Source of the DNA: Planctomycetota bacterium
GTDB taxonomy: Bacteria > Planctomycetota > GCA-002687715 > CAIWVZ01
Assembly: GCA_044222185.1 (NCBI GenBank)
Contig: JBGANV010000003.1
Span: forward strand, 800,001 to 864,000
Direction: 5' to 3'
DNA: 64,000 bases
Translations under genes and position numbers: made by a program
Part shown: positions 1 to 64,000 of the stretch, in pieces
Position numbering within the stretch: the first letter of the stretch is position 1
Layout: each line of letters opens with the position of its first letter
The notes under the pieces: model-generated
The model's database searches: none
Seen by the model: only the letters and a program-made list of their open reading frames with translations
What the model was told of the DNA's origin: nothing

Positions 1-2
1 GT

Positions 3-512
3 AGGGCCGAGGTTCCCACAACGGAGCTGACACTGACGTTCCGCAACGTCCCCGCGACGGCGCATGCCTGGCTGATCGGCGATCGGCTGGTCACAGCCAA
101 GGACTTCGGTTCGAGCAAGAAGAACAAGGACGGCTCGTTCCGCACGACGTTCGTGCTCGAACGTGGGAGATGGTCACTCGAGGTCTCCGATGCGACGACC
201 AATCGCTGGTTCGGACGCGAGATCGTGGTGGACGCGCCCGGGCAGTCGATCGAGATCGATCCTGATTGGCGCGACGCGCGAACGGTCACGTCCGCGACCG
301 GCGAAGCGATGACGCGAGTGATGGTGCGCGGTGGACGCGAGATCCCACTGCAACGTAGCGACGCGACGGCCTCCGGGGCATGCAGCGTCCTGCGCGGGCT
401 TCCGCCGCACGGCGATGTGGTCCTGCGCGTCGGCGACGAACTCTTTCGAGTCGACGAAACGCGTGGGCAGTCACCGCTCCTCGACGCAGCCTGCCCGAGG
501 ATCGGCCGATAG
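3..512 (+). CDS. 5'-truncated hypothetical protein, beta-sandwich / carboxypeptidase-regulatory-like C-terminus
   Basis: The frame of ORF 153..512 is open back to position 3 (RAEVPTTELTLTFRNVPATAHAWLIG...), so the gene starts before the window. Beta-strand-rich, with a 'LRGLPP' motif. Confidence 0.55.
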   Translation, partial: RAEVPTTELTLTFRNVPATAHAWLIGDRLVTAKDFGSSKKNKDGSFRTTFVLERGRWSLEVSDATTNRWFGREIVVDAPGQSIEIDPDWRDARTVTSATGEAMTRVMVRGGREIPLQRSDATASGACSVLRGLPPHGDVVLRVGDELFRVDETRGQSPLLDAACPRIGR

Positions 513-596
513 CTCGCGCGACGCGTCCAGACAGGTTCTGTGCAGGTGTCGCATGTCGTTTTCGGTTACGGGTTCCAACAATGAAGGGCAACGAAG

Positions 597-1445
597 ATGT
601 GTAGGTTCACGAGTACGATCGATCGAAACACCAAGGGTGGAGCCGTCGCGCTGCTACTCGTTGCGATGACGCTCAGTGCACGCTGCAATGCCGAACAGGG
701 CTTCAGCTACGCGCAGCAGACCGCGCAATGTGCGTTCATCGCGGACGCCATTGACCGAACGGGAACATCGCCGCCGGCGGTGACTGGGAGTGGAAACTGG
801 GCGACAGCAGTCGATTCCGGTGTGGTCTACCAGGGGGAAGCCGTCGCCACGTGCATTCCGTTCACGAGTTCGGGCACCGCCGCGAATTCGGCATCCGGGT
901 CGCTGATCAAGTTCAAGATGCGACACCTCGCCGGGAATGGCTGCGCTCCGGCACTCATGTTCCATTCCGAGTCGCTGCTGTTCGCCAGGGTCGAGTCCCA
1001 CATCGGTGGAAATTGCCAGGCTTCGTGCCATGCCGGTGGTCTCGCGCACCTGAACGGCAACGTACTTCCGGCGAGCGACCTGGCCGTGATGGCGCAGAAC
1101 TCGAACGTCGGCGGGTTCAGCGTGATCACGGTTCCGATCCCGGGCGGGGGAACGTTCCCCCTCCCCAATCCGCTACCGGACGGGCCGACCGACGACGTCG
1201 ATGAGAAGCAGATCCCGAAGAACCACGACGCCGATGTGAGCTTCGAGAGCATCACAGGGTACTCCTATGTAGATGTCATGGCGTTTGCGGATCGGAATCC
1301 GTTCAACCTCGCCGGATTCGGTGCCGCGAATGCCTGGGTGAAGCTGACGACGGTCCACGTCGAGACGTCGGCGTCGTGCACGGTGCACGGGACGCATGGG
1401 GTTCTGACCTACGACGACCGGTGGGCAAACGCGCTTCACCCGTGA
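597..1445 (+). CDS. secreted Cys-containing hypothetical protein
   Basis: N-terminal hydrophobic signal (GAVALLLVAMTLSARCNA-E), natural amino-acid composition, purine-rich RBS region; no family recognised. Confidence 0.65.
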   Translation: MCRFTSTIDRNTKGGAVALLLVAMTLSARCNAEQGFSYAQQTAQCAFIADAIDRTGTSPPAVTGSGNWATAVDSGVVYQGEAVATCIPFTSSGTAANSASGSLIKFKMRHLAGNGCAPALMFHSESLLFARVESHIGGNCQASCHAGGLAHLNGNVLPASDLAVMAQNSNVGGFSVITVPIPGGGTFPLPNPLPDGPTDDVDEKQIPKNHDADVSFESITGYSYVDVMAFADRNPFNLAGFGAANAWVKLTTVHVETSASCTVHGTHGVLTYDDRWANALHP

Positions 1446-1619
1446 CACGATCCCGCGCGTCGCGCCGCGGAGACCGAGCATGGCGCGGCGTGATCCGCCG
1501 CGACACATCGGGGTCCTGCCGGCGCCATGAAGACGCTGGCGAGGACCCGACACCGCGTCTCGGGTTCGACGTCCGCGCGGTTCATATGCGGCTCGGCCCT
1601 ATCTCGGTATGCTGCCGCC

Positions 1620-2084
1620 GTGCCCTCACCATCGATCGAGCCCGTGGGTTGGGATCCGCGTCGCAAGCGCAATCCGAAGGACTACTTCTGGCCCCTGCTT
1701 ACCAACGGGCTGCGCCTGCGCTGCCCGGTCTGCAAGCGTGGACGGATCTTCCCCCACCTCATGCGGATGGCGAAACAGTGCCCGGCGTGTGGGATTACCC
1801 TCGAGCGCGAGCCTGGCTACTTCCTCGGCTCGATCTACTTCAACTACGGCGCCACCTGTGCGCTCGCGATGGCGACGTTCGTGGTCAGTTACTTCGCGCT
1901 CGCCGCCGGGGAGTCACTGAGCGTTGGTCTCGCCGTCGCGATCACGATGACGTTCCCGTTCTGGTTCTGGCGGTATGCCCGATCGGCATGGCTCGTCTTC
2001 GATCAGTACTTCGACCCGCGTGAGATCCCGCCGGCCGGCAGCACGTCGGCTCCAGGTGAATCAGCGGGCTCTCGCCGGACCTGA
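1620..2084 (+). CDS. DUF983 family membrane protein
   Basis: LRLRCPVCKRGRIF...CPACG...EREPGYFLGSIYFNY plus two TM helices. ORF track starts at 1527; GTG at 1620 follows a TATGCT -10-like hexamer. Confidence 0.8.
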   Translation: MPSPSIEPVGWDPRRKRNPKDYFWPLLTNGLRLRCPVCKRGRIFPHLMRMAKQCPACGITLEREPGYFLGSIYFNYGATCALAMATFVVSYFALAAGESLSVGLAVAITMTFPFWFWRYARSAWLVFDQYFDPREIPPAGSTSAPGESAGSRRT

Positions 2085-2108
2085 CACGGCGTTCGGGCCG
2101 GTCGGGCA

Positions 2109-3311
2109 TCACGCGAACAGGGATGCCGCGAGGAGCCCACAGAGCCCGACGACCACCGCCGTCATGCCCCCGAGCAGCATTGGCTTCACCCCAAGCCCCT
2201 TGAACGCGCGCAGGTTCGTCGTGAGGCCGACCGAAGCCATGGCCGCCCCCAGGAGAGCCTGGACCCAGGTTTCGCCGACGAGTTTCGTGATCGCCTTCCA
2301 TCCGGCAGCGTCCCAGGTGCCGTAGGCGAGCCCCGTGGCGAGGCCACGATCACCGAGCGTGCGCACCACCGCCATCGCGAGGAAGCCCACGATGAAGATG
2401 GGGAACAGCTTCGAGAACGGGACCTTCTTTCCGCCGCCGGTCCGGCCGAGGCGGCGCCAGTGGAAGTACGCGAGGATGGGAACCACCGCGGCGAGGCATG
2501 CGTTTCGGGCAAGCTTGGTCACGGTGGCCATCTTGAACGCGTCGTCCGCCTGAAAGAGCTCGCGGTAGGTGACCGCCGCGCCCATCACCTGCGACGTGTC
2601 GTGGATTGCCGTCCCCAGGAAGAGGCCGGCCGCCTTGGGGCTGTTCGCGAACAGCGCGTGGGCGAGCCACGGATAGACGAACATGGCGATCATCCCGAAG
2701 ATGGTCACGTTGGTGACCGTGTAGGCGATCTCCCGGTCATCGGCTTCGATGGCGGCACCGACGGTGAGCGTGGCGGTGACCCCGCAGATGCCCGTGGACG
2801 CCGCCGCAAGCGTCCCCATGTTGCCGGGGACCTTCATCAGCCGCGCCATCCAGATGGCGACGATCAGTGCCAGACACACGACGCCGATCACCACGGGGAT
2901 GCCCACGGCACCGAGCTTCATCACGTCCGTGAAAGAGAGCTTGATGCCGACGAGCACGATGCCGAGGCGCAGCAGGCGCTTCATGCTGAAGTCGAGGCCT
3001 GCATGGAAGAGCCTCGGCACCTGCAACGTGTTCGCCGCGACGAGGCCCATCACGATCGCGAGCATGATCGGCGACACGGCGTTGTGCGCCGGGTCGTGCT
3101 TGCGACCTTGAAGGTCTTGGATCCACGGGCCGACGACACCAGCGAGCCACATCGCCCCGGCCACGACGACCGCCGCGAGGATCACACCCGGGATCACCCG
3201 CGGCAGATCCACGAACCGGACTCCGAGGAAGTACCGCTCGATCCACGAGACGACGCCGCCGGATGCGGTGGCCGGAGAACCAGCCGCCGGAAGGGGTGAT
3301 TTCGATTCCAT
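2109..3311 (-). CDS. YeiH/UPF0324 family putative sulfate exporter membrane protein
   Basis: Multi-TM; LLRLGIVLVG, GICGVTA, GTAIHDTSQV and TVTKLARN motifs; start taken at MESKSP. Confidence 0.88.
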   Translation of the reverse strand: MESKSPLPAAGSPATASGGVVSWIERYFLGVRFVDLPRVIPGVILAAVVVAGAMWLAGVVGPWIQDLQGRKHDPAHNAVSPIMLAIVMGLVAANTLQVPRLFHAGLDFSMKRLLRLGIVLVGIKLSFTDVMKLGAVGIPVVIGVVCLALIVAIWMARLMKVPGNMGTLAAASTGICGVTATLTVGAAIEADDREIAYTVTNVTIFGMIAMFVYPWLAHALFANSPKAAGLFLGTAIHDTSQVMGAAVTYRELFQADDAFKMATVTKLARNACLAAVVPILAYFHWRRLGRTGGGKKVPFSKLFPIFIVGFLAMAVVRTLGDRGLATGLAYGTWDAAGWKAITKLVGETWVQALLGAAMASVGLTTNLRAFKGLGVKPMLLGGMTAVVVGLCGLLAASLFA

Positions 3312-3411
3312 CGCGTGTGGGGTCCTGCCTTGACTTGGGCCCCGCGCAGGCGAACGCCGCGTCGTGGCGAGGCGAGGTTCTAACCGACGAACCGAAGAAT
3401 GGGAGCGCCGG

Positions 3412-4359
3412 TCAGCTGCAGCCGGAGAGGTCCACGCATTCCGCCGAGAGGCCGGAGGCTCGGAAGGCATCGCGAATCGGACCGTTGTTCTCCAACGCGA
3501 GCGTGGACTCGAGGCGTCGCTTGCCATCGTCGAGGCCGAGGATGCGCGCGATCACGCCCTTGGCCTTCGCGTGGCCGGTGTCGGTCTTTTGGAGCAGGTG
3601 GAAGTACATCAACGCGAAGAGTCCGTGGAACGGGTCGACCCCGAGTTCCTCGCAGAGTCCTACCGATCGCTTGGCGGACTGGATGGCCTTCTCCACGTCG
3701 CCCTTGAGCTGCCGGACGTAGCCGAGGTTGCAATGCGCGAAGGCGCGCGCGGACCGAGCCGAGTCGTCGCCGTCGGGCAACGACAACACGCGCATGAAGT
3801 CCGCCTCCGCGGCATCCAGCTGGTTCCGCCACAGGCGAAGGACCCCGATCATGTTGTAGGCGGTGGCAAGGTGCCGGGTGTTGAACCGCGTGATCTCGGT
3901 GCAGATCCCGATCGCGAGGTCGACCTTGCGGTCCTGCGATCCGGGGACGTCGTCCAGGACCCGCCGCACGTCCTCGAGGTCGCAACCGGCCTGGATCTCG
4001 GACGAGCCGACGAAGTCCTCCGCATCCTCGATCATCTCGCGACCGTACTGGGCGTGGTCGCGCGCCGAGCCCTCGACTTCACCCTCCACCGGGACGACGT
4101 TGTCCGTGTTGTCCTCGGGGTCGTGCCGCTCCTTCAGCACGGTCTGGGCGAGCCGATACATCGCGAGGCACATCTCGTCGATCGTCTCTCGGAGGTAGGC
4201 CGACTCCGGCAGGTCGATTGCACGGAAGTAGCCGCCGAGCGCGTCGTAACAGGGTCTGCACCCTTGGATGTGCTGCGAGACTCGTTCGAGATCGAACGAC
4301 TGGCGGGCCGCCGTGTCGAGGAACGACCCGAGGTATTGGCTGACGTACTCGCACCCCAT
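3412..4359 (-). CDS. zinc-finger (ZAS/zf-HC2-like) anti-sigma domain plus TPR protein
   Basis: N-terminal C..V..YL..FLD...HIQGCRPC (HxxxCxxC); C-terminal TPRs (ATAYNMIGVLRL...AEADFMRVL; AFAHCNLGYVRQLKGDVEKAIQSAKRS). Confidence 0.75.
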   Translation of the reverse strand: MGCEYVSQYLGSFLDTAARQSFDLERVSQHIQGCRPCYDALGGYFRAIDLPESAYLRETIDEMCLAMYRLAQTVLKERHDPEDNTDNVVPVEGEVEGSARDHAQYGREMIEDAEDFVGSSEIQAGCDLEDVRRVLDDVPGSQDRKVDLAIGICTEITRFNTRHLATAYNMIGVLRLWRNQLDAAEADFMRVLSLPDGDDSARSARAFAHCNLGYVRQLKGDVEKAIQSAKRSVGLCEELGVDPFHGLFALMYFHLLQKTDTGHAKAKGVIARILGLDDGKRRLESTLALENNGPIRDAFRASGLSAECVDLSGCS

Positions 4360-4399
4360 GACCGGCTGTCTCGACCCGGTGGAATCCCGGGCCCCGCTC

Positions 4400-5497
4400 T
4401 CAGGCAAGTGCGCGCTGATGGTTCAGTACGAACCGCAGCGCCACCTCCCATTTCTCGACGAGGCGGTTCAGACCGTCGCCCGAGTTGTCACGGATCCGGA
4501 GATCCTTCGACTCGACGATGACCCGCAACTGTTCGAGCACCCGACGGACGTAGTTGCTTCGGATGTCGATGCCGAGAACGGCGCGTGCGCTCTCCCGCAG
4601 GAGGACGTGGAGAGCCCTGAGGTATTCACGCTTGGCTGTCTTTTCGTTGACCGAGAGTTTCGATGCGATCTCCGACCACCCGAGATTCCCGTGGCCATCC
4701 AGTTCTCGATCCAGCTCCCGCAAGAGCTGCAGGAAGGGCTCACCGCGATCGGGGGCGGCGTGCGCGGCCGCCGACACGGTGTCCCCCGTGCGGTTCTTCG
4801 CCAGGTAGACGAGTTGCTGCGTCGCCGAGAGCTTCGTGGCGAAGATGTCGAGCATGAGGCCGACGCGGTCCGCCGGATCACGATCGACGACCTCGTGCGA
4901 TGGATCGTCGACGGTCGACTCGGGAACCTCGCCCGCGTCGACCATGGCATGATCCAATGCGTCCTGCGACTGGCGGCACCACTGGAAGTACGCCTTCTTG
5001 AGGCAGTTCAGGTAGTAGTAGGTGAGGCAGAAGACCTTCTCGCCCGCGAGCTTGGCCTGTCCGAACTCCACCATCTTCTGAAGCGAATCGCGGCTGACGA
5101 AGACGGAGATGAGATCGGCATGTACCGCCGTGTAGATCCCCGCGCGTGGCGCGAACCGGCGATCGATCTGTGTGAGGCCGTGGAAATACAGTCCGACCTG
5201 GACGAAATCCACCACGGCCGACGAGATCAACCCGGTGCGCACCATGGCATCGCCGACGACGTTCAGGAGGTAGGCCGGCTGGAAGAGCGAAACGCCGAGC
5301 CGTTCCTGCGCGTCGTCGATGCAACCGAGGAAGGCTCGGACCTTCTCCCGAGTCTTGGGCGGCGTTTTCTCCGCAGCCACCTGGTCCTGCAGCTTGCCGA
5401 TCATCTCATGGAAGCGCTCGAGCGCGACGGCTCGATCGCTCCCATCCGTGGCCCGCTGCAAGGCGGCCCGGAGTCGGTCCATGAGGGTCTGGCCCAT
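4400..5497 (-). CDS. divergent sigma-70/ECF-like DNA-binding protein
   Basis: LSATQQLVYLAK and LGWSEIASKLSVNEKTAKREYLRALHVL resemble sigma region 4; GGAGAA RBS; directly upstream of the ZAS-type gene. Confidence 0.65.
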   Translation of the reverse strand: MGQTLMDRLRAALQRATDGSDRAVALERFHEMIGKLQDQVAAEKTPPKTREKVRAFLGCIDDAQERLGVSLFQPAYLLNVVGDAMVRTGLISSAVVDFVQVGLYFHGLTQIDRRFAPRAGIYTAVHADLISVFVSRDSLQKMVEFGQAKLAGEKVFCLTYYYLNCLKKAYFQWCRQSQDALDHAMVDAGEVPESTVDDPSHEVVDRDPADRVGLMLDIFATKLSATQQLVYLAKNRTGDTVSAAAHAAPDRGEPFLQLLRELDRELDGHGNLGWSEIASKLSVNEKTAKREYLRALHVLLRESARAVLGIDIRSNYVRRVLEQLRVIVESKDLRIRDNSGDGLNRLVEKWEVALRFVLNHQRALA

Positions 5498-5514
5498 GAC
5501 GGTTCTCCGAGCGA

Positions 5515-6144
5515 TCAGTTGATCGGGAAGGAACCGGCCGGGCCACCAGGCGCACAGCCGTACAGCGTGAGGTGGAACACCGACGAGGTGCCGTAGCCCG
5601 CGCCCGGGATCACTGCCCAGGAGAACGGGAACAATGGCGCTTCGGTGCCGGGGAGCGGACGCAGGTCGCTCCCGAATCCCGGTGCGGACGGATAATCCGC
5701 CGGCGGAGGACTGGAGGGGTTCCCGACCACGTAGTCGTCGACGAGCAGGCTCCACAGTGGCGAAGTCAGGATCGTGTTGTTCGCACCGGGCGTCACGACG
5801 CGCACGCTCACTGCAACGTCACCGCCGAGTCCGTCGAAGGTCGAGAACGGGACGTCCCAGCGATACTTCCCGCTGGCGTCGAAGTCGACGAGCTTGAGGA
5901 AGTTCACCTGGTTCTGAGTCGAGCGCTGAACGATGGTGATGTCGAGTGCGCCCGGGGTTCCGGCCGGCGCGTTCGACACGGCCTCGAGCCAGATGGTCTG
6001 GTTCGACGCATCCGCCGTGAGCGTGAGAGACGGGTCGCTGGCGGAGGGACTTCCGTTCCCATCGAGAGCCGTAGTACGGCCGAGGAAGACGGCACCGACG
6101 GCGAGAACGATCGGAAGAAGTACGGCAACCCGGGATAGGCGCAT
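5515..6144 (-). CDS. secreted hypothetical protein (beta-sandwich plus Pro-rich tail)
   Basis: GGAGG RBS; signal peptide MRLSRVAVLLPIVLAVGAVFLG; 17-nt gap to the next gene. Confidence 0.75.
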   Translation of the reverse strand: MRLSRVAVLLPIVLAVGAVFLGRTTALDGNGSPSASDPSLTLTADASNQTIWLEAVSNAPAGTPGALDITIVQRSTQNQVNFLKLVDFDASGKYRWDVPFSTFDGLGGDVAVSVRVVTPGANNTILTSPLWSLLVDDYVVGNPSSPPPADYPSAPGFGSDLRPLPGTEAPLFPFSWAVIPGAGYGTSSVFHLTLYGCAPGGPAGSFPIN

Positions 6145-6326
6145 GTCACGGCCTCCGTGTGGAATCCCGCGGGACGTTGCAGACCGCCTCGCGGGCACCA
6201 GACAGGTGCGAAGGGAATCTCACGGTCCCCTCGCGTCGCTGACACGCCTTCGAGCTTCACTCCGCGGCGGACGGCGACGCGGCGCATTGTAGGGTCGACC
6301 CCACCGCAAGGGGAAAACTTTCGTTT

Positions 6327-7145
6327 TTATCTGCGCAGGCGTGCCAATGCGAAGAGCACGAGGATCCCCGCGGTCGCGGGCGTCAGGCACACGAGCAGGT
6401 CGGGGATCCGGAGCCCCTCCGCGCGATCACGTACCAGGAGCCCGGTCGCCGCAACCCCCAGCAGGGCCAAGCCCAATGAAACGTAGGCGGCAGTGTGGCT
6501 CGTCGCCGGGAGTCCGAAGTAGCGGCTCTCGTAGCGGCTTCGGGCCTGGGCGAGCTCGGTTCCGGCGGCCCGCATGGCCGCGTCCAGCGCATCCAGCTTC
6601 GTGGTCAGGTTGCTGTACTCGGTTTCCACCGCGGCCTGCTCTTCCGGCGTCAGGTAGGCATCGATCTCGGCCGACTCCATGTTTTCCCGGAACGACTCCT
6701 CGATGTCCTCGCTCTCGCGGTTGTAGGCCCGCTGGCATTCCTCCCAGCGGTGTTCGCAGGCGAGGACGCGCTCCGACAGGCGGTCGAGTTGCAGCCGCCG
6801 TTCGGTCCCGCTCGTCAGCTTGTCGAGGCGCGCGACGTCACGCCCCAGGCTCCCGACCTCCCCCTCCAGGTCCTCGGCCTGCTGCCGGTGGCGATGGATG
6901 AGGCGAAGCTGGCCACGGAACAGGTCTCGGGCGAGCGTCCGCGCTTCCGGGGGTGGGGAGATCTCCGCGGGTTCGACGGCGACCTGAGCCGCGACCGGCC
7001 GAGCCGTCCCGCGCGCGCCGGCCTGTGCCACGGCCAGGGCCTCGGCAGCCTGCTGACGCGCCCCGCATTGCTCGCAGAACATGGCGAACCAGCCCACGAC
7101 GGCGTTGCAGGTCGTGCAGAAACGGACGCGCTCTTCCATGATCAA
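6327..7145 (-). CDS. zinc-ribbon / coiled-coil / two-TM membrane protein
   Basis: CTTC...FCEQCG ribbon, long E/R-rich helical middle, two C-terminal hydrophobic helices. Confidence 0.75.
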   Translation of the reverse strand: MIMEERVRFCTTCNAVVGWFAMFCEQCGARQQAAEALAVAQAGARGTARPVAAQVAVEPAEISPPPEARTLARDLFRGQLRLIHRHRQQAEDLEGEVGSLGRDVARLDKLTSGTERRLQLDRLSERVLACEHRWEECQRAYNRESEDIEESFRENMESAEIDAYLTPEEQAAVETEYSNLTTKLDALDAAMRAAGTELAQARSRYESRYFGLPATSHTAAYVSLGLALLGVAATGLLVRDRAEGLRIPDLLVCLTPATAGILVLFALARLRR

Positions 7146-7172
7146 CCCATTCCCCAGACGCTCTCGCGCGGC

Positions 7173-7604
7173 CTACCCCGTTGCGGTCGGAGGCAGGATG
7201 CCGTCCTGCCAGCGAGCCCCGCCGGGTCCGAATTCCTTCTTCCAGATCGGCACGCGTGCCTTCAAGGTATCGATCAACTCGAGTCCCGCCGTGAAGGCTT
7301 CCTGCCGATGCGGCGAGCCGATGGCGACGATGAGGCTGGCCTCCCCCACGGCGACCTTGCCCGTGCGGTGCAGCACCGCCACGTCGACGACACCGTGTCG
7401 CGCACCGACCTCGGAACAGACGGCGAGGAGTTCCCGCTCGGCCATGGCGACGTAGGCATGATATTCGACGTGCTCGACGGCGTGGCCCTCGTGGTGGTCA
7501 CGCACGAGCCCATGAAAGACGAGGACGGCCCCGTTCGCAGGTCGGCTCACGGCCCGGCGCGCCTCCGCCTCATCGAGTGGCTGGTGAGTGATGCGGATGA
7601 GCAC
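7173..7604 (-). CDS. moaE: molybdopterin synthase catalytic subunit
   Basis: GAVLVFHGLVRD, EYHAY..MAE, HRTG, SPHRQEAF, LKARVPIWKKE. Confidence 0.95.
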   Translation of the reverse strand: MLIRITHQPLDEAEARRAVSRPANGAVLVFHGLVRDHHEGHAVEHVEYHAYVAMAERELLAVCSEVGARHGVVDVAVLHRTGKVAVGEASLIVAIGSPHRQEAFTAGLELIDTLKARVPIWKKEFGPGGARWQDGILPPTATG

Positions 7605-7606
7605 GA

Positions 7607-7852
7607 TCAGCCTCCACTCACCGGCGGGATCACGGCCACTTCGTCGCCTTCGCGCAGGGCGTGGTCCGGACGGACGAATCGCAGGTTCACCGCGATCGCG
7701 ACGGCGGACAAGCGGTCACGAAGCTGCGGGTGCGACGCGCGCACGACCTCCAACGCGTCCGACGCCCTCGCTCCGTCCCAAAGCTCCACGGCCGGCAGCT
7801 CGGACCCGGCGAGCTCACCGAGCGCGCCGAACAGAAGGAGGCGGATTCTCAT
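7607..7852 (-). CDS. moaD: molybdopterin synthase sulfur carrier subunit
   Basis: MRIRLLLFG...AVN...GDEVAVIPPVSGG with C-terminal GG; adjacent to moaE. Confidence 0.93.
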   Translation of the reverse strand: MRIRLLLFGALGELAGSELPAVELWDGARASDALEVVRASHPQLRDRLSAVAIAVNLRFVRPDHALREGDEVAVIPPVSGG

Positions 7853-7972
7853 GAGCCAGTTCCGATTGCGATGCGGATGCTTGACGGGCGGGCGTCGACG
7901 CGGGCATCGTACGAAGCCCATTCGGGCGGCCAAACACGTTCACCCGCGCGCCCAATCGACAAGGAGTCACTC

Positions 7973-10168
7973 GTGTCGCGTTCGCCTCTCCTCCCCATCG
8001 TCTTCGTCGCCTTCGCCGCGCCGCTCATCGCGCAGGACTCGCGCCCCACTCCGATCACGCTCGACGAGGTCCTCCTGCAAGGGGGCAGGTTCGAACCCCG
8101 GCTGCCGCGACAACTCATGTGGCACCCCGCCGGCGACAGGTACTGCCACGTCGTCGGCGAAGGCACGGCTGCGACGCTGACCGAGTTCCGGCTCGCTGAC
8201 GGCAAGCCGATGCCCGTGGTCTCCGTCGCGGACATCACGGCGGCGCTCACGGCAGTTGGCGAAAAGACCGAGCTGCGCGGCCTGCCCGCACTCGAGTTCG
8301 CGTCGGATGCCAGAGCGCTGCAATTCCGTTACCCCCACAAGCTCGCCGACGGGAGCCCCGCCATCCGGACCTGGCGGTTCGACCTGGTGACGCGCAAGAT
8401 CGCGGCCCTGGCCGACGTGCCTGCGGATGCGAACGCGATGGTCGCCAGCAAGGACGGCGCGGTCGCATACGTCGAGTCGAACAACATCTCGGTCCTGACC
8501 GTCGACGGCGTCGTCCATCGGGTCACGAAGGACGGCAACGAGGATCTGCACTACGGTGTCTCCGCACATCGGGAGGAGTTCGGAATCCAGGACGGATTGT
8601 GGTGGGATCCCACGGGCCGGCGCATCGCGTTCTATCGTGAGGATCTCCGGCCGATCACGCCCTACCCGTACGCGAACACGGCGGTCGTGCCGGCGACGCG
8701 CGCGCACGGTCGATATCCCATGGCCGGCGGGAAGAACTCGGTCGTCACGATCGGCGTGTATGACGTCGCGACCGAAACGACGACGTGGCTCGATACGGAC
8801 ACCGCGGCGGACTGGTGGCTCACGAACGTCACGTTCGACCCGACGGGGGACGCGATCTACGTCGCCCGCGTCAACCGCCTCCAGAACGCCATGGACCTCG
8901 TCCGTTTCGACGCCGCGACCGGCAAGCAGGCCGCCGTGCTGTTCAGCGAGAAGGACGACCAGTGGGTCGAGCCTGAACACGGACCGACGTTCATCCCGGG
9001 CCAACCCAAACGACTCCTCTGGCTGAGCCCACGTGGCGGCTGGCTCCACCTCTGGTCGTTCGACGCCGAGACGGGCGAATCGCGCGACATCTGCACGGGA
9101 ACGCACGACGTCCAACAGGTTCTGGGGTTCAACGCGGCGAACGACCGCGTCTACTACATGGCGGCGTCGAACGACGATCCCCGAACGCTCCACCTTTGGG
9201 GTGCCTCACTCGCCGACGGAGGTAGCACGCAGATCACGAAGGGGCGTGGCCGTCGCCAGGTCATGCTGTCCCCGAAGGCTGATCATGCGCTGATGATCCG
9301 GCAGGACCTGGAGACGCCGCCCGTCATCGAGCGGCTCGACCTCGCAACAGGCACCGTCCAACCGATCGCCTCGTCTCTGAACCCGCTGGCGGCACGGGCG
9401 CCGCTCGGCGACCAGAGGTTCTTCACGGTCAAGTCCGCGAACGGCGACACGCTCTTCGGTCACATGTTCACGCCGCCGAACATGCAGCCGAACGAGCGCT
9501 ATCCGGCACTCTGCTACGTCTACGGCGGTCCGCACGTGCAGCTCGTCACCGACTCGTGGCTTGGTGGCGCGAATCTCTGGTTGCGCTGGTTCGCGTCGCA
9601 GGGCTACGTGGTCTATCGGATCGACGGGCACGGCACGCCGAATCGGGGAATCGAATTCCAGCAGGCCATTCATCGGCATCTCGGGACGACCGAGATCCAG
9701 GACCAGCTCGCCGGGCTCGAATACGTGAAGTCGTTGCCCTTCGTCGACGGGGCTCGGGTCGGCGTTCACGGCTGGAGCTTCGGCGGATTCATGACGGCAT
9801 CGCTTCTGTGCCGCGCACCCGACGCGTTCAAGTGCGGGATCGCCGGTGCTCCCGTCACGGACTGGGCGATGTACGAGACCGGGTACGGCGAGCGCTACAT
9901 GGACACGCCGTCGGAGAATCCGCAAGGCTACGCCGAGGAGAACGTCGCGAAGTACGCGAAGGATCTCAAAGGTCGCCTCCTCATCATTCACGGAACCGCC
10001 GACGACACGGTCGTGTGGCAGCACACGCTCCGGCTTCTCGACGCGTTCATCGACGCGGGTGTCGACGTGGAGTACTTCGTCTACCCGGGCCAGAAGCACG
10101 GCGTCGTCGGCAAGGCGAAGATCCACCTCTACCGCAAGATGACGCGGTGGTTGATGGAGCACATCTGA
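7973..10168 (+). CDS. S9B dipeptidyl-peptidase IV family serine peptidase, secreted
   Basis: AAGGAG RBS, signal peptide, DPP IV N-terminal propeller (EEFG, YPMAG), VYGGP, GWSFGG nucleophile, HGTADD, YPGQKHG. Confidence 0.93.
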   Translation: MSRSPLLPIVFVAFAAPLIAQDSRPTPITLDEVLLQGGRFEPRLPRQLMWHPAGDRYCHVVGEGTAATLTEFRLADGKPMPVVSVADITAALTAVGEKTELRGLPALEFASDARALQFRYPHKLADGSPAIRTWRFDLVTRKIAALADVPADANAMVASKDGAVAYVESNNISVLTVDGVVHRVTKDGNEDLHYGVSAHREEFGIQDGLWWDPTGRRIAFYREDLRPITPYPYANTAVVPATRAHGRYPMAGGKNSVVTIGVYDVATETTTWLDTDTAADWWLTNVTFDPTGDAIYVARVNRLQNAMDLVRFDAATGKQAAVLFSEKDDQWVEPEHGPTFIPGQPKRLLWLSPRGGWLHLWSFDAETGESRDICTGTHDVQQVLGFNAANDRVYYMAASNDDPRTLHLWGASLADGGSTQITKGRGRRQVMLSPKADHALMIRQDLETPPVIERLDLATGTVQPIASSLNPLAARAPLGDQRFFTVKSANGDTLFGHMFTPPNMQPNERYPALCYVYGGPHVQLVTDSWLGGANLWLRWFASQGYVVYRIDGHGTPNRGIEFQQAIHRHLGTTEIQDQLAGLEYVKSLPFVDGARVGVHGWSFGGFMTASLLCRAPDAFKCGIAGAPVTDWAMYETGYGERYMDTPSENPQGYAEENVAKYAKDLKGRLLIIHGTADDTVVWQHTLRLLDAFIDAGVDVEYFVYPGQKHGVVGKAKIHLYRKMTRWLMEHI

Positions 10169-10186
10169 CGGCGTGGGGCGTCGCGC

Positions 10187-11851
10187 TCAGCCGAGCAGGC
10201 GCGCGACGAGCAGGGCGAAATCATCCCGCAGGTAATCGGAGCCCAGCCAGTGGGCTTCGACCGCGGCGAGGAGCGCGCCCGTGAGATCCTTCGACGCACC
10301 GGCGGCATGGCGTCGCACGATCTCCTTCACGGCAGGAAGTCCGAAGAACTGCCCTGCGCGGTTGCGCGCCTCGACGATGCCGTCGGTGTAGAGCACGATC
10401 ACCGACCCGGGGGCCAAGGCCAGGTCGCGCTCCCCGTACTCGACGTCCTCGATGATTCCGAGCGGCGGGCCAGACGCCACCAGCTCGACGAATGCGTCCG
10501 TGGCGGGGTCGTACACGAGCGCTGGATTGTGCCCCGCCGACGCGAACGACAGCGTGTGTTTCTCCGCGTCGAGAAGCACGCAGCAAGCCGTGGCAAACAT
10601 GGCTCGATCGGTGCGGATCCCCAGGAGCTGATTGCAGTCGGCGAGTACGCGGTTCGGTGTGGTGCTTCCAAGGAGCAGCGACCGGAAGAACGACATCGTT
10701 CGCGCCATGAATAGCGCTGCCGCCACGCTCTTGCCCGACACGTCGCCGAGCACCAGCGCGACGCGTCCGCCGTCGACGGGGCGGCAATCGTAGAAGTCGC
10801 CGCCCACCTGTTTCGACGGGCGATACGCCCAGTCGATGTCGACGCCCGGATGGCGGAAGGAATCGTCGGGCAGCAGCCCCAGCTGGATTTCGCCGGCGAT
10901 TTCCAAATCGCGTTGGAGCTTCTCACGGTCGCGGGCCTCGCTCATGAGCCGCGCGTTCTCGATGGCGACGGCCGCCAGGCCGGCGAACGCGCCGAAGAAG
11001 TCCAGATCCGACTCCGTGTACAGGCGCGCTCGCCCCGGATAGTCCGCGTAGAGTGCACCGACGACGCGGTTCTGGACGAGGAGCGGAGCGCAGATCGCAG
11101 CCCGGATGTTCATCATCAGGATGCTCTGCGCGTGGTTGTAGTGGTCGTCCTTGTGTGCGTCCTCGATGATGCGCGGCTTCTTGCTCCGGATGACGTCCTG
11201 GATGATGTGCTGGCTGCAGACCGTGGAGAGCTCGCGCTTGTCCGATTCGGGCCGGAGCACCTGGGCGCGAAGCGAACCGTCCGGCTCGAGGAGCGCGACG
11301 GCCGCACGCTTCACGGGGAGGATCTGGAAGAGATGCTCCATCACGCGCTCAAGAAGCTGGTTCAGCTCCATGGCACCGCTGAGGCTCTTGCCGGCTTCGA
11401 TCAGCAGCGCGAGACGGTGCTGGTCGATGTTGCGATACGCCGTCGGGCTCGGGTCGAGGCGCAGCCCCGAGCTGGAGTCTCCGCCCACGCTCGTGTCCGT
11501 GGAACGCCCCGTCGAAGTGACGTCCAGGGGATCCGAGATGGGGATCATGCCCGTCTGACCGGCGCGGCGACCGATGCGGACCCGCACCATGCCGACCTGC
11601 ATCTCGTCACCACCGGTGAGCTTCGCGTGCGGAACCTTCTTGGCGCCGACCCACACGCCGTTCGCGGAGTGGAGGTCGAGCACCTCGAGGCCGGTTGCCG
11701 TCCCGACGACGCGACAATGGCGGCGCGAGACCGATCGTTCGTCGACGACGATGTCCGCGGTCGGATCGCGACCCATCACGAGTTCCTTGCCGATGGGAAC
11801 CTCGTGCCGCGCAATCTCACGGTCATCGACGACGACGTGCAGCGTCCACAT
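10187..11851 (-). CDS. FHA + GAF + SpoIIE/PP2C phosphatase
   Basis: FHA (GRD...SVSRRH...DLHSANGVWV), GAF (IRAAICAPL...GALYAD), PP2C (VGGDFYD, GDVSGKS, ASAGHNP, LYTDGIVEA, DD). Confidence 0.92.
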   Translation of the reverse strand: MWTLHVVVDDREIARHEVPIGKELVMGRDPTADIVVDERSVSRRHCRVVGTATGLEVLDLHSANGVWVGAKKVPHAKLTGGDEMQVGMVRVRIGRRAGQTGMIPISDPLDVTSTGRSTDTSVGGDSSSGLRLDPSPTAYRNIDQHRLALLIEAGKSLSGAMELNQLLERVMEHLFQILPVKRAAVALLEPDGSLRAQVLRPESDKRELSTVCSQHIIQDVIRSKKPRIIEDAHKDDHYNHAQSILMMNIRAAICAPLLVQNRVVGALYADYPGRARLYTESDLDFFGAFAGLAAVAIENARLMSEARDREKLQRDLEIAGEIQLGLLPDDSFRHPGVDIDWAYRPSKQVGGDFYDCRPVDGGRVALVLGDVSGKSVAAALFMARTMSFFRSLLLGSTTPNRVLADCNQLLGIRTDRAMFATACCVLLDAEKHTLSFASAGHNPALVYDPATDAFVELVASGPPLGIIEDVEYGERDLALAPGSVIVLYTDGIVEARNRAGQFFGLPAVKEIVRRHAAGASKDLTGALLAAVEAHWLGSDYLRDDFALLVARLLG

Positions 11852-11954
11852 TCTGGGGCGCTATTCTCGCGGAGCGGTCGACGACGGCAAGCTCGATCAC
11901 GACGAACCGGAGCGATTCCGTGCCGTTGCCAAGCGACCGTCTCGACCGGAACTG

Positions 11955-12818
11955 TCAGGTTTCCGCGTCGTCGGCCGCCGCTGGAGCGACCGCAGCCTTC
12001 GGCGCCTCCTCCTCCGCATCGGCCGATTGGATCTCCCAAACCTGAAAATCGTTCGCGAGATGCGTGCGCGAGAAGACGCGGGCGGCCTCGACGAGCATCC
12101 GCTCGAGGCGGGCCTCGTCGTAGCGCGGATTCAGATGCCCGAGAATCAGGTCCTTCACCTGGGCGTCCCGAGCAATTTGCGCGGCGCCGTTCGCCGTCCC
12201 GTGGATGCGCAGGTCCTCGTGGCCGGAGGCTTCGTCCTCCGAATCGAGCCACGCGTCGTGGACGAGCACGGCGGCCTTCGACGCGAACGTCGCCGTTTCA
12301 GGACGGCAGGTCGTGTCCGACACGTAGCAGACGTCCCGGACGCGGAAGCCGATCGTCGGATCGGAGTGCGGCTGGCCGATGACCTCCACGGTCTCCCCGG
12401 CGACGCGGTTCCGCCCGACCGAAAGCTCGACGAGCTTGAACCCGTTCGGAAAGCGACCGGGCCACGTCACGATGGGATGAGGGAGAAGCGGCGCTCCGCT
12501 GTACCGCCCCAGGATCTCGTTCGCCGTCACGCCCGTGACGGAGGCCGGCGGCGCCGCGAGCGTGACGTCGTGGTCCCGCAGGAAGTGCGGGAGGTAGTGC
12601 AACCCCTCGATGTGGTCGTGGTGGTAGTGCGAAAGCAGCACGAGGGCGCGCGGAACACGCCGCAGCACGGCCTGCATCATGGGGTCCGACAGCCGGCAAA
12701 GCCCCACTCCTGCGTCCAGGAAGATGAGGCATCGGCGGGTCTCGATGAGGAAGGAATTCGTGCTTCTCCTGGGCGTCGGGATCCATCCGCCGCCGCCGAG
12801 GACGTAGAGACGTGGCAT
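11955..12818 (-). CDS. MBL-fold metallo-hydrolase, RNase Z/BN-like
   Basis: LG.GGW.P, DAG.G, SHYHHDH (HxHxDH), SDT, HDA, HGT, GHLNPRY. Confidence 0.82.
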   Translation of the reverse strand: MPRLYVLGGGGWIPTPRRSTNSFLIETRRCLIFLDAGVGLCRLSDPMMQAVLRRVPRALVLLSHYHHDHIEGLHYLPHFLRDHDVTLAAPPASVTGVTANEILGRYSGAPLLPHPIVTWPGRFPNGFKLVELSVGRNRVAGETVEVIGQPHSDPTIGFRVRDVCYVSDTTCRPETATFASKAAVLVHDAWLDSEDEASGHEDLRIHGTANGAAQIARDAQVKDLILGHLNPRYDEARLERMLVEAARVFSRTHLANDFQVWEIQSADAEEEAPKAAVAPAAADDAET

Positions 12819-12961
12819 CGTGCAACTCCTGAGCTTTCGGCCATTCTGCCGAGTCGCGACGCCGGGTCCAGCTTCGCGAAAACGTTGCCCGCATTTCCCG
12901 CGGGTGCTACTCCCGACGCGGAGCGGGTTCTCGAACCCCTCGGACCAGCAAGAGCCAAGCC

Positions 12962-13744
12962 ATGAGCAACATCAAGAACATCGTTGCCGTCGCCGCCGGA
13001 AAGGGCGGTGTCGGCAAATCCACGGTCGCCGCGAACCTCGCCGCCGGCCTCGCCAGGACCGGGGCCCGCGTCGGATGTCTGGACGCCGACATCTACGGTC
13101 CGTCGATCCCGCTGATGTTCGGTGTCAACGAGCGCCCGCAGGTCCGCGAATGCGAGGACGGCCGCAAGCTGATCCTTCCCATCGTGGCGCACGACGTCCG
13201 GCTGATCTCCGTCGGCTTCCTCATCGAGCCGGACAAGGCCGTGATCTGGCGCGGGCCCATGCTCCACGGCGCCTTGCGGCAGTTCTTCAACGACGTGGAA
13301 TGGGGGGATCTCGACTACCTCATCGTCGACCTTCCCCCGGGCACCGGCGACGTGGCCCTCACCATGGCGCAGCAGGCACCGGTGACGGGCGCGGTCCTCG
13401 TCGCGACTCCGCAGGCCGTGGCGCTGGCCGACGTGAGGAAGGCCTATGCCATGTTCCAGACGACGGGGATTCCCGTCCTGGGACTCGTCGAGAACATGAC
13501 GGGACCGGTGTTCGGACAGGGTGGCGCCCGCGAGTGGGCCAAGCAGACCGGCATCCGCTTCCTCGGGGAGCTGCCTCTGGACCCGCCGATCCGCGTCGCC
13601 GGAGACAATGGGGCCCCGGCCGTCCTGGACGCAAACCCGGCGATCTCGGGCCCGTTCAAGAAGCTCTGTCAGGAGCTCATCGCGGCCGTCGATACGCGGA
13701 ATGCGGAGGCGCCGACGGTCAAACCGATCTCGATCAACAGGTAG
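12962..13744 (+). CDS. mrp: Mrp/NBP35 (ApbC) family P-loop ATPase, lacking CxxC
   Basis: GKGGVGKST, DADIYGPS, WRGPM, DYLIVDLPPGTGD, GLVENM. Confidence 0.92.
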   Translation: MSNIKNIVAVAAGKGGVGKSTVAANLAAGLARTGARVGCLDADIYGPSIPLMFGVNERPQVRECEDGRKLILPIVAHDVRLISVGFLIEPDKAVIWRGPMLHGALRQFFNDVEWGDLDYLIVDLPPGTGDVALTMAQQAPVTGAVLVATPQAVALADVRKAYAMFQTTGIPVLGLVENMTGPVFGQGGAREWAKQTGIRFLGELPLDPPIRVAGDNGAPAVLDANPAISGPFKKLCQELIAAVDTRNAEAPTVKPISINR

Positions 13745-13777
13745 CTCGCGCGGGCGCCTGCGGGCCGGCGCGTCGCC

Positions 13778-14155
13778 TCACTTCTGGGCGAACCACTCGG
13801 CGACGCGCTCGAACTCCGTCGCCAGGGCCTGTCCGATGTCGGCCCTGACGCACTCCCCCAGCCGACCGGCCGCTTCGATCGTCGTCGCCAAGGTGCGAAG
13901 CCCCTCCGCGCCGACGCTTGCGGCCGCGGACTTGAGCGCGTGGGCCTCACGGGTGATGACACCGACGTCGCGGTTGGCCAGGCTCCCGACGATCAAGCCG
14001 ATGCGCTCGCGGGCGTCCGTCAGGAACGTCCCGACAACTTCGGTGACGAACTCGTCCCCGCCCATCTCGCGCAACTCATCCAGCTTCGCCTGGATCACCG
14101 GCGCAGGTGCCTTCACCGCTGAAGCCCCGGCGCCTTCGAAGTTTCGGTCCGACAT
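13778..14155 (-). CDS. stand-alone Hpt phosphotransfer domain protein
   Basis: LDELREMGGDEFVTEVVGTFL...EAHALKSAAASVGA with the conserved His. Confidence 0.88.
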   Translation of the reverse strand: MSDRNFEGAGASAVKAPAPVIQAKLDELREMGGDEFVTEVVGTFLTDARERIGLIVGSLANRDVGVITREAHALKSAAASVGAEGLRTLATTIEAAGRLGECVRADIGQALATEFERVAEWFAQK

Positions 14156-14414
14156 GACTTTGAACTACCTCGACTCAGTGCGCGAGAAGCCGTGCCGAGC
14201 CGCTCCGGCCTCGGCGTTCCAACTGCCTACGGTTCTTGCACGACCTCTATCGGACACGGGCCGCCGGAAGCGTGAGAATTTCGCACGCTGACGGCAGCCA
14301 AACCCCTGCGAGACCTCAATTTCCAAAACCGACGCGGGGCGGCAGTGCGCGGGATCGCACGGCCTGCGCGGCCCGACCGACCGAGCGCAGACCAAGCCGC
14401 GGTCGAGGATTGTG

Positions 14415-15206
14415 TCAGGACCGGACCCGGTACTGCTTGCGGAGGACGACCCACACCCCCGCGATCGTCGAGACGAGGATCGTCGCCACGATGGCCGTCA
14501 GGGCGTCCGTCGCGGTTCCATACCTGGCGCCGGCATCGGCGGCGAGCCCCATCCAGAACGGCCGGTCGTCGTTCACGAGGAGGCAGCGCAGCTGGTACTG
14601 GATCGACAGGTGTGAGGTCGTGCCGGGAAGGTTCGTGAGCACCCCTTCGACGGCGAATGCGTAACCGAGTCCGACGACCATCGGGTGTTCGAAACATGCG
14701 CTCGTGGCCGCAAAAATCGCCCCGTAGCACAGCCCGCCGAGGACGGCCGGTCGCAGGACCTGTCCTGCGAGGGCAGCCGGAACCGCGCCCCCCGACGTCT
14801 GATTCACCCGAACGACGGCGAACAACGCCAGTGCCCCGATTGCCACCACCGCGACGACGATCGTCACGGAGGCCACCGCTCTTCCGAGGAAGAACGCTGC
14901 GCGCGACACGGGGCGCGTGAAGACGTAGGAGATCGTCCGGTCGGCGACTTCCTCCGCCACGACGGCCGACCCGGCGATGACTGCGACGAGCGGCACGATC
15001 ACCTGCAGGAGCACGAACCAACTCACGGAGGCGACGACGCGCGTGGCGTCGACCCGTGGCCGAAACTCCGACAAGAGGAAGACGGGCACGGACGGGGCCA
15101 ATGCCAGCAGGAACATCACCAGCGCGCGACGGGATCGCGTGGTTCGACGGAGAGACGTCGTGAACGTCAGGGCGAGGGCGCGGAGGAAGGCACTCATGCT
15201 CATCAT
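14415..15206 (-). CDS. ABC-2 type exporter permease
   Basis: About 6 TMs, AEEVADRTISYVFTRPVSR; start overlaps the upstream ATPase stop. Confidence 0.85.
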   Translation of the reverse strand: MMSMSAFLRALALTFTTSLRRTTRSRRALVMFLLALAPSVPVFLLSEFRPRVDATRVVASVSWFVLLQVIVPLVAVIAGSAVVAEEVADRTISYVFTRPVSRAAFFLGRAVASVTIVVAVVAIGALALFAVVRVNQTSGGAVPAALAGQVLRPAVLGGLCYGAIFAATSACFEHPMVVGLGYAFAVEGVLTNLPGTTSHLSIQYQLRCLLVNDDRPFWMGLAADAGARYGTATDALTAIVATILVSTIAGVWVVLRKQYRVRS

Positions 15207-16123
15207 CCCACGAGGTAGTCGAAGACCGCCTCGAGACCACTGTCCGTCGTTTCGAACCCGAACACGCCGGGCTTCACGCTCCGAACGATGGACGGCAACG
15301 CACGCTGAAGCGCCACCAGGTCTCGTGTCTCGATGAAGATCTCGTCGCTGCCGTCGACGCGCACGCTCACCACGCCCGGCACCTCCCAGATCGGGCCGCC
15401 GAGGTCCCGCGGCGAACGAGCCCGTATGGTCACCCGCCGCGGATGGCGTCCGAGAAGCTCGCGGATTTCTGGGACCGCGCCGTGCGCGAGGATCCGGCCG
15501 CGATGGATCAGGAGGATGCGTTCGGTGAGCGCTTCGATCTCGTGGAGGATGTGCGACGAGATGAGGATGTTGGCGCCACCGCGCGCGAGTTCGCGGAACA
15601 ATTCGAGGAAGTGCACGCGGGCGAGCGGATCGAGCCCCAAGAGTGGCTCGTCGACGATCAGGAGGCGGGGCGAATGGGCGATCGCTTGGGCCAGCTTGGC
15701 TCGCTGGCGCATGCCCTTCGAGTAGCCGCCGATGCGCCGGTCGGCCGCCGAGCCCAGCCCGACGCGCTCGATGGCGACGTCCGCAAGATCGCGGGCCCGC
15801 CCGGACGAGAACCCGTGGAAGCGCATCATGAGCCCGACGAACTCCCGCGCGGTCATGTCGTCGTAGAGGGCTTCGTGTTCGGGCGCGTACCCGAGGTCGG
15901 CATAGAGCGCGCGGTTCGCGAATGGCTCGAGTCCCAGCACGCGCAGCGTTCCCCGCGATGGGCGGAGCTGGCCCGTGATGAGCTTCATGAAGGTGGACTT
16001 CCCCGCCCCGTTCGGACCGAGGAGCCCAGTGATGCCTCCGCCCACCGTCGCCGTGAGCCCGTTGACTCCGAGGACCTGGCCATACCAGTGCGCGAGGCCG
16101 TCCGCCTCCAGGGTCGCCGTCAT
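15203..16123 (-). CDS. ABC transporter ATP-binding protein
   Basis: GPNGAGKST, YSKGMRQR, IVDEP, SSH. Confidence 0.93.
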   Translation of the reverse strand: MTATLEADGLAHWYGQVLGVNGLTATVGGGITGLLGPNGAGKSTFMKLITGQLRPSRGTLRVLGLEPFANRALYADLGYAPEHEALYDDMTAREFVGLMMRFHGFSSGRARDLADVAIERVGLGSAADRRIGGYSKGMRQRAKLAQAIAHSPRLLIVDEPLLGLDPLARVHFLELFRELARGGANILISSHILHEIEALTERILLIHRGRILAHGAVPEIRELLGRHPRRVTIRARSPRDLGGPIWEVPGVVSVRVDGSDEIFIETRDLVALQRALPSIVRSVKPGVFGFETTDSGLEAVFDYLVG

Positions 16124-17016
16124 GCGACGACCTCGAGACGACGCACGCGCCACGCGACGACGGCCGCGGCGACCACCATGACGCCACCGAGCACCGCGAT
16201 GGAGTGCTCGACGGGCCAGCCGTACCACGCATCCGGACGATCGATGGCCTCGTACCCGACGCGGGCCAGGTCCACGAACGGGCTCAAGAGCCGCCATTCC
16301 GTGTCCTCGCTGAATCGCCACATGGCCGTCCCGACGCCGTGCGGGATGAGCATCACTCCGAACGTCGCAGCCAGGGCGAACACCTTGCGCGTCGCGACGC
16401 TCGACGCCACCAGGACGATCAGCGAATAGAACGCCGCCACGAGGATGCCGTAGGCGAGGGTTCCGACGATGACGCCGCCGTCTTCAGTCACGAAGGCCCA
16501 GTCGGGTGACGAGAACGCCGCCGTCGTGCAGATGACGAGTCCGGGGGCGATCGTGCAGAGCCCGGAGAAGAAGAACACGGTGAGGAAGCGGGCGACGAGG
16601 TAATCCAGACGCGTGATCGGCCTGGAGAAGAGGAGGAGGTGCGTGCCGTTGCGCCGGTCGTCGATCAGCAGGCCGGCGCCGTACCACGCGGCAGCCAGCA
16701 GGCCGAACATCCGCGTGAACTTGAAGAGCTCGGCGAGCTGCCCTCGCGTTTCGAAGAGCTTCGCGGCCATTCCCGCCGCAAGCCGCCCCGCGAAGCCCGG
16801 AGGCGCATGGCCCAGCACGTTGCCCTCCTCCAGTGCGAACCGCGCGTACACGTTGAACGAGAAGATCACGGTCCAGATCGCGGGGATGGTGTAGATCGCG
16901 ATCAGCGCGATCTTCTTGCGACAGCCCGCGCGGACCGCCACCACGAGCAGGGGCCAGAAACGCAGGCGCAGCGAACGCAGACGGCCGGCGTACGGCCGAT
17001 AGGTCTCCGCCGTCAT
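16120..17016 (-). CDS. ABC-2 type exporter permease
   Basis: DDRRNGTHLLLFSRPITRLDYL plus multiple TMs; ATGA overlaps at both ends. Confidence 0.85.
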   Translation of the reverse strand: MTAETYRPYAGRLRSLRLRFWPLLVVAVRAGCRKKIALIAIYTIPAIWTVIFSFNVYARFALEEGNVLGHAPPGFAGRLAAGMAAKLFETRGQLAELFKFTRMFGLLAAAWYGAGLLIDDRRNGTHLLLFSRPITRLDYLVARFLTVFFFSGLCTIAPGLVICTTAAFSSPDWAFVTEDGGVIVGTLAYGILVAAFYSLIVLVASSVATRKVFALAATFGVMLIPHGVGTAMWRFSEDTEWRLLSPFVDLARVGYEAIDRPDAWYGWPVEHSIAVLGGVMVVAAAVVAWRVRRLEVVA

Positions 17017-17990
17017 GGTCGCGCCCGTCCCTCCCCCATGCGAAGGGCGCCGAGGAAGACGTCCTCGAGGGTTCGGCGCACGGGAGTCACGGACGTGACC
17101 GTGACTCCGCACTCGGCCGCAGCCGCGAAGATGCAATCCGCGTCCGTGGACCCGTCCGGGAGCCTGACTCTCAGGCCGGCGGGCACTTTCACGGCCTCCG
17201 TCCCGGACTCGACGAACCGGTGCAGGACGGCGTCCGCGTCGCCGCCGAACGAGGCGTCCACCCAGGTTCCCTCCGATCGTGTGATCGCCGTGATCTCGCC
17301 CTGGGCCGCCACGTCCCCGGCCGAGAGCACGATGACGTCGCGGCAGACCCGTTCGACGTCCGGAAGGAGGTGCGAACACAAGAGGAGGCTCTTGCCGTGA
17401 GTTCCCGCGAGGTCGGCGACGAGCTCGAGCATCTGTAGCCGCCCCTTCGGATCCAGCCCGTTCGTGGGCTCGTCGAGCAAGAGGATCGGCGGATCGTGGA
17501 CCAGCGCCTGGGCGAGCTTGAGCCGTTGCTTCAAGCCCGTGCTGTAGGTCTGACAGTCGCGGTATCGGACTTCCTCGAGCCCGGCATAGAACAGCACGTC
17601 GTGGGCCCGCGTCATGGCGTCCGTCGGCGAAAGGCCGCTCACGCGTCCGAGAAAGCTCACGAGTTCGACGCCACTCATCCCGGCGATGAGGCAATCGCTC
17701 TCCGGCATGTATCCGACGGAGCGTCGCAAGAGCAAGCGCTGCTCGCGGACGGATGGGTCGTGGCCGGCGACGCGGACTTCGCCGCTCGTCGGCGTGACGA
17801 GCCCGAGGAGGACCCGGAGCAGCGTCGTCTTCCCCGCGCCGTTCGGCCCGAGGAGTCCCGTGGACCCCGGGCGGAGCGTGAGCGAGACCGCCTTCAGGGC
17901 GCGCGTCGCTCCGAAGTCCACGGTCAGGTTCCGGACGGAGACCAACGCGTCCGTCGGGGATCTCGCAGGGGTGGGTTCGACACGCTTCAT
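17013..17990 (-). CDS. ABC transporter ATP-binding protein
   Basis: GPNGAGKTT, YSTGLKQR, LLDEPTNGLDP, CSH. Confidence 0.93.
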   Translation of the reverse strand: MKRVEPTPARSPTDALVSVRNLTVDFGATRALKAVSLTLRPGSTGLLGPNGAGKTTLLRVLLGLVTPTSGEVRVAGHDPSVREQRLLLRRSVGYMPESDCLIAGMSGVELVSFLGRVSGLSPTDAMTRAHDVLFYAGLEEVRYRDCQTYSTGLKQRLKLAQALVHDPPILLLDEPTNGLDPKGRLQMLELVADLAGTHGKSLLLCSHLLPDVERVCRDVIVLSAGDVAAQGEITAITRSEGTWVDASFGGDADAVLHRFVESGTEAVKVPAGLRVRLPDGSTDADCIFAAAAECGVTVTSVTPVRRTLEDVFLGALRMGEGRARP

Positions 17991-18085
17991 CGGCGGGGGA
18001 CTCTATCCGAGAGTGGCGGCGGGCGGCGGTGACGGCGTGGCCGTAGCCGAGCCATTCGCACAGGCCTGTCGTTCTTCGCCGGTCT

Positions 18086-18571
18086 CTACGGCCTATGTGG
18101 CTGGCGCGTCGCTGCAGGAACTCCCCTCACGAAACCGATGTAGTCCGTGGGCGGTGGGACGCCGCCCCCACGCCGCAGGAGCCAGGCCACCTGGCCTCGG
18201 TGGTAGGCACCGTGCAGGCAGACGTGGAGGAGGATGTCCCCGATCGACGAGTCGAACTCGTCACCAGCGCTCGTCCGGTAATGGACCGTGCGCGTGAGGT
18301 CGCCGGGGGCGAGGGTCCCGAACGACTGGAGGAGTCCGTCCCGGTTTCGTGCGAGCACGGATGTGCATTCCGCCACACCGAGCTTGGGCCAGACCGCGAC
18401 CGTCGGCGGCCGCCCGTCGAGGCGCGCGAGCCAGACGTGCTCGGCCCCGAGCACGTGTCCCAGGAGCTCGAGCGCCGCGGGATCGGGTGACGCGGACGCC
18501 TTCAGCGCTTCGAGCACCGCACCGTCGGCCCACGCCATGTGATCGAGGGCGCGCTTGAGCAGTTCCATCAT
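18086..18571 (-). CDS. DinB family protein
   Basis: HMAWAD, LGHVLGAEHVWLARL, ILLHVCLHGAYHRGQ, TDYI. Confidence 0.88.
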   Translation of the reverse strand: MMELLKRALDHMAWADGAVLEALKASASPDPAALELLGHVLGAEHVWLARLDGRPPTVAVWPKLGVAECTSVLARNRDGLLQSFGTLAPGDLTRTVHYRTSAGDEFDSSIGDILLHVCLHGAYHRGQVAWLLRRGGGVPPPTDYIGFVRGVPAATRQPHRP

Positions 18572-18620
18572 GCGATTCCTCCGGCGGCCGGATGTTAGCC
18601 GCGAGGCACCGCGTCGCAGC

Positions 18621-20510
18621 TCAGAACCGCCAGGTCGCCGAGAACAACCCGAACCAGGCGTCGTCACCGTCGGTGAATGCGAACCCCGCATGGAAGTACG
18701 CCACATCCAATTCGAAACGCCAGTGCGGTGACGGCTTGTACCCGATGATCAGGTCCCACTCGTTGCCCAGGTCACGCGATCTGCCGTTCGGGTCGTAGCG
18801 CAGTCGCGTGTCCCGCAGGAACGTCGCCGCCTGATCCTGTTGGAAGTGGTGATACTCGACGTCGATCGAGAGCTCGTCGACGGGCCGGAACCCGACCCCG
18901 CCGTAGAAGATCAGCATGTTCGACAGCTCGAAGTCGGCGGCCTCGCCGAAGTATCGGAACGTCACCAGGCCGTTGAATCGGTCGTTGTTCCGTTGGAGAC
19001 CCGTTTGACGGAAGTTCCCGTCGACGCCCTCCGTGGGATGCGCATCCCCCGATCCGTAGGCGAACCCCGCGTAGACGGACGGCTCCAGTGGAACGTCTTT
19101 GAAGACGTACATCGCAGCCACGTCGGCGCCCACGGCGAGAACGTCGTTCCCCCTCTCGTCCCCGAAGACGAGCGCCGAGTCGAACCACGTCGTGAAGTCG
19201 CCGAACTCGCCCTTGTACGACACGCCCGTGTGCGTGCGGGCAACGTCCGCAGTCGTTCCTCCGTGGCGATGAAGACCGTAGACGAACAGTTCGTGGCCGT
19301 CCGCGGGCTGGGTGTGGACGCCCAGGAGGTAGTTCCAGATCTCGTCCTCCTCGGGCGTTCGATCGAAGATGACCGTGCTCGCGGAGAGTTCGACGACGGC
19401 CTCGCGCAGGTTCACGAACAGTCGTGCCGCATCGAGCTGATCCCGATACACCCATTCGCGCCCCTGATCGAACTCCTGTCGACCGATCTCGATGGAGATG
19501 CCGTTGACGGGAACGTCGTCGAACAGGACGTAGGCCTCGGCGACTTCGAACTTCTCGCCGCGGTTCAGGTCCTGGTCCTGGTCGAAGTGGACCCACTCGT
19601 CCAGCGCGCGTAGCTGCGTGAACAAGAAGACGTGGCTGCTGACGTCCACCGAGATCTCGAGTTTGGCCGTGAGGCCGTGAATCAGCCGGTCCCGATCCCG
19701 GTCGTTTCGCAAGTCGAGGTTCCGTCGCAGCTCCGAGTCGAACTTGATGTCGCCCCCGAGCGTGACGATGTCCCCGATCATGAGCTGGTCGTCGGGACGC
19801 TGATCCTCCTCATCGAGGCGCATCACGCTCCTGGGCCGAGCCTTGGGCCGAAGGACGGTCGAGGACTCGGCCGCCGCGGCGGCCACGGCAGCCGCGGTCG
19901 GCTCCGATTGCTTGGCGCGCCAGATGACTTCGGCTGAGTCCAACAGGGTCACGTCGACGCCGGCGATTCGAACTCGGCGTCGCCCGACATCCACCGACTC
20001 GACCCTCCCCTTCAGCTGCTCCTCCTCGCCGGGCTTTCGCTCGCGCACCGTGAGTTTCCAGAGCTCCCGATCGCCGTCGCGGACCTTCGCCTCGATCTTG
20101 ACCCACGCTCCCATGGGAATGGCGGCCGGATCCACGTCCTTGCCACCGGAGTCCTTGAACTGCGATCGCTCGGAAATCGTGAACGCCAGACCCGAGACGC
20201 GACCGATGTGGTCACGGAGGTCGAGCGCCTCGAGCACGCCCTTCACCTCCATCTCGTCGTCGGGGTCGTGGACCTCCGCGGCGTTTGCGATCAACTCCCC
20301 ATCTTCGAACTCACCGCGGAGGATCAAGGTCTGTTTCTTCTCGATCGCGACGAGGCCGATGCGCGGACCCGTGGGCCGCGAGGTCACGGGCGAGGACTCG
20401 GCACGCGGCGCAGCTGGACGGGATTCGGGCGGCGGCGCGTTCTCGGGCCGGAACGCCGCGCACCCGACGCACCCCAGGAGAACGGCGCACAAGACGGCGA
20501 ACGACCTCAA
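18621..20510 (-). CDS. alginate-export-family outer-membrane beta-barrel with N-terminal DUF5666-like repeats
   Basis: Lipoprotein-like signal (LLGCVGC), OB-like repeats (EVKGVL..., LKGRVESVD), barrel motifs (IGRQEF, FAYGSGD, FRQTGLQ.N, ELSNM, DLGNEWDL), C-terminal WRF. Confidence 0.85.
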   Translation of the reverse strand: MRSFAVLCAVLLGCVGCAAFRPENAPPPESRPAAPRAESSPVTSRPTGPRIGLVAIEKKQTLILRGEFEDGELIANAAEVHDPDDEMEVKGVLEALDLRDHIGRVSGLAFTISERSQFKDSGGKDVDPAAIPMGAWVKIEAKVRDGDRELWKLTVRERKPGEEEQLKGRVESVDVGRRRVRIAGVDVTLLDSAEVIWRAKQSEPTAAAVAAAAAESSTVLRPKARPRSVMRLDEEDQRPDDQLMIGDIVTLGGDIKFDSELRRNLDLRNDRDRDRLIHGLTAKLEISVDVSSHVFLFTQLRALDEWVHFDQDQDLNRGEKFEVAEAYVLFDDVPVNGISIEIGRQEFDQGREWVYRDQLDAARLFVNLREAVVELSASTVIFDRTPEEDEIWNYLLGVHTQPADGHELFVYGLHRHGGTTADVARTHTGVSYKGEFGDFTTWFDSALVFGDERGNDVLAVGADVAAMYVFKDVPLEPSVYAGFAYGSGDAHPTEGVDGNFRQTGLQRNNDRFNGLVTFRYFGEAADFELSNMLIFYGGVGFRPVDELSIDVEYHHFQQDQAATFLRDTRLRYDPNGRSRDLGNEWDLIIGYKPSPHWRFELDVAYFHAGFAFTDGDDAWFGLFSATWRF

Positions 20511-21553
20511 GCAACGGCCTCCCGCAACAGACTTTCACTCAGATGACGCCACTGACGACGGAACAGGTAGATGGATGCGAGGCGGAAGAACGTGTCCTTG
20601 CGGAAGCTGCGCACACGGTCGGAGTCATGATTGCCGCCCGCTTCCGCATAGGCCGCGAGCAGTCGATCGGCCGCAGCGTATCCCGCGCTCGCGTCATCAC
20701 CACGCTGAAGTGCGCGAAGGACGAGGTGCGCACAGAGATTTCCCAGGTCCTCTTCCGCTTCGCCGAGGAATGCCATGTCCGTGTCGATGAGTCCGATGGC
20801 GTCCGGCGCAACCAGGATGTTGCGATCATGGAGGTCGCCGTGGATCAGCACGCGATTTTGCGCCCGCCGCTCGAGCACTGGGAGGTTGCGAAAGGCCTCG
20901 AGCCAGCTCTCGAACGACCGCGGCTCGAACCGCTCGACGATGCTGACCCACTGGGCAGCGCTCGGAGGATGCGGCTCGGGGATCGTCACGTCGTCGGGCA
21001 GGGCCCCAGCATGCATGCGGGCAAGCGACAAGCCAACCTGCGGGATCGCATCGTTGGCGCGGCACTCCATGAGTCGATCGTGGAATGACTCCCCAGGAAC
21101 GGCGCTCAGTACGATCACGCCGTCGTCGGGGTGGCACTCGATGAGCGCGGGGAGGGCGGGCCCGCCGCGGGGGCGTTCCGGCCGCCACACGAGGTCGACG
21201 AGGCGAAGCCTCTCGATGAGTGCCGGCGCGCGCTTGGGACGAACGATCTTCACGTAACGAGTGCCCTCGGGCCCGGGAACCCTGACGACCGCGCGGTGGC
21301 CTGCGCGGTAGGCGACGAGCTCACCCATGGCCAACCACCGGCGCCCACGCGCGAGAGCGGGGTCCTCGCCGGGGGCCATGACGACGAGCCGGCGCGTTTG
21401 CGGGTCGAACGTTCCGAAGCGGCGCTCGCGGTCGCCGGCTTCGAGGATCGCGGGCCAGAGCCCTGAGGAACGAGGGAAGAGGGTCTGCCACTGCAGCCCT
21501 CGCCCCGAGTGCTGAGCCCCATCACTGCCATCCGCGACGTCCTCGGAAATCAC
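20507..21553 (-). CDS. aminoglycoside-phosphotransferase-like (APH) kinase
   Basis: AYRAGHRAV, YVKIVR, LIHGDLHDRNIL, IDTD...GEAEEDLGNL; GTG start overlaps the upstream stop. Confidence 0.82.
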   Translation of the reverse strand: MISEDVADGSDGAQHSGRGLQWQTLFPRSSGLWPAILEAGDRERRFGTFDPQTRRLVVMAPGEDPALARGRRWLAMGELVAYRAGHRAVVRVPGPEGTRYVKIVRPKRAPALIERLRLVDLVWRPERPRGGPALPALIECHPDDGVIVLSAVPGESFHDRLMECRANDAIPQVGLSLARMHAGALPDDVTIPEPHPPSAAQWVSIVERFEPRSFESWLEAFRNLPVLERRAQNRVLIHGDLHDRNILVAPDAIGLIDTDMAFLGEAEEDLGNLCAHLVLRALQRGDDASAGYAAADRLLAAYAEAGGNHDSDRVRSFRKDTFFRLASIYLFRRQWRHLSESLLREAVA

Positions 21554-22893
21554 GGCAGCACCGCTCCCACGATCGACCGCGCGAGGCTCAAGAGGTCCAA
21601 CGTCGCACGCGACGCGGCACTCCAGTTCGCCTCCAGGCGGCGGAACGGCAACAGCGCGAGCTCGAGGAGCCCGCAAGCGACGAAGAAGAGGAGGTCCCCT
21701 CCGGGCCGTCGCGGCGCCCCCGCGAGATAGGTCCGGAGAAATGCGTCTCGGAAGGCGTCGATGTGTCCGCGAGTCCCCGCGTCGGTCGCGCGCGCCGCGT
21801 GGGAAAGCAGGTGCGCCACGAAATTGCCCACGTCTTCCAGCGGATCGCCGATGGCGACCCGCTCGAAGTCGACGAAGACGGGACCCCCGTCGGTCACGAG
21901 CACCTGATGGAGGTGGAGGTCGCCGTGGATCGTCGATGCCGGCGGCGGTCCAAAGGCGTGTCCTTCGACGACCCGGAGGACGGAGTCGAGGGTCGCAGCG
22001 AGCGCCCCGTCGGCGGAACGGAGGGCATGCACCGCGGCACGTGCAGCCTGGACGAGCGTGGCCGGCGTCCGCGTCCAGGGAACGGGAACCTTCGTGGCGT
22101 GAAGCCGCAGCAGGGCCGAGGCGACGGCCTGGGCTGGTCCCCGTCCCGCGCCGATCACCGCCCCCAGATCGATCCCCGCGACCGCCTCCTCGGCGAACAC
22201 CCGCCCCGCCAGAAGCGATCCCAGCGGCTTGGGGACTGGCGGCCCGCCTGCCGCACCATGGAACGCGCGCGCGATCGCGTCGAGCTTCGCCCCACGTGAG
22301 TCGGGAAAGAACCTCAGGAAGACCTGGCGCGTGGACTTCTCGCCCGTCGAGTCGTGCTTGAGCGCGAGATCGACGCGAGCGATGAAGCGTCGCTCGGGCT
22401 TGTAGCGGACCGGATGCACGATCGACTTTCGGCCCTGGACCCGCCATCCCGCGTCACCGACGCCGGCAAGCCCGCCGAGGATGCGTTTCAGCTTGTCGGG
22501 GTCCTCGATGAAGCGAAGCCCCCGCAGTTGCGCGTCGTTGGGAAAAAGGAACAGGACGCTCCTGCGCGTAGCGAGAAGTCTCACACCCGGACCGACGACG
22601 GTCGCGCTCGGCTTCATGGATTCCCACTTCGCCGCCAGGGTCACGGCCCGATCGTCGGCGAACGTGCGGAAATAGCCCGCGATCGTGAACGGCCCACCCG
22701 ACTCGTCTGCGCCGCGGATCGTGCAGCCGAGGAGTGCACTCTCCCCCGCCTTCAGCCGCAGGTAGTCGTGGTTGACGGACGTGGCCGCGATGCCGGATTC
22801 CCGCAGGAGTTCCACGGCACGGACGGGGTCGAGGAGCATGGAGAGATCCCCCACCTCCAATGCGCCACGCGATCCGGGAACGCCGTCGCTCAC
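21550..22893 (-). CDS. APH-like phosphotransferase
   Basis: FPNDAQLRGL, RYKPERR, IHGDLHLHQV, VDFE...GDPLEDVGNF. Confidence 0.85.
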   Translation of the reverse strand: MSDGVPGSRGALEVGDLSMLLDPVRAVELLRESGIAATSVNHDYLRLKAGESALLGCTIRGADESGGPFTIAGYFRTFADDRAVTLAAKWESMKPSATVVGPGVRLLATRRSVLFLFPNDAQLRGLRFIEDPDKLKRILGGLAGVGDAGWRVQGRKSIVHPVRYKPERRFIARVDLALKHDSTGEKSTRQVFLRFFPDSRGAKLDAIARAFHGAAGGPPVPKPLGSLLAGRVFAEEAVAGIDLGAVIGAGRGPAQAVASALLRLHATKVPVPWTRTPATLVQAARAAVHALRSADGALAATLDSVLRVVEGHAFGPPPASTIHGDLHLHQVLVTDGGPVFVDFERVAIGDPLEDVGNFVAHLLSHAARATDAGTRGHIDAFRDAFLRTYLAGAPRRPGGDLLFFVACGLLELALLPFRRLEANWSAASRATLDLLSLARSIVGAVLP

Positions 22894-24647
22894 CGCGTGA
22901 CCTCGAGCTGGTGAGAACGGAGCGTCGATACGACGCGGCCGTGATCCACGTGGAGCACCAGGTCCGGTCCCAGCTCGGATGCCGGGCCGTGGCTCACGAC
23001 GAACGTCGTGCGTCCGGCCGCGATCGTCCGGATCGCCTTCGCGACGGTCGCTCGGGCGACCGGGTCGAGGCCCGAGAGTGGTTCATCCAGGAGCAGGATG
23101 CGAGCATCGCGAACGGCGGCTCGCGCCAGCATCAGGCGTCGGGCTTCACCGCCCGAGAGCGTGGCTCCACCCTCTCCAAGGCGGGTCTCGTAGCCCTGCG
23201 GCAGCCGTTCGATCATGTCGTGTGCGAGCGCTGCCCGGGCTGCCGCTTCGATCTGTTCGTCCGTGGCATCAGGGCGTCCGAACAGGATGTTCTCCCGCAC
23301 GGTCGCGCCGAACAGGAGGATGTCCTGTGGAACGTACGCAACCCGATCCCGCCAGGATTTCAGCTCCCATGCGAAGACGTCCTGTCCGTCGATGAGCACC
23401 GTGCCAGCAGTCGGCGTGACGAGGCGAAGCAGCACGGAGAGCGTCGTGGACTTCCCCGCGCCGTTCGGCCCGTTGACGACGACGAGCGATCCCGCCTCCA
23501 CGTCGAGCGAGAGTCCCGTGAGCGCCCGGACACCGGACGGATAGCGCACCTCGAGATCCGAGATCGACACCCGTCCACGGATCTGCGGAGCCTCGGGTCC
23601 CTGGCCCATGGGCTCGGGCTCGTGCTTGAGCAGATCCATGAGGCGTTCGGCGCAGGCGGTCGCCTTCGAGAGCCGCGTTCCGTCCTTCGAGAGTCCCCGC
23701 AGCGGCTTGTAAAGCGTCCGCGCGTAGGAGACGAGCAGGATGAGGTCGCCCGGGGTGATCGTTCGGGAAATCACCCGATCCGCGCCGAAGTAGATGAGGG
23801 CCGCGAGGCCCAGTCCCGTCAGGAACTCGGCGGTGCGTCCCATGCCGGCCGCGATCCGCGCGGCCTCTCCGCCCGCACGCTCCGTCGACCGGCTGTCGCG
23901 AGCGAACTGGCGCGTCGCGCGCTCCTCGGCCGTGTACGCTTTCACCACGCGAATCTGCCGGAGCGTCTCTGCGGCGAACGCCGCGAGCGTTCCCTCCTTC
24001 GCGCGCTGCTTGCGCGTCACGATCGTGAGCTTGCGTGACGAACGCTGCATTCCGAAGGCGAGCAACGGCAGCGGTGCGAGCGAGAGGAGCCCGAGCCATG
24101 GGTCGACGGTCATCATCATGATGGCCGTGCCGACGAAGAGGAGCGCACGGCCGCCCAGGCTCAGCCACGAGGTGAACAAGAGGTCACGGACGTTGTTCAC
24201 GTCGCCCATCAGCCGCGTGAGCAGGTCGCCCGTTCGGTGAGCCTGGTGGAACGAGAGCGCGAGGCGATGCATGTGCTCGTAGACCCGCTTGCGGATCCGC
24301 ACGGACATCTTCCGGCCGACGACGGCCGAGGCCACGGCCTGCCGAACGCTCAACCAGCCGATGAGGAGGGAGATGACGACGATCGCCACGCAGGAGGCGA
24401 TCAGGATTTCGTTCTGACGCAGGCCAAAGTACGTCGGACGGTTCGCGCGACGCCCGATGACGCTGTCGAACACGAGCTTGATCGGCCAGGGCCGAGCGAG
24501 TTCGAGCCCGGCCACGAGGACCGAGTAGACCGTCGCGACGATGACGCCCCGCGACTGCCCTTCGACCGCCGGCTTGAACACACGGAAGGCCGACCGGAGC
24601 TGGTCCGTCGTCACACCGATCGAGGGTCGTTTGAACTTCAATCGCAC
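22890..24647 (-). CDS. fused ABC exporter (TMD+NBD, MsbA-like)
   Basis: LARPWPIKLVFD, RTGDLLTRLMGDV, GPNGAGKST, LSGGE, LLDEP; GAGGA RBS before GTG. Confidence 0.92.
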   Translation of the reverse strand: MRLKFKRPSIGVTTDQLRSAFRVFKPAVEGQSRGVIVATVYSVLVAGLELARPWPIKLVFDSVIGRRANRPTYFGLRQNEILIASCVAIVVISLLIGWLSVRQAVASAVVGRKMSVRIRKRVYEHMHRLALSFHQAHRTGDLLTRLMGDVNNVRDLLFTSWLSLGGRALLFVGTAIMMMTVDPWLGLLSLAPLPLLAFGMQRSSRKLTIVTRKQRAKEGTLAAFAAETLRQIRVVKAYTAEERATRQFARDSRSTERAGGEAARIAAGMGRTAEFLTGLGLAALIYFGADRVISRTITPGDLILLVSYARTLYKPLRGLSKDGTRLSKATACAERLMDLLKHEPEPMGQGPEAPQIRGRVSISDLEVRYPSGVRALTGLSLDVEAGSLVVVNGPNGAGKSTTLSVLLRLVTPTAGTVLIDGQDVFAWELKSWRDRVAYVPQDILLFGATVRENILFGRPDATDEQIEAAARAALAHDMIERLPQGYETRLGEGGATLSGGEARRLMLARAAVRDARILLLDEPLSGLDPVARATVAKAIRTIAAGRTTFVVSHGPASELGPDLVLHVDHGRVVSTLRSHQLEVTR

Positions 24648-25747
24648 CGGTGGAGTCCTCCAGCCAGGACGCCGTCGATCAAGCCGACGGTCGCCGCAGC
24701 GGACGCATCCCACGTGAGTTCTCGCAGCGCGCGGTCCCGTGCCGCGCTGCCGAGCGCCCGGCGTCTCGCGGGGTTCGCGAGGAGTTCGACGACGGCTCGA
24801 GCGAACGCCGCGTCGGAGGCGGGGTCCACGAGCCAGGCGCAGTCCCCTGCGATCGCGGGGATGTCGCCGACGTCGGAGGCGACGACGCAAAGCCCCGCGG
24901 CCATCGACTCGATGACCTTCATCGGGCAGAAGTAGAAGAACTCGGGCGGCTCGTACGGCGCGAGCGACACGACGCCATCGCAGAGACGCATGCGCGCCTC
25001 GGCTTCAGACAACGCCCCCGTGACGGTGACGCGCCGTGCCAGGCCGACGTCCGTCGCTCGGGCCGACAGTGCCGAGGCGCCGTCGCCGCCGCCGACCACC
25101 ACGAGTCGAGCGTCGAAACCCTCCGCGACGACCCGCCCGAGGATCCCCAGGAGTCGGTCGGCGCCATGCCAGGGTTTGGGGTGACCGAGGAACACGAGCG
25201 TCGCCTCCGCGCGGGCGACGTCGGCAGGTCGAGGAAAGTCCTGCGGGTCGCAACCGTTCCGCACGACGCGCACGTCACGCTCGCTGCCGCGTTTTTGGGA
25301 CACGTACCGTCGCAGCGGTTCCGACACCGTGACGATGGCATCGGCCTCGCGGAACAGTCGGGTCTCGATGGAGTCGGCCTCCGCGTCGACGGTCGTCGGA
25401 CGGTGGCGCAGCGCTTCCTGTACGAGCGGCGCGTTCACTTCCAGAACGAGCGGGCGCCCGAGGCGGCGGGCCAGCTGGAGCCCGACCGTCGAACCGAGCG
25501 AGTAGCGTTCATAGACCACGTCGGGGATGCCGGCCGATTCCACGACCGCGAGCGTCGCGTCGAGGCCCCGAGCGGCCGCCACAGATCCCAGATCCGCGGC
25601 GGCGTCACCCGCGCCCTTCGCGACGATCGTCGACACGTCGTGGCCGGCGCGGCGAAGCGCGCGGTGGATCGATCGCATGTGGACGGAGGCGCCTTTCGTG
25701 CCGTCGAATGCGATCCCGGGATCAGAGCAAAGCTGCAGCAGCCTCAT
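24638..25747 (-). CDS. glycosyltransferase family 4
   Basis: DPGI...KGASVH, VYERYSL, LEVNAPL..E, FLGHPKPWHG, FYFCPMKVIESMAAG. Confidence 0.9.
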   Translation of the reverse strand: MRLLQLCSDPGIAFDGTKGASVHMRSIHRALRRAGHDVSTIVAKGAGDAAADLGSVAAARGLDATLAVVESAGIPDVVYERYSLGSTVGLQLARRLGRPLVLEVNAPLVQEALRHRPTTVDAEADSIETRLFREADAIVTVSEPLRRYVSQKRGSERDVRVVRNGCDPQDFPRPADVARAEATLVFLGHPKPWHGADRLLGILGRVVAEGFDARLVVVGGGDGASALSARATDVGLARRVTVTGALSEAEARMRLCDGVVSLAPYEPPEFFYFCPMKVIESMAAGLCVVASDVGDIPAIAGDCAWLVDPASDAAFARAVVELLANPARRRALGSAARDRALRELTWDASAAATVGLIDGVLAGGLHRCD

Positions 25748-27006
25748 GCCGTTCCCCCAGGGGCCGCGCGCCGTCCATCGGGTCCCCCGAAGAGCTCCAG
25801 GAGGTGCGGAAGCGTCGCCGTGCGGTCGAACTTCCGTGCGGCCGTCACCCGCCCAGCGGCGGACATGCGTCGCCACGCCCCGTCGTCGTGCAGGAGTCCC
25901 GAAACGGCCGCGGCGATCGCGGCCACGTCGTTCTCGGGGACCACGCGGCCCTCGACTCCATCCTCGATGATCTCCGGGATCCCGGCGACCGGCGTCGACA
26001 CGGCGGGTAGTCCTACCGCCAGAGCTTCGAGCAGCACCGTCGGTAGCGCGTCCTGGTTTCCGTCCGTGCCGCGCAGGCACGGCGCCACGAGAACGCGAGC
26101 CCTCCGCATCCACCGCAAGACCTCGTCGCGCGTCAGCGGCCCCGTGAAGGTCACGGTCCCGCCGAGTTCGAGGCGCTCGCAGTCAGCCAGCAGGCGTCCG
26201 CGCTCGTCGCCGTCGCCGATGATGACGACCTTCAGTCGCTCTCCCCCATCCACCAGACGCCGGGCCGCTTCGAGGAGCAGGTGGAACCCCTTCTTCTCGA
26301 CGAGGCGACCGACGGCCACGACGAGGTCTGGTTCCCGAGTTCCTTCCGGGGCTGCCAACTCGTCGAGGGGTATCCCGTTGTAGATGCGGACGACCTTCCG
26401 GTCATCACCACGCAGGAAGCGGTCGGCGATGAACCGCCGGTTGTAGTCACTGACTGTCACGAGCGCTCGGGCGGAGGCCGTCACCTCCCTGAAAACGTCG
26501 CCGTCGACGGTCTCCCTGAAGATGTCCTTGGCGTGCGCCGTCACCGTGTAGGGAACGCCCGTGAACACGTGCGCGAGGTAGGCCACGTGTGCGGCGATCG
26601 TCATGAAATGCGCGTGCAGGTGATGGAGGCCGAGCGCCGTCACCTGGTTGGCGACGAGGAGTCCCTGCACCAGCAACGCCGAGCGTTTTTCCGCCGAGAC
26701 GCGCTCGACGAACCCCATGGCCCGATCCAACGCCTGCGGCCGAAGCCGGTCGAGCTCACGCAGCGATTGGAACGCGGCCCAGGCGGCGCCGGACCCGAAC
26801 ACGGGCAGGTAGTGGACGGCGGCGACGAGGCGCTTCACCTCGGGGTGCGCGGGCTCCGCGTCCGGCGGGTGAAGAGACATCACCCCGACGTCGACTCCAG
26901 CGGCCTCGAGCCCCATCAGCTCGTTGAGGATGAACGTCTCGGACAGCCGAGGGAACTTCTTCAGGACGTAGCCAACGCGAAGGGAGCGGCGATCAACCGG
27001 CGGCAT
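25744..27006 (-). CDS. glycosyltransferase family 4
   Basis: GYVLKKFPRLSETFILNE, HLHAHF, TAHAKDIF, VGRLVEKKG, DALPTVLLEALA. Confidence 0.92.
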   Translation of the reverse strand: MPPVDRRSLRVGYVLKKFPRLSETFILNELMGLEAAGVDVGVMSLHPPDAEPAHPEVKRLVAAVHYLPVFGSGAAWAAFQSLRELDRLRPQALDRAMGFVERVSAEKRSALLVQGLLVANQVTALGLHHLHAHFMTIAAHVAYLAHVFTGVPYTVTAHAKDIFRETVDGDVFREVTASARALVTVSDYNRRFIADRFLRGDDRKVVRIYNGIPLDELAAPEGTREPDLVVAVGRLVEKKGFHLLLEAARRLVDGGERLKVVIIGDGDERGRLLADCERLELGGTVTFTGPLTRDEVLRWMRRARVLVAPCLRGTDGNQDALPTVLLEALAVGLPAVSTPVAGIPEIIEDGVEGRVVPENDVAAIAAAVSGLLHDDGAWRRMSAAGRVTAARKFDRTATLPHLLELFGGPDGRRAAPGGTA

Positions 27007-28249
27007 GAGCCCTCGATTCGGGGCGGCCATCGTCCGCGGAATCCGCGGAGATGCCGAGGATGCCGGACATGGCATGGGCGACGTTCTGCAGTCCGTCGAG
27101 GCAGACGATCGATTCGGCCGCGCGGGCTTTCACCCGGAGTGCTCGCTCGACGAAGCTGCCGATCGTGGCGGGGTCGCAGTTCTTCGCGCGGCAGTACTCC
27201 ACCGCGCCGATGGCTCCGAGACTTCGCGCGCGGATGAGCTGCTCCTGACGCGGTTTCTCCCGGGGGATGAGCAACGCGGGCACGCAGGCCGCGAGGATCT
27301 CCGTGACCGTGTTGTAGCCGGCCATGGCGATCACGCCGGCCGCACTCGCGATCTGGGACTCCAGATCGACGACGAACTCCGTGAGCTCGAAGGGATGCCC
27401 GGTCTCCCGCAGATGGGCCGCCACCTCGCGCTGGCGCCGCGCAGAAAGAAACGGGCCGGTGACGATGCGGGAACGGAACCGTGCGGGTTCACGGAGAGAC
27501 TCGAGAAATCGGATGTACAGGCGCAGCAGTCCTTGTCCATCACCTCCGCCACCGGCAGTCACGAGGATCGTCGGGCGGTCCTCGGCGCGGGCCGCGCGAT
27601 GGAGTCGTACGTGAGGCCGACTGATGTATCCGACGTGTTGCACCTTGCCCGGCACTCGGCTTCCGAGGCCGAGTTCCTCTGCGGTCGACACGATCCGCTC
27701 GTCGCCGTAGACGAAGATCCGGTCGTAGATCGTGGCGAGACGATCCCACACACCGAGCTTGCGCCACTCCTGTTCGACGCGCGCCGGATCATCGATGACG
27801 TCGCGCAACCCGAGCACCATCTTCGGGCGATCCTCCGGGCTCAGATGCCCGACCCAGTCGAAGAGCGGCTCGAGTTCGCCCTTCATGCCGAGCGGCGCAT
27901 GATCGACGATGATCGCGTCAGGTCGGAAGCTCGAGGCCGTCGCCAGGATGATGTCCGCGCGCAGGCGACGAATGGCGTCGAAGGTCCCGCGGAGGGTACG
28001 CGGCTCGTAGGTCCCGTCTCCCTGCTTCAGCACCGCGGGGAGTTTGACGGTGTCGCAGCCAGGCGGCAATGCGAATGCATTCGTGCGCGGCGACCCGGTC
28101 ACGATCAGCACCTGCGGCTCGTACGACGACGACGCAAGCCCCCCCGCGATGAGCAGACTGCGACGCAGGTGCCCGAGCCCGTAGGTGTCGTGGCTGTAGA
28201 TCAGGATTCGCTTGGGTGTTGACTGAGGCATCGTTCGATCCGTGGCCAT
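26993..28249 (-). CDS. GT-B glycosyltransferase with GT28-like C-terminus
   Basis: YSHDTYGLGHLRR, LGLRDVIDDP, VTAGGGGDG, MAGYNTVTE, PREKPRQEQLIRA. Confidence 0.9.
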   Translation of the reverse strand: MATDRTMPQSTPKRILIYSHDTYGLGHLRRSLLIAGGLASSSYEPQVLIVTGSPRTNAFALPPGCDTVKLPAVLKQGDGTYEPRTLRGTFDAIRRLRADIILATASSFRPDAIIVDHAPLGMKGELEPLFDWVGHLSPEDRPKMVLGLRDVIDDPARVEQEWRKLGVWDRLATIYDRIFVYGDERIVSTAEELGLGSRVPGKVQHVGYISRPHVRLHRAARAEDRPTILVTAGGGGDGQGLLRLYIRFLESLREPARFRSRIVTGPFLSARRQREVAAHLRETGHPFELTEFVVDLESQIASAAGVIAMAGYNTVTEILAACVPALLIPREKPRQEQLIRARSLGAIGAVEYCRAKNCDPATIGSFVERALRVKARAAESIVCLDGLQNVAHAMSGILGISADSADDGRPESRAHAAG

Positions 28250-28271
28250 CGACCTTCGGGGACTCCGACCG

Positions 28272-30023
28272 TCACTGGACGATGAACCGGAACTCGTCGT
28301 GGTCGACCTCGAGCCCCGACACCGGATCGTTGAACTGGCCCCGCATGCGGAAATTGAACCCGTTCAACGACGGCGGGAACACCGGGGTCCCGAGAGTCAC
28401 TCCCGGCACGATGACCAGCGCACCTGAGGGCATCGAGAGCGGGAACGGCGCGAGGATGAACGTGTTCACGCCCGTCGGATCGACGATGTACAGCGACGCA
28501 ACGACGGTCTGCGTCGTTCCCGTCGCGTTGTAGATCGCAGCATCGAACGTGAGCACTCCGCCGGCGGAGATGGCGCTTGTGCCGAGCGTCGGAGGACCGC
28601 CGTACGGGATCATGAGGAAGGTCATCGACGTCGTCGCCAGCGTCACGTTCCGCGTCGTGGCCGCCGTGATGGGCACCCCGGTCGCGGCCGACGTTGCCGA
28701 GAGGCTCGCATTGATCGGCCGGTACAGCAGGTTCCACGTGCCCGGCGGGACGACGACCGAGTAATGGCCTGCGGCGTCGGTCACGTCACGTGGCGTCGGC
28801 ACTTCGGCGTTGGTCACGGGATCGATCACGTCGATGTTCACACCGGCCTCCGGCCCTCCGAGGGCGCCGATGACCGTGCCCTGGAGCGTCACGCCGGGCG
28901 GGAGGAACAGGTTCCCGAGGTTGACGTTGGCGTTGGTGACCGCGATGGGCTGGAGTCCGACGGACGCGAGCGCGGCTCCGGCCGGAGCGTTGGCGATGAG
29001 CTGGTAGTTACCGGCGGGCACGGCGAGAGCGAAAGCCCCCGTCGCATCCGTCACGTCGTTGGGCGTGTAGAGACGCGTCGTTCCGAGGATGGCGTTCACG
29101 TCCAGGTCCACGTTCGCCACGGGGCCAGTGGTCGCGGTGACGGTTCCGGTGATGAGGAACCCCGGCGTCAGGCCCACGATGCCCATGTTCAGCGCCCCCG
29201 TGACGTTCACGTTCTCGACGCGCTTGGGGAGAATGGCCGCGCCCGGCGGAGGGTCGAACGTGACGCGGAGACTCCCCGGAGGAACGACCAGCGAGAACGC
29301 TCCGAGAGCATCCGTCTTGTCGTTGGGCGTGATCAGTCTCTGCCCGTTGGACATGAGGTCCACGTCGATGTCCACGTTCGCGAGCGCCGCCTGCGTGGTG
29401 GCGTTGCGGACGGTCGCCGACAGCAGGAACCCCGGCGGCAGCAGGATGAAACCCACATTCGTCGCCGCGTTCACCACGACGTTCGAAACCTGTTGGGACA
29501 CGAAGAGCCCGCCCGTGGGAGCATCGGCCGTCACGTTGTAGACGCCGGCCGGAACGACCACGGAGAATACGCCGCTCGCGTTCGTGTTGTCGTTGGGCGT
29601 GTAGAGCTTCACGCCCGTCGCGGCGTTGATCACGTCCGTATCGCCGTTGACGATCAGCGCACCCGTCGTCGTCGTGACCGTGCCCGTCAACACGAGCCCA
29701 GGTTGCAGCGTCACGAATCCGAGGTTCAGCGTTCCCGCCACGTTCATGTTGGCGAACTCGGCGGGGGCCACGGTCGTGCCCGTGGGCGCGAAATCGATGG
29801 TGTAGACACCGGCCACGACCGTCAGCGTGAAGGTCCCCGTGGCGGTTGTCGCGATCGTCGCGGCAACGGCGCCCGTGGCAACGGAGACGGCGTTCACGGT
29901 GACGCTGGCGATCGGCTGGCCCGAAGTGTTGCGGACCGTGCCGGTGATCGTGTCGGCGAACGCGGATCCGGCGATCAAAGTGACCGCGACGGCAAGCATC
30001 GAAAGAGGTCTACGTGAATTCAT
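28272..30023 (-). CDS. secreted protein with five carboxypeptidase-regulatory-like (CnaB-type) repeats
   Basis: Signal peptide ending AFA-D; five ~89-aa repeats (ITGTV...NVDxDV...TPNDxTDAxGxFxxxVPxG...LxPG). Confidence 0.85.
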   Translation of the reverse strand: MNSRRPLSMLAVAVTLIAGSAFADTITGTVRNTSGQPIASVTVNAVSVATGAVAATIATTATGTFTLTVVAGVYTIDFAPTGTTVAPAEFANMNVAGTLNLGFVTLQPGLVLTGTVTTTTGALIVNGDTDVINAATGVKLYTPNDNTNASGVFSVVVPAGVYNVTADAPTGGLFVSQQVSNVVVNAATNVGFILLPPGFLLSATVRNATTQAALANVDIDVDLMSNGQRLITPNDKTDALGAFSLVVPPGSLRVTFDPPPGAAILPKRVENVNVTGALNMGIVGLTPGFLITGTVTATTGPVANVDLDVNAILGTTRLYTPNDVTDATGAFALAVPAGNYQLIANAPAGAALASVGLQPIAVTNANVNLGNLFLPPGVTLQGTVIGALGGPEAGVNIDVIDPVTNAEVPTPRDVTDAAGHYSVVVPPGTWNLLYRPINASLSATSAATGVPITAATTRNVTLATTSMTFLMIPYGGPPTLGTSAISAGGVLTFDAAIYNATGTTQTVVASLYIVDPTGVNTFILAPFPLSMPSGALVIVPGVTLGTPVFPPSLNGFNFRMRGQFNDPVSGLEVDHDEFRFIVQ

Positions 30024-30462
30024 CGAGGGTTCTCTCTCCAAGCACCGGGCGACCGGTTCGTTCAGCGACGGGTCGGGCAGACCCGAGGCCGTGTTTCGCA
30101 GCCGCGCGGAATCCCCGCGAATGCAAACGCCGGTCCAACTGGCAGATGCTCCGGTCCGACCGGTTCACCTCTCGGCGGAACCCCGGTGACGGCAATGGCA
30201 CCGAGGCACGCACATGCGACCCCATCGGGAGGCAGCATCCGCGGGTTACGTCACTACATAGACACGGCTCAGCTTGAAACTGCGTTTTCAGCGCAATCAT
30301 CGGTGAGAGGGAGATTGGCGCCAGGAGAATCTCCCCAAAAACCGAGTTTTTCGCCGGTCGCAAAGGCCCGCCAAAGCGTGAACGCCGGAGGCATTAACAG
30401 TTAAGCGGCAGAAACGTGTCGCCGGCCGGAGCCGTCCCGACCGCGCATCCCTTCGTGGGCGA

Positions 30463-31932
30463 TCAGTGGACGAAGCACCAGACGCCGAGCACGGCGGCGG
30501 CGGCGAGGGCGATCCAGAGGACGCCGAACAGGAGCCGGGACGGCGCGCCGGTCGTGACGTCGGTGGTTTCCTCCGGGAGCTTCGCGCGCTCCGGTGCCTC
30601 GCCAAGAAGTGACCGCAGTCGGGTGGCGAATTGCTCCGCTGACGGCAGGCGCGTTGCAAGCGACGGATCGAGGCACTCGGCCAGCAGTGCGCACAGGCCA
30701 TTGGGCACATGAGGGAGAGACCGCGCGAGCAGCGACATCCGATCGGGCACGGCTGCGAAGTCCGGAGGCTCGGAAAGCGTCAACGCGGCGTACGTGAGCA
30801 CGCCCAGTCCGTAGACGTCGGCCCGCCAATCGGCCGGATCGGCAGCTCGTCGAACCTCCGGTGCCACGAAGAACCCCTCGGTCCCGAGCCGGCTCCACAC
30901 CATGCGGGCCTCGCCCACCATGCCGAGACCGCGGAGGCGCACGGAGCCCCGCCGGTCGACGACGACGCTGCTCGGCCGTGTGTCCAGGAGCAGAAGCCCA
31001 TGCGTGTGGGCGACGTCGAACGCCTCCGCGAGCCCGAGGCAGATCCGCAACACACCCCGCACGTGTGATCGATCGGCGAGGAGTCGGGACGCCGCGGCAT
31101 CATCCGGGATCGACAGTGGCAGCTCGACGTCGGCGTCGAGCCACGCGTGACCTGATTCGGAGGGCGGCTCCAACACCTCGGCGAGGGTCCGATTGCCACC
31201 GCCGCGGCGGAGGCGGCGAATGATCCGTTCCAGGTTGACCTCGGACCGGAAGTCGTAGGCGGCATAGCGGAGGTCGCCGGCCTCACCGACCTCGATCAGC
31301 GGCACGATGCGATCGTGCTTGATCCGGCGCACCTCCTCGGCGGCGGCGAGAAGTCGCGTGGCACGCCCGGGTGAAACCCGAGCCCGAATGAGCAGCAACT
31401 GCGCCGGCAGGCTCGACTGCGTGTCGACGCCGACGACCCACTCACCGAGCGGGTGCCGCGCGTCGACTGCGACGAGGCGGAAGTGCGAAAGCTTGAGCTC
31501 CTGGATCGGAGGCGAACTGCTCGAGATGTCGCCGGGTGTGAGAACGTCGGACAAGAACGAATGGAACCGCGCCACGTCCCGGATCTGCGCGTCGAGGTCG
31601 GGGAACTCGGCGATCGCCCCCTGCACGTCCGGCGGCTCGCCGCGGTTGGCAGCGTCCTGGAACCGCCGCTCGACCTCAGCGATCCGGCCGTCGCGCGCGG
31701 GCTTCGCCGGGTCCGCGGGCGGCGCGGCCTGGTCGCCGCCATCCACTTCGAGCAGTCCCTCGTCGAACAACGACTGGCGGAGTTCGATCAGTGACCTCAC
31801 CTTCTCGGCGCGGTCGGGGAACCGTCGAGCGTAGCCATCGACGTCCACGCGTTCGCCTTTGGCGATGCGCTTGTCGATCTCCGAGGAGAACTCGCGTTCC
31901 CACTCGGCACCACTGCCCGACTCCAACCCCAT
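30463..31932 (-). CDS. membrane-anchored Hanks-type Ser/Thr pseudokinase
   Basis: Kinase fold retained (IKHDRIVPLIEVGE, FVAPE, ADVYGLG, CLDPSLATRLPSA) but VAIK, HRD and DFG motifs are degenerate; C-terminal TM. Confidence 0.8.
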   Translation of the reverse strand: MGLESGSGAEWEREFSSEIDKRIAKGERVDVDGYARRFPDRAEKVRSLIELRQSLFDEGLLEVDGGDQAAPPADPAKPARDGRIAEVERRFQDAANRGEPPDVQGAIAEFPDLDAQIRDVARFHSFLSDVLTPGDISSSSPPIQELKLSHFRLVAVDARHPLGEWVVGVDTQSSLPAQLLLIRARVSPGRATRLLAAAEEVRRIKHDRIVPLIEVGEAGDLRYAAYDFRSEVNLERIIRRLRRGGGNRTLAEVLEPPSESGHAWLDADVELPLSIPDDAAASRLLADRSHVRGVLRICLGLAEAFDVAHTHGLLLLDTRPSSVVVDRRGSVRLRGLGMVGEARMVWSRLGTEGFFVAPEVRRAADPADWRADVYGLGVLTYAALTLSEPPDFAAVPDRMSLLARSLPHVPNGLCALLAECLDPSLATRLPSAEQFATRLRSLLGEAPERAKLPEETTDVTTGAPSRLLFGVLWIALAAAAVLGVWCFVH

Positions 31933-31943
31933 GAAACGGTCTC

Positions 31944-32585
31944 TCAGGACGAGAAGTAGGCCATCTCGCGCAGAACCTCGTGGAGCTTCTGCTGCGCGCG
32001 GTGAAACAACACGTTCACCGCGTTGACCTTCACGTTCAGGAGATCTGCCGCTTCCTTCGCCGAGCGCTGCTCCAAGTGACGCAAGCGGATCACTTCCCGG
32101 TAGTGCGTCGGGAGTTTCTCGAGAGCCTTTTCGAGCATCTTGTAGCCTTCGCGTTGCATCACGATCTGCGAAGGCGTCGACTGCCCGGCGCTGATGCTCT
32201 CGGCCAGCTCGCGAATGGAACTCTCGCCACCTCGAACGTTCTCGTTCAGCGACAGGGTCTCACCGGGTTGCCGCTTGGACGTCTTGAAGAAGTACTTGTC
32301 GAAGTCTTTGATCTTCCAGCCGATGACGGTCACGAGCCACTTATAGAAGGAGTTGGGATCGCGGTACTCGAACTTGTGGAAGTTCCGAAACACCTCCAGG
32401 TAGATCTCCTGGATGATGTCGTCCGCCTCGACCTGAGCCTTCAGCTTGTCGAGCATGTGGAGCTTCACGAGGAGGCGGATTCGCGGGTAGTAGCGATTGA
32501 ACAGCTTGCTGAAGGCTTCCCGATCGCCACCTTGGCTCTGCAGGACGAGTTGCTGAGTCGTTCGATTTCCTTCGGGAGTCGGCAT
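31944..32585 (-). CDS. ECF sigma-70 factor (STPSQ-motif, planctomycete type)
   Basis: GDREAFSKLFNRY, EADDIIQE, SFYKWL, STPSQ, LEKLPTHYREVIRLRHLEQRSAKEAA. Confidence 0.92.
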   Translation of the reverse strand: MPTPEGNRTTQQLVLQSQGGDREAFSKLFNRYYPRIRLLVKLHMLDKLKAQVEADDIIQEIYLEVFRNFHKFEYRDPNSFYKWLVTVIGWKIKDFDKYFFKTSKRQPGETLSLNENVRGGESSIRELAESISAGQSTPSQIVMQREGYKMLEKALEKLPTHYREVIRLRHLEQRSAKEAADLLNVKVNAVNVLFHRAQQKLHEVLREMAYFSS

Positions 32586-32638
32586 AGGGGGCACACGGAG
32601 CAGCAAACGTCGATCCGCTCGGGCTGGGGTGCGGCGCG

Positions 32639-32647
32639 AGTATACCA
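32639..32647 (-). promoter_or_regulatory. extended -10 promoter candidate (TGnTATACT) for the ECF/pseudokinase pair
   Basis: TGGTATACT on the minus strand in the 87-nt gap, about 55 nt upstream of the sigma start; AT-rich in a high-GC background. Confidence 0.5.
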
Positions 32648-32672
32648 GCCCGCATGGCGCACCACGCGCGCG

Positions 32673-34112
32673 TCACCACACGAGCGTGCGGCGTTCCGTG
32701 AACAGGTCGAGTGCCCAGCGGACGCCCTCGCGTCCCAAGCCGGAGGCCTTCGTGCCGCCGTACGGCATGGAATCGACGCGCAACGTGGTCGCTTCGTCGA
32801 CGATGAGCGCGCCAACGTCCAGGTCGCGGAACAGCTGGCGGATGACGGTCGCATCGCGCGTGAACACGCTCGCCTGGAGACCGTATCGAGACCTGTTGAT
32901 GCGACCGACGGCCGCGCCCAGAGCGTCGTAGGTGTCGAGGGTCACCGCGGGGCCGAAAACTTCCTCGCATCCAAGCTTCGCACCGTCCGTGACGCCCTCG
33001 ATCACCGTGGGCTCGATGACGCGTCCGTTGCGCCCCCCGCCCGCCAGGAGGTTCGCGCCCTGGGCGCGCGCCTCGGAGATCCACGACTCGATGCGGTCTG
33101 CGTCGCGGTCGCGAAGCACTGGTCCCATCACGACGCCGAGCTGGCGCGGGTCGCCAGGCACGATGCGCGCCGTCGCCGCGAGGAATGCCTCGCGGAATCG
33201 GTCGGCGATCGACCGATCCACGAGAATGTGCTGGACCTTGATGCACACCTGACCGGCGTAGGCGAAGGCACCGAACGCGCAACGATCCGCGGCGCGCTGG
33301 ACGTCCGCGTCCGCGTGGACGATCGTCGTTGCGTCACCACCGAGTTCGAGCGCGACGGGCTTGCCGTGCGCCGCATCGCGCAGCGCCCACCCCACGGCGG
33401 CCGAGCCCGTGAACGACAGGACGCGCATGCGTGGGTCGGAGACGAGCGGCGCGGCGAACAGGTCGGCCTCCAGTGCCAACACCTGCAATCCAGGTTGAGG
33501 CCACCCTGCCGAGTGGATGATCCGAGCCAGCTCCAATGCCGTGAGCGGTGCTGCGGGCGCTGGCTTGAGGATCACGGGACAACCCGCTGCAAGCGCCGGT
33601 GCGACTTTGTGTGCCACGAGGTTCAGCGGGAAGTTGAACGGCGTGATCGCCGTCACGGGCCCAAGGGGCACGCGACGCACCAGGGCTTCGCGATTCTCGA
33701 GCCCCGGTCGCACGTCGAGTGGCACAATTTCGCCGTGATTCGTGGCCGCGACGTGCGCCGCATCCTTGAAGGTCGCGATGGCGCGGTCCACTTCGATGCG
33801 CGCGAGATCGACGGGCTTGGCGACTTCCTCCACGATGAGCTGCGAAAGCAGGTCGCGCCGCGCCGCGATGCCGTCGGCAATCGCCCACAGGATCTCCGCG
33901 CGGTGCCCCGTCGTGATCTGCGAGCAGGCTCGTCGCGCACCTTCGGCAGCGACGATGGCCCGCTCGACCTCTGCCGCACCACCCAACGCAACCCGACCAA
34001 GCGGCCGGCCGTCGCAGGCCGACACGTGGTCGAGCCAGTTGCCGGTAGTGACTTCCGCGCCAGCGATCAGGAGCGCGTGGTCCGCACCGCCACCGTCATT
34101 TCGAAGCGGCAT
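32673..34112 (-). CDS. aldehyde dehydrogenase family protein
   Basis: ITPFNFPLNL, KPA, SFTGS, LELGG, AGQVC (catalytic Cys), EEVFGP, PYGGTKASGLGREG. Confidence 0.93.
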   Translation of the reverse strand: MPLRNDGGGADHALLIAGAEVTTGNWLDHVSACDGRPLGRVALGGAAEVERAIVAAEGARRACSQITTGHRAEILWAIADGIAARRDLLSQLIVEEVAKPVDLARIEVDRAIATFKDAAHVAATNHGEIVPLDVRPGLENREALVRRVPLGPVTAITPFNFPLNLVAHKVAPALAAGCPVILKPAPAAPLTALELARIIHSAGWPQPGLQVLALEADLFAAPLVSDPRMRVLSFTGSAAVGWALRDAAHGKPVALELGGDATTIVHADADVQRAADRCAFGAFAYAGQVCIKVQHILVDRSIADRFREAFLAATARIVPGDPRQLGVVMGPVLRDRDADRIESWISEARAQGANLLAGGGRNGRVIEPTVIEGVTDGAKLGCEEVFGPAVTLDTYDALGAAVGRINRSRYGLQASVFTRDATVIRQLFRDLDVGALIVDEATTLRVDSMPYGGTKASGLGREGVRWALDLFTERRTLVW

Positions 34113-36882
34113 ATCCCTTGTATCCATCGGCGAGAAGCGGCAGCCACTTCTCGACACTGGCGTTCTCCCAGCCCCACGTGGAAAGGAGACTCTCCTTCGC
34201 GGGGTCGACGACGAGGTACTGCGGCATCCCCACTCCTAGTCCGAACTTCTTGAGCAGCGCGTTGTTCGCCGCGCGTCGTGCAGGGTCGATCTTCGCCGCA
34301 TCTCCATCGAGGTGCAGCTCCGTCATGACGAACTTGTTCAAGGCCGCACGGACCTCGGGCCGACTGCTGCCGAAGACTGACGCTTCGACGGCGCGGCAGT
34401 TGGGTCACGAGAAGCCCGTGAAGTCGATGAAGAGGGGCATCTGGAGCCTTCGAGCCTCCGCCAGCGCGCCGTCGTAGTCATCCACGAAACGCGCGGAGTG
34501 TCCCACGCGGCCGCTCGACACCTTGCCGATCACAGGCTTGCCGCCGCCGAGGCGCTCCTCGATGGCGTGCACGATACGCTCGTCGCGTTCGACGGCGTTC
34601 AAATGCTTCTCCACCGGCGGTAGCCACGAGTCGATGAAGGCGCCGAGCGGTTGACCACTCAGCCCGGTGAACAGGTAGACGCTGACCCAGAACATCACGA
34701 TCGCGAGCAGGAGGGCGACGACCCCCACTCGCTCCTTGGGCGCATCGTGCGGCAGCCGGATCTTGCCGAGCAGGTAGACGCCGGCAAGGGCGAAGAGGAC
34801 GATCCACGCCGAGAGGCAGACGTTACGCGTCAGAACGTCCCAACCCCGAAGCAGGTCCGTCGTCGACAGGAATTTGAACGCAGCGGCGAACTCGACGAAG
34901 CCCATGACGACCTTCGTCTCGTTGAGCCACCCACCCGCCCGCGGGAGCTTCTTGACGTAGCTCGGGAACATCGAGAGGAAGAGGAACGGCAACGCCAGCA
35001 CGCTGCCGAAGACAACCATGCCGAGCACCGGCCTCAGCCAATGGCCGGACCCGGCCGCGCCGGCGAGCAACGTGCCCACGAACGGCGCGGTGCAGGTGAA
35101 CGTCGTCACGGCGAAGAGGAGGCCCATCAACAAGACGCCGATGGGGCCGCCCTTCCCCTGGGCGGAACCGACGAGATTCAACAGCGCGGGCGGCAATTGC
35201 AACTCGAACATGCCGAACAGCGAAAGCGAGAAGAAGATGAAGAGCACCCCGATGAACAGGTTCGTCAGCCAGTGCTGCGCGAAGGTGTTGGCGCCGTCGG
35301 CTCCAAGGAACGCCGTGAACAGCGCGCCGATCAGCGTGAACGACGCGACGATGCCGAAGCAGTAGAGCAGGCTCATCATGACGGGCCGGCTGTTGCCGCC
35401 CTCGGCCTGCTTGGTGAAGAACGAGACCGTCACGGGAATCATGGGAAACACGCACGGCGTCAAGAGCGAGGCGGCCGCGGTCACCATGGCGATGATGATG
35501 AAGGTCAGGAGCGCCGTGCTCACGCTGAATTCACCGGCGAATGGCGCGCGCACGTCACCCAGCTGGACCGATCCCTTGAACGCGAATGTTCCGTCGACGG
35601 TTTCGGCTGCGAGCTTCACCGGCAGAGACACCACGACGCCCGCGGCGTCGTCGATGACGGCCGCCTGTCCGGCGACGAACAACCCGGCCGCCGTGAGGCT
35701 CACGTCCGCGGACGTGCCGGGAGCGACGTGCAAGCCGGGGAAACGGATCATCATCACGCCCGTCTTGCTCGCTTCGAGCTTCGGCGGATCGAAGGTGACC
35801 GTGCCGACGGGAACCGCCGCCGCGCGCGTGTCGGACCTGGGCGCTGGCGCCTTGCCGTCGTCGCTGGGCTTCTTCGGAGGATCGCCCTTCGTTCCCTCGA
35901 CCGGCGGGGCCGCGTCGCCGCGGACGTCGACCGAGAACTCGAACTCGGCCTTCGACGGAGGAAGGCAGCCCTGCATGGTGCAGGTCTGGTAGTCGATCGC
36001 GAAGTGGACGATGCGCCGGCCGGCTGGACCGCTCACGGTGACGGGAACGGAGAAGCTCACGGTCTTCTCCCAATAGGCGAACTTCTCGTGCTCCGTCTCG
36101 AACGGCTTGGCGGGACGATCGGGCACGGGCTTGCCGCTGACGGCGACGAGCTTCTCGTCGGCGCCGGTGCCGGCGGCCGAGAAAGACGTCGGTGTCTCGA
36201 ACTGGCCCACCTGCTCCGTGCTGTAGATGTGGTAGGGCGCCGTCATCTCCACGTCGACCTTCACGTCGAACTTCTCGCCGGACACCACGGCCTTGGGGTG
36301 GATGATCCTCGTGACCTGGAAGGGGTCCGTCGCCTCGAACTCCCCGAGTCGCTTGGGCGGCTTCAGCGTGACGACGTCGCCCTGCGGTGCGCCCGACGGC
36401 GGAACGACCCCGGGCTTGGATTCGGCGTCGCCCTTCGTCGCGGGAAGCGCGACCTTGAACGGCACCTCACCGCCGGGGAGACAGGAGTTTTCGTCGCAAG
36501 CCGTCACGGACAGGTGCCCCTTGACCTCGGTTCCGGGCTTTCCTGTCGACGTCAGCGTGGCGGTGAAGGTGACCTCGCCCTCGTGGTAGTCGTACTCCTC
36601 GACGTAGCCGCCCTCGAACTCCTTCCTGTGATGCTTCGGAACGGGCTCGGAGGGAGTGCCCTTGAGGGCGCGCGGGCCGTCGTCCAGCGCGATGTTCGTC
36701 GTGTTCCCCTCGCCGCCCTTCAGGGAGTAGATGTGGTACCCCGCTTCGACGGCGACGGTGATGACGAGGCTCTCCCGCTCGATCGCCACGCGCTTCAGCT
36801 CGACCTTCGAGGACGAATCTGATTGGGCGAACGACGCCGCGACGAGCACCGCGGCGAAGAGGGGCGTCAACGATCGTGGCAT
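34096..36882 (-). CDS. dsbD: thiol:disulfide interchange protein DsbD, probable selenoprotein (in-frame UGA at 34405-34407, UxxC)
   Basis: Signal peptide; DsbD-alpha domains (YHIYS...ACDENSCLP; YHIYS...TCTMQGCLP); TM domain LTPCVFPMIPVT and FTCTAPFVG; thioredoxin domain IDFTGFS*PNCRAVE continues in frame to the stop at 34096. Confidence 0.88.
34363..34400 (-). promoter_or_regulatory. candidate bacterial SECIS element
   Basis: Directly 3' of the UGA: lower stem ACUGC/GCAGU, upper stem GUCGAAG/CUUCGGC, loop CGUCAGU starting 22 nt after the UGA. Confidence 0.62.
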
Positions 36883-37106
36883 GCTTGATTCCTTGATGGG
36901 CTCCGTCGACCCGACCTTGGAGTCGGGTTTCTCGGGAAGGTTTCAGCCGGCATGAGGCCGGACACCCTACCAAGGGCAACGTGCGGCGGGGCCGCAGCAT
37001 TCCCCCGAGCGGGGGGATCGGGGTCGGGCGGGCAAATCCACACGGGTGCCCCCCAATGCGGACGTCAGCAGATCGGACGAACGGAGAGCCGTTACACTCC
37101 CCCGCC

Positions 37107-37754
37107 ATGCCCGGACCGTCCATCATCTGCGAGACCTTCGCCGTCGGCCCCCTCCAGTGCAACTGCACGATCCTCGGCGATCCGGCCACGAGATCCGCCA
37201 TCGTGGTCGACCCTGGGGACGACGCTGACGTGATCGTGGGACGACTGAAGGCGTTGGGCCTCGAGGCCAGGGCCCTCATCCACACCCACGCACACTTCGA
37301 TCACGTGGGAGGAACGCGGTCAGTCTGCGAGCAGACCGGCGCGGGCATCCACCTCCACGAGAAGGACCTGTTCCTCTACGAACGCCTCGACATGCAGGGC
37401 GCGATGTTCGGCATGTCTTTCGATCCCGTGCTGCCGGTGGACCGTTTCGTGAAGCACGGCGACATCATCGGGCCGTCCGGCATCGAAGTGGAAGTGCTCC
37501 ACACGCCGGGACACACGCCGGGCTCGATCTGCTTCCGCTTCGGCGGGTCCGATCCCGTGCTGTTCAGCGGCGACACGTTGTTCCAGGGCAGCATCGGTCG
37601 CACGGACCTGTGGGGCGGCGATTACCCGACGATCACCCGCTCGATCCAGCGCGTCCTCTACGCGCTTCCGCCGCAGACCCGCGTGATCCCGGGGCACGGC
37701 CCCGAAACGACGATCGGTGAAGAGATGCGGTCGAACGCGTTCGTCCGCGCCTGA
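37107..37754 (+). CDS. MBL-fold hydrolase (glyoxalase II-like)
   Basis: VGPLQCNC, VDPG, THAHFDHVGG, HTPGHTPG, FSGDTLF.GSIGRTDL, PGHGPETT. Confidence 0.92.
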   Translation: MPGPSIICETFAVGPLQCNCTILGDPATRSAIVVDPGDDADVIVGRLKALGLEARALIHTHAHFDHVGGTRSVCEQTGAGIHLHEKDLFLYERLDMQGAMFGMSFDPVLPVDRFVKHGDIIGPSGIEVEVLHTPGHTPGSICFRFGGSDPVLFSGDTLFQGSIGRTDLWGGDYPTITRSIQRVLYALPPQTRVIPGHGPETTIGEEMRSNAFVRA

Positions 37755-37903
37755 TCGTCCGCTCAGCAGCGGGCCGCCGGATTCGTGGCAACGGCCTCCC
37801 GCACCGCGATCGGTCCACATAGAATCCCGCGACCTTTCGAGGGAAAGAAGAAGGCGCGTGGCCACAGATGGGTCCCGCGCATCGGATTCGTTGGAGACTC
37901 AGC

Positions 37904-39853
37904 ATGCCGTCGCCCGCCGACCTGCGCCTGGACCCGACCGGCCGTTCCCTTGGTGCCGACAAGAAGGCGGCGCTCGATGCCGCGTGGCACGAGTGTGTGG
38001 AGACGATCCTCCTCAGCACCACGCTCGCGCAATCGGGCCACCCCGGCGGCTCGCTCTCGCTCATCAACATCCTCCTGACTGTTTATGGCGTCGCGAAGGT
38101 TCGTCCCGAGTCGATCCACGACGAGTCGCGTGACGCGATCTTCGTGAGCAACGGCCACATCTCGCCCGGCGTCTACTCGGCGCTCGCAGCCCATGGATTC
38201 GTGACCCACGAGCAGATCCGCGTCGGATTCCGCCGCGCAGGCAGCGCGTTCGCGGGCCACGTGGAGACGAAGGTGCCGGGCGTCGAGTGGAACACGGGAA
38301 ACCTGGGACAAGGCGCGTCGGCGGCGGTGGGTGCCGCACTGGCTCGCTCGCTGCGCAAGTCCGACGCGTGGTCCTACGTGATCATGGGCGACGGCGAGCA
38401 GCAGAAGGGGCAGATCTCGGAAGCCCGCCGGTTCGCGGTGAAGTACAAGCTCCACCGTGTCATCGCGATCATCGACCGCAACTTCCTCCAGATCGGCGGC
38501 AACACGGACGACGTGATGCCGCAGCAGGTCGATCAGGAATGGGCGGCCGCTGGCTGGAACGTCCTGAAGATCGACGGACACGACTGGGATCAGATCTACG
38601 GCGCGCTGACGACGATCCGCCGGGGCGAGGTCGCGAACCCCGCGGCTCCGACCGTGATCGTCGCCAAGACGACCATGGGCAAGGGCGTGCCGCTCATGGA
38701 GGGAAAGGCGCACTATCACGGCGCCGCGGCGAGTGACGACCAGTTGCGTGACGCGTTCAAGCACCTGGGACTCGCCGACTCGCTCGATCAATGGAAGGCG
38801 AAGCGCAAGGCCGCGGCGTTGTGGTCGGGCCTGGAAGAGACCTGGCCCAAGCTCCCGGGCCTGGAGGTCGGGCCCGCCGCGGTGCGTACCGCGCCGACCG
38901 ATTGCCGCTCCGCCTATGGCGACGTACTCGAGGACCTCGCCAAGAAGAACAACACGGGTCCCATCCCCAAGGTGCTCGCCGTCAGCAACGACCTGGAAGG
39001 CTCGTGCAAGATGAGCGGTTTCCGAAAGGCGTCGCCGGGCGCGTTCTTCGAGGGTGGCATCCAGGAGCACAACAACGCCGTCGTCGCCGGGCGCCTGGCC
39101 CGCGAGGGCTTCCTCACCTACTTCTCGACGTTCGGCGTGTTCGGCGTCTGCGAGACCTACAACCAGCAACGCCTGAACGACATCAACCTCGCTGGCGTGA
39201 AGATCGTCTGCACCCACCTGGGCCTGGACGTCGGCGAAGACGGTCCCACGCACCAGAACATCGACTACGTGGGGCTCCTGCGCGGGACGTTCGGCTTCGA
39301 GATCTACCTGCCAGTCGATCCCAACCAGACGGATCACGTCGTTCGCTACACGGCGCGGACGCCCGGCAACCAGTTCGTGGGGATGGGACGCTCCAAGCTC
39401 CCTCTCATCACGAAGGAGGACGGGTCGCCCTTCTACGACGCGTCCTACCGGTTCCGCCCGGGGACGATGGACGTCATCCGTACCGGCACCGAGGTCACCG
39501 TGATCGCCATGGGTACGGCCATGCAGTACGCGGCGGCCGGCGCGAAGATCGCTCGGGACCGCGGCCAGTCCGTGATGCTCATGGCGTCCGCATCCATCCG
39601 CCCGTTCGACGTGGAGGCGGTCCGCCGGGCGGCAGCCACCGGTCGCATCATCACCGTCGAGGACCACAGCGTACAGACGGGGCTCGGGGCGCTCGTCGCG
39701 GAGACCGTCGCGGACCTCGGCATGAAGTGCAAGCTGGTCCGCATGGGAGTCCACCGATACGGAACATCCGGCCCCTCGCCAGATGTTTTTGCGGAGCAAG
39801 GTATCTCGGCCGAGTTGGTGGCTGCGCAGATCGACCGACTGGTGAAGAGTTGA
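37904..39853 (+). CDS. tkt: transketolase
   Basis: SGHPGGSLS, SNGH, TGNLGQG, GDGE ThDP motif, GIQEH, THLGLDVGEDGPTHQ, ITVEDH. Confidence 0.92.
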   Translation: MPSPADLRLDPTGRSLGADKKAALDAAWHECVETILLSTTLAQSGHPGGSLSLINILLTVYGVAKVRPESIHDESRDAIFVSNGHISPGVYSALAAHGFVTHEQIRVGFRRAGSAFAGHVETKVPGVEWNTGNLGQGASAAVGAALARSLRKSDAWSYVIMGDGEQQKGQISEARRFAVKYKLHRVIAIIDRNFLQIGGNTDDVMPQQVDQEWAAAGWNVLKIDGHDWDQIYGALTTIRRGEVANPAAPTVIVAKTTMGKGVPLMEGKAHYHGAAASDDQLRDAFKHLGLADSLDQWKAKRKAAALWSGLEETWPKLPGLEVGPAAVRTAPTDCRSAYGDVLEDLAKKNNTGPIPKVLAVSNDLEGSCKMSGFRKASPGAFFEGGIQEHNNAVVAGRLAREGFLTYFSTFGVFGVCETYNQQRLNDINLAGVKIVCTHLGLDVGEDGPTHQNIDYVGLLRGTFGFEIYLPVDPNQTDHVVRYTARTPGNQFVGMGRSKLPLITKEDGSPFYDASYRFRPGTMDVIRTGTEVTVIAMGTAMQYAAAGAKIARDRGQSVMLMASASIRPFDVEAVRRAAATGRIITVEDHSVQTGLGALVAETVADLGMKCKLVRMGVHRYGTSGPSPDVFAEQGISAELVAAQIDRLVKS

Positions 39854-39964
39854 GCGCGGACCTGCCAATGGGTCACGCCGCGTCCTTTTTTCTCACAAAC
39901 CGTCGCCAGCGTCGTCTAAGGCGGTGAGCGATCCGAAACTGGACCCCTCACCGACGAGGCTCAA

Positions 39965-40306
39965 ATGGAACTGCTGGAACGTTACGAGCTGATCTTCTTC
40001 CAGGCGCTGAACGAACTGAATCCGCCGGCGCTGTCGGAGAGTGCGCCCGAGCTCGCCCGGCAGCACGGTGAGCTGGCGCCCCCCCTCGGTGACATCCTCT
40101 ACCGCCTCGCCATCGAGCACGGCGTCCCCTACAACCAGTTCCGGCGTGACTCCATCGAGCTCCTGGTGCTCCAGAAGCCCGTCACGGCACCGGCCGGCAA
40201 GCGCGCGGCGAAGAAGTCGGCGCCCGAGTTCGCGGCAGCGGTCCAGAAGTACCACCCGTTGCTCCTGCTGGCGCTCGAGACGATGCCGCCGGACAGCGAG
40301 ATCTGA
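39965..40306 (+). CDS. hypothetical protein
   Basis: GAGG RBS, codon usage like neighbouring genes, followed by a hairpin. Confidence 0.7.
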   Translation: MELLERYELIFFQALNELNPPALSESAPELARQHGELAPPLGDILYRLAIEHGVPYNQFRRDSIELLVLQKPVTAPAGKRAAKKSAPEFAAAVQKYHPLLLLALETMPPDSEI

Positions 40307-40367
40307 CCGAACACATCTTGCGCGGGCTCACCGAAGCCACGCGCGATCCGGACGGACACCGGATCTT

Positions 40368-40407
40368 CTCCCCGAGACTCCACCGTGGTTCTCGGGGAGC
40401 CTTTGTT
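40368..40407 (+). terminator. intrinsic terminator-like hairpin between convergent genes
   Basis: 10-bp stem CTCCCCGAGA/TCTCGGGGAG followed by CCTTTGTT. Confidence 0.55.
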
Positions 40408-40522
40408 CCTGGCGCGTCGCGCAGGTCGGAGGGCCGGACCCGCGCAGCGCGCGCCACGGCGAGGGCGACCGATCGGCGTCGACCGTGCCACGACCGCCCC
40501 CCTGACGATCGGTCCCTGGCGG

Positions 40523-43219
40523 TCAGCTTCCGACGAGAACGTACAGCCCGCCCGTCGCGGCGACCCCCTGCGGCGCACCCGCGTCGAGCACGCCGATCTG
40601 GTGATAGATCGAAAGCCCGGCGAGGCCGAGCGGGAGGGTCCAAGGCAGGGTCCACGTTCCTGCGCCGGGTGCACCCGGCGCGCCGGACGTCGTGAAGTCG
40701 ACGGCGAACGTGGGCTCGACGAGGAGCGAACCACCGAAGAGCGGCACGTTCGCCGGAGCCCCGCCGATCACGAACACGGCTGCGGCGCCGCCCAACGCGT
40801 TCGTCAAACGGATCTCGCCGGAGAGCCCCTGGCGGAACGGTCCCACGTCGCCGATCACCGGGACGAACCCGCCGGAGCCTGCGACACCTGCTCCGTACTG
40901 CAACCGCGTCCCACCCGTTGGCGGCTCGATGCGCGTCGCACGCCACACCGATCCCCCCGTGAGATCCTCGTCGCCGTCACCGTCGACGTCGACCACGGCC
41001 ATTGGCTCGACGACGAGGTTGACCGGGTCGACGACGTAATTGAACCCCGGTGCCGACTTGCGAAGCAGGACCGCCTGGCTCCGCACGGATGCCATCAAGT
41101 CCAACTGGCCGTCGCCGTCGGCATCGACCCGCACGAGCCGCCCGGCGGACTCCACCTGGATCGGCCCCAGTGACAGCGTCGATGCGGAGAAGACGGCGCC
41201 GCTCCCGTCGTTCCGCCGCACGCGCAGCTCCGCCGGGAGGTTCAGCCCCTGCTGGACGAAGGCCACGTCGACGTCGCCGTCGTCGTCCAGATCACCCACC
41301 ACCTCGCGCATCGTTCCGAACGAGTATCCCGTGGCAACGACGACGCCGGGCTGCGCATCGTAAGTGAGTGCGCCGTGCGCCCGCGAGATCACGAGCTGCG
41401 GTGGGCCCTGGTTCGGAAAGAGGTCGTTCTGCCCGAGGATGTCCAGGTCGCCATCACCGTCGAAGTCCGCGACGGCCCGAGCACGGAACTGCGGGATCAC
41501 CTGCGCACGCGTGAACGAGCCGCCGACGTTGCGCCAGACGTCGGCCTCCATCACGCCGAACTCGTCCGGCGACATGATGACGTCCAGATCCCCGTCCCCG
41601 TCCAGGTCCGCGACCAGGGCGTCGGTCTGCCGTGGACCGCTGCTCGACCCGCCCATCTTCCCGAGGGAGTCGGCGGCCGGAGTGGCCGGCCCTCCATCGA
41701 CGAGTCCGCCTCCACCGACGTTCAGGAGCCGTCGCATGCCGACGAGAGAAAACGGCGTGCGAACTTCCAGCAAGAGGTCGCGATCGCCATCGCCATCGAC
41801 GTCCAGGCTGATGCCCGGACCAAACCACGTCGTGCCTGCCGGTGGTGGCGGCACCGCGAGGCTCGTCGTCGAGAACGTGCCATCACCGGAATTGGTGAAG
41901 CACCCCTGCCCGATTCCCGGATCGCCGATCCCGAACTGGACGTCGGGATCGCCGTCACGGTCGAAGTCACCGAAGGCACGCGCCGAAGGCGGCACCGCGG
42001 ATTCCCCTCGACCGAAGCGCGGCATGGACGTCGGGCTCAGCGGACCACGCGCGTAGTAGACGGCGCGCCCGGAGACGAGGTCCAGGTCGCCGTCGTGATC
42101 CAGGTCCGCAACCCCTGCCAGATGGGATGCGCCCACGCCCGGCATCAGCACGGCCGCACCCAGAACACCGCCAGTGTTGAACGAGATGCGGAACGTGGCG
42201 GTCGCCGTGTTGCGAACGGGATTCCCACCGCCGCTCCCGCAGCAGGCGCCGTCGAGGTCTCCGTCTCCATCGACGTCGACGAGCCGGTCCGCGGGTCCAC
42301 CAGGTCGCGATGGCTCCACGGCGAACGTCGCCGGGCCCGTTCGTCGCAGGACGCGATACGTCCCCGTCGGCGCCCACCCGCCGATTCCCGGATCGAACAT
42401 CACGAGGTCCACGTCGCCATCACCGTCGAGGTCGCCAGCGGTGGTCATCGCACCAGCGCTCGAGAAGCCAGTCACGGTGCTCGTCGCCGCAGTCGTCAGC
42501 CCGGCACCAACCCATGGGATCCGCCACACCGTCGCCGCGATGGGGTTCACGGCGAAGTTCACGCGAACGACCACGAGGTCGACGAGTCCGTCGCCGTCGA
42601 TCTCGGCATCGATCATCGACCAGTGATCGAGCGAACTCGGGCTGCCGACCGGGAACGGGCTGAACGAGTACGTACCGGCGAGCTGGGGCGCGCCGCCCGG
42701 GATGCCGTGGTAGACGAACAGCCCGTTGCTCGTCAGCAATGCGAGGTCGCTGATTCCGTCCGAGTCCCAATCGAACACGCGCGCGCTTCGGACGCTACCC
42801 GGCGGCGTGAAGTTCCATCCCTGTACGAGCGGTGCTCCCGTCGGCTGCGCGAAGAAGCCCACGACCATGTTCCAGAGCACGAACACGAGGTCGTCGCGTG
42901 AGTCACCGTCGAGGCGCGCGCGAAACGTGTCGGCGAACTCCGCGTCGGGCGTTCCGAACGTCGGAACCGGGATGTTCTGCGTAGGAACGAGTCGTCCCGT
43001 CTGGTCGTTGCGCCACAGATCCACGGACCAGCCCACGTAGCCGAACGCCCCCGCGGCGTCCATGAAGCCGTCGCCGTCGACATCGAGCAGCGCCTCCATC
43101 CGCGCCGTGTCCGGAAAGACCAGTTGGCAGGCATTGAAGCGGCACACGGACTCCTGCGCGCGGGCCGAGTGAACCGTCGCAACCATGAGCATGGCGATGC
43201 ACAAAACCGTCGATCGCAT
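40523..43219 (-). CDS. secreted FG-GAP/VCBS repeat protein
   Basis: Signal peptide ending ARA-Q; more than 12 D-x-DGDGD-x-D repeats; Gly/Pro-rich C-terminal domain. Confidence 0.9.
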   Translation of the reverse strand: MRSTVLCIAMLMVATVHSARAQESVCRFNACQLVFPDTARMEALLDVDGDGFMDAAGAFGYVGWSVDLWRNDQTGRLVPTQNIPVPTFGTPDAEFADTFRARLDGDSRDDLVFVLWNMVVGFFAQPTGAPLVQGWNFTPPGSVRSARVFDWDSDGISDLALLTSNGLFVYHGIPGGAPQLAGTYSFSPFPVGSPSSLDHWSMIDAEIDGDGLVDLVVVRVNFAVNPIAATVWRIPWVGAGLTTAATSTVTGFSSAGAMTTAGDLDGDGDVDLVMFDPGIGGWAPTGTYRVLRRTGPATFAVEPSRPGGPADRLVDVDGDGDLDGACCGSGGGNPVRNTATATFRISFNTGGVLGAAVLMPGVGASHLAGVADLDHDGDLDLVSGRAVYYARGPLSPTSMPRFGRGESAVPPSARAFGDFDRDGDPDVQFGIGDPGIGQGCFTNSGDGTFSTTSLAVPPPPAGTTWFGPGISLDVDGDGDRDLLLEVRTPFSLVGMRRLLNVGGGGLVDGGPATPAADSLGKMGGSSSGPRQTDALVADLDGDGDLDVIMSPDEFGVMEADVWRNVGGSFTRAQVIPQFRARAVADFDGDGDLDILGQNDLFPNQGPPQLVISRAHGALTYDAQPGVVVATGYSFGTMREVVGDLDDDGDVDVAFVQQGLNLPAELRVRRNDGSGAVFSASTLSLGPIQVESAGRLVRVDADGDGQLDLMASVRSQAVLLRKSAPGFNYVVDPVNLVVEPMAVVDVDGDGDEDLTGGSVWRATRIEPPTGGTRLQYGAGVAGSGGFVPVIGDVGPFRQGLSGEIRLTNALGGAAAVFVIGGAPANVPLFGGSLLVEPTFAVDFTTSGAPGAPGAGTWTLPWTLPLGLAGLSIYHQIGVLDAGAPQGVAATGGLYVLVGS

Positions 43220-43519
43220 CTCGTCGACTCCTGCGGTGTGGGAGCACGTGGTGGGCGCGAGTGTACGGCAGATTGGCCGGGCGCCGAGTGCACGAGAACC
43301 GTCATTTGCACCACGATTTTTCCTTTGCAACGCGGCGGCGATCCGAGGCAATTGACGGGGTTCGCGCCCGCGAGCGCCGCGCCGGAATCCACGCCGCGCG
43401 TATCAACCGAGCCGGCCGACCGTCTCATCATCCGGCGACGCTCATCCCCCCGAAGCCGCGGCCAATTCCGCCCTCTCACCGAGACAGGTGATCGGCCGGC
43501 GAAGGCCAGGAGAGGCCCC

Positions 43520-45703
43520 ATGATCCAGCTCAATGGAGGTCGTGGCGTGATCGCGGCAACTGTCGCGATCCTGTTCTCGGCGCAAGCGCTCGCCCAGGAC
43601 ATCGGCGCCGCGGCCGTCGATCCGCGCATCGTCCAGGCCGGTCCCGTCACCGATGTCGCCAGCGCGCGGTCGTTCCTGATGGCGAATGAAGGCGTGTTGG
43701 GCACGACGATGACGTCTCTGTCCGACGGAGGAACGGCCACGTCCACCCAGGCTGGCGCGTTGCACCGTGCCTTGCGCTTCTTCCAACGCATCGACGGGAT
43801 CGAGGTGGAGGACAGCGTCGTCATCGTTCTCTCGGACGCGCGTGGCCATGCGACGCTCGCAGACGTGAGGATCGGTCGCGTCGAAGACGGCCCGCGCGGC
43901 ATCGTCGTTTCGCAAGAAGCAGCCGTGGCCACGGCGAGGGCCGCACTTGCCGGTGGAGACCGGCTCGACGTCCGCGACCTCGCGCCGTCCCTGGTATATC
44001 GTCGGCACGCGTTCGGCGATCCGCGAAGCGCCGCCCGTGCGTATTGGCGCATCGACGTCTCCGCCGGCGGTGACGCCGGCGACCGGCGGCCGATGACGCG
44101 CCGCATGTACGTGGACGCTGTCGATGTCACGGCGGCGATCGCCGCGCAGTTCCCGTTGGTGATGGCCGCGGACACCCGGACGCGCTTCGTGACGAATCAC
44201 CTGCCGCCGGACGATCCGGGCGCCACAACGGCGACCGAAGGCGAATCGGGCATACCCGTTGGGTTCTTCTGCGCCTACGGCACGTCGGTGTTCACGACGT
44301 CGGGGACGGGCGGTGCGTTCGCGCTTCCGCCCGGTTTCACGTGCACGGGCCCGTCGGGACCCGGCGTGATCAACGTCATCGGCAGGTGGGGCACGCCGAC
44401 GTTCCCGGACGTCGACGTGTATCAGGGTCTTTCGCCGCTGCCCTCGCTCGGCGCCGCCTGCGGAGGCGGCCCCGGGTCTGCGTCCCAGCCCGGGGTCGGA
44501 GGCATCATGCCGCCAGGCGTCATGACACCGCCGGATCTCGTTCTCGGCGGCGCGGCGGGCCAGGTCATCCATTGGCAACGCGCGCTGCGCGCGTTCACGG
44601 CGCCATACCCGTCCGTGCTGTCGGGCGTTCGCTTCACGGCCGAAGTGGACACGCCCGCCTTCCCGTTCATCGCGTGCGCGTCCCCCGCCGGCTCGCTGTG
44701 GCGCGTGCGTTTCGGAGCCGCAGGCGTGCCGCCCGGTGGCGCAGCCCCGGTCGCCAACGCGGCGAGTTCGACGTTCGTCGTCCACGAGATGGGACACGTC
44801 GCGTGGTGGCACACGACGGCGCCAGGGCTTTGGACCGGTGCTGATGCCGATGCGATCAACGAAGGCGTTGCCGACGTCTTCGCAACGTACGTGACGGGAC
44901 AGGAGTCGATCGGACCCGGGTGGATGGGCCCTGGGACCGGAGCTCTGCGCACCGGGCTCAACCTGCGCCAGTACGGCACGCTCGATCCGGAGGGCGATGC
45001 GCACGATGCCGGAGAACTGCTGATGGGAGCCTTCTGGCAGATGCGCGTGAACCTCATGGCCGCGATGGGCGCGGCGGCCGGTGCGGACCACGCGCGCGCC
45101 CTCTTCCTCGACTGGCTTCTCCTGTTCGAGGACACGACGCTCGACTCGCGGATCCTCGATCACCTTCTCTACCTGGATGACACCGACGGCGACTTCACGA
45201 ACGGCACACCGCACCTCGGTGCGATCACCGCGGCGTTCCACGCTCACGGGTTCCCAGGCGCGGACCCGGCGCTCTACCCGGGCGGAGCCTCGCCCGTGTT
45301 CGGCGCCACGTTCTTCGATCCCGCATCAGCTCCACCGGCCGGCGCCGCGCGCATGAGCAAGCTCGCGCTGTCGGTGTTCGATCCCGCGGGCCCGGGCGGC
45401 AAGCCCGTGATCGTCATCGCCGGCGCGCCGGCAGCGATCCCGCTGCCCCCGTTCGGAACGCTCGCGGTCGACATCTCGGGCACGTGGTTCACGATGATCG
45501 ACGGCACGATGCCCGGCGGCGGCGTGTTCGCCGACTTCCCCGCGTCCACCGGGGTCCTCGGCGAGTGGAACACGCGGGAGGTGACGACTGCGTTCTGGGC
45601 GCTCCCGCCTGGCATCCCGTTCGTGACGCAGGCCTTCGTGCTCAACCCCGCGAACGTGGGGCTCTCGCGGCTGTCGAACCCGGTCGCGCTCATGACGCCG
45701 TGA
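43520..45703 (+). CDS. secreted gluzincin metallopeptidase (M4/M36-like) with propeptide
   Basis: AGGAGAGG RBS, signal ending ALA-Q, FTP-like RFFQRIDGIEV, VVHEMGH, AINEGVAD, DAHDAG. Confidence 0.82.
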   Translation: MIQLNGGRGVIAATVAILFSAQALAQDIGAAAVDPRIVQAGPVTDVASARSFLMANEGVLGTTMTSLSDGGTATSTQAGALHRALRFFQRIDGIEVEDSVVIVLSDARGHATLADVRIGRVEDGPRGIVVSQEAAVATARAALAGGDRLDVRDLAPSLVYRRHAFGDPRSAARAYWRIDVSAGGDAGDRRPMTRRMYVDAVDVTAAIAAQFPLVMAADTRTRFVTNHLPPDDPGATTATEGESGIPVGFFCAYGTSVFTTSGTGGAFALPPGFTCTGPSGPGVINVIGRWGTPTFPDVDVYQGLSPLPSLGAACGGGPGSASQPGVGGIMPPGVMTPPDLVLGGAAGQVIHWQRALRAFTAPYPSVLSGVRFTAEVDTPAFPFIACASPAGSLWRVRFGAAGVPPGGAAPVANAASSTFVVHEMGHVAWWHTTAPGLWTGADADAINEGVADVFATYVTGQESIGPGWMGPGTGALRTGLNLRQYGTLDPEGDAHDAGELLMGAFWQMRVNLMAAMGAAAGADHARALFLDWLLLFEDTTLDSRILDHLLYLDDTDGDFTNGTPHLGAITAAFHAHGFPGADPALYPGGASPVFGATFFDPASAPPAGAARMSKLALSVFDPAGPGGKPVIVIAGAPAAIPLPPFGTLAVDISGTWFTMIDGTMPGGGVFADFPASTGVLGEWNTREVTTAFWALPPGIPFVTQAFVLNPANVGLSRLSNPVALMTP

Positions 45704-45747
45704 ACTGACGCGGACGCGATGCGAGCCCGTCGGAGCATGATCCGGCC

Positions 45748-47388
45748 ATGCGTTCGAGGCTTGCGGGGCATTACGGACGATGTGCGGCCGCATCGCTTGC
45801 AATCATCGCCCTCGCTGCGTGCAGTGAGCCGGTCGACGCGCCAGCGAGCCCCGCACGCCGCGTTGCCACGTCACAACCTGAATCGCAGCCCGAGTCGCGA
45901 CCTATGGCACCGGCCTTGCGCGTACGGGTCTCACGCGACGGCAAGCCCCTTCGTGGAGCGCGAGTCGCCGCGGGGTTCCCCGGCGCACATGGCGAAACGA
46001 CCTCGCCGACTCCAGAGTGCCGAACGAACGAGGATGGCCTCGCGCGATTCGACGGCCTGCCCGGCACGCTCGGGCTCGTACTCGTGTGGCCAGGAGACGG
46101 TCCTCACGCGTCGCCGATGGCCTTCGACCGCGTCGATCTCGCGAAGTCCGACGATCCCATCGACGTGGACTTCGGCCTCCTCGTACGGGCGACGGTGGAC
46201 CTCACGGTCGACGGTCGCAGGGCCATTCCCGACGGGTTCGAGCTCGAGCCCAGGAACTGGATCACCGCGGACCATCGCATCTTCGCTTGCGAGATCGCCG
46301 TGTGCGAATGGATCGAAGACGCGGCGCTCGGGCGCGTCCGGTTCTCGCTTTTGACGCGGAGTCGGTGGGCCGCCTACCCCTTGCCGGTCGACGGCGTATT
46401 CCGCGGGGCCGGGGGCATGCGCGTGCCGTTCGAGTGGCCTCTCCGTCCCGGGCAGAAGTCGATTGACGCGGAGGTCGCATTCGGACGACCCTGCGCCGTC
46501 GACGTCGCGATCGTTCCTCCATCGGACGGGAAATTCAGCTGGAAGCTCGAACGACGGTCGGTGATGCGTGCTTCCGAGGGCGCCGAGGAACTCGACGTGC
46601 GTTGGATCGATCATTGGCCTCCGTGGGTGCTCTCCGGCGGGCGCGGGTCCGACGAGAGGCGATCGACCGTGACGGACCTCCCCCCGGGAACCTACCGGCT
46701 GACGGACGAGTGGACCGGCATCACATCGGACGAGATCGACCTGCGCACGACCGGCTCCCGCGCGGCGGTCACGCTGGACCTCTCGCCGATCTTCGTTCAA
46801 ACGGTGCGCCTGCTCGTTCCGCCTGACACGCGCGTCGACCCCCGGATGGTGCGGGCTCGGTTCGCCGACTCACGACCAACCGCCGGGTTCCATCTCGACG
46901 ACGCCGACGGCGGCCCGCAGTGGTCGGACCAGCCCGAGTGCTCGTCGTGCATCGACCTGCGCCTCGTGCGCGGTCACCGCGCGACGGTTTTCGCGCGATG
47001 GCCGGGCCTCGTCGCGTCGAAGACCCGTGGGTCGGTCGTGGTCGATGAACCCGGACCTTTGGTGACGCTCGAACTCGTCCACGGTCACCGCGTCGAGTGG
47101 CAGGTCCCGCGGCACGCGACCGACGAGGTCGTGCGTTACGAGCAACCGCCGGAGGTGGGGACGGTGACTCTCCGCGGCGTGTCGGGCCCGGCGGCGTCCG
47201 AACCGGTCTTCGAGTTCACCAGCGACGCGGAGGCGGAGCAGAAGATGCGGACGTTCGGCTTCGTGACGAACGATGCCGGTGATTTCGACGCGACGTTCAC
47301 GCTGGACGGCTTCCTTCCGCTGACTCGACGGATCTCCATCGCCGCCGGCACGACGAAGCTGGGCCAGATCCGATTGACCCCGCGGTAG
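45748..47388 (+). CDS. lipoprotein with carboxypeptidase-regulatory-like domains
   Basis: Lipobox IIALAAC; DGKPLRGARV...TNEDGLARFDGLPG; DLPPGTYRL. Confidence 0.72.
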   Translation: MRSRLAGHYGRCAAASLAIIALAACSEPVDAPASPARRVATSQPESQPESRPMAPALRVRVSRDGKPLRGARVAAGFPGAHGETTSPTPECRTNEDGLARFDGLPGTLGLVLVWPGDGPHASPMAFDRVDLAKSDDPIDVDFGLLVRATVDLTVDGRRAIPDGFELEPRNWITADHRIFACEIAVCEWIEDAALGRVRFSLLTRSRWAAYPLPVDGVFRGAGGMRVPFEWPLRPGQKSIDAEVAFGRPCAVDVAIVPPSDGKFSWKLERRSVMRASEGAEELDVRWIDHWPPWVLSGGRGSDERRSTVTDLPPGTYRLTDEWTGITSDEIDLRTTGSRAAVTLDLSPIFVQTVRLLVPPDTRVDPRMVRARFADSRPTAGFHLDDADGGPQWSDQPECSSCIDLRLVRGHRATVFARWPGLVASKTRGSVVVDEPGPLVTLELVHGHRVEWQVPRHATDEVVRYEQPPEVGTVTLRGVSGPAASEPVFEFTSDAEAEQKMRTFGFVTNDAGDFDATFTLDGFLPLTRRISIAAGTTKLGQIRLTPR

Positions 47389-47506
47389 GCATCACACCTC
47401 GAGGATCCACAGAAATCGAGGGAATGCGACACCGCAAGTCAGTTCGAAATATGGACATGAGTCAAACTCGGCTGATTGACTTTCCAAAGCACGATCAGCC
47501 GATGCG

Positions 47507-48727
47507 ATGCAGGCCGTGCCGACACCCAAGCCTCGCCACATTGCCGGCGTCGTCGCGAAAGCTGCACGTCAGTCCCCGGTCATCGTCATCACCGGCCCGA
47601 GGCAGTCCGGGAAGACGACACTCGCCCGACGGCAGTTTCCCGACAGGCCCTATCTCAGCCTCGAGGATCCGGACGTGCGGCAGCGCGCCGCGTCCAATCC
47701 CCGCGAGTTCCTGGCCGCGTGTCCCGAGGGCGCGATCTTCGACGAGGCGCAGCGCCTGCCGGATCTCTTCTCCTACCTTCAAACGGAGGTCGACCGGGAT
47801 CCGCGCCCAGGTCGCTTCGACCTGACGGGATCGGAGAACCTGGCCCGGTCGCAGCGTGTGTCGCAGTCGCTCGCGGGACGCGCGCTCCTCCTGAAGCTCC
47901 TGCCGTTCAGCCATGCGGAACTCCTCGATCGCACCGCGGCGCCGCCCGGCCACTGGGACGAGCCACCTGGGCCGGCAACCCAGCCGGTGACGACGAGGTC
48001 CTGGACGGCAACCGCGTTTCGGGGGTTCTTCCCCCGCGCGGTCTTGGAGGACGCGGACCCAACGCTCTGGCTCGACTCCAACCTCGAGACGTACGTCGAA
48101 CGCGACGTCCGCCAGATCGCCAACATCGGCGATCTCGACTCCTTCCCGCGCTTCCTCCGGCTCGTCGCTGCGCGCTTCGGGCAACTCTTGAACGACTCCA
48201 ACCTCGCCATGGACGCGTCCGTCAGCGTGACGACCGCTCGCGCATGGATTTCAGTCCTCGAGGCCGGTTTCATCACGCGCCTGCTCCCGCCATTCCACGA
48301 GAACTTCAACAAGCGGCTCGTCAAGACGCCGAAGCTCCATCTCGTCGACCCCGGCCTCATGTGCCGGCTGCTCGCGATCCGCTCACCCGAGGAAGTGGCG
48401 TTGCATCCGCTCCGCGGCGCAATCTTCGAGACGCTCGTCGTCGGTGAGTTGATCAAGGCGTTCCTGAACGCTGGCGAAGATCCGCCCCTCTTCTTCTGGC
48501 GGGATCGCTCGGGCCATGAAGTCGACGTCATCGTCGACATGGGCATCCGCCGCATCCCGATCGAGATCAAGGCGACCGAGATCGTGCGCGACGACGACAC
48601 GTCGCCCGTACGTCGGTGGATGCGCATCGCGAAGGCGTCGCGAACGGGCGTCGTCATCCATTCGGGCGACGTGACGTCCCCGCAGGAGGACGGCATGGTC
48701 CTGCGGTCGTGGCGCGATCTCACGTGA
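47507..48727 (+). CDS. AAA_14 + DUF4143 ATP-binding protein
   Basis: ITGPRQSGKTTL, DEAQ..P, LTGS, QSLAGR, TYVERDVR, KRLVKTPKL...DPG, WRDRSGHEVD, IEIK. Confidence 0.92.
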   Translation: MQAVPTPKPRHIAGVVAKAARQSPVIVITGPRQSGKTTLARRQFPDRPYLSLEDPDVRQRAASNPREFLAACPEGAIFDEAQRLPDLFSYLQTEVDRDPRPGRFDLTGSENLARSQRVSQSLAGRALLLKLLPFSHAELLDRTAAPPGHWDEPPGPATQPVTTRSWTATAFRGFFPRAVLEDADPTLWLDSNLETYVERDVRQIANIGDLDSFPRFLRLVAARFGQLLNDSNLAMDASVSVTTARAWISVLEAGFITRLLPPFHENFNKRLVKTPKLHLVDPGLMCRLLAIRSPEEVALHPLRGAIFETLVVGELIKAFLNAGEDPPLFFWRDRSGHEVDVIVDMGIRRIPIEIKATEIVRDDDTSPVRRWMRIAKASRTGVVIHSGDVTSPQEDGMVLRSWRDLT

Positions 48728-49163
48728 CGCAGTCGTGATTCGGTCCGGGGCCTCGGTCGGCGCCACGAATGCGGTACTCGGAACCACTACGATTCCGCCG
48801 CCTCCCTCGCCTTGGTGAACGAATCGTCGAGGTGCATCGCGGGCTCGCCGTCGTGCACGAGAAGCGAGCGGGCCTCGCACGACGGCGAACACGACCGTCC
48901 GCAACGCGACTGAAAGCCCGTCGGCGAGCCCGAGCGCGCACATCTCGGGGCGTGCAGCGATTGACCGCCCCTGGAGATCGGAAGCAGATGCGCAGGGCGA
49001 AGTCTGCCCGTGCCGCGTCGACTCGCCGCCGAGTGAAGGGTGCGGCGCAGCGTCGACGGCGCGAACGCGCGGCCCACGCGAGGATCTCTTTCAACGGCGA
49101 TGGGGCGAAGCCTATCGTTTCGAAGCCGTGCGAATCCATCGCACGCGATGAAGGGAGAGAACC

Positions 49164-50057
49164 ATGAAGCGGAACGCCCCTGCCCGGACGTTGCTCCTGA
49201 TCTCTTTGATGCTGATCTGCCCGGCCTCCCCACTCGCATCACAAGTCCCCGCTGGACCGCCAGTCGTGTGGCCGACGTCCGCGGGCGGAAACGGCCACAG
49301 CTACCAGCTCTACCTTGGCGCCATCGGCGGATGGCTCGGCGCCAACACCTTCGCGGGCCTGAACGGCGGTTACCTCGCGACGATCACGTCGGCGGACGAG
49401 AACGCGTTCGTGTACAACCTCGCGGCGGCCGTTCCCGCGGCATGGAGTGCCGCCAACGGAGGCACCTACGGCCCGTGGCTCGGCGGCGCCATGATTGGCG
49501 GCTCCTTTGCCTGGGTGACGGGCGAGCCGTTCTGCTTCCAGCACTGGGCGCCGGGCGAGCCCAACAACGGGTGCGTCGGGATTCCACTCGAAGATCACGT
49601 CCACTTCGGGAACCAGACGATCTACGCGCTCGATCTCTGGAACGATCTGGCGTCGCCGGGCTGTCCGGCCGGCGGCATCGTCGTTCCGTCGTTCGTCGTC
49701 GAACGATCGCCGTACGCGTTCGCGATGACGCAGCCCGGCGGGCCCGGTGCGGCACTCGTGATCGCGGCGACGGGCGGCACGGCCGGGAACCTCTTCTTCA
49801 ATGCGTTCACTCTCGCCGCCGACCCCTGCCTCGACGGCTGGTTCTTCGGCATCGAAATCTCGTTCGGTGATCTCGCCACGCAGCTGACGAGCGGTCCACC
49901 GTTCTTCGGAGTGCTCGGCCCGGCAGGCTCGGCCGTCTTCGTGGTTCCGCCACCGATCCCGGCGGGAATCACGCTCGACGCCGTGAGCATCCACATCAGC
50001 GCCTTCGGACTTGGTCCGATCGCGGCGTCGATCCCCATCACCTACACAACGATCTGA
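49164..50057 (+). CDS. secreted C-type lectin domain protein
   Basis: Signal peptide; GGNGHSY, GGYLATITSADENAFV, WLGG, WVTGEP, WAPGEPNN, WND. Confidence 0.85.
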   Translation: MKRNAPARTLLLISLMLICPASPLASQVPAGPPVVWPTSAGGNGHSYQLYLGAIGGWLGANTFAGLNGGYLATITSADENAFVYNLAAAVPAAWSAANGGTYGPWLGGAMIGGSFAWVTGEPFCFQHWAPGEPNNGCVGIPLEDHVHFGNQTIYALDLWNDLASPGCPAGGIVVPSFVVERSPYAFAMTQPGGPGAALVIAATGGTAGNLFFNAFTLAADPCLDGWFFGIEISFGDLATQLTSGPPFFGVLGPAGSAVFVVPPPIPAGITLDAVSIHISAFGLGPIAASIPITYTTI

Positions 50058-50102
50058 GCGTCGCGCCGAGATCCGCGCCACGACGTCGATCGTGGCGCGC
50101 GA

Positions 50103-50867
50103 TCAGAGCCGCAGCGCCTCCGCCTCTTCCGTCGCTTCGGAGAACGAGACGTGGAGGTGGAGGACGGCAAGTGCCGGGAAGAGCTGGCGCACCGAGCGAC
50201 CGAGGGATCGCCGGACGCAATCCATGCGCGTCCAGGCCTCGGCGAGCGTGCCCAGGTTCTCGCGAAGGAAGCGCAGGGTGCGCGAGATGGAGGGCATGGT
50301 CCCCGGACGATGCACGGCATCACGCAAGGCGACGGCAGTGCGCGCGAGCGAACCACCGCCGGGAGCGGTCGAGCCCACGTCGCGCGTCATCCGATGGAGC
50401 CCGGCGAAGACGAATCCGATGGCTTCCGCGGAGAGGCCCACGCGCGTCAGCGCCTCGGTGACGGCCGGCACGGCGTCGGCGATCGCTTCGACGTCGACGC
50501 GCTCGGCGGGGCTCATCTCGCGCAGGACACGCGACGCGACGTGGTCGAAGAGGATGCGCTCGACCTCCCGTTCCGAGAGTCCTGGGTAGATGGAAAGACC
50601 GACGCGACGCGCCGTCGCGAGCAGGATCTCCCACCAGTTGTGATTGCGCAGCGGGAGGAGTTGGCGATCCGGCCCGTGTGACCGGGCCTGCAGCCCACGC
50701 AGGTCGGCGTTGATGATGAGCCAGGCTTCCGCCGCGCGATCGCCTGCCGCGCGTTCGAGATTCACGCCGAGGAGGCGGGCGATGCCGTGGCGAAGCGAGG
50801 CCGACATGGAGGTCAGCAACTGGAACGGGCGGTTCACGCCCTGGGCTGCGGCTCGACTGTTGAGCAT
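50103..50867 (-). CDS. hypothetical protein, YaaW/UPF0174-like
   Basis: WWEILLATARRVGL...SEREVERILFDHV...EMSPAER resembles the YaaW helical motif; start uncertain (50807, 50867 or 50930). Confidence 0.55.
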   Translation of the reverse strand: MLNSRAAAQGVNRPFQLLTSMSASLRHGIARLLGVNLERAAGDRAAEAWLIINADLRGLQARSHGPDRQLLPLRNHNWWEILLATARRVGLSIYPGLSEREVERILFDHVASRVLREMSPAERVDVEAIADAVPAVTEALTRVGLSAEAIGFVFAGLHRMTRDVGSTAPGGGSLARTAVALRDAVHRPGTMPSISRTLRFLRENLGTLAEAWTRMDCVRRSLGRSVRQLFPALAVLHLHVSFSEATEEAEALRL

Positions 50868-50975
50868 GGCGTCACTCGATCGGAGCTGCCGCGCGTGGAG
50901 GCGCGGTCCGTGGCCGTGCAAAGTACTCACCCGTGGACCTTTCGGCAGCCGTCACGCTGAAACCTGACCCCCCGC

Positions 50976-53900
50976 TCACATATTCCGGCGGTACTCCCCG
51001 CCCACTTCGAACAGCGCGCGGGTGATCTGCCCCAGGCTCAGGTGGCGGACGGCCTGCATCAGCTCGGCGAAGACGTTCCCCGCCGGATCGAGAGCAATCC
51101 GTTGGAGGCGCTCGACGGCGACCTGGGCCTGCGCCGCGTGTGCGGCCTGGAAGGCCTCGAGCTCGGCGATGCGGCGGTTCTTCTCCTCGACCGTGCTGCG
51201 GGTCAGCTCGATCCGATCCATGGCTGCGGCGTGGTCCTGGGTCTCGTCGACGTAGGTGTTGACCCCGATGATCGGCAGCTCGCCCGTGTGCTTCTTCCGC
51301 TCGTAGAGGAGCGACTCCTCCTGGATCTTCGTGCGTTGGTACTGGGTTTCCATGGAACCGAGAACGCCGCCACGCTCCGAGATGCGCTCGAACTCGGCGA
51401 GGACGGCCTCCTCCACCAGATCCGTGAGCTCCTCGACGACGAACGAGCCCTGGAGCGGGTTCTCGTTCTTCATGATCCCGTGCTCGCGGTTGATGATCAT
51501 CTGGATCGCCATGGCGCGACGCACCGACTCCTCCGTCGGCGTCGTGACGGCCTCGTCGTAGGCGTTCGTGTGGAGCGAATTGCAGTTGTCCTGCAACGCG
51601 ATCAGCGCCTGAAGCGTCGTCCGAATGTCGTTGAAGTCGATCTCCTGCGCGTGCAACGACCGTCCGCTCGTCTGGATGTGGTACTTGAGCTTCTGGCTCC
51701 GGTCGTTGCCCTGGTAGAGGTCGCGCAACGCAACCGCCCAGATCCGCCGCGCCACGCGACCCAGCACCGTGTACTCGGCATCGAGACCGTTGCTGAAGAA
51801 GAACGAGAGGTTGGGCGCGACGTCGTCCACCTTCATGCCGCGCGAGATGTAGTACTCGAGGTAGGTGAACCCGTTCGCGAGCGTGAACGCGAGCTGCGAG
51901 ATCGGATTCGCCCCGGCCTCGGCGATGTGGTACCCCGAGATCGACACCGAATAGTAGTTGCGCACGCGGTTGTCGATGAAGAACTGCTGCATGTCCCCCA
52001 TCATCCGCAGGGCGAATTCCGTGGAGAAAATGCAGGTGTTCTGGGCCTGATCCTCTTTCAGGATGTCGGCCTGCACGGTGCCGCGCACGACTTCGAGGGT
52101 TTGGGCCACGAGCTTCGCGTGCTCGTCAGGAGCCGGCACGCGCCCGCGCTCGGAGCGGAAGCGGTCGACCTGCTGATCGATCGCCGTGTTCAGGAACATC
52201 GCGAGGATCGTCGGCGCGGGGCCGTTGATCGTCATGGAGACGCTGGTGTTCGGATCGCAGAGGTCGAAACCCGCGAAGAGCTTCTTCATGTCGTCGAGCG
52301 TGCAGATGCTGACGCCCGACTCGCCGATCTTTCCGTAGATGTCCGGCCGCGTCGCCGGATCCTGCCCGTAGAGAGTCACCGAGTCGAACGCCGTCGACAG
52401 ACGTTTCGCCGCGTCGTTCCGCGAAAGGTAGTGGAAGCGCCGGTTCGTCCGCTCGGGGGGGCCTTCACCGGCGAACTGGCGCTTGGGGTCTTCGTCGGCG
52501 CGGCGAAGTTCGAACACGCCGGCCGTGAACGGGAACCGGCCGGGCAGGTTCTCCGTCATGAGGTAGCGCAGGATCTCGGCGCGGCTCGTGGTCCTCGGCA
52601 GCGCCACCTTGGGGACGAGCACGCCGGACAACGTCACACTCCACAGCGGTCGTCGCAGTTCCTTGTCGCGAACCTTCGAAACGAGTTCCGGAGCCCGGTA
52701 GGCCTGGAGGGTCCTGGGCCAATCCTCCAACGCCCTCCGCGCCTCGGGCGACAACGCCTCACGGGCCTCGTCCGCCATCTTCGTGAGCCGATCGAGGAGC
52801 GCAGGCTCGGCCGATCGGGCCTTCAGGGCCTCGATCGTGATCTCGAAGCTTTCCAGGCGCCGCACGGTTTCAACGTCGAGGCCGGCGCGCGTCCGATAGC
52901 GGCGGCAGGTCTCGGACACCTCGGCGAGGTATCGCTGGCGCGGCCCCGGAATCACGCGACTGCGAACGGCGGAATAGGGCTTCGTCTCGGTGGCGAAGCG
53001 CGTCTTCCAGCTCACCTGGGTCTTCCGCTCGATGGCGCGCAGCATCTCCAGGTACGCGGCCGTGACCCCGTGGTCGCCGAACTGTGCCGAGATCGTGCCG
53101 AACACGGGCAGCGCGTCGTCACCCGGCTCGTGGAACAGATTGCGGCTGCGGCGATACTGCTTGCGCACGTCGCGCAACGCATCGAGGGCCGCGGGCCGCT
53201 CGAATTTGTTCAGGACGATGATGTCGGCGAGATCGATCATGTCGATCTTCTCGAGCTGTGAGGCGGCGCCGTACTCCGGCGTCATGACGTAGATGCTCAC
53301 GTCCGAGATGTCGACGATCGACGATTCGCCTTGCCCGATCCCGGACGTCTCCACGAGCACGAGGTCGTGGCCCGCACCTTTCATGATGTCGATGGAGTCC
53401 CGGATGGCTGCCGACAGCGACGCGCCCGAGGCGCGAGTCGCCAGGCTCCGCATGAACACGCGCGGGTCGTTGATCGCGTTCATGCGGATGCGATCGCCCA
53501 AGAGCGCACCGCCGGTCTTTCGTTTCGTGGGGTCGACTGAAAGGACGGCCACCGTCTGCTTGGGGAAATCGAGGAGGAACCGACGGACGAGTTCGTCGAT
53601 GAACGACGACTTGCCGGCCCCACCCGTTCCCGTGACGCCGACGACGGGCACGCGCTTCGAGGTCGCCCGGTGGCGAAGTTCCGTGAGGTGGATGCGTGAC
53701 CCCGTCACGACCGAGGGCTCGTCCAGCTCGACCATGGTGACGAGACGCCCGAGCGTGCCCCCTGTCGATTGCCCGGCCGTCACGCCGTTCAGCTTGTCGA
53801 GTGCCGGCGGTGTGAAGTCGCAGGCCTCGATCATGGAGTTGATCATCCCCTCAAGGCCGAGTTTCCGGCCGTCCTCGGGCGAGAAGATCTTCGTCACTCC

Positions 53901-54245
53901 GTAGGCGTGAAGTTCCTCGGCCTCCCGCGGGACGATGGTTCCGCCCCCGCCTCCGAAGATCTTGATGTGCCCGGCCCCCTTCTGGACGAGGAGGTCGCGC
54001 ATGTACTTGAAGAACTCGACGTGACCGCCCTGGTACGACGAGACGGCAATCCCCTGGGCGTCCTCTTGGATCGCGGCGTTGACGATCTCGTCGACCGAAC
54101 GGTTGTGGCCGAGGTGGATCACCTCGCACCCGGCGGACTGGAGCAGGCGCCGCATGATGTTGATCGAGGCATCGTGTCCGTCGAACAACGACGCGGCCGT
54201 GACGAAACGAACGTGGTGCTTCGGCTTGGAGAGGGTGGTCTGCAT
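50976..54245 (-). CDS. icmF: fused isobutyryl-CoA mutase / MeaI GTPase
   Basis: B12-binding domain ([14 protein letters not shown]), [20 protein letters not shown], mutase [28 protein letters not shown]. Confidence 0.95.
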
Positions 54246-54869
54246 GGCGCTCGCGACCTGGTCGCGGATCCCGACCGCCTCCCCGGTGACGCCCACCACA
54301 CGGGAAAACCTGCCCGGCCGCGCGGGGGTCACGGTATCGCGCGCCTGTTGGAGCGGCAAATCTCGGGTGCGGCCCCACTTCGGCGTGGTTTTCGGACGCG
54401 ATCGCGTGGGAGGGGTGTGGCGGAAGCGATGTCCCACGACTTCGATCGTCGGACGGCGGGATTCACGGGGGGCCGGCACGGCGACGCGCCCGCGACCAAG
54501 CCACGTCCATTCCGGTCAGCGAGGCGCGCTCGGATTCGGCGATCGTGAGCCTCCGTGAGCTCGGCACCCGCAAGACTTGCGCACGGCCGCTCGCCGGACG
54601 TCGGGAGGCTGCGGCCGGACGGCGCATCGGGGCACGGGTCCATCCGGCGGGGACTCGGCCCGCAGGCGCTCGACCGCGGACGTGAGAAAAACTGCGCAGC
54701 CGACTTGCCCGGGGTGTACCCCCGATCCGTAGAATCCGGCGACCTGTCTCGTCAGAACCCTGCGCTCTTGCCGTGCGCGGGAATGCGGCACGAAATCCAA
54801 CTCACGATCGCGACTGAGGCTCTTGACCGGGTCGGCTTCGGAGGCTCTCTCTTGTGGGGGCCTCGGGAC

Positions 54870-54985
54870 AAAAACGGTTGGCGGAGGGCGGCGGTCCGAG
54901 GAGTGAAGGTTGGAGAGAGATGAGAGTTACATTTGCCGTTTTGATGAGAGAGGTGTGAAGCGAGGCCCACACGCCCTCCGCCATG
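54870..54985 (-). ncRNA. candidate small structured RNA; strand uncertain
   Basis: Perfect 12-bp inverted repeat enclosing an 81-nt strand-biased loop; -10-like TATACG upstream and a U-tract downstream on the minus strand. Confidence 0.35.
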
Positions 54986-55192
54986 TCCACTCGTATAGGC
55001 GCGACCCCCACCCGAAAACGGAAAAAAAAGTCCGAGCTTTTTTGAACGGTGACGACAAGTCGTTCTGATCAGCCGACTTAGTCTCCCGCGGAGACCGGGG
55101 CGCGCCGTCCGCGACCGCTCAGCCACGTCGCGCGGACCTCGGCTATGATCCGCGCCACCTTGCGGTCCCGCGTCCGTTCCCTGGAGACATTC

Positions 55193-56776
55193 ATGCGCTG
55201 GTCCCTGCACCTTTGCGTCCTTGCCCTGACAGGAAACCTGATCGCCCAGGCGCCGGCAGTGAAGCCGCCGCCCCAATCCGCAGCTCCCGGCTTCCAGACC
55301 ATCAACCCGGACGACTGCAAGAAGTGGCTGTCGGTGCTGGCCAGCGACGACTTCGAGGGCCGCGAGGCCGGGACGCCGGGCTTCCAGAAGGCGGCCGACT
55401 TCGTCGCGGCGCACTTCAAGGAGCTCGGGCTCAAGCCGATCGGAGACCCGGGCGCGGACGGCAAGCCGACCTACTTCCAGAACGTCCCGTTCGTCGCCGG
55501 CAGCCTGAACGACGCGACCGCCGTCTTCGAGATCTCCGGCGGCTCGTCGGGCCCGATCGCCCTGAAGGTCGGCGAAGGCTTTGGCGGATGGGGCAGCCAG
55601 AACGTCGCGGCCAGCGGCACCGTCGCATTCCTCGCGGCGAAAACCAGCACGAAGAAGCTGCCCGAGCACAGCATGGCCGGACAGATCGTCTTTCTCGTCG
55701 GCCTCGACGATCAGGGCAACCCGGCGGCGGCCCTCGGACGGCTCGGGGCCGCGCTCAAGAACCTCGGTGCCGAACTCGTCGTTCGCGTGAACGACGTCCG
55801 CGCAGCTCAGGGCTTCACGCCGTCGAATCCGCAGCGCAAGGACCGGGCCGGGTCGTCCGACGGCACCACGGGCGTGCTGTGCGTCTCACGCGAGGTGGCC
55901 GCAAAGATCGCCAAGGCCGGAGGCAACGACCTCGATCACATCATCAAGGCCGCCAAGGAGCAGGGTTCGCCCTACACGGTCAAGACGAAGCTCAGCGCCA
56001 AGGTCCGCGTGGACGCCGTGACGAAGGACGTTCCGGTCCCCAACGTCGTCGGGATGCTGGAAGGCTCGGACCCGGCCCTGAAGGACGAGTTCGTGATCAT
56101 CGGCAGCCACCTGGATCACATCGGGCGCAGTCCAAACGGCGAGATCAACAACGGCGCCGACGACGACGGGTCGGGATCCACCGGCGTGATGGCCATCAGC
56201 CGCGCGTTCGCGAAGAACGGCTCCATGCCGAAGCGAAGCATCCTCTTCATCTGTGTCTGCGGTGAGGAGAAGGGCCTCCTCGGATCCGATTGGTACGTCG
56301 AGCATCCGATCGTCCCCATCGAGAAGACCGTCGCCGAGCTTCAGATGGACATGATCGGCCGGCGCGAGGAGGCGCACCCCTTCGAGAACCCGGGGAACGA
56401 GAAGGCCGAAGAGAACATCAACACGCTTCACCTGATCGGGTCGCAGCGGCTGTCGACCCAACTTCACGAGATCATCCTGAAGGTCAACTCGGACAACGTC
56501 GGGTTCGAGTTCGAGTACGACCAGGAAGGCGTCTACACGCGAAGCGACCACTACAACTTCGCCCGCAAGGGAATCCCGATCGCGTTCTTCTTCACCGGGT
56601 TCCACACGGACTACCACAAGCCCACGGACGACGTGGAGAAGATCGACTTCCCGAAGCTCGCGCGCGTGGCGAAGCTCGTGTACCTGTCGGCGTGGGGCGT
56701 CGCGGACCGCGAGCAGCGGATCATCGTCGACAAGAAGGGCGAGGACCCGACGCGCGGCGGCCGGCGGAATCGGTGA
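55193..56776 (+). CDS. M28 family aminopeptidase with PA-like insert
   Basis: LASDDFEGREAGTPG, GSHLDH, NGADDDGSG, GEEKGLLGS, DMIGR, RSDHYNF, DYHKPTD. Confidence 0.93.
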   Translation: MRWSLHLCVLALTGNLIAQAPAVKPPPQSAAPGFQTINPDDCKKWLSVLASDDFEGREAGTPGFQKAADFVAAHFKELGLKPIGDPGADGKPTYFQNVPFVAGSLNDATAVFEISGGSSGPIALKVGEGFGGWGSQNVAASGTVAFLAAKTSTKKLPEHSMAGQIVFLVGLDDQGNPAAALGRLGAALKNLGAELVVRVNDVRAAQGFTPSNPQRKDRAGSSDGTTGVLCVSREVAAKIAKAGGNDLDHIIKAAKEQGSPYTVKTKLSAKVRVDAVTKDVPVPNVVGMLEGSDPALKDEFVIIGSHLDHIGRSPNGEINNGADDDGSGSTGVMAISRAFAKNGSMPKRSILFICVCGEEKGLLGSDWYVEHPIVPIEKTVAELQMDMIGRREEAHPFENPGNEKAEENINTLHLIGSQRLSTQLHEIILKVNSDNVGFEFEYDQEGVYTRSDHYNFARKGIPIAFFFTGFHTDYHKPTDDVEKIDFPKLARVAKLVYLSAWGVADREQRIIVDKKGEDPTRGGRRNR

Positions 56777-57945
56777 TGCGGAACCATGCACGGCGCGTCG
56801 CGGGGATCGTCCTCCTCGCTGCCACGGCCGCGCTGACGGCAGCGTGGACGCCGGCGCAGCGCGACGTCTCGCTCGAGACGCTCGTCGGGGCGCTGGAGGG
56901 CCGGCTTGGCGTTCATGCGCGCAACCTCCGGACAGGTCAGGAACTGGCGATCTACTCCGACTCTTCCCATCCCGTCGGCGCGCTTCGACTCCTGCTCGGC
57001 GCGGACTCGCGTCTTTCGGCGGCGCCCGCGACCGACAATGCAAACGCCACTCTGCCCAGCGTCGCATGGGACCACGTCGTGGCGGCGCTTTCGACCGATG
57101 ACCTGGCCGTCGAGCGGCTGGCGTGGAGCGGACTCGGAGCCACGGGCCTGACGATCCGCACCTCCGCAGCCGATCCGCAGTCGACCGTCAATCTGGACTC
57201 TCCGCTCGACGGCCCAGCTCGCCCGATGGCGACGGCGCGTGTCCTCGCCCAGGCGGTCGAGCGCTTGCGCGGTGCGTTCATGCGCGACCCGGCGCACCCG
57301 CTGCGCCGCGCCATGATCGAGGTGGATCGCAAGTGGTTCGGCGCACTCGTCTCTCCCGCGTTCGAAACCGGAGCCGCGCTGACGGCCGTTCCCGGGACCG
57401 CTGGAGCGGCTGGGTGGGTCTCCACGCCAAAGGGCGATCTCGTGATCGCCGCGCTTTCGCACGGGTTCGAGGATGGAGCGGCCGCGGCCAGTCTCCTCCC
57501 GGTCATCGTCGAAGCCTGCGTACGCCGCATCGCCTCCGGCTCGACCGAGCCGGCACGCGAGCCCGATGCCGATCGCACGGCCGGCCTCATCCTCGCGTCC
57601 CTGCACGAAGCGAGGTCGGACGCGGAGCTTTTTGCGAGCGCGCCGTCTGATCTCGACGCCGCTGCCACGGCGCGACGCGCGCGTCATCGCCTGACGTTCA
57701 AGCCGGGCGAAACGATCCGGCTGGCCATCCTGGCCCGCGTCCCGACGCCGACGCGGGTCGCCGTGCAATGGATCCTCCCGGACGGCGCGGGCCGCGCCCC
57801 GTCACCGCAGCGGCTGATCGCTCCGACGACTGGCACGGACCTCACCTTCGACCTGCCGGTGCTCTCCCCCGGCTCCTACCGCGTCCGCTGCAGCTTCGCC
57901 GACCGGATCGCCCTCGACGAGACGATCTACGTGACCGCGAAGTGA
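56776..57945 (+). CDS. secreted class-A beta-lactamase-fold protein lacking catalytic motifs, with C-terminal Ig-like domain
   Basis: GRLGVHARNLRTGQELAI and GWVSTPKGDLVIAALS are serine-hydrolase-like, but SxxK, SDN and KTG are absent; start overlaps the M28 stop (TGATG). Confidence 0.65.
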   Translation: MRNHARRVAGIVLLAATAALTAAWTPAQRDVSLETLVGALEGRLGVHARNLRTGQELAIYSDSSHPVGALRLLLGADSRLSAAPATDNANATLPSVAWDHVVAALSTDDLAVERLAWSGLGATGLTIRTSAADPQSTVNLDSPLDGPARPMATARVLAQAVERLRGAFMRDPAHPLRRAMIEVDRKWFGALVSPAFETGAALTAVPGTAGAAGWVSTPKGDLVIAALSHGFEDGAAAASLLPVIVEACVRRIASGSTEPAREPDADRTAGLILASLHEARSDAELFASAPSDLDAAATARRARHRLTFKPGETIRLAILARVPTPTRVAVQWILPDGAGRAPSPQRLIAPTTGTDLTFDLPVLSPGSYRVRCSFADRIALDETIYVTAK

Positions 57946-58144
57946 GCGGCGTGCCGCGCACGAGGTTCGTGTTCCGACGAGACCACGCGACGAGGCCGCG
58001 CGTCGCGCGAATCGCCCGGCAGCGGTGTCCCGTCCTGGAACGACGCGCTCCGCGCAGCGCGCCGGGCATCGAACGGCTCGGCGAATCGACTCCTGGACGG
58101 CAAGGCGGCGCGTGCGTGCGCCGCCTGCGGTCAGGCCTGCTCGA

Positions 58145-59971
58145 TCAGTTGAAGTCGAACGACAGCGGATCCGACAGGCGGAAGTTGCCGAGATCCAGCG
58201 CCTGGAAGGTGAGCACGAAGCCGAAGGGCACGATCCCGATCAGCGGCGCAAGGTTCAGCGAAAACGCCGTGTCGCCGTTGTTGGCGCCGGCCGCGTCCGT
58301 GAACGTCACGAGGGGGTTCCAGTTGAACGGGTTCGTGGCGGGCCCGCCGTTGAACAGCGACGCGACGAACGGGTCCTGACCGAACGGTGCGAGGAACGCC
58401 GGCGCCATCAGGAACGACGGGTTGTTGATCCCGAGGATGTCCATGTAGAGGTCCGGGAACCCGTTCACGGGCGACAGGTTGGCGGCGCTGTAGCGATCGA
58501 TGAACCCACCGGGAACCTTGAGATCCGCGCGCATGAAGATCGCCAGCGCGCTGCCCGGGATCACGCCCGCCGCGTAGCCGAAGATCGTCTGCGTCGGCGT
58601 CGTCCCGTTGAGCGTGTAGCCGCTGTCCGGGAACGCATCGAGATGGATCGGGTTGCCGAGCACCGGGTCCCATGGGTTCTGGAGATCGACGATGTCGAGG
58701 GCGTCCATGGGCCCTGCCCAGAAGCCGGGAGCGCTCGTCGACGTCACGTTCGAGAACGAGACGTCGTGGTATCCCGCGGCGTTCGGGGTGTTCATCGTCA
58801 CGCCGTTGATCGTGGCGAACGAGCCACCGTTCTGCGTGTCGTAGATCGCGGCGGCGCGCGGGTTCGCGGCTGCGGTGAGGCTCGGGCCACGGCTGTCGAC
58901 GTTGAACCACAGGTGACGGATGGTGAACCCGCGCGGCGTGAGGTTGGGCGCCGACGTCGTGTAGTTGACGTCCATGTCCTTCATGTTCGTGAAGCTCACA
59001 CCCAGGATCGGCGTCGTTCCGCCGTTCGCCAGCGTGACCATGGCGAGCACGTCAGCTGCGTTGTAGACGCGCTGCACGAGGTTCGCGATCGGGTTCGTGA
59101 CGATGCCGTAGGGACCGCTCGGCGTATACGCGCTGCCGGGAATGCGGAACACTTCGCCGGCGAGCACGGGCTGATTCGCGAGGAACGACCCGGGCGCGTC
59201 GAAGAAGCCGGCACCGGAGAACGCGGTGGCGTTCGACGACGTCTGGCCGTCGAACGAGATGTAGATGTCGCCGTTCGATTGATCGACGGCGAATCCGTCC
59301 GTGTTCATCGTGTTGCCCGTGCCAGGCGCCATGCCGAAGAACACTTCGAGATCAGCCTGGCGGATGAAGAAGATGGGCTGCGTCGCGATGGACGGCAGCG
59401 GGTAGAGGTTCGTCGACGCCGGGAAGAGCACCATGTCGGCCCGCTTGATGGCCGCTCCGCGGTACCCGCCCGTGCCGACCGAGTCGGAGAACGTGGACAC
59501 GAACATCTCGTGGATCGTCACCGCCCGGCCTTCCGGCACGAACGGGATGTAGAGGGCGTCGACGCCTGCGAAGTTCGCCGTCTCGTTGTAGAGGCCGTCG
59601 TTGTCGGTGTCACCGCAGATGACGTTGAGTTGCGGGAAGTTCACGACCTCGACGAAGTCCGTCACGCACGGGATGTTGTTCGGGCAACCCGGCACGCCGA
59701 CCTGCTGGGCGTAGCGCGCCTTGTTCGGCACTCCCGGGCGCACGACGGCAACGCCCGGTGAGTTCATCGCCACGGCCTCGTTCACGTAGCCGGCACCGAA
59801 TTGCGGCGTCGGGAACGTGGCGGCGTGCAGGTCCGAGATGAACCCGCCGTTGCCGGATGCGGGCGTCTCCGAGAACCGCGTGGAGAAGTAGACGTACGTG
59901 CTCTGTGGCTGCTGGGCGAACACGGTGGTCGCGAGGAGCGCGATCACCAACGAAGTTGCGAAACGGCTCAT
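58145..59971 (-). CDS. large secreted hypothetical protein
   Basis: GGAG RBS, signal ending VFA-Q, propeller-like repeats (VDAL...MFVST; TDGF...IYISFD; MDALD), shared C-terminal domain. Confidence 0.8.
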   Translation of the reverse strand: MSRFATSLVIALLATTVFAQQPQSTYVYFSTRFSETPASGNGGFISDLHAATFPTPQFGAGYVNEAVAMNSPGVAVVRPGVPNKARYAQQVGVPGCPNNIPCVTDFVEVVNFPQLNVICGDTDNDGLYNETANFAGVDALYIPFVPEGRAVTIHEMFVSTFSDSVGTGGYRGAAIKRADMVLFPASTNLYPLPSIATQPIFFIRQADLEVFFGMAPGTGNTMNTDGFAVDQSNGDIYISFDGQTSSNATAFSGAGFFDAPGSFLANQPVLAGEVFRIPGSAYTPSGPYGIVTNPIANLVQRVYNAADVLAMVTLANGGTTPILGVSFTNMKDMDVNYTTSAPNLTPRGFTIRHLWFNVDSRGPSLTAAANPRAAAIYDTQNGGSFATINGVTMNTPNAAGYHDVSFSNVTSTSAPGFWAGPMDALDIVDLQNPWDPVLGNPIHLDAFPDSGYTLNGTTPTQTIFGYAAGVIPGSALAIFMRADLKVPGGFIDRYSAANLSPVNGFPDLYMDILGINNPSFLMAPAFLAPFGQDPFVASLFNGGPATNPFNWNPLVTFTDAAGANNGDTAFSLNLAPLIGIVPFGFVLTFQALDLGNFRLSDPLSFDFN

Positions 59972-60232
59972 GTACTGGTCTCCAATCGTTGCCGGACCGA
60001 CCGCGCGCCGGTCCTCACTTCACACGTCGACTCGTTGGGAATCACCTGGCGGGGGCCGGGACGTCATCGCGCGCAACCGTAGTGAGCCCGCGTGAAGCCG
60101 ATACAGCCCGCTCGTTGGGGTTCGGCCAAGGGGCGCACCCTGCCCCGGCATGCTGGTGCCGAGCTTAGTGGGAGACTGCTCCGAGCCAAGGGCGCGGTCT
60201 GGAATCCGCGACCGAACCCGGCGTGCGCGAAA

Positions 60233-61303
60233 TCACTCGACGACGAGCGGCTCGCCCTTGGGGAAGAGCCCGGAGATCCACTCGGTCGTCTTGCGCCACA
60301 TCTCGCCGGAGACCTTCACGACGCCACTCTTCACACTGCCGGCGATGTCGCCGACGATGCCGCGCCCGTGGGAGGCCGCTTCCTTGAAGCACGTCACAAG
60401 TACGCCCTGGACCGAGGCCTCCGTCCATGCGTGGAACGATCGGCAGCGAGCCTTCGCGACGTACCCGATCCGGGTTGTCACCAGCGCGTTCACAATGCCG
60501 TCGGCGACGGGCCCCATCATCGTGCTCGTGGCCTTTCCGAGCCACCCGCCGAGCAATCCGGTCGCGCCCTCGAGAGCCCCCTGGAGCTTGGTCGCGAGGA
60601 ACATGGCCGTCGCGACGTCCCTGAGAACGAAGAGCGTCCCTCGGACACCGGGCCGGCCGTAGTAGACCCCTGCGAGTTTCGTCACGAGGTTCAGGTTGCG
60701 CCAGAGCACGATCCAGGCGTCGACCGTCCCGTTCATCGAGATCGCCGTGCCGAGCCCGACGGCGAGCGCTTCGGCACGGATGATCTGGTTCGCCTCGTCG
60801 TCCAGAGTCTTGTACAGAGGCTCGAACGACGTCGACTCCAGCGACTGGAGCTGAGCGCGCAGCTGCTCGATGGGTCCACCCGGCTTGCAGTCGGCGACGA
60901 AGCGATCGGCTGCATGTCTCGCTTGCATCACCGCGGGCACGGCCGTCGCCATGCGAGGGTTGCGGGCGAGGTTGTCCGCAAGCCGCACGAGGAACCGCCC
61001 ACGCTCCGCGAGGTCGGTGATCGCCGCGGTCTGGATCGAGCCCTGATCATCGGGGGGTCGCACCGCTGCGGGGACGGCCCAGTATCGGATCATCGGTCGA
61101 ACGACGGCGAGCCACAGGCCAGCGGCAACGACCCCCAGGAACAACACCCCGAGGGCCGGGTTGATGTCCCACGCCACGCGGAACCACTCGCGGACCTCGC
61201 GTCCCACGACCAGCACCGCCAGAACGATCATGCCGAGCGAGGCCCATCGGAGCGCCGTCCAGACGCGGCGCAACATCTGTCCGAATTCACCGTTTGGAAT
61301 CAC
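60233..61303 (-). CDS. YcjF/DUF697-like membrane protein
   Basis: Two N-terminal TMs; LDDEANQIIRAEALAVGLGTAIS...VDAWIVLWRNL...YYGRPG; DGIVNALVTTRIG. Confidence 0.8.
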   Translation of the reverse strand: MIPNGEFGQMLRRVWTALRWASLGMIVLAVLVVGREVREWFRVAWDINPALGVLFLGVVAAGLWLAVVRPMIRYWAVPAAVRPPDDQGSIQTAAITDLAERGRFLVRLADNLARNPRMATAVPAVMQARHAADRFVADCKPGGPIEQLRAQLQSLESTSFEPLYKTLDDEANQIIRAEALAVGLGTAISMNGTVDAWIVLWRNLNLVTKLAGVYYGRPGVRGTLFVLRDVATAMFLATKLQGALEGATGLLGGWLGKATSTMMGPVADGIVNALVTTRIGYVAKARCRSFHAWTEASVQGVLVTCFKEAASHGRGIVGDIAGSVKSGVVKVSGEMWRKTTEWISGLFPKGEPLVVE

Positions 61304-61490
61304 GAGGGCCTCCTGGCGTCAAAGCCGAGGGTCACAGGATACGCGGAGCGGCCGTGCAAACGAGCCGGGGCGACGCCGCGGTTCCGCGGCCCGCGTCGAT
61401 CCGAACCGGCAATGGGTGGTAAAACGGCGGCCACCCGACGCCATTCGACGCGCGCCGGCGTTCTCTCGAAACTCGACATCGCGGAATTCC

Positions 61491-62318
61491 ATGGCGCCAA
61501 CCCTCTTCCGTATCGGACCACTCGCCGTGCAGGGCTATGGGTTCATGGTGGCGACGGGCCTGATGCTGTGCTGGCTCCTGCTGCGCCACGAAGGCAAGCG
61601 CAAGCACCTCGACGCCATCGCCGCCGACATTCCATCGCTGTATCTCTGGATGCTGGCTGCGGGTTACGTCGGCGGGAAGCTCTTCTACCTGTGGACGAGC
61701 CCCGAAGAGGCCGAGGCGATCAAACGCGAGAGCGGCGCCTTGGCCCTGGTTGGGACCGGCTTCGTTTTCTACGGCTCGCTGATCTTCTGTCTCCCGACGC
61801 TTTGGTGGTGGCTGAAGAAGCGCTCCCTTCCGATCCTCCCTTCCATCGACGTGGTCATCCTGGCTGCCCCGGTGATGCTCGGCACCGGGCGGATCGGATG
61901 CTTCCTCGCGGGATGCTGCCACGGGTGCCGGTACGACGGCCCCCTGGCCGTGACCTTTCATTCGGGGAAGGGTCTGCAGGACGTGCCCATCCACCCCGCG
62001 CAGCTCTACGAGACGTTCGGCTGCTACCTCGTCTTCGCGATCCTGTGGTTCTTCGTTCGCAAGAAGCCACGTTTCGATGGCGCCGTCGCAGCCTGGTACT
62101 TCGTCCTCTACGGCATCGAGCGATTCGTCGTGGAGTGGTTCCGTGGTGACACGGCGCGCTCGTTCCTGTTTGGAGGCGAGACGCTCAAGGTGGGAGATCC
62201 CCCCACCGGCGTGTCGTTCTCCCAGGGTGTCTCGATACTCATCGTCGCAGCCGGAATCGCGTGGCTGTGGGCCGCACGACACAAACGGCCCATGGTGATC
62301 CGGCCGCGCCGAGCCTGA
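61491..62318 (+). CDS. lgt: prolipoprotein diacylglyceryl transferase
   Basis: YGFMVA, GGKLFY, GFVFYG, GRIGCFLAGCCHG, HPAQLYE, RFVVEWFRGD. Confidence 0.93.
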   Translation: MAPTLFRIGPLAVQGYGFMVATGLMLCWLLLRHEGKRKHLDAIAADIPSLYLWMLAAGYVGGKLFYLWTSPEEAEAIKRESGALALVGTGFVFYGSLIFCLPTLWWWLKKRSLPILPSIDVVILAAPVMLGTGRIGCFLAGCCHGCRYDGPLAVTFHSGKGLQDVPIHPAQLYETFGCYLVFAILWFFVRKKPRFDGAVAAWYFVLYGIERFVVEWFRGDTARSFLFGGETLKVGDPPTGVSFSQGVSILIVAAGIAWLWAARHKRPMVIRPRRA

Positions 62319-62333
62319 CCGGAGTCGACGGCG

Positions 62334-62837
62334 ATGACTGACGACACTGACGACCGGACGACATCCCGCTGCCCGTTCTGCGCCCCCGATTCGGAGGAAT
62401 GCGAGCACGTGGTCGGGATGGCTCACACCGACCCGGTCGAGCTGATGGATGCCTTCGGGACGTGGTCGCAGATCGACGACATCGTCTCCAAGATCGATCG
62501 CTGGGCCGTCGACGGACCGGCAACACTCGACGGGCTCGTGCGATTGGCGAAATTCTGGTGGCTCACGCGCCGCGGTGAAGGCGATGGCCTCTGCGAGCGT
62601 CTGGCGAAACCGCCGGCGATCGCGCGCCGCTTCGACCTCGTGTTGCAGAAGGTCACCCGCGACGACCTGGGCTTGGAGCCACAGGAGGTGCTGGCGCTCC
62701 TCGCCAAGGACCGCGACGCGGCGCACGCGCACATCGAAAGCGTCCTCGACCACGTCCTCGCCGAACTCCGCATCCTCGAGCGGCGGTTCGGTCTCGCGGA
62801 GCCGCAGGCGAAGAACCCCCGACGGGGTCATCGCTGA
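62334..62837 (+). CDS. hypothetical protein with N-terminal CPFC...CEH motif
   Basis: GGAG RBS; fills the gap between lgt and the ROK gene; helical. Confidence 0.65.
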   Translation: MTDDTDDRTTSRCPFCAPDSEECEHVVGMAHTDPVELMDAFGTWSQIDDIVSKIDRWAVDGPATLDGLVRLAKFWWLTRRGEGDGLCERLAKPPAIARRFDLVLQKVTRDDLGLEPQEVLALLAKDRDAAHAHIESVLDHVLAELRILERRFGLAEPQAKNPRRGHR

Positions 62838-62871
62838 CGCCCGCGACTCACGACCACCATCGTCATCCACC

Positions 62872-63771
62872 ATGTCGAACCAAACGCCGCGCCTGGGCGC
62901 CATCGAAGCCGGCGGAACGAAATTCGTGTGCGCGATCGCGACGGCATTGCCGGCGATCGACGACCACACGACGATCCCCACGACCACGCCGGAGGAGACG
63001 ATCGGATCTGCGATCGCCTGGTTCCGTAGCCGAAGGATCGACGCACTCGGTGTCGCGAGCTTCGGCCCCGCCGACCTCGCGCCGTCGAGCCCGACGTTCG
63101 GCCGCATCACGACGACTCCCAAGCCGGGCTGGCGCAACGCCGACGTCGTCGGACCGTTGCGCGCAGCGCTCGGCGTCCCCGTCGTATTCGACACGGACGT
63201 CAACGGCGCGGTGATCGGCGAGGCGGTCTTCGGCGCCGGAGTGGGCGCCGACCCGCTCGTCTACGTCACCGTCGGGACGGGAATCGGCGGCGGGGTGTTC
63301 GTGTCCGGGGCTCCGATCCACGGACTCGCACACCCCGAGGTCGGACACATGCACGTCCGCCGCGCCGCGAACGATCCCTTCGGGGGCTCGTGCCCGTTCC
63401 ACCGCGACTGCCTCGAGGGACTGGCGAGTGGCACCGCCATCCGCAACCGCGCGCGAGGCCGCGGCGGCGAATCGCTCGGCTCCGACGATCCGATCTTCGG
63501 CTTCGTCGCCGGCTACCTGGGACAACTGGCGGCCAACCTGGTCTGCACCGTGTCGCCCAAGCGTCTGATCTTCGGCGGGGGCGTGATGCACCAACCGGGC
63601 ATGATCCAACGCGTGCGCGCGGAGCTGTCCTCGGTCCTCGCAGGCTATGTCGATCGGCCCGAGCTCGGACCTGGCTTGGACCGTTTCCTCGTGCTGCCGG
63701 GACTCGGCGACCGGGCCGGTGTCGTCGGCGCGGCAACGATGGCACGCCGGGCGCTCGACCATTCGGCCTGA
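62872..63771 (+). CDS. ROK family sugar kinase (fructokinase-like)
   Basis: AIEAGGTKFVC, FGP, TTPKPGW, DTDVNGA, TVGTGIGGG, HPEVGH, CPFHRDCLEGLASG. Confidence 0.93.
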   Translation: MSNQTPRLGAIEAGGTKFVCAIATALPAIDDHTTIPTTTPEETIGSAIAWFRSRRIDALGVASFGPADLAPSSPTFGRITTTPKPGWRNADVVGPLRAALGVPVVFDTDVNGAVIGEAVFGAGVGADPLVYVTVGTGIGGGVFVSGAPIHGLAHPEVGHMHVRRAANDPFGGSCPFHRDCLEGLASGTAIRNRARGRGGESLGSDDPIFGFVAGYLGQLAANLVCTVSPKRLIFGGGVMHQPGMIQRVRAELSSVLAGYVDRPELGPGLDRFLVLPGLGDRAGVVGAATMARRALDHSA

Positions 63772-63998
63772 GCCAACCGCCGGGAGACGGCGAAGATCCG
63801 CCGGAACACGGCCTCCCTCTCCGCCGAGCTCAGCTCGCGGCTCCCGCCTGAGCACACGGCCGCGAGCATGGCGGATTCGCGCTTGCGGTCGACAGCGGGC
63901 TCGCCGTGCCGGGCCTTCCAGCGTGCGATCCGCCGGACGAGCCGCGCCCGCTCGTCGAGCAGGCGCACGAGGCTCTCGTTCACCGCGTCGATTTCGGC
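63645..63998 (-). CDS. chorismate mutase (AroQ type), 5'-truncated by the window edge
   Basis: AEIDAVNESLVRLLDERARLVRRIARWK...DRKRE...VFRRIFAVSR. Confidence 0.82.
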   Translation of the reverse strand, partial: AEIDAVNESLVRLLDERARLVRRIARWKARHGEPAVDRKRESAMLAAVCSGGSRELSSAEREAVFRRIFAVSRRLAQAEWSSARRAIVAAPTTPARSPSPGSTRKRSKPGPSSGRST

Positions 63999-64000
63999 TC

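Follow-up and report, generated by a model that had tools for sequence, protein, structure and literature searches.

The apparent stop codon of a Planctomycetota DsbD gene almost certainly encodes an active-site selenocysteine in a thioredoxin domain predicted to face outward

Introduction

On the minus strand of a Planctomycetota contig, an open reading frame of 825 aa (34405..36882, with an ATG start) ends in ...PLFIDFTGFS followed by TGA (34407-34405), and the question raised by this locus is whether the TGA terminates the protein or is read as an amino acid. All positions refer to the window, i.e., the whole stretch of 64,000 nucleotides that was analysed (contig JBGANV010000003.1 of assembly GCA_044222185.1, positions 800,001 to 864,000). 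An earlier note, made from the letters alone, had proposed a hidden selenoprotein of the DsbD type in which UGA replaces the attacking cysteine. Our results agree with this proposal: the apparent stop almost certainly encodes selenocysteine, in the active site of a thioredoxin domain that would face outward.

Results

Reading frame and gene context

Beyond the TGA, the same frame continues as the earlier note had described (PNCRAVEASVF...NKFVMTELHLDG...GMPQYLVVDP...), with 102 residues up to a second TGA at 34098-34096, and translation of TGA as U yields a single open frame of 928 residues with one internal UGA. The features of this frame are the following:

34099..36882, minus strand: complete coding sequence of the putative Sec-containing DsbD, 928 codons, with its true stop TGA at 34096-34098; full-length Cys-form homologues align end to end
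34405..34407, minus strand: UGA codon, read as U826, first position of the U-P-N-C redox motif (assigned from the alternation of TGA with TGT/TGC, the Sec machinery and independent contigs)
34396..34398, minus strand: codon of Cys829, the resolving cysteine of UxxC downstream of the UGA, unchanged across all 27 sequences of the domain alignment (C65 of P0122)

The aldehyde dehydrogenase gene overlaps the 3′ end of the DsbD gene, and this part of the earlier description stands; the two genes are nevertheless in different frames and do not share an ATGA-type stop/start overlap, since the likely ATG starts read from the sequence (34127 or 34112) give overlaps of 32 or 17 nt. The neighbours, namely this aldehyde dehydrogenase (Pfam Aldedh), a metallo-beta-lactamase-fold protein and a transketolase-like protein, give no functional clue. 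Note that two 151-nt contigs of the metatranscriptome run X19 fall within the gene (34845-34995 and 35066-35200), neither of them over the TGA, and that contigs from an RNA library do not prove transcription.

Domain architecture and fold

The 928-residue product is a DsbD in which a pair of nDsbD-like domains is followed by the DsbD membrane core and by a gamma domain of thioredoxin fold that contains U-P-N-C:

36472..36798, minus strand: first nDsbD-like (alpha) domain, residues 29-137, with a Cys pair in ...TACDENSC... (Pfam DsbD_N, E 2.6e-14, two stretches, the best being 29-137)
35893..36324, minus strand: second nDsbD-like domain, about residues 187-330, with invariant Cys301/Cys306 in YQTCTMQGC (second DsbD_N stretch and alignment A1; bounds approximate)
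34672..35517, minus strand: DsbD membrane core (beta), residues 456-737, with Cys477 in LLTPCVFP and Cys597 in TFTCTAPF (Pfam DsbD_TM 464-672, E 5.7e-25)
34099..34497, minus strand: thioredoxin-fold gamma domain, residues 796-928, with U826-P-N-C829 and the cis-Pro loop P887, codon 34222-34224 (Pfam Thioredoxin_7 800-894)

The Pfam matches (PF11412 twice and PF13899 once) correspond to nDsbD with its Cys pair and to a C-terminal thioredoxin fold with a redox pair, while the membrane core reaches 88 bits against PF02683 (DsbD_TM; cut-off 27), displays seven clear hydrophobic segments plus a weaker one, and has C477 and C597 invariant in alignment A1 of the homologues. Three features together suggest that the gamma domain is periplasmic: a signal-peptide-like N-terminus, a DsbD-like number of membrane helices (about eight) and homology to the gamma domain of DsbD, itself periplasmic. 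The AlphaFold model of the gamma domain (pLDDT 88.8) places the Sec position immediately N-terminal to helix 63-71, and the best Foldseek matches of this model are 3f9u, DsbH (2ju5) and the cDsbD structures 2fwe, 1uc7, 1vrs_D and 6dnu. With 105 bits against the NCBIfam DsbD model NF001419, i.e., below the cut-off of 330, the protein is, by its scores, a distant class of the DsbD superfamily outside the E. coli-type subfamily; no NCBIfam model is matched at or above its cut-off.

Alternation of TGA and cysteine codons

The earlier note had ascribed the motif DFTGxxCxNCR to this DsbD class and had placed the TGA exactly on its first cysteine, and both statements hold. Indeed, (D/N)F(T/S)GxxCxxC occurs in 93/120 of the best public homologue clusters, which thus carry Cys at the UGA position, and also in 3f9u; at the codon level, the aligned position is TGA in 24 and TGT or TGC in 10 of 34 distinct homologous loci, with no other codon, giving the alternation that the note had suggested looking for. 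The 24 TGA loci belong to several families and extend the codon-level observation to 23 other genomes, and a pattern scan added at least 70 further loci with a verified TGA. The TGA is not unique to this strain: one in-frame TGA was found in 71 of the 87 matches listed as spanning the site in a sample of 401 genomes of the phylum (16 had none). For 47 of these 71 genomes the TGA is known only as '1 TGA' inside a match spanning the column. By hand cross-tabulation, selA is present in 70 of the 71 TGA-bearing genomes and in 290 of the 401 overall; a search at E <= 1e-40 found no selA in G239, a TGA-bearing genome that is 90% complete.

Selection on the part downstream of the UGA

A decaying downstream domain, which the earlier note had named as evidence against its own proposal, is not what was found. 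In 21 of 21 loci, 85-110 codons after the TGA are free of stops, and C829, P887 and Y889 are invariant in the domain alignment. For the two closest pairs, dN/dS of the downstream part is 0.011 and 0.13; over 12 pairs it ranges from 0.011 to 0.76 (one pair gave no dS estimate). Judged from these sequence comparisons, the region after the TGA is under purifying selection. In addition, a word-index-limited search of a public collection revealed no stand-alone protein of 90-287 aa like the gamma or downstream domain at E <= 1e-5.

Selenocysteine machinery in the genome

The genome carries tRNA-Sec, selA, selB and selD, all four of which the earlier note had listed as a check and each of which scores above its curated cut-off. 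The tRNA-Sec gene (74.7 bits against a cut-off of 47) adjoins selA (487 bits) and encodes an 8-bp acceptor stem, G73, a long extra arm and the anticodon UCA; selB reaches 330 bits, and selD (371 bits) contains an in-frame TGA of its own in ...GGGUACK.... A genome-wide reassignment of TGA was considered and rejected: TGA terminates 4566 of the 5556 frames of at least 400 codons, and the genetic code is therefore not reassigned.

Hairpin after the UGA

A SECIS-like hairpin is present a short distance downstream of the UGA:

34359..34397, minus strand: SECIS-like hairpin, +11 to +49 from the U of the UGA, MFE -19.1 kcal/mol

Its core is a 7-bp stem formed by +19-25 and +33-39 (34383-34389 and 34369-34375) around the loop CGUCAGU (34376-34382). 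The MFE corresponds to z = -3.36 against 300 dinucleotide shuffles, but is not significant with other window bounds (z = -1.05 to -1.31). Among the homologues, the longest stem averages 7.4 bp in the 24 TGA loci vs 5.2 bp in the 10 Cys loci, with a Mann-Whitney p = 0.0004 that overstates the difference because the rows are related, and the MFE z-scores are only marginally apart (-1.78 vs -1.09, p = 0.058). Part of the pairing is due to conserved E...F codons (GAR/UUC), which are present in the Cys forms too. RNAalifold on the 24 TGA-bearing stretches of 60 nt gave 0 pairs, hence neither a consensus structure nor covariation support, and this result indicates that the register of the hairpin differs between lineages. 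An Rfam scan of 33900-34700 matched no family, apart from a lone chance microRNA hit (E 4.4).

Discussion

Proposed mechanism and alternative readings

Taken as a whole, we consider it very probable that the locus gives rise to a single three-part membrane protein-disulfide reductase of the DsbD type, 928 residues long, and that the UGA at 34405-34407 (minus strand) is decoded as selenocysteine. During translation, SelB with Sec-tRNA(Sec) would be recruited by the hairpin, which starts 10-18 nt after the UGA, and Sec826 would be inserted as the attacking residue of U-P-N-C, at the N-terminal end of helix 1 in the C-terminal gamma domain. By analogy with E. coli DsbD, cytoplasmic thioredoxin would supply electrons to Cys477/Cys597 in the membrane, and these would hand them to the outward-facing selenylsulfide pair U826/C829. 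The next acceptors would be the nDsbD-like Cys pairs C129/C134 and C301/C306, which may in turn reduce periplasmic clients in the envelope, e.g., the System II cytochrome c maturation machinery.

The reading closest to this one, already named in the earlier note, is that the UGA is read through but yields cysteine or some other standard amino acid, either by way of a tRNA(Sec)-like tRNA charged with Cys or by near-cognate suppression. A cysteine product would work, as the 10 Cys loci among the 34 indicate, and the choice between selenium and sulfur at this codon rests on sequence. We nevertheless regard this reading as improbable: selA and selD, which are needed only for Sec synthesis, are present and intact, selD uses UGA at its own known Sec/Cys site, and the near-complete co-occurrence of selA with the TGA-bearing gene points the same way. 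A serine-charged tRNA(Sec) is marked by an acceptor stem of 8 bp, a long extra arm and G73, and the tRNA found here has all of them and no Cys-type discriminator.

If the TGA were instead a true stop, the gene would encode a DsbD of 825 residues that lacks the gamma domain, and the 102 codons downstream would be a pseudogene remnant or be translated separately. Gene callers agree with such a stop, 25 of the 120 best public clusters ending there, and a truncated by-product is likely under selenium shortage; as an account of the locus, this reading is nonetheless very unlikely, since 24 loci from several families have TGA at this very codon, cysteine is the sole alternative there, the downstream frame is open and under purifying selection with its catalytic Cys and cis-Pro invariant, and the word-index-limited search of the public collection revealed no stand-alone counterpart of 90-287 aa. 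Still less can be said for a sequencing or assembly error or a fresh strain-specific nonsense mutation, in favour of which there is nothing beyond the division of the assembly into 16 contigs. The earlier note had asked whether independent reads would show TGC or TGT; two independent runs, from two further studies, gave contigs (X2, 34357-34557; X7, 34195-34654) that cover 34405-34407 with zero differences and the same TGA, so that the TGA is no sequencing slip. With the same TGA recurring in the 23 other genomes and in the pattern-scan loci as well, this last reading has next to no probability left and is, for practical purposes, refuted.

Relation to known systems

Thioredoxin-fold selenoproteins with UxxC are well known, and Kryukov and Gladyshev reportedly described in 2004 a 'thiol:disulfide interchange protein' selenoprotein family. 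We take cd02953 to be the DsbD-gamma domain, in which case the GOS class labelled with it would be of the same domain type. In a 2008 publication, this class appears as 'thiol:disulfide interchange protein / cd02953' (GOS Trx-like 2). The likeness to the 2004/GOS Trx-like 2 family lies in UxxC within a thioredoxin fold, here U-P-N-C, with the modelled fold around it matching cDsbD; it is a likeness by description, as the printed GOS/2008 tables give no architecture and name neither DsbD nor PF02683 or PF13899. PF13098, the Pfam assignment that goes with that family, did not match the present protein at E <= 0.01, whereas several homologues carry it in precomputed lists. The Planctomycetes selenoprotein table S9 (PMC4807772) contains no DsbD entry.

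With E. coli/Neisseria DsbD, the protein shares an nDsbD domain, a pair of conserved Cys in the DsbD_TM core and a redox pair in a C-terminal thioredoxin fold, and the gamma model superposes on cDsbD structures (2fwe, 1uc7, 1vrs and 6dnu) with TM-scores of 0.68-0.76 normalised to the target. In contrast to these proteins, Sec would here replace the first Cys of the gamma pair, two nDsbD-like domains stand in tandem with an extra region at residues 340-450, and the gamma domain carries DFTGxx(U/C)xNCR. The nearest solved relative is 3f9u, the C-terminal domain of a putative exported cytochrome c biogenesis-related protein from Bacteroides fragilis, both by sequence (E 7.7e-10, DFTGYGCVNCR) and by fold (Foldseek E 4e-9); it differs in having Cys instead of Sec and is a structural-genomics entry with a putative function only. 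TsoB (NF045694; PMC13188914), a protein resembling a rhodanese/DsbD fusion, is also a selenoprotein on a DsbD-type membrane core and gives the best NCBIfam match (residues 455-729), but it has two Sec in UxxxxU and a rhodanese domain, compared with one Sec in a thioredoxin UxxC here. Membership in TsoB was rejected, with 124 bits against a cut-off of 805, a match confined to the membrane core and no rhodanese match. Altogether, the selenoprotein is genuine but of a type already familiar from bacteria, and its novelty is modest.

Annotation and biological meaning

The earlier expectation that automatic annotation would hide such a gene proved right: public gene calls stop at the TGA in the 25 clusters mentioned above, one of which bears in its NCBI record merely the name 'DsbD domain-containing protein', and gene callers routinely truncate such DsbD proteins in many Planctomycetota. 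A model flagging the Sec codon would repair the annotation in at least 70 verified species-level genomes, and probably in many more, since the pattern scan gave at least 119 stretches.

The gene holds the sole DsbD_TM/CcdA-family (PF02683) match in this genome, which is 94% complete and also has two ResB/CcsA cytochrome c maturation pairs; taken together, these observations suggest that envelope reduction in this organism may depend on selenium. More tentatively, and with considerable doubt, the Sec form could be the usual and probably older form of DsbD in much of Planctomycetota, and the sole DsbD/CcdA-type conduit in genomes like this one. If true, the entire reducing side of thiol chemistry in the envelope, with System II cytochrome c maturation as a part of it, would run through a single selenium atom and depend on selenium supply. 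The gene also provides a natural Sec/Cys pair inside one bacterial family, with which to ask what advantage selenium confers on a transmembrane thiol relay.

Gene structure and neighbourhood

The minus strand of the window carries an ORF of 825 aa with an ATG start (34405..36882), and the earlier note's claim that its frame continues past the TGA proved exact, since translation and the Pfam domains agree. Indeed, the whole frame has 928 codons with a single internal UGA (34407-34405, U826), and reads ...RRLQMPLFIDFTGFS-U-PNCRAVEASVFGSS...GMPQYLVVDP...YAASK before a second TGA (34098-34096). The Pfam domains are:

Residues 29-137 (best of two stretches), minus strand, DsbD_N
Residues 464-672, minus strand, DsbD_TM
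Residues 800-894, minus strand, Thioredoxin_7, with the UGA inside

The N-terminus is signal-peptide-like, and each of the two nDsbD-like domains has a C-x4-C pair (C301 and C306 being invariant). The membrane core displays seven clear hydrophobic segments and one weaker (C477 and C597 invariant), and the gamma domain comes after it. Between the second nDsbD-like domain and the core, ~110 residues without Pfam match (window 35518-35860, about residues 340-455) are conserved in long (>800 aa) homologues and absent from ~620-aa Cys forms.

The downstream gene encodes an aldehyde dehydrogenase (Pfam Aldedh; candidate ATGs at 34127 or 34112 by sequence inspection) and starts inside the DsbD gene, 17-32 nt from its end (34096-34127, minus strand). 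The overlap claimed previously therefore stands, but it lies in another frame and is no ATGA stop/start overlap. As this start falls inside the DsbD 3′ end, the two genes, unrelated in function, may be co-transcribed or translationally coupled. The immediate neighbours give no clue to function.

Evidence for selenocysteine

The TGA (34405-34407) is covered without difference by contigs of two other studies (X2, 34357-34557; X7, 34195-34654), and many other genomes have TGA at the same codon; sequencing error or a fresh mutation is thus excluded. Note that TGA is still an ordinary stop in this genome (G000; 7.08 Mb, 16 contigs, 93.8% complete), where 4566 of the 5556 stop-to-stop frames with 400 codons or more terminate in it. 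The Sec machinery for which the earlier note proposed to search is all there: tRNA-Sec (C1:1632625-1632719, 74.7 bits, cut-off 47; by ARAGORN tRNA-SeC(tca) with an 8-bp acceptor stem, discriminator G and a long extra arm) directly follows selA (487 bits), and selB (330 bits) and selD (371 bits; C14:427704-428624, L018:1441-2460, outside the window) were found. The selenophosphate synthetase would itself be a selenoprotein, since selD has one in-frame TGA in the motif ...LSPGGGUACKIGP..., the site of selenocysteine in SelD proteins of the Sec type; downstream of this TGA there is an 8-bp hairpin, spanning roughly +29 to +47. Two further ARAGORN predictions (C6:67202-67296 and C14:193119-193217) are tRNA-like genes whose anticodon loops have four bases. 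Near-identical tRNA-Ser(tga) predictions occur at several contig ends (C2:10-97, C5:10-97, C5:73231-73318, C6:790270-790357), as would be seen if the assembly broke at a repeat that contains this tRNA.

Most homologues among 40 relatives have one in-frame TGA in their C-terminal part. With 401 evenly chosen Planctomycetota genomes (query, DsbD residues 562-928), this search gave 34 distinct loci, in which the expected alternation was borne out: the U826 codon is TGA in 24 (window included), TGT/TGC in 10, and no other codon occurs. Matches were obtained in 200 of the 401 genomes; among the 150 listed (52 more exist), 87 span the Sec column (71 with one TGA, 16 with none), and the other 63 end in the linker, giving no information on it. 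By hand cross-tabulation, 70 of the 71 listed genomes with a TGA have selA, as do 13 of the 16 lacking one; the exception among the 71, G239, is 90% complete. As a rule, Planctomycetota appear to use Sec, since selA occurs in 290 of the 401 genomes.

The TGA is also far from unique to this strain, as shown by these 71 listed matches and by a scan for (D/N)FTGxx-TGA-xNC(R/S), with one genome per species, which gave at least 119 stretches. Among the 80 fetched, 70 were true homologues and 10 chance matches (~17 estimated beforehand). The homologues were deposited as Planctomycetota (58), 'bacterium' (8), Armatimonadota (2), Bacillota (1) and Chloroflexota (1), and 69 of them combine membrane core and thioredoxin domain in one locus. 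In three scan loci (L074, L081, L136), the Sec-bearing thioredoxin domain lies upstream, not downstream, of the DsbD_TM-like match, which may reflect a different gene order or architecture.

No decay of the downstream domain was seen. The frame past the TGA stays open for 85-110 codons in 21/21 TGA loci examined; dN/dS past the TGA is 0.011 (L068/L038, dS 0.74) and 0.13 (L045/L047), nine pairs that are further apart give 0.28-0.76, and for L049/L048 no dS estimate was obtained. Invariant columns of the 27-sequence domain alignment are T, G, Sec/Cys, the second Cys, the cis-Pro and the following Tyr. The AlphaFold model of residues 765-928 (pLDDT 88.8) predicts a thioredoxin fold with Sec immediately before helix 63-71, and the structures closest to it are 3f9u, DsbH (2ju5) and the E. 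coli and Neisseria DsbD gamma domains (2fwe, 1uc7, 1vrs_D, 6dnu). By sequence, the solved relatives are only 3f9u (from Bacteroides fragilis, DFTGYGCVNCR) and, for the membrane core, CcdA 5vkv. Conservation and model thus indicate expressed sequence, not debris.

The SECIS is the least secure part of the evidence. Starting at +11 after the UGA, 40 nt fold as a hairpin (-19.1 kcal/mol; 7-bp stem +19-25/+33-39, loop CGUCAGU) with z = -3.36 (300 shuffles), although only -1.05 to -1.31 with other bounds. Hairpins of 6-10 contiguous pairs occur at about +14 to +41 in 20 of the 24 TGA loci; RNAalifold on these 24 found no common structure and no covariation, because the register varies between lineages. 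The mean longest stem is 7.4 bp in TGA loci versus 5.2 bp in Cys loci (Mann-Whitney p = 0.0004) and the MFE z -1.78 versus -1.09 (p = 0.058), related rows inflating the significance of both tests. Cys-form loci keep weaker pairing, and some pairing comes from the conserved Glu...Phe codons themselves. The hairpin is consistent with a bacterial SECIS candidate and is not proof.

The 34 loci were placed in a maximum-likelihood tree (IQ-TREE in quick mode, with the Sec/Cys column masked) that matches genome taxonomy; it needs four Sec/Cys changes, two of them forced by well-supported branches. Since a Cys clade (the sister genus within the window's family) is nested in a clade of SH-aLRT 99 in which all 17 remaining rows are Sec, Sec-to-Cys replacement is suggested there, a direction that we infer, the tree being unrooted. 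Altogether, these sequence data make a real selenoprotein gene very highly probable.

Annotation, novelty and role

As anticipated, automatic annotation cuts this gene: among the best 120 public protein clusters, the motif is present with Cys in 93, 25 stop exactly two residues past FTG, at the TGA, and two are full-length but outside the regular expression used. NCBI calls one of the truncated clusters 'protein-disulfide reductase DsbD domain-containing protein [Planctomycetota bacterium]', a name that also points to the phylum, and no NCBIfam model captures this protein (score/cut-off: TsoB, NF045694, 124/805; DsbD 105/330; Trx7/PDZ selenoprotein 22/300). The gene is systematically mis-annotated.

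In the accessible part of a 2026 review table (PMC13188914), the design most frequent among predicted bacterial selenoproteins is a thioredoxin-fold CxxC with Sec in place of its first Cys, the single mention of DsbD concerns TsoB (in which rhodanese and DsbD are fused, with UxxxxU), and PF02683 and PF13899 have no entry. In our full-text literature search, no publication reported a DsbD that contains Sec, whether under this name or as DipZ, CcdA or ScsB. Sec in a DsbD-gamma-type domain was probably already in print in 2008, because the 'thiol:disulfide interchange protein / cd02953' class of that year refers to the DsbD-gamma model; a 2004 selenoprotein family, reportedly of the same name, is earlier still. 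The Sec-DsbD is well anchored by comparative data and of a known type.

The electron path of E. coli DsbD is established and, by analogy, electrons would pass from cytoplasmic thioredoxin to C477/C597, then through U826/C829 to the nDsbD Cys pairs, and on to envelope clients; the fold hits of the gamma-domain model include the 1vrs complex. PF02683 matches no other gene of the genome, and no gamma-domain paralogue was found there. The genome carries two ResB/CcsA pairs (System II cytochrome c maturation), and such systems, where known, need a CcdA/DsbD-type supply of reductant. The interest of the finding lies not in a new principle but in annotation repair and in a possible selenium dependence: envelope reduction in many Planctomycetota may depend on selenium.
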